NCBI GenBank assembly: GCA_016839445.1
Contig: JAEOUG010000085.1
Span: forward strand, 1 to 12,128
Source: Candidatus Thorarchaeota archaeon
Lineage (GTDB): Archaea; Asgardarchaeota; Thorarchaeia; Thorarchaeales; Thorarchaeaceae
Direction of reading: 5' to 3'
Length of the DNA: 12,128 bases
The translations under genes and the position numbers were made by a program. A model generated the notes under the pieces. That model was not told the DNA's origin, did not search any database, and saw only the letters and a program-made list of their open reading frames with translations. Shown here piece after piece: positions 1 through 12,128 of this stretch. Every line of letters begins with the position of its first letter. Position 1 is the first letter of the stretch.

Positions 1-420
1 TGGCCCTTGACCATGGTGGTCCTGACCCTCTGGATCGTCATCAGCACAGGACTGCTCTCCATGATATTCCCAGCTGTGATTGATGGGGCATCGGTATTCG
101 AGGCCGCAAAGAAGTCAATCCGGATGAGCACTCAGTACTTCGACAGGGTCTTCGGATTTTGGGTTGGGTTCCTGCTTGTTCTCGCAGCCCTGATCTCTCC
201 TCTGATCCTCAGTGTCATTCTCCTCGACTTCTCTTCGCTGATATCGTGGGCTCTGACAGCATACTATGCGATTCCTATGATTCTGATCATAATCTTTGTC
301 GCGATTCCTGCCATGTCCATCGGCCTAACGCGAGTCTATCTGATTCTGACTGCAGATGATGAGGCTCCTAACACCGATGGCGAAGACGATGCGTCCATCA
401 GCTTTGTAGGAGGCATTTAG
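1..420 (+). CDS. Integral membrane protein, C-terminal part (5'-truncated by window edge); loosely DUF975/GDPD-membrane-domain-like
   Basis: Frame is open from base 1 (TGG CCC TTG ACC ATG) to TAG at 418-420. It has about 3 hydrophobic helices, the pattern 'FPAVIDGASVFEAAKKSIRMS' (PxxxxxxxxxxxAxxxSxx, typical of this membrane family) and an acidic tail. Confidence 0.75.
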   Translation, partial: WPLTMVVLTLWIVISTGLLSMIFPAVIDGASVFEAAKKSIRMSTQYFDRVFGFWVGFLLVLAALISPLILSVILLDFSSLISWALTAYYAIPMILIIIFVAIPAMSIGLTRVYLILTADDEAPNTDGEDDASISFVGGI

Positions 421-424
421 CAGG

Positions 425-1051
425 ATGACAGGCTCCAAGAAACCAAGAATCAGGGACATCGAAGTCATTGAAGACAAGAAGATCATCAAACTTCTCATGG
501 AGCCCACACGTGCAAAGATAGTCTTCGACTATCTCGTGAAGGACGCAATGACGGTGAAGCAGCTCTCTGAGGTGACCGGGAAAAACCCAGGGACCATCCT
601 TCACCATGTACAGAAGCTCAAGGATGTTGGCATTGTCTTCGAGGAACGGACAGAACAGACCCAGACTGGTATAGTCCAGAGATACTACCGTGCAACGGCA
701 CGTGAGTTTCGAATGGGCATCAGTGAGATGGTGCAGGCCACTGGGGATGATACTAGAAAACGTCTCAAGTCCATAATTCGTAGCCTCTCAGTCTATGGTA
801 TTGACGTTCCAGAGAGTCAGATTGACGAGGCCATGGGCTTGCTGACCACTATGATTGAGCGTGAGAATGCCATTAGCTCGCGCAGACTCATAGTGGATGA
901 GGACGGCTATGACAAGCTCTCCTCTTCACAACGGGGTGACGCGTCACGCATCATGCGTCGCTTTGCTCTGGAAGAAGATGCAGAATTTCGAGGCCTGAGG
1001 GCGAAATGGCACGATTTTCTCAGGACTCATCTCGCGCGAGGTGCGCAATGA
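425..1051 (+). CDS. ArsR-like winged-helix transcriptional regulator with a C-terminal helical extension
   Basis: 'LMEPTRAKIVFDYL..AMTVKQLSEVTGKNPGTILHHVQKLKDVGIV..GIVQRYYRA' matches the ArsR/HTH_20 pattern. GGAGG at 409-413 precedes the ATG, which is 4 nt after the upstream stop. Confidence 0.88.
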   Translation: MTGSKKPRIRDIEVIEDKKIIKLLMEPTRAKIVFDYLVKDAMTVKQLSEVTGKNPGTILHHVQKLKDVGIVFEERTEQTQTGIVQRYYRATAREFRMGISEMVQATGDDTRKRLKSIIRSLSVYGIDVPESQIDEAMGLLTTMIERENAISSRRLIVDEDGYDKLSSSQRGDASRIMRRFALEEDAEFRGLRAKWHDFLRTHLARGAQ

Positions 1052-1052
1052 A

Positions 1053-1805
1053 ATGAGCAGCTATCAAAGAAACAACACAATGGTCGCCTGTATTTTGAGT
1101 GTCCTGATCGTCGGTGCCATAGCGGTGGGTGCCCTCACATACTACGGAACCACTAGCTGGAACTGGAGTCAGGCCACTACTGATTTCGCCTTCGAGGCGG
1201 AAGTCGGAGCTACCACTGGTACTGTAACACTCGATATCAATGTCGGCGCTGGCGCCGTGGCCGTCACCTTTGTAGACAATGCGACTCTCCTGTACGACAT
1301 TGATGTGGAGGTACTGAACCGAACTGTTGAGGCAGAAGGTGCACCAACGGTCTCTTTCGCTGGTAATGTCATCACCTTCGACTACACTGCAGCAGGAGTG
1401 AATATCACACTGGGCAGCGGAGTCAACTACACTATGAACATTGCCGTAACAAGCGGAGGTCTCGATCTTCACTTTATTGGCGGTGCACACATTGGTGATG
1501 TCAACGCGACAGTGACTGCCGGAGGCATGGGCTTGCTCTTCACAGACGACGTCGTACTCCTGGGGAGTCCAACCTTCGACCTCTATGCCGGAAGTGGCGC
1601 CATGACTCTGAATGTGGGCCTCCCTGCAGGAGTCGGTGGTAGCGTTGAGTGTGCATCGGTACACGGGGGCGTGTACATCACAGCACCTGGTTGGACAGCG
1701 ATAACCTCCAACCACTACGAAACCAGCGACTACGACACTGCTCCACAATCACTCTCTGTCATAGCCCAGACCAGCTCAGGCGCCATCACTGCCACTCTAA
1801 CATAG
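1053..1805 (+). CDS. Membrane-anchored beta-strand repeat protein (toast-rack, DUF4097/LiaG-like)
   Basis: ATG at 1053 is preferred over GTG 1041 because GAGGTG at 1038-1043 is suitably spaced. One N-terminal TM helix is followed by about 6 repeats (LDINVGAGAVAV, NIAVTSGGLDL, NATVTAGGMGL, DLYAGSGAMTL, ECASVHGGVYI, IAQTSSGAITA) and six N-x-S/T sequons. Confidence 0.8.
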   Translation: MSSYQRNNTMVACILSVLIVGAIAVGALTYYGTTSWNWSQATTDFAFEAEVGATTGTVTLDINVGAGAVAVTFVDNATLLYDIDVEVLNRTVEAEGAPTVSFAGNVITFDYTAAGVNITLGSGVNYTMNIAVTSGGLDLHFIGGAHIGDVNATVTAGGMGLLFTDDVVLLGSPTFDLYAGSGAMTLNVGLPAGVGGSVECASVHGGVYITAPGWTAITSNHYETSDYDTAPQSLSVIAQTSSGAITATLT

Positions 1806-1812
1806 AACATCC

Positions 1813-1846
1813 GAGAGGGGTGTATCCCCTCTCTCTCCTTATTTCT
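1813..1846 (+). terminator. Putative terminator hairpin with pyrimidine-rich tail
   Basis: GAGAGGGG (1813-1820), loop TGTAT and CCCCTCTC (1826-1833) form a perfect 8-bp stem 7 nt after the TAG stop, followed by TCTCCTTATTTCT. Confidence 0.6.
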
Positions 1847-1873
1847 GACTGTTTCGCTTGCGACCAAGTATGG

Positions 1874-1891
1874 TATATGAGAAAAGTTATG
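1874..1891 (+). promoter_or_regulatory. Possible archaeal BRE/TATA promoter for the 1917 gene
   Basis: AT-rich TATATGAGAAAAGTTATG. GAAAAG-TTAT ends about 27 nt before the GTG start, consistent with a leaderless transcript. The TATA match is imperfect. Confidence 0.35.
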
Positions 1892-1916
1892 GGGGGATTG
1901 CATCAGGCATCCTGCT

Positions 1917-3287
1917 GTGAGTAATGTGCTTGTCATAGAGTCATCTCTTCTAAACGACGGGTTCCTCATCCGCTTCAGAGGCAATGACTACTCCGTCGCC
2001 TATCCCGAGGGATTCTGGCAGAAGACCCCCGAGAGAACAAGAATCTCCCTGAAGGACAATCTGGCCTTGGCTGCCACGATGCATCTTCCCACAGTCTTCA
2101 ATGAGAAAGACATTCTCTACAAGTCTGGGCGACCTCTCTTGGAGTCGTACTTCGTTGAGAACTTCCTGCGAGACATTCCTTCGTGCACAGAGGTCGACGG
2201 CACCGATACTGCAGAGACCTATCGTGACTTCTTCTTGACGGAGTACAGGTTCGAGGATCCGGTCATCGCACTCCCCTCGAATGATCCCGTGGAGGATGCC
2301 TTCAGGGCTGTCGTAGGGTTGAGTTTTGGCAAAGACAGCCTACTCACGTACGCCGTTGCAGATGAGATTGGTCTTGAGCCAGAGATTGCCTACTTCGTTG
2401 AACACAGCATGACGTATGAAGAGAAGCACAAGACAGCACTTGCTGAGCAGTTCAAGAAGGAATTCGGGAAATCGCTTCATATTGTCAAGCACAGCACCGG
2501 TCTCCTTCGTGACTATGACCATCTCGGACTCCCCTTTTCGGAGTTCGGGTGGGCTCTTCAGAGCACAGAATACGCCCTTGAGATGATCCCCTTCGCCTAC
2601 GGTCTGCAAGGCAAGTATCTACTGTTTGGAAACGAGCAGACAACATCTGCTACATATGTCAACCCCGAGGATGGGTGGCTGGTCTACCCGTGCTTTGATC
2701 AGTCCCACAAGTGGACAGTCCACATAGATCAGATGACTCAGATGCTCTCTGGTCGGTCGGTGAGGACTGCGAGCCTTATTGAACCCCTGATGGACATGAT
2801 GGTTCAGAGGACCCTCGCGAGAAGATACCCCGAGATTGCCAAGTACCAGATGAGCTGCTTCACGCTTTCGGAATCGGGGCGGGACTACAGGTGGTGTCAC
2901 GATTGCAGTGTCTGCGGGAAGATGTACCTTCTCTGTGCTGGGAGTGGCGTAGACCCAAAGAGCGTAGGATTCCTTGAGAACATGCTTGAGCGTAAGCACC
3001 AGCATCACTTCACCCTCTTTGGCGGTAGATCCGAGCTGACTTATGCTAATACACCAACCGCACGAGACGAGCAGCTCTTCGCATTCTACGCGGCGGCGAA
3101 GCGGGGTGCCAAGGGCACTCTTGTTGATGAATTCAGGAAATCAGAGTTATACCAGGAAGCCAAGAATCGAGAGGATGAACTCGTTGAGAAATTCATCAAA
3201 GTCTACGAGCCCATCAGTATTCCGTCAGAGCTGCGTGATCCAGTGATGGCCATATTCAAAGAGGAAGTGGCCTCTTTCGAGCTATAG
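1917..3287 (+). CDS. PP-loop (adenine nucleotide alpha-hydrolase-like) adenylating enzyme with Cys4 cluster; MurL-like ATP-dependent peptidyl epimerase / QueC-related
   Basis: PP-loop variant VVGLSFGKDSLL (S136-S141, nt 2322-2339); LLFGNEQ; DQSHKW; SLIEPL; SC-x12-CxxCxxC (C314, C327, C330, C333). Length 456 aa. Motif order and length fit my recollection of MurL better than the ~220-aa QueC. The CDS is near certain; the family call is moderate. Confidence 0.7.
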   Translation: MSNVLVIESSLLNDGFLIRFRGNDYSVAYPEGFWQKTPERTRISLKDNLALAATMHLPTVFNEKDILYKSGRPLLESYFVENFLRDIPSCTEVDGTDTAETYRDFFLTEYRFEDPVIALPSNDPVEDAFRAVVGLSFGKDSLLTYAVADEIGLEPEIAYFVEHSMTYEEKHKTALAEQFKKEFGKSLHIVKHSTGLLRDYDHLGLPFSEFGWALQSTEYALEMIPFAYGLQGKYLLFGNEQTTSATYVNPEDGWLVYPCFDQSHKWTVHIDQMTQMLSGRSVRTASLIEPLMDMMVQRTLARRYPEIAKYQMSCFTLSESGRDYRWCHDCSVCGKMYLLCAGSGVDPKSVGFLENMLERKHQHHFTLFGGRSELTYANTPTARDEQLFAFYAAAKRGAKGTLVDEFRKSELYQEAKNREDELVEKFIKVYEPISIPSELRDPVMAIFKEEVASFEL

Positions 3288-3316
3288 GGCCTCTGTGCGG
3301 AGTCTGGCCAGTGTGT

Positions 3317-3329
3317 CAAGAATATAAGT
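3317..3329 (+). promoter_or_regulatory. Possible BRE/TATA promoter for the ATP-grasp gene
   Basis: CAAGAATATAAGT, with TATAAG at 3323-3328 about 33 nt upstream of ATG 3361. GGCGTGAA, an SD-like motif, lies just before the start. Confidence 0.45.
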
Positions 3330-3360
3330 GAAGATGCATGAGTGGGTCGGCGTGAATTGA

Positions 3361-4353
3361 ATGCTGGTTGCACTTGTACTGAACACACGTACGGATGAAT
3401 CGGAATTTCAGGTTGAATACGATCCTCCCCACACTATTGAGTTGATTCGACACGGCATAGAAGCTGCTGGACATGAGTATGTCTTCATTGAGGCTGATAT
3501 TCATGTTCTCGAACGGCTACAGGAGGTCCGGCCCGACCTCGTTCTCAACAGGTCTGAGGGCGTTCGTGGAGAGAGTAGAGAGTCACACGTTCCATCCTTT
3601 CTTGAGATGCTTGGGATTCCGTACATTGGTGCCAATGTTCTCACGACCGCTGTCTGTCTGAACAAGGGTTGGACGAAGAAGATACTGGCATACCATGGCA
3701 TTCAGACTCCCCTCTTCCACATCGTCTCTAGCTTGGATGAGGTCCGAGCCTTGGACTTCAGGTTCCCTGTCATTCTCAAGCCAAACGAAGAAGGCTCGTC
3801 CGTTGGTGTCAATGAGGATAATGTTGTACGGAACAGAGACCAGCTTGAGAAGAAGCTCTCGTCAATGCTCAAGGAGTACGAGCAGCCTATTCTTGCAGAA
3901 GGCTTCATCGCAGGACGTGAGTTCAGCGTAGGAATCCTCGGACGCCCTGACGGCCCTCCTGAGGTCCTGCCCATTCTCGAGGTTGACTTCAGCAAGATGC
4001 CTCAAGCCGAAGGGGTCCTTGGCCAGAGAGCCAAGACAATCTATGACGCTCTTGACCACTATGTCTGTCCAGCCCATGTTGACGATGATCTGAAGAAGGA
4101 GGTTGAGCGAATCACACTAGAAGTCTGCAAGCACCTCGAGGTGCGTGACTTTGGTCGAATTGACTTCAGAGTGGATGAGAACAATGAGGTCTTCTTCCTC
4201 GAAATCAACCCGCTCCCTGGCATGGACTTTGATCCCGAAGAGCAGGACATCTCTTTCTATCCATACATGGCCATGCAAGCCGGATACTCCTATGATGAGC
4301 TGATTAGGAGGCTCATCGAGTCAGCTGCGAGCCGCTATGGGCTGTCAGCATAG
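3361..4353 (+). CDS. D-alanine--D-alanine ligase-family ATP-grasp enzyme, non-canonical subfamily
   Basis: LEMLGIPYIGA..CLNKGWTK, FPVILKPNEEGSSVGV, AEGFIAGREFSVG, RDFGRIDFR and FLEINPLPGM are Ddl-type ATP-grasp motifs. The canonical GGxSxEH and LHGxxGEDG motifs are absent; NRSEG..GESRE occupies the latter position. Confidence 0.88.
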   Translation: MLVALVLNTRTDESEFQVEYDPPHTIELIRHGIEAAGHEYVFIEADIHVLERLQEVRPDLVLNRSEGVRGESRESHVPSFLEMLGIPYIGANVLTTAVCLNKGWTKKILAYHGIQTPLFHIVSSLDEVRALDFRFPVILKPNEEGSSVGVNEDNVVRNRDQLEKKLSSMLKEYEQPILAEGFIAGREFSVGILGRPDGPPEVLPILEVDFSKMPQAEGVLGQRAKTIYDALDHYVCPAHVDDDLKKEVERITLEVCKHLEVRDFGRIDFRVDENNEVFFLEINPLPGMDFDPEEQDISFYPYMAMQAGYSYDELIRRLIESAASRYGLSA

Positions 4354-4384
4354 GAACCCAACATGAAGAAGTGGTGCGAGGCTC

Positions 4385-4900
4385 ATGAACAGAATGCGAA
4401 AGGACCCAATCTGGGTGGGTCTAAGGGACGAGCTGACGAAGCTTCTTGGAGTACAGATTGAGCTAGTGTTTCCGGAGGCATGGTCACCCCAGACATCATC
4501 GTGGTTTCGCAACGTTGAGCAGTCTGCCTTTCGTCCCGACCTTCGCTACAGCGAGGAGGAGATTCTGGAACGGCTCGAGATGGATGGAGTACTCCTCGTG
4601 TTCGTTCTGACCGCCAGCATACCGGAAGCCTTCGTACTTGGCTACCACCTAGATGAGCCCAGTGTTGAGACCTTCTACCTTGACACGATAGCTGTAAGGC
4701 AACGCGGACGAGGTGTTGGACCAGCGCTTGTGAGTTGGCTTGGGAAGTGGGCGAAGAAGAATGGATACCAACGAATTGCCTTGGACACGGAGCTCGAGAA
4801 CGAAGTGGGTCTGCGCTTGAGGGACTTCTATCTCAAGATGGGATTCAAGCAGGGTCACGTCGATGAGGTCGGCAACATCTCAATGACTCTAGACCTCTGA
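4385..4900 (+). CDS. GNAT family N-acetyltransferase
   Basis: Motif A 'YLDTIAVRQRGRGVGPAL' (RxxGxG) and motif B 'LRDFYLKMGF'; 171 aa. Alternative start at ATG 4394. Confidence 0.9.
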   Translation: MNRMRKDPIWVGLRDELTKLLGVQIELVFPEAWSPQTSSWFRNVEQSAFRPDLRYSEEEILERLEMDGVLLVFVLTASIPEAFVLGYHLDEPSVETFYLDTIAVRQRGRGVGPALVSWLGKWAKKNGYQRIALDTELENEVGLRLRDFYLKMGFKQGHVDEVGNISMTLDL

Positions 4901-4909
4901 GAGGAGCGT

Positions 4910-5944
4910 CTACTCGAAGTCGCGTCCGGTTAGAACCGCAACAAAGGATCCCTTCATGGTGACCTTGTTGTCCGCCAGGTCGTTCATGACAGCAAGGGTG
5001 CTTGAGGCCGCAGGCAGAACGTACAGGCCCTCTTCGTGCCTCAGCAGCTTGGAGAACTCCCCCATCTTCGCTTCAGAGGCATAGTCCGCGAATCCGTTTG
5101 ACTCATAGAGGGCATCGAGGGCCTCCTGTCCGTCGTAGGCATGCCAGTTTGTGAGGGGTTCATTGAACTTGGTTTCCTTGATCTCGTCTCGACGCAGATC
5201 TTGGACGAACTTGCTCCCCGACTTGAAGGACTTCACTATCGGGTTGCCCCTTCTCGTGCTTGTCGCCACCATCCTCGGCAGCGATGATATCTTCCCAGAT
5301 GTCATGAGCGACTTGAAGCCAAGATGAATACCTGCCAGTGTGGTTCCGTTCCCAACCGGACAGAAAACGAAGCTGGGTGGTCTTCGTATGTCCCGATAGA
5401 TTTCATGTGCAATCTCCCCGTATGCATCCAACGAGATCTGTTTCACACCTTCTGTGCCAGGGTTCGCATCGAACCAGTCCATTTCTACCGCCTGCTCGGA
5501 TGAGTATTCCACGGCGTCCTCGTACTGCCCTGGCACGAAGTGTAGCTCCGCTCCCGCCTCTTTGATGCGCTTCATCCTGTCTTTTGGCACATGGTATCCT
5601 TGGGGGATGAAGATGTGGGCAGGGATCTCAACTATGCGAGATGCCCACGCCAGCGCGGCACCGAAATTGCCACACGATGCAGCAGTGACCGCAGTGGCAC
5701 CGTTCGATTTGGCTGCGTCAACGATGGCCAGTGCAATCCTGTCCTTCTGAGTTCCTGTTGGATTTCCACCTTCGAACTTGAGAAAGAGTCGTTCACAACC
5801 AACATGTCGTGCCAAGTTCCTAGACTCAATGAAGGTTGTTGAGCCGAGGAACTCTCTCCAGTTTATCTTCCCTCCTCGCCTTAGGGAACTTCCATTCTCC
5901 TGTGTCATATGCACATTGCCTTTTGCTGTGTTTCTGTGAGGCAT
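4910..5944 (-). CDS. Fold-type II PLP-dependent enzyme, threonine synthase-like (divergent)
   Basis: LFLKFEGGNPTGTQKDR (Schiff-base Lys), ASCGNFG, PVGNGTTLAG (phosphate loop), PAASS, VLTG. The start may be ATG 5944 or ATG 5908. Confidence 0.88.
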   Translation of the reverse strand: MPHRNTAKGNVHMTQENGSSLRRGGKINWREFLGSTTFIESRNLARHVGCERLFLKFEGGNPTGTQKDRIALAIVDAAKSNGATAVTAASCGNFGAALAWASRIVEIPAHIFIPQGYHVPKDRMKRIKEAGAELHFVPGQYEDAVEYSSEQAVEMDWFDANPGTEGVKQISLDAYGEIAHEIYRDIRRPPSFVFCPVGNGTTLAGIHLGFKSLMTSGKISSLPRMVATSTRRGNPIVKSFKSGSKFVQDLRRDEIKETKFNEPLTNWHAYDGQEALDALYESNGFADYASEAKMGEFSKLLRHEEGLYVLPAASSTLAVMNDLADNKVTMKGSFVAVLTGRDFE

Positions 5945-5997
5945 GATTGAGACCCCAGAGATAGAAAAGCGTTTTGACTATGTCTAGAACGATTGAG

Positions 5998-7275
5998 CTA
6001 TAGGCGCTTCATCCTCGCTCTGCACTCAGCCGCTTTGACTGTATCTCCTACCTCGGTGAATAGCCTCTCTGCGACCTGCCATGTCCTCCTTGCGTCGCCT
6101 GGGTGCTCAAGGATTTCTAACATGAGGGCCCTGTAGTAGAGATGCATTGCGTTGTCTGGCTCGACGGAGAATGCAGCATCGAAGTCCTCAAGGGCCTCCT
6201 GGTATCGCTCGAGGGAGTAGAGGATGAGTCCCCGCTGGTGTGCCACATCAGCGTTATCCGGCTGCAGAGCAAGGGCTGTGTTGAGATACTCAAGGGCTGT
6301 GTTCTCATCGTCCAGCAGCAGCATGATGGTCCCGTTCTTCACCCATGCATCCACATGCTCTGGATTCGCGTTGATTGCCTTCTGATATGCGTGGGAGGCC
6401 TGCTGGAATGATTTCAGATGCTTGTGAACATCGCCCTTCTTCACCCAGAGGGCTGGGTCATCGAATTTCACTGAGACAGCACGATCATAGTAGTGCAGTG
6501 CAGTCTCATGTTCCTTTTTATCAACATAGACATCGCCCATGATCGCCAAAGCGTATGGCTGCTCGAGATCAACATTCAGTGCTTTGTTGAGGACCTCGAT
6601 TGCGTCATTATAGCGCTTGGTCTCATGGTATATTCTTCCGAGTTCCACGAGGGCAGGATAGAAGTAGGGGTCTGCTTGAATGGCCCGCTTCAGCCAGGTT
6701 ATTGCTACCTCCTGCTCGCCGAGCGCATGATGATATCTTCCCTTGACCAGAAGAGCTCGGCTGTGATGTTGGTCGAGATGGAGGGCTCTGTCGATGGTAT
6801 CATTGCACGCTCCAAGCTCCAACGTTTCCAGTTGGGCTGAAGCCAGATATGCCAACGCTTCGACGTTGTCTTCATCAATAGCCAAGGCGCTTCCAAGACA
6901 GCTTATCGCCTCCTTCATGGCCTTCATCATTATGTAGGCAATTCCCATGTTGAGCCAGGCGTTGACCTGCCCGCTGTCAATCCCAAGAGAGATCTCGTAG
7001 AGGATGATGCCCCTCCCGAAGTCGGCTTCTTTGAGATGTAAGTCCGCAAGTCGGGTCAAGAGGGCAGGAACTCTCTCATCCTGCTTGATGGAGTCCAGAG
7101 TCATCTGAAGCTCCTTCTCCAAGTCCCCCAGTGCCTGACGCTCTCGTGTCATGATGACGACGGGTTTGATCACCTCTGGCTGGATCTCCGTCGTAGGACT
7201 GAGCCTGATGAGCTTGTTATCAATCTCCTCAAGGAGCTCGTCCACGTTCACGCACGATTCCCAAAACTGATTCAT
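5998..7275 (-). CDS. Tetratricopeptide repeat protein (about 10 TPRs)
   Basis: Repeating 34-aa units such as AWLNMGIAY..EAISCLGSALAID, ALVELGRIY..DAIEVLNKALNVD, LWVKKGDVH..QASHAYQKAINANP and VAHQRGLIL..EALEDFDAAFSVEP. The start is uncertain (TTG 7290, ATG 7275 or GTG 7251). Confidence 0.9.
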   Translation of the reverse strand: MNQFWESCVNVDELLEEIDNKLIRLSPTTEIQPEVIKPVVIMTRERQALGDLEKELQMTLDSIKQDERVPALLTRLADLHLKEADFGRGIILYEISLGIDSGQVNAWLNMGIAYIMMKAMKEAISCLGSALAIDEDNVEALAYLASAQLETLELGACNDTIDRALHLDQHHSRALLVKGRYHHALGEQEVAITWLKRAIQADPYFYPALVELGRIYHETKRYNDAIEVLNKALNVDLEQPYALAIMGDVYVDKKEHETALHYYDRAVSVKFDDPALWVKKGDVHKHLKSFQQASHAYQKAINANPEHVDAWVKNGTIMLLLDDENTALEYLNTALALQPDNADVAHQRGLILYSLERYQEALEDFDAAFSVEPDNAMHLYYRALMLEILEHPGDARRTWQVAERLFTEVGDTVKAAECRARMKRL

Positions 7276-7313
7276 TGCTAATCTTATCAATCTTGGGAGC
7301 TATCCTGACGGCT

Positions 7314-8000
7314 TCATGGTACGTAGAAGATGGCGCTGAGGGCAATGAAGAAAATGGCCAGATAGTAGGTGGCGAGAATGATGACTCCCTCGCCCCGCAT
7401 ACGATGATGAAAGACCGAGATACCAATCACCGAATCCGATGTCACAAAGAGGGCCGCACCAAGCGGGAGTATCCAAGCAAGAGGCACTTCTACGGCAGTG
7501 ACGGCAAGGAGGACAGCAGAGCTCAGTGTCAGCGAAATCACGAAGGCGTAGACCGTGACGGCTGTCAGCATGCTCTTCTCAATGGGTGTTTCTGCCGTCG
7601 AGAGGTAACGTCTGTAGAAGAAGACGTAAACAAGCAGTCCACAGAGACTGAGAACGAAGACTGCCGCAGGGAGAAATGTCAGCCCCACCGCCAGCGTGAG
7701 CTGCAGGAAGTTGACCACAAAGAGAATCTGGGCAACAAGGAAGAGGCCCAGGCCAGGGAGGACGTTGTACTCCATGGCCACATCGCCAAAGGCGCAGAAC
7801 ACGAGAGCACCCGCAAGGAGGTAGTGGTAGAGAAACACACTCGCGGGGAGTGTGATGGCCAGAATAAGTCCAGTGAGAGCAGGCACCATCTTGATGATGG
7901 CCACAATCTCCTTTCGAACCCTATCCTCAGCCACAGCCCTTAGGATGATCGACACAATGGCAAAGGCCCAGAAGACCACTCCGAGAATGACCAGCGACAT
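7314..8000 (-). CDS. YhhN/TMEM86 (lysoplasmalogenase-like) family membrane protein
   Basis: About 8 TM helices with family motifs KMVP, ALVFCAFGDVAM, GLGLFLVAQ, VYAFVI, GAALFVTSDSVIG and LATYYLA. Confidence 0.85.
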   Translation of the reverse strand: MSLVILGVVFWAFAIVSIILRAVAEDRVRKEIVAIIKMVPALTGLILAITLPASVFLYHYLLAGALVFCAFGDVAMEYNVLPGLGLFLVAQILFVVNFLQLTLAVGLTFLPAAVFVLSLCGLLVYVFFYRRYLSTAETPIEKSMLTAVTVYAFVISLTLSSAVLLAVTAVEVPLAWILPLGAALFVTSDSVIGISVFHHRMRGEGVIILATYYLAIFFIALSAIFYVP

Positions 8001-8130
8001 GGCTCTTAGGTCGGCAAACCCTCTAATGAGTGCATCTTCTCGTTTCTGTGTGGACTAGGTCTCCGACGCATGGTCGCCATCAGTGGTCCTCAAGTTGGGT
8101 CCGGAAGTCATATGAGCATCGCACGAGGGT

Positions 8131-8173
8131 GAATCATCTTGACAACCGCGTGGGTGGCACTCGAAGATGATTC
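8131..8173 (+). promoter_or_regulatory. Perfect 10-bp inverted repeat overlapping the ABC ATPase start codon
   Basis: GAATCATCTT (8131-8140), a 23-nt spacer and AAGATGATTC (8164-8173). ATG 8167-8169 lies in the right arm. The repeat is certain; its function is not. Confidence 0.45.
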
Positions 8174-9084
8174 GTGTTGAGGATCTGTCAGTAGAGTTCG
8201 GAGATGTCACTGCTGTGGATCATGTCTCTCTTCAGATACCGAAGGGCACAATCGTTGGCATGATTGGTCCTAACGGAGCTGGGAAGACGACGTTGGTCCG
8301 TGTGATGGTTGGCATCCTGAAACCAACGGCCGGGGCTTGCTTCGTTGGGGGAACGGAATCGCTCTCCTTGACTCCCGAAGAGCGTGCGCGCATCGGCTAT
8401 ATGACGCAGCAGAAAGCGCTCTATCCTGATCTTACCGCAAGAGAGAATCTCCAGTTCTTTGCACAGAGCTACGGAGTCGACAGCCCTCAGAGGCGAAGTG
8501 AACTAATCACCAAGGCTGCCAAGTTGACCCGAATCACCGAGTCCCTGGACCGCGTTGTGGAAGTTCTTAGTGGCGGCACGATTCAGCGGCTGAGCCTGGC
8601 CTGTGCCATTGTTCACGACCCTGAGATTATCCTCCTTGACGAGCCCACTGTCGGAGTGAGCCCTGATCTCAGGACGGAGTTCTGGGACTACTTCCACAGC
8701 TTGGCTCGGTCAGGAAAGACCATTGTCATGACTACTCACTATCTCGACGAGGCATCACGGTGCGATTCTGTTGCCATGATCTTTCAGGGGAGAATCCTTG
8801 CACACGGGACTCCTGAGGAGATCATCACGTCATTGCCGCTGGAGAGCACGATCACAGGGACTCTAGACTCGGCCGACTCCGCTCAGCTCCTCGGAGTCCT
8901 AGAGAAGATTGCTCCCACGGTTATGGAGGGACGGCGGTTTGCAGTCACTGCGGAGAGCGATGGCGCCTTGCTCCAGACATTCCGGGCAATCGTGAACTCT
9001 GGAGTCGGAGTGAGTAATGTAATCGTCCGTCAACCGGGCCTAGAAGAGGCCTTCACCTATCTTGTAAGGAGGAGCAGGCAATGA
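8167..9084 (+). CDS. ABC transporter ATP-binding protein (ABC-2/DrrA/CcmA-like exporter)
   Basis: Walker A GPNGAGKTT, Q-loop YMTQ, signature LSGGT, Walker B ILLDEPT, H-loop TTHYLDEA, C-terminal PGLEEAF. Confidence 0.95.
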   Translation: MIRVEDLSVEFGDVTAVDHVSLQIPKGTIVGMIGPNGAGKTTLVRVMVGILKPTAGACFVGGTESLSLTPEERARIGYMTQQKALYPDLTARENLQFFAQSYGVDSPQRRSELITKAAKLTRITESLDRVVEVLSGGTIQRLSLACAIVHDPEIILLDEPTVGVSPDLRTEFWDYFHSLARSGKTIVMTTHYLDEASRCDSVAMIFQGRILAHGTPEEIITSLPLESTITGTLDSADSAQLLGVLEKIAPTVMEGRRFAVTAESDGALLQTFRAIVNSGVGVSNVIVRQPGLEEAFTYLVRRSRQ

Positions 9085-10565
9085 GCAGAGGAATCAACGG
9101 CCGGCGGGTTGGCACGGTCACACGGCGAATCTTTCGCCAGATTCGAAGGGATAGAAGGACTCTAGGGCTGATGATTATCGCACCCGTCGTTGTCACTGTC
9201 CTTTTTGCATTCATGTTTGCTGGCTCCATATCCCATGTTCCGACGGCTCTGTGTGTCAGTGACGAGCCCCTCGACACCACTCTTGGCGGTGAGATTTCCT
9301 CTCAACTCGCAAGCAACGAGAACGTTTCTGTCTTTCAGAGGTCCTCCTCAACAGCCTTCGAGGGTCTGGGTGAATCCATTCAGGCTGTGCTCCTGCTACC
9401 ACACAATCTTACGAGCGCGCTCGTAACTGGTCAGAACATAACAGTCCGCCTTGTTGTGAATGTCACCAGTGAGTTACAGGCAAATTTCATCCAGGCCACT
9501 ATCGCCAACAGCACCGCAGAGGCCGCTGCAGCGATGTTTGGGAGAAGTGGAGTCGAGCTTGACCGCAACATCACGTTCTATGTCCCGCTACCCCCCATGG
9601 GCATCAACCTGTCGTTCAATCTCTCAGTTGCCAACGAGGACCTCGGGTTCACCGAGACCGTGGGTTCAACATTCGCGCAGCTGCTGTCGCACAACGACAA
9701 CGTGTCCATCATCACATGCGCCAGCCGAGAAGATGTTGTAGAACTTCTCTCGGATGAGGTTGCCATTGCGGGAGTGTACATTCCAGCAGATTTCACGAGA
9801 GCAACGTTGAGGGGTGAGGCTCCCGCTCTCGAGTTGTTCATCAATGGCATCGAGAGTACCGAGGCAGCGACAGCTCTGTCTACCCTGCAGTCGGCTCTCT
9901 CTGATGCTCTTTCTCAGCTCTTTGGCCGAAGCACCGAGATGAATCTCACCTACGTCTACGGTGAGGCGGGGATGTCAATGATTGAGCTGGTCGGCCCTTC
10001 TATGATAGGCTTTCTGAGTGTCTTCTTCGGTTTTCTAATCCCTGGCATATTCTTCCTCCGCGAGAGGCAGCAGGGCACACTGGAGAGAATGCACGCGTCC
10101 CCCTTGACTGACACAGAGATAGTCCTTGGGTATGTCATCGCCTTCATTGCGGTGAGCCTCGTGCAGACGACATTGGTCAGTTTCGTGATTCTCTACTTCT
10201 CTCCTGCTCTACTCACATCAGTCTTGGTCATGCTTCCTTCTGTCGTATTGCTTGCCATAGGGTCCGTGACGCTGGCAATAGCAGTGTCGTACCGAATGAA
10301 GAATGAGCTGCAGGTCATGCAGATGATTCCACTCTTCATCGTGCCTCAGATGTTTCTCTCTGGACTGCTGTTCCCACTCACGATGCTACCGCCCTACCTG
10401 GCCGTTCTTCCCTATCTCTTCCCACTCACATACTTCGTGATGGCAGTCAAGGCCGTTGTCTTCTTTGAGGCGACGCTCTTCGACGTGATTCTGCCGCTTG
10501 GTGTTCTGCTGCTATACTGCTTCCTTGGGATTGTACTCTCAGTGGCCAGGAGATCAAAGAGCTAG
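9081..10565 (+). CDS. ABC-2 type permease with duplicated extracytoplasmic domain
   Basis: ATGA overlap with the ATPase and a GGAGG SD. N-terminal 'RQIRRDRRTLGLMIIAP' then TM1, 'RERQQGTLERMHASP', 'PQMFLSGLLFP' and 'FPLTY'; 494 aa. Confidence 0.93.
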   Translation: MSRGINGRRVGTVTRRIFRQIRRDRRTLGLMIIAPVVVTVLFAFMFAGSISHVPTALCVSDEPLDTTLGGEISSQLASNENVSVFQRSSSTAFEGLGESIQAVLLLPHNLTSALVTGQNITVRLVVNVTSELQANFIQATIANSTAEAAAAMFGRSGVELDRNITFYVPLPPMGINLSFNLSVANEDLGFTETVGSTFAQLLSHNDNVSIITCASREDVVELLSDEVAIAGVYIPADFTRATLRGEAPALELFINGIESTEAATALSTLQSALSDALSQLFGRSTEMNLTYVYGEAGMSMIELVGPSMIGFLSVFFGFLIPGIFFLRERQQGTLERMHASPLTDTEIVLGYVIAFIAVSLVQTTLVSFVILYFSPALLTSVLVMLPSVVLLAIGSVTLAIAVSYRMKNELQVMQMIPLFIVPQMFLSGLLFPLTMLPPYLAVLPYLFPLTYFVMAVKAVVFFEATLFDVILPLGVLLLYCFLGIVLSVARRSKS

Positions 10566-10719
10566 GATGCACTTGGCTCTACATCTAGGGCTGTGCCGCT
10601 CAACCCAAGTGACTCACGTGACGCACGGCGAGTTAACTATAGTAGACTGAACCTGCGCGCTCAGTAGGGGATGGAATCGCCGACTACGAAAGCACTCATC
10701 CCAGATTCGACAAACCCTC

Positions 10720-10983
10720 TCACTGATACCCTCGAGACTTGTACGTTTCCTTTCGTAGCAGCAGCGTTCCGCCTACAATCATGACGACAGCTGCTCCTGC
10801 CAGGCCTGCAATGACTGCCAAAGTGGTATCTCCGACACCATCGTCTGTTGGTTCTGGCTCAGGAGGGACGTACTCTGTGGGCCCAGACTGTAGATTCGCC
10901 CCGATCACGATACCTACCACAAGAAACACTGCCGCCACGACAATGTAGCCCCTCATGCGCCGTACGTCCGACTCCACGCTCAT
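10720..10983 (-). CDS. Small hypothetical membrane protein (2 TM helices with Pro/acidic linker)
   Basis: TM1 YIVVAAVFLVVGIVIGA, linker PTEYVPPEPEPTDD, TM2 LAVIAGLAGAAVVMIVGGTLLL and basic tail RKETYKSRGYQ. Possible starts are GTG 10995, ATG 10983 or ATG 10956. A TATA-like GAATCCTTATC lies about 30 nt upstream of 10983. Confidence 0.7.
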   Translation of the reverse strand: MSVESDVRRMRGYIVVAAVFLVVGIVIGANLQSGPTEYVPPEPEPTDDGVGDTTLAVIAGLAGAAVVMIVGGTLLLRKETYKSRGYQ

Positions 10984-11236
10984 CCTCAGGCTCACTACGT
11001 CTCAGAGAGAGATAAGGATTCGTAACGGAGGATGCCCCAGTGGATGCTCCCTGAACCACAGCTGTTGAGTTCCTCAATGGATATTCACTATTGTTACTCG
11101 GTTTCGCCGAGGTGATCTCTGCGGCGTCTAGAAGACCATCCTTTCAAAAAGGAGCCTCTGCGGTTCACGATACTGAACCATACGAACGCGCTTCTGAAAC
11201 TTCACCCTCATCGTATAGGCAGTCCCAATGTTGACG

Positions 11237-11295
11237 GGAGTTCACTTTTCATCTACTATTGTGAACTCCACCTGCATCTTCGAGCCGGACTCGAA
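11237..11295. repeat. Two adjacent inverted repeats
   Basis: GGAGTTCAC (11237-11245) / GTGAACTCC (11261-11269) is a perfect 9-bp repeat with a 15-nt spacer. TTCGAG (11279-11284) / CTCGAA (11290-11295) is a 6-bp repeat with a 5-nt loop. Confidence 0.45.
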
Positions 11296-11342
11296 TAGTG
11301 ACGTCCTTCCTGATGGCAATAATGTGATGCTATTCACTAGGT

Positions 11343-11639
11343 TCAGATTGTACCCGTCGCCACCAGAAGGAGCAACACAGCCAGAGGTATCAGTATAGTC
11401 CCGACAAGCACTGGATACGCCTCCCTGTCGAACTTCCTGAAGGTCCCCACGAAGAAGATTGTGGCGAAGTAGAACATGGCCGCTATCCACGCTGCGACTA
11501 GCCATCTCTCAAGTCCCGGCGGCACTCCTATTAGGGCGAGGACTGGGAAGAGAATCATTGTTGCTATGGCACCAAGGGCCCCATACTTCCTCAAGGGGTC
11601 GATGCTACCTGTCCACGGATCGTGTCCTCGTAGTCCCAC
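11343..11639 (-). CDS. Small hypothetical membrane protein (3 TM helices)
   Basis: Three hydrophobic segments separated by short charged loops. AGGTGA (11650-11645) sits 5 nt before GTG 11639, favouring that start over GTG 11648. Confidence 0.7.
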   Translation of the reverse strand: MGLRGHDPWTGSIDPLRKYGALGAIATMILFPVLALIGVPPGLERWLVAAWIAAMFYFATIFFVGTFRKFDREAYPVLVGTILIPLAVLLLLVATGTI

Positions 11640-11816
11640 GTTCTTCACCTACAATGGATTTCCTCCCTTTGGTCACAAGTTACTCGCGACGCCTCATAAT
11701 GGTTGTGAGTCCTGGCATTCGGACAGCGGGTGGGTCGCCTACCGTTGCTCGCCCGTAGGTGGCTTCGTTCCAATGCGAGCCACTGAAGTGCACTATTGCT
11801 GTCAGCACCTGCCCAT

Positions 11817-11861
11817 CATTTCCATCATGGCAGGCATGGACCGCCATGCCCATGGGAGATG
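11817..11861 (-). other. Stem-loop immediately downstream of the 11869 stop codon (terminator or 3' UTR structure)
   Basis: Perfect core GGCATGG-ACCG-CCATGCC (11833-11850). It extends with bulges through CATG/CATG and CATTTCC/GGAGATG, and begins 7 nt after the TGA. Confidence 0.45.
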
Positions 11862-11868
11862 TGCGGCC

Positions 11869-12128
11869 TCACGCCACGATTCTGACTGGCCTCAGATTGA
11901 CGATCCTGTGCTCACCCTCGGGTGTGTCGTACTCCACCATGCCAACCAGCTCGCCCTCGGCTCCGGGCTGCAGCTCGAAGATGATCTCTGTGACCGACGT
12001 GGAGTCTGGCCCAACGGAGCCCACTGCTGCCGTCTTGATGGTGTCTGTCAGGTCTGGCACACCCAGAATTACCTGCACGTTGGCCATGGGATGCTCGGAG
12101 CCGTTCCGTATCACCACGCCGAAGACAA
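11869..12128 (-). CDS. C-terminal Ig-like beta-sandwich domain of a protein truncated by the window edge
   Basis: The frame is open to the edge (..VFGVVIRNGSEHPMANVQVIL..VGSVGPDSTSVTEIIFELQP..ELVGMVEYDTPEGEHRIV). The VxNxxxxPxxNVxV, lGxlxP and VxYxxxxG patterns fit CARDB/appendage-type Ig folds. Confidence 0.75.
   Translation of the reverse strand, partial: VFGVVIRNGSEHPMANVQVILGVPDLTDTIKTAAVGSVGPDSTSVTEIIFELQPGAEGELVGMVEYDTPEGEHRIVNLRPVRIVA

Follow-up and report, generated by a model that had tools for sequence, protein, structure and literature searches.

A conserved four-gene cassette with relatives of bacterial wall enzymes in a Thorarchaeota genome: a candidate route to a small acetylated peptide

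The window analysed here, a 12,128-nucleotide stretch of a Thorarchaeota contig, harbors three co-oriented genes met by a fourth, convergent one (Table 1). Their coordinates agree exactly with the layout given in the initial annotation: 73 nt separate the PP-loop and ligase genes, 31 nt the ligase and GNAT genes, and 9 nt lie between the facing stops of the GNAT and PLP genes. The window's other ORFs encode an ArsR regulator, a membrane protein, a TPR protein, YhhN and an ABC-2 transporter pair; as had been claimed, Pfam and named-family profile searches reveal no mur, dcw, que or thr genes among them, and neither tRNA nor Rfam RNA was found in the window. The nearest homologues and the syntenic contigs come from Thorarchaeota MAGs, so that the host, earlier described as apparently archaeal, is indeed archaeal. 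It is thus not the peptidoglycan-making bacterium whose presence would have spoken against a separate pathway: its 89.8%-complete genome shows no Mur_ligase_M domain, which speaks against a role of the cassette in peptidoglycan, and a search of it for an alanine racemase N-domain was likewise negative.

Table 1. Genes of the cassette and their positions in the window
Gene	Coordinates	Strand	Product length	Assignment
MurL-like PP-loop gene	1917-3287	+	456 aa, GTG start	putative ATP-dependent carboxylate-adenylating enzyme
Ddl-family ATP-grasp amide ligase gene	3361-4353	+	330 aa	non-canonical substrate pocket
GNAT-family acetyltransferase gene	4385-4900	+	171 aa	presumed N-acetylating step
Fold-type II PLP enzyme gene	4910-5944	-	344 aa	NF004996 (PRK06381) branch, threonine-synthase superfamily

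Across 80 related genome loci, collected via the PP-loop protein, the only gene families that recur are the four of the cassette (78/80, 75/80, 72/80 and 69/80), and tblastn detects the Ddl-like gene in 77, the GNAT gene in 75 and the PLP gene in 72. Most tblastn misses are contigs that break off within the cassette or next to it (L045, L076, L078, L005, L054, L058, L059 and L073); the genuine ones are a locus with no PLP gene within 6 kb (L013) and another with no GNAT of the cassette's family (L048). The association of the four genes is far beyond chance. Carriers comprise Asgard lineages, Bathyarchaeia, one Nitrososphaeria MAG and Spirochaetes, with the four proteins 46-81% identical across phyla, and the co-location across genera that had been put forward as a sign of a pathway therefore extends to several phyla and to four gene orders: three among the 63 loci where every cassette gene was called (38, 10 and 15 loci) and a fourth in divergent cassettes, where the PP-loop protein is only 38-39% identical. 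The GNAT gene follows the ligase gene in 75 of the 80 loci, and the two form a single polypeptide in three (L046, L047 and L049); the PLP gene adjoins the triad in 72, at any of three positions, and occupies a fourth in the divergent cassettes. Neighbouring genes of the Spirochaete operons overlap at their start and stop codons. Phylogenies of the cassette genes agree with one another, the major PP-loop clades recurring in the Ddl-like and PLP trees (Jaccard 0.74-1.00). Occurrence is nonetheless patchy: the cassette is present in 36 of 301 Asgard genomes, in 9 of the 90 of high quality and in 11 of the 24 from the host's own genus, and the product is therefore dispensable. In sum, the cassette is tightly conserved, horizontally mobile and accessory. 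In a peptidoglycan-making Spirochaete carrier it stands apart from bona fide wall genes, lying at 1.13 Mb, while a canonical Ddl gene adjoins a Mur ligase gene at 3.93 Mb. Our search of the literature found no publication on the four-gene cassette.

The PP-loop protein has no Pfam match, to QueC and glutaminase domains included, and the sole named family that it matches is NF041275 (MurL_Xanthomonadales), at 22 bits and E 5e-5 against a cut-off of 700; the same model is matched by 12 of 20 representatives of its family. HHalign of this family against MurD-adjacent MurL orthologues (99.2%, E 1e-19, residues 93-441) extends the relationship over the PP-loop, the N-E motif, the S-C plus W-C-x2-C-x2-C cluster and the C-terminal domain, and the previously suggested kinship with MurL is upheld in that, judged by sequence, the protein is a true but remote homologue. 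Residues 1-92 do not align with MurL, and the N-terminal domain modelled alone has no clear structural relative, displaying weak RNase-H-like topology (Z ≤ 5.6); the substrate handle therefore differs from that of MurL. The AF2 model (pLDDT 95.7) resolves an N-domain (1 to about 125), a QueC-like PP-loop core with a Cys4 cluster (about 128-347) and a helical C-terminal domain. QueC, Cap9 and QatC are the best structural matches to residues 128-347: VIA returns QueC (3bl5_A, Z 14.8, rmsd 3.0, 191 aligned) and Cap9 (9nto_B, Z 14.6) for the core, and QatC (9y02_B, E 3.4e-5) is the best Foldseek match of the protein. Carboxylate activation is the chemistry of enzymes with the QueC/Cap9 fold, and PP-loop enzymes of the QueC and asparagine-synthetase types carry out amidation or nitrile formation. 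Unlike QueC, Cap9 and QatC, however, the cassette protein has extra N- and C-terminal domains, and no que genes or defence partners accompany it. It carries the PP-loop variant S-F-G-K-D-S and an invariant Cys4 cluster (C314, C327, C330 and C333), with G138, C314, C327 and C330 invariant across 76 family members. The pattern C-x12-C-x2-C-x2-C resembles the zinc site of QueC, and a structural Zn site like that of QueC is the likeliest role of the cluster.

The ligase shares family and fold with DdlB and the Van ligases (Dala_Dala_lig_C, 119.5 bits) but falls below every Ddl and Van model cut-off, including those of the Ddl equivalog and subfamily models (177.5 vs. 243 and 162.3 vs. 245.65). In an alignment of 55 sequences, numbered by E. 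coli DdlB, it keeps every Ddl ATP, Mg and catalytic residue (K97, K144, S150, S151, E180, E187, K215, R255, D257, E270, N272, G276 and S281, each 55/55). The pocket is altered, in contrast, with H63 replaced by E (55/55), Y216 by T (51/55) and L282 by F (55/55), and with an 8-residue insert preceding S281; together with the scores, these replacements substantiate the earlier description of a non-canonical Ddl-like enzyme. The ligase belongs to the small-molecule Ddl branch, and in its longer relatives it is joined to an M20 peptidase, a radical-SAM aminomutase-like or a methyltransferase domain. The GNAT matches Acetyltransf_1 (31.8 bits, cut-off 20.7), and named GNAT subfamilies and PDB sequences weakly. 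The PLP enzyme matches PALP (173 bits) and carries the lysine motif NPTGTqKDR; it scores 357 bits against NF004996 (cut-off 266), a model exceeded in 0 of 14 model genomes, but only 75.8 against TIGR00260 thrC (cut-off 167.1). Its Asn loop reads CGNfG rather than STGNT, and the NSVNPxRxEGQKT block common to four solved ThrCs is missing, so that with its subthreshold score a canonical threonine synthase is excluded. Two further ThrC paralogues, above the NF006050 cut-off, are present in the host genome.

The homology, conserved catalytic residues, linkage, fusion and co-inheritance described above frame a proposal for substrates, order of steps, epimerisation and physiological role, all of which we infer. 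We tentatively suggest, with less than even confidence, that the four genes form a self-contained, horizontally mobile cassette that turns amino acids into a small peptide-like metabolite bearing an N-acetyl group, a dipeptide being the likeliest form. Judging from family chemistry, the threonine-synthase-like PLP enzyme would provide a non-standard or re-configured amino acid, and the Ddl-like ATP-grasp enzyme would make an amide bond via an acyl phosphate. The GNAT would acetylate the free amino group, working jointly with the ligase much as the two activities are combined in bifunctional Ngg of NAGGN synthesis. The MurL-like PP-loop enzyme would adenylate the terminal alpha-carboxylate (ATP to AMP and PPi) and then convert the terminal residue from L to D, as does MurL, which passages of two reports describe as ATP- and Mg-dependent, forming AMP and epimerising a peptide's C-terminal L-Glu in the L-to-D direction only (PMC5808125, PMC8788868). 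The sequence of events first proposed, from an unusual amino acid through ligation and epimerisation to D to an acetyl cap, is consistent with all the data. The cassette thus places relatives of bacterial wall enzymes in an Asgard archaeon devoid of cell-wall peptide ligases, where what they would most likely build is a small acetylated peptide.

The fate of the adenylated C-terminal carboxylate is where an otherwise identical scheme could diverge, with the PP-loop enzyme amidating it or making a nitrile. QueC, which has the closest core fold, itself takes a carboxylate to an amide and on to a nitrile. The resulting N-acetyl-peptide amide would recall the osmoprotectant NAGGN, N-acetylglutaminylglutamine amide (Sinorhizobium meliloti; Pseudomonas aeruginosa PA3459-PA3460), for which excerpts of one study describe the same three enzyme types, an acetyltransferase, a peptide ligase and a PP-loop enzyme activating the C-terminal carboxylate, yielding an N-acetyl dipeptide derivative: Ngg is responsible for both the N-acetylation and the peptide bond, after which AsnO amidates residue two (PMC8070244). 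The ligase/GNAT fusions mirror Ngg, the patchy, accessory occurrence in sediment organisms suits a compatible solute, and part of another report has an asparagine-synthetase-like enzyme making a peptide C-terminal nitrile (PMC13060819). The likeness is one of analogy, however. AsnO is of the asparagine-synthetase type and the cassette enzyme of the MurL/QueC type; the latter lacks a glutaminase domain, NAGGN synthesis involves no PLP enzyme, and the one named family that the whole PP-loop family matches by sequence is an epimerase. Some carrier genomes derive from peat, permafrost or freshwater (record titles), which weakens a purely osmotic role. We regard amidation or nitrile formation as a serious alternative, though a less likely one than epimerisation. 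More doubtful is a toxic "Trojan-horse" dipeptide antimetabolite. Such dipeptides are known products of ATP-grasp ligases, and in known clusters the producers are protected by GNATs or target paralogues (bacilysin, tabtoxin, rhizocticin); likewise the cassette GNAT could serve self-protection and the PLP enzyme could be a resistance or supply paralogue instead of pathway steps, with export by the efflux-type MFS transporters whose genes adjoin the cassette in seven loci. An accessory, mobile cassette would suit this role, yet no warhead-forming enzyme is conserved with it across the 80 loci, the identity across phyla is unusual for arms-race metabolites, and the ligase-fused GNAT favours a role within the pathway.

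The substrate might instead be a protein or a ribosomal peptide whose gene lies elsewhere, receiving a C-terminal amino acid (RimK/TTL-like) before activation, or undergoing QatC/Cap9-like conjugation at its terminus. Some ATP-grasp enzymes do extend protein C-termini, and QatC, the nearest full-length Foldseek match, is reported in part of one study to heterodimerise with QatB, its suggested substrate (PMC13376578). Against this, which we hold to be equally improbable, the 80-locus set shows no small ORF or partner gene conserved next to the cassette, arguing for a small-molecule rather than a ribosomal-peptide substrate; PADLOC finds no defence-family matches, and the ligase, of the small-molecule Ddl branch, has longer relatives fused to amino-acid-metabolising domains. 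The accessory neighbours, for their part, point to N-acyl or D-amino-acid peptides: an enolase-superfamily racemase-like gene in eight loci (the Heimdall copy exceeding the TIGR01928 cut-off), a beta-lactamase/D-aminopeptidase-family gene within the Heimdall cassette, an Amidohydro_3 gene in 10 Bathyarchaeia loci and the divergent Asgard locus L102, and a gamma-glutamylcyclotransferase-like gene 3' of the GNAT gene in 11. The MFS transporter genes in seven loci fit the same picture. Being lineage-specific (8-11 of 80 loci), the accessory neighbours could, however, owe their presence to common descent rather than function. Their D-stereospecific peptidase-like, N-acyl-amino-acid racemase-like and hydrolytic functions, in hosts that are sediment heterotrophs by their record titles, would also suit salvage or catabolism of D-amino acids or wall-derived peptides from necromass. 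We rate this as the least probable reading, as two of the enzymes spend ATP on bond formation or activation, an anabolic trait, and the hydrolytic genes are lineage-specific additions outside the conserved core.

For the proposed acetylated and epimerised peptide, the MurD2/MurL pair of the alternative peptidoglycan pathway (Xanthomonas oryzae XOO_1320/XOO_1319) offers a parallel, likewise joining an amide ligase to a MurL-family ATP-dependent enzyme. The cassette differs from it in that its ligase is a Ddl-type ATP-grasp enzyme and not a Mur ligase, and in the addition of the GNAT and the PLP enzyme; and whereas its host lacks a Mur-ligase domain, a murD-type gene adjoins MurL in four of five fetched MurL loci.

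The four genes lie exactly where the initial annotation had placed them, and the ORF calls reproduce its gaps of 73 and 31 nt as well as the 9 nt separating the convergent stops. All four are single-copy in the host genome (2.9 Mb, completeness 89.8%, contamination 6.45%). The flanking genes of the window are syntenic with Thorarchaeota MAG contigs, and among the best 120 of 469 matches the proteins nearest to the PP-loop protein, at 57-94% identity, come from Thor-, Hermod-, Odin-, Hod- and Promethearchaeota and from Bathyarchaeota. Pfam and NCBIfam assign the other window genes to an ArsR regulator, a membrane protein, a TPR protein, a YhhN protein and an ABC-2 transporter pair, and no tRNA or Rfam RNA was found within the 12,128-bp window, which is an entire contig.

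Coordinates of the cassette genes, of neighboring features in the window and of lineage-specific extras beside the cassette in three homologous loci
Feature	Position	Strand	Length	Remarks
PP-loop (MurL-like) ORF	1917-3287	+	456 aa	no Pfam family; 22-bit NCBIfam MurL match
Ddl-type ATP-grasp ORF	3361-4353	+	330 aa	Pfam/NCBIfam
GNAT ORF	4385-4900	+	171 aa	Pfam/NCBIfam
Fold-II PLP enzyme ORF	4910-5944	-	344 aa	Pfam/NCBIfam
ArsR-family HTH regulator	425-1051			11-nt overlap with next ORF
Membrane/secreted protein	1041-1805		254 aa	C-terminal end weakly LiaF-like
TPR protein	5998-7290	-	430 aa	follows PLP gene along the window
YhhN-family membrane protein	7314-8000	-		follows PLP gene along the window
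Last 1.5 kb of window	10566-12128			no family match
3'-open ORF	11476-12126			within the last 1.5 kb
Extras, locus L040	8997-11274
Extras, locus L055	8998-12967
Extras, locus L102	11050-13737

Scanning prokaryotes at one genome per species yielded 87 relatives of the PP-loop protein, and 80 of their loci were retained; these are labelled Thor-, Hermod-, Hod-, Heimdall- and Borrarchaeota, Bathyarchaeia (34), Nitrososphaeria (1) and Spirochaetes (7), plus three MAGs of doubtful assignment. By tblastn, the Ddl-like ligase, GNAT and PLP enzyme are detected in 77, 75 and 72 of the 80 loci, respectively, with absences falling mostly at contig ends, one locus (L013) lacking the PLP gene and another (L048) this GNAT. 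When 2,212 ORFs were clustered all against all, only these four families were present in most loci (78, 75, 72 and 69 of 80), and the next true gene family reaches 18. Where all four genes were called, 38 of 63 loci keep the PP-Ddl-GNAT order followed by a convergent PLP gene, while the latter lies upstream on the same strand in 10 and upstream and divergent in 15; a fourth order, PP-PLP-Ddl-GNAT, occurs in two Asgard genomes of another family whose PP-loop protein is 38-39% identical. The four genes overlap start-to-stop in the Spirochaete cassettes, and in L046, L047 and L049 the ligase and GNAT are merged into a single ORF bearing both Pfam domains. The three larger proteins give FastTree trees whose major groups recur with Jaccard indices of 0.74-1.00, the 'extras' being loci that a length filter had dropped from the PP set. 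Bathyarchaeia fall into two distant clades and the Spirochaetes into one clade within archaeal diversity, and the cassette is therefore transferred as a whole. Conservation, four gene orders, ligase-GNAT fusion and congruent trees rule out chance adjacency; together, these data show the four enzymes to be a conserved and mobile unit.

As for the doubtful MAGs, the 'Actinomycetota' locus L028 is near-identical to the Bathyarchaeota locus L027, and in the gene trees L072, labelled 'Patescibacteria', falls within Bathyarchaeia and L050, labelled 'Rickettsiales', within Spirochaetes. Their labels are probably wrong, and the mismatch could stem from mis-binning or very recent transfer.

The PP-loop family is small: of 1.84 billion representatives, 302 match at E <= 1e-3. 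Its more distant members are labelled Nanoarchaeia and Paceibacterota. Its gene is present in 36 of 301 genomes searched in the Asgard phylum (9 of 90 high-quality ones) and in 11 of 24 genomes of the host's genus, several congeners of at least 93% completeness being without it. The cassette is an accessory trait.

Neither QueC PF06508 nor any other Pfam family matches the PP-loop protein even at E 10, a PDB sequence search gave no match at E <= 1, and the MurL model (NCBIfam NF041275) scores far below its cut-off (22 vs. 700 bits, E 5e-5); 12 of 20 family representatives match that model, with a top score of 37.5 bits. For comparison, MurL-type genes occur in 14 of 251 genomes of one bacterial class with scores of 300-482 bits, and a murD-type ligase gene adjoins MurL in four of the five such loci examined. 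A profile built from these genes aligns with the window family by HHalign at 99.2% probability (E 1e-19, 330 columns, query residues 93-441), making the PP-loop core, Cys cluster and C-terminal domain homologous to MurL and leaving the N-terminal ~92 residues unaligned. Common to both is the PP-loop, together with an N-E motif, the stretch S-x-[IL]-x-P-L and an S-C plus W-C-x2-C-x2-C cluster. Twenty close homologues share S-F-G-K-D-S, C90, C314, C327, C330 and C333, and G138, C314, C327 and C330 are invariant in 76 members down to 22% identity. Neighboring clusters in the ESM Atlas bear the Pfam names MurL_N and MurL_epimerase_C.

In the AF2 model (pLDDT 95.7, pTM 0.94), residues 128-347 superpose on QueC (Z 14.8, rmsd 3.0, 191 residues) and on Cap9 (Z 14.6, rmsd 2.3, 175 residues), both well above the lower-ranked matches; Foldseek ranks QatC at the top (E 3.4e-5). 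With zero PADLOC matches at E <= 0.01 for the four cassette proteins, a QatABCD or type IV CBASS defence system was rejected. The N-terminal domain modelled alone (pLDDT 94.1) gave weak matches of RNase-H-like topology (best VIA Z 5.6, rmsd 3.7, 86 aligned; best Foldseek E 6e-3), neither of which provides a convincing structural relative.

The ligase scores under the cut-off of every Ddl and Van model, including TIGR01205 (162.3 vs. 245.65) and NF002378 (177.5 vs. 243). In an alignment of the window protein and 54 orthologues against E. coli DdlB, the 13 positions for ATP, Mg and catalysis are invariant in 55/55 sequences. The residues of the D-Ala pocket are replaced (H63 by E in 55/55, Y216 by T in 51/55, L282 by F in 55/55), and an 8-residue insert precedes S281. 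A canonical Ddl is ruled out by cut-offs and motif residues. Longer relatives, at 33-39% identity, carry fusions to a second ATP-grasp domain, M20 peptidases (in Nitrosopumilaceae), a lysine-aminomutase-like radical-SAM/LAM_C module or methyltransferases; these fusions fit a clade of small-molecule amino-acid ligases, and the relatives look like a wider uncharacterised clade of that kind. The GNAT passes the PF00583 gathering cut-off (31.8 vs. 20.7 bits).

The PLP enzyme passes NF004996 (PRK06381; 357.1 bits vs. a cut-off of 266), whose 'threonine synthase' label is an annotation rather than a tested function and whose cut-off is exceeded in none of 14 model genomes, and misses TIGR00260 thrC (75.8 vs. 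167.1). Its PLP lysine is conserved, and in 66 cassette proteins the STGNT and NSVNPxRxEGQKT motifs common to four solved ThrCs are replaced by CGNfG and another conserved block, ANPG...sl.aY. Cut-off and motif replacement rule out a canonical ThrC. The host encodes two further ThrC paralogues above the NF006050 cut-off, and the ESM Atlas places the enzyme in generic 'threonine synthase/PALP' clusters only.

A role in peptidoglycan or pseudomurein synthesis in the host was rejected, no Mur_ligase_M domain having been found in the 89.8%-complete genome; an alanine-racemase N-domain was not found there either, and two Asp/Glu-racemase-family genes were. Bacterial carriers of the cassette do possess Mur ligases: one complete chromosome, from a Spirochaete, has a canonical Ddl (282 vs. 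245.65 bits) adjoining a Mur ligase at 3.93 Mb and the ligase of the cassette (146 bits) at 1.13 Mb. Accessory genes nearby include a gamma-glutamylcyclotransferase-like gene after the GNAT in 11 Bathyarchaeia loci, Amidohydro_3 in 10 of those and also in L102, the divergent Asgard locus, an enolase-superfamily gene in eight loci and MFS transporters in seven. In the Heimdall locus, two genes sit between GNAT and PLP: one TIGR01928-positive and of OSBS/N-acyl-amino-acid-racemase type, the other of the beta-lactamase/D-aminopeptidase family. Lineage-specific and outside the cassette core, these genes give hints of N-acyl or D-amino-acid peptide chemistry. The extras in L040, L055 and L102 comprise beta-lactamase/D-aminopeptidase-family, enolase-superfamily racemase-like, Amidohydro_3, AIG2/gamma-glutamylcyclotransferase-like and second GNAT genes, and may constitute a turnover branch for the cassette product.

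According to two papers (PMC5808125, PMC8788868), MurL is an ATP- and Mg-dependent enzyme that releases AMP while converting terminal L-Glu to D-Glu one way, for which adenylation of the alpha-carboxylate has been proposed; it is known so far only from the peptidoglycan synthesis of a few bacterial groups, with its mechanism unresolved. On the scheme that family chemistry suggests and that we tentatively prefer, giving it not quite an even chance, the PLP enzyme would supply a special amino acid, the ATP-grasp enzyme would form an amide bond, the GNAT would N-acetylate in concert with the ligase, and the MurL-like enzyme would adenylate the terminal carboxylate and then epimerise the residue as MurL does. 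PMC8070244 describes how acetylation and peptide ligation are joined in bifunctional Ngg of the NAGGN pathway; the single ORFs with both Pfam domains resemble it, whereas the window ligase and GNAT are separate adjacent genes. The partner of the MurL-like enzyme differs from that of MurL, being a Ddl-like ATP-grasp enzyme rather than a MurD2-type Mur ligase.

An amide variant, in which the PP-loop enzyme amidates or forms a nitrile as AsnO- or QueC-type enzymes do, has precedent in PMC13060819, and we consider it unlikely. With QueC the protein has the fold alone in common (Z 14.8), without sequence-level membership; unlike AsnO of the NAGGN pathway it belongs to no Pfam family and so has no glutaminase domain match. 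We give less weight still to readings in which the product is an antimetabolite with self-protection, the enzymes modify a protein, or the cassette serves salvage. No small ORF conserved across lineages was found beside the cassette, the largest such families (14 and 9 loci) being Thor-specific and mapping to the downstream stretch antisense to the TPR gene, and a RiPP precursor or carrier protein was rejected on this ground.

It is possible, at appreciably less than an even chance, that MurL-type ATP-dependent epimerases of peptides also act beyond peptidoglycan, in a role both older and wider, with the dedicated four-enzyme cassette making a new D-residue N-acetyl peptide in Asgard archaea, Bathyarchaeia, Spirochaetes and DPANN/CPR relatives. 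That peptide could be a compatible solute, signal or antimetabolite of anoxic sediments, and no dedicated non-ribosomal route to a D-peptide would have been described before it for Asgard archaea. In the cassette, the deepest and most conserved branch of the MurL family occurs in wall-less archaea alongside a different partner ligase. The high-confidence model (pLDDT 95.7) places MurL-type enzymes in the QueC/Cap9 fold, and the compact, expressible four-gene system offers a route to their general function, pointing to a metabolite common to abundant, uncultured sediment lineages. Full-text literature searches turned up no description of the cassette, and a 2009 amidoligase survey (Iyer and colleagues) may contain a prior prediction; the enzymes come from known superfamilies, and their combination, host range and product are undescribed.

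Several features surround the cassette in particular lineages. The overlapping ArsR and 254-aa genes lie upstream in 14-16 Thorarchaeota-type loci at varying distance, and may act as a local cassette regulator. The TPR protein occurs in 18 and the YhhN protein in 10 Thor-type loci, both confined to that lineage, and the 3'-open ORF at the window's end has weak relatives in nine (26-48% across about 80 aa). In seven loci of a Bathyarchaeia clade (L017, L027, L028, L032, L033, L039 and L077), an ORF of 38-40 aa with the pattern CxxC...CC lies immediately upstream of the PP-loop gene, at a distance of about 50-180 nt, and resembles a desulforedoxin-type metal-binding mini-protein.
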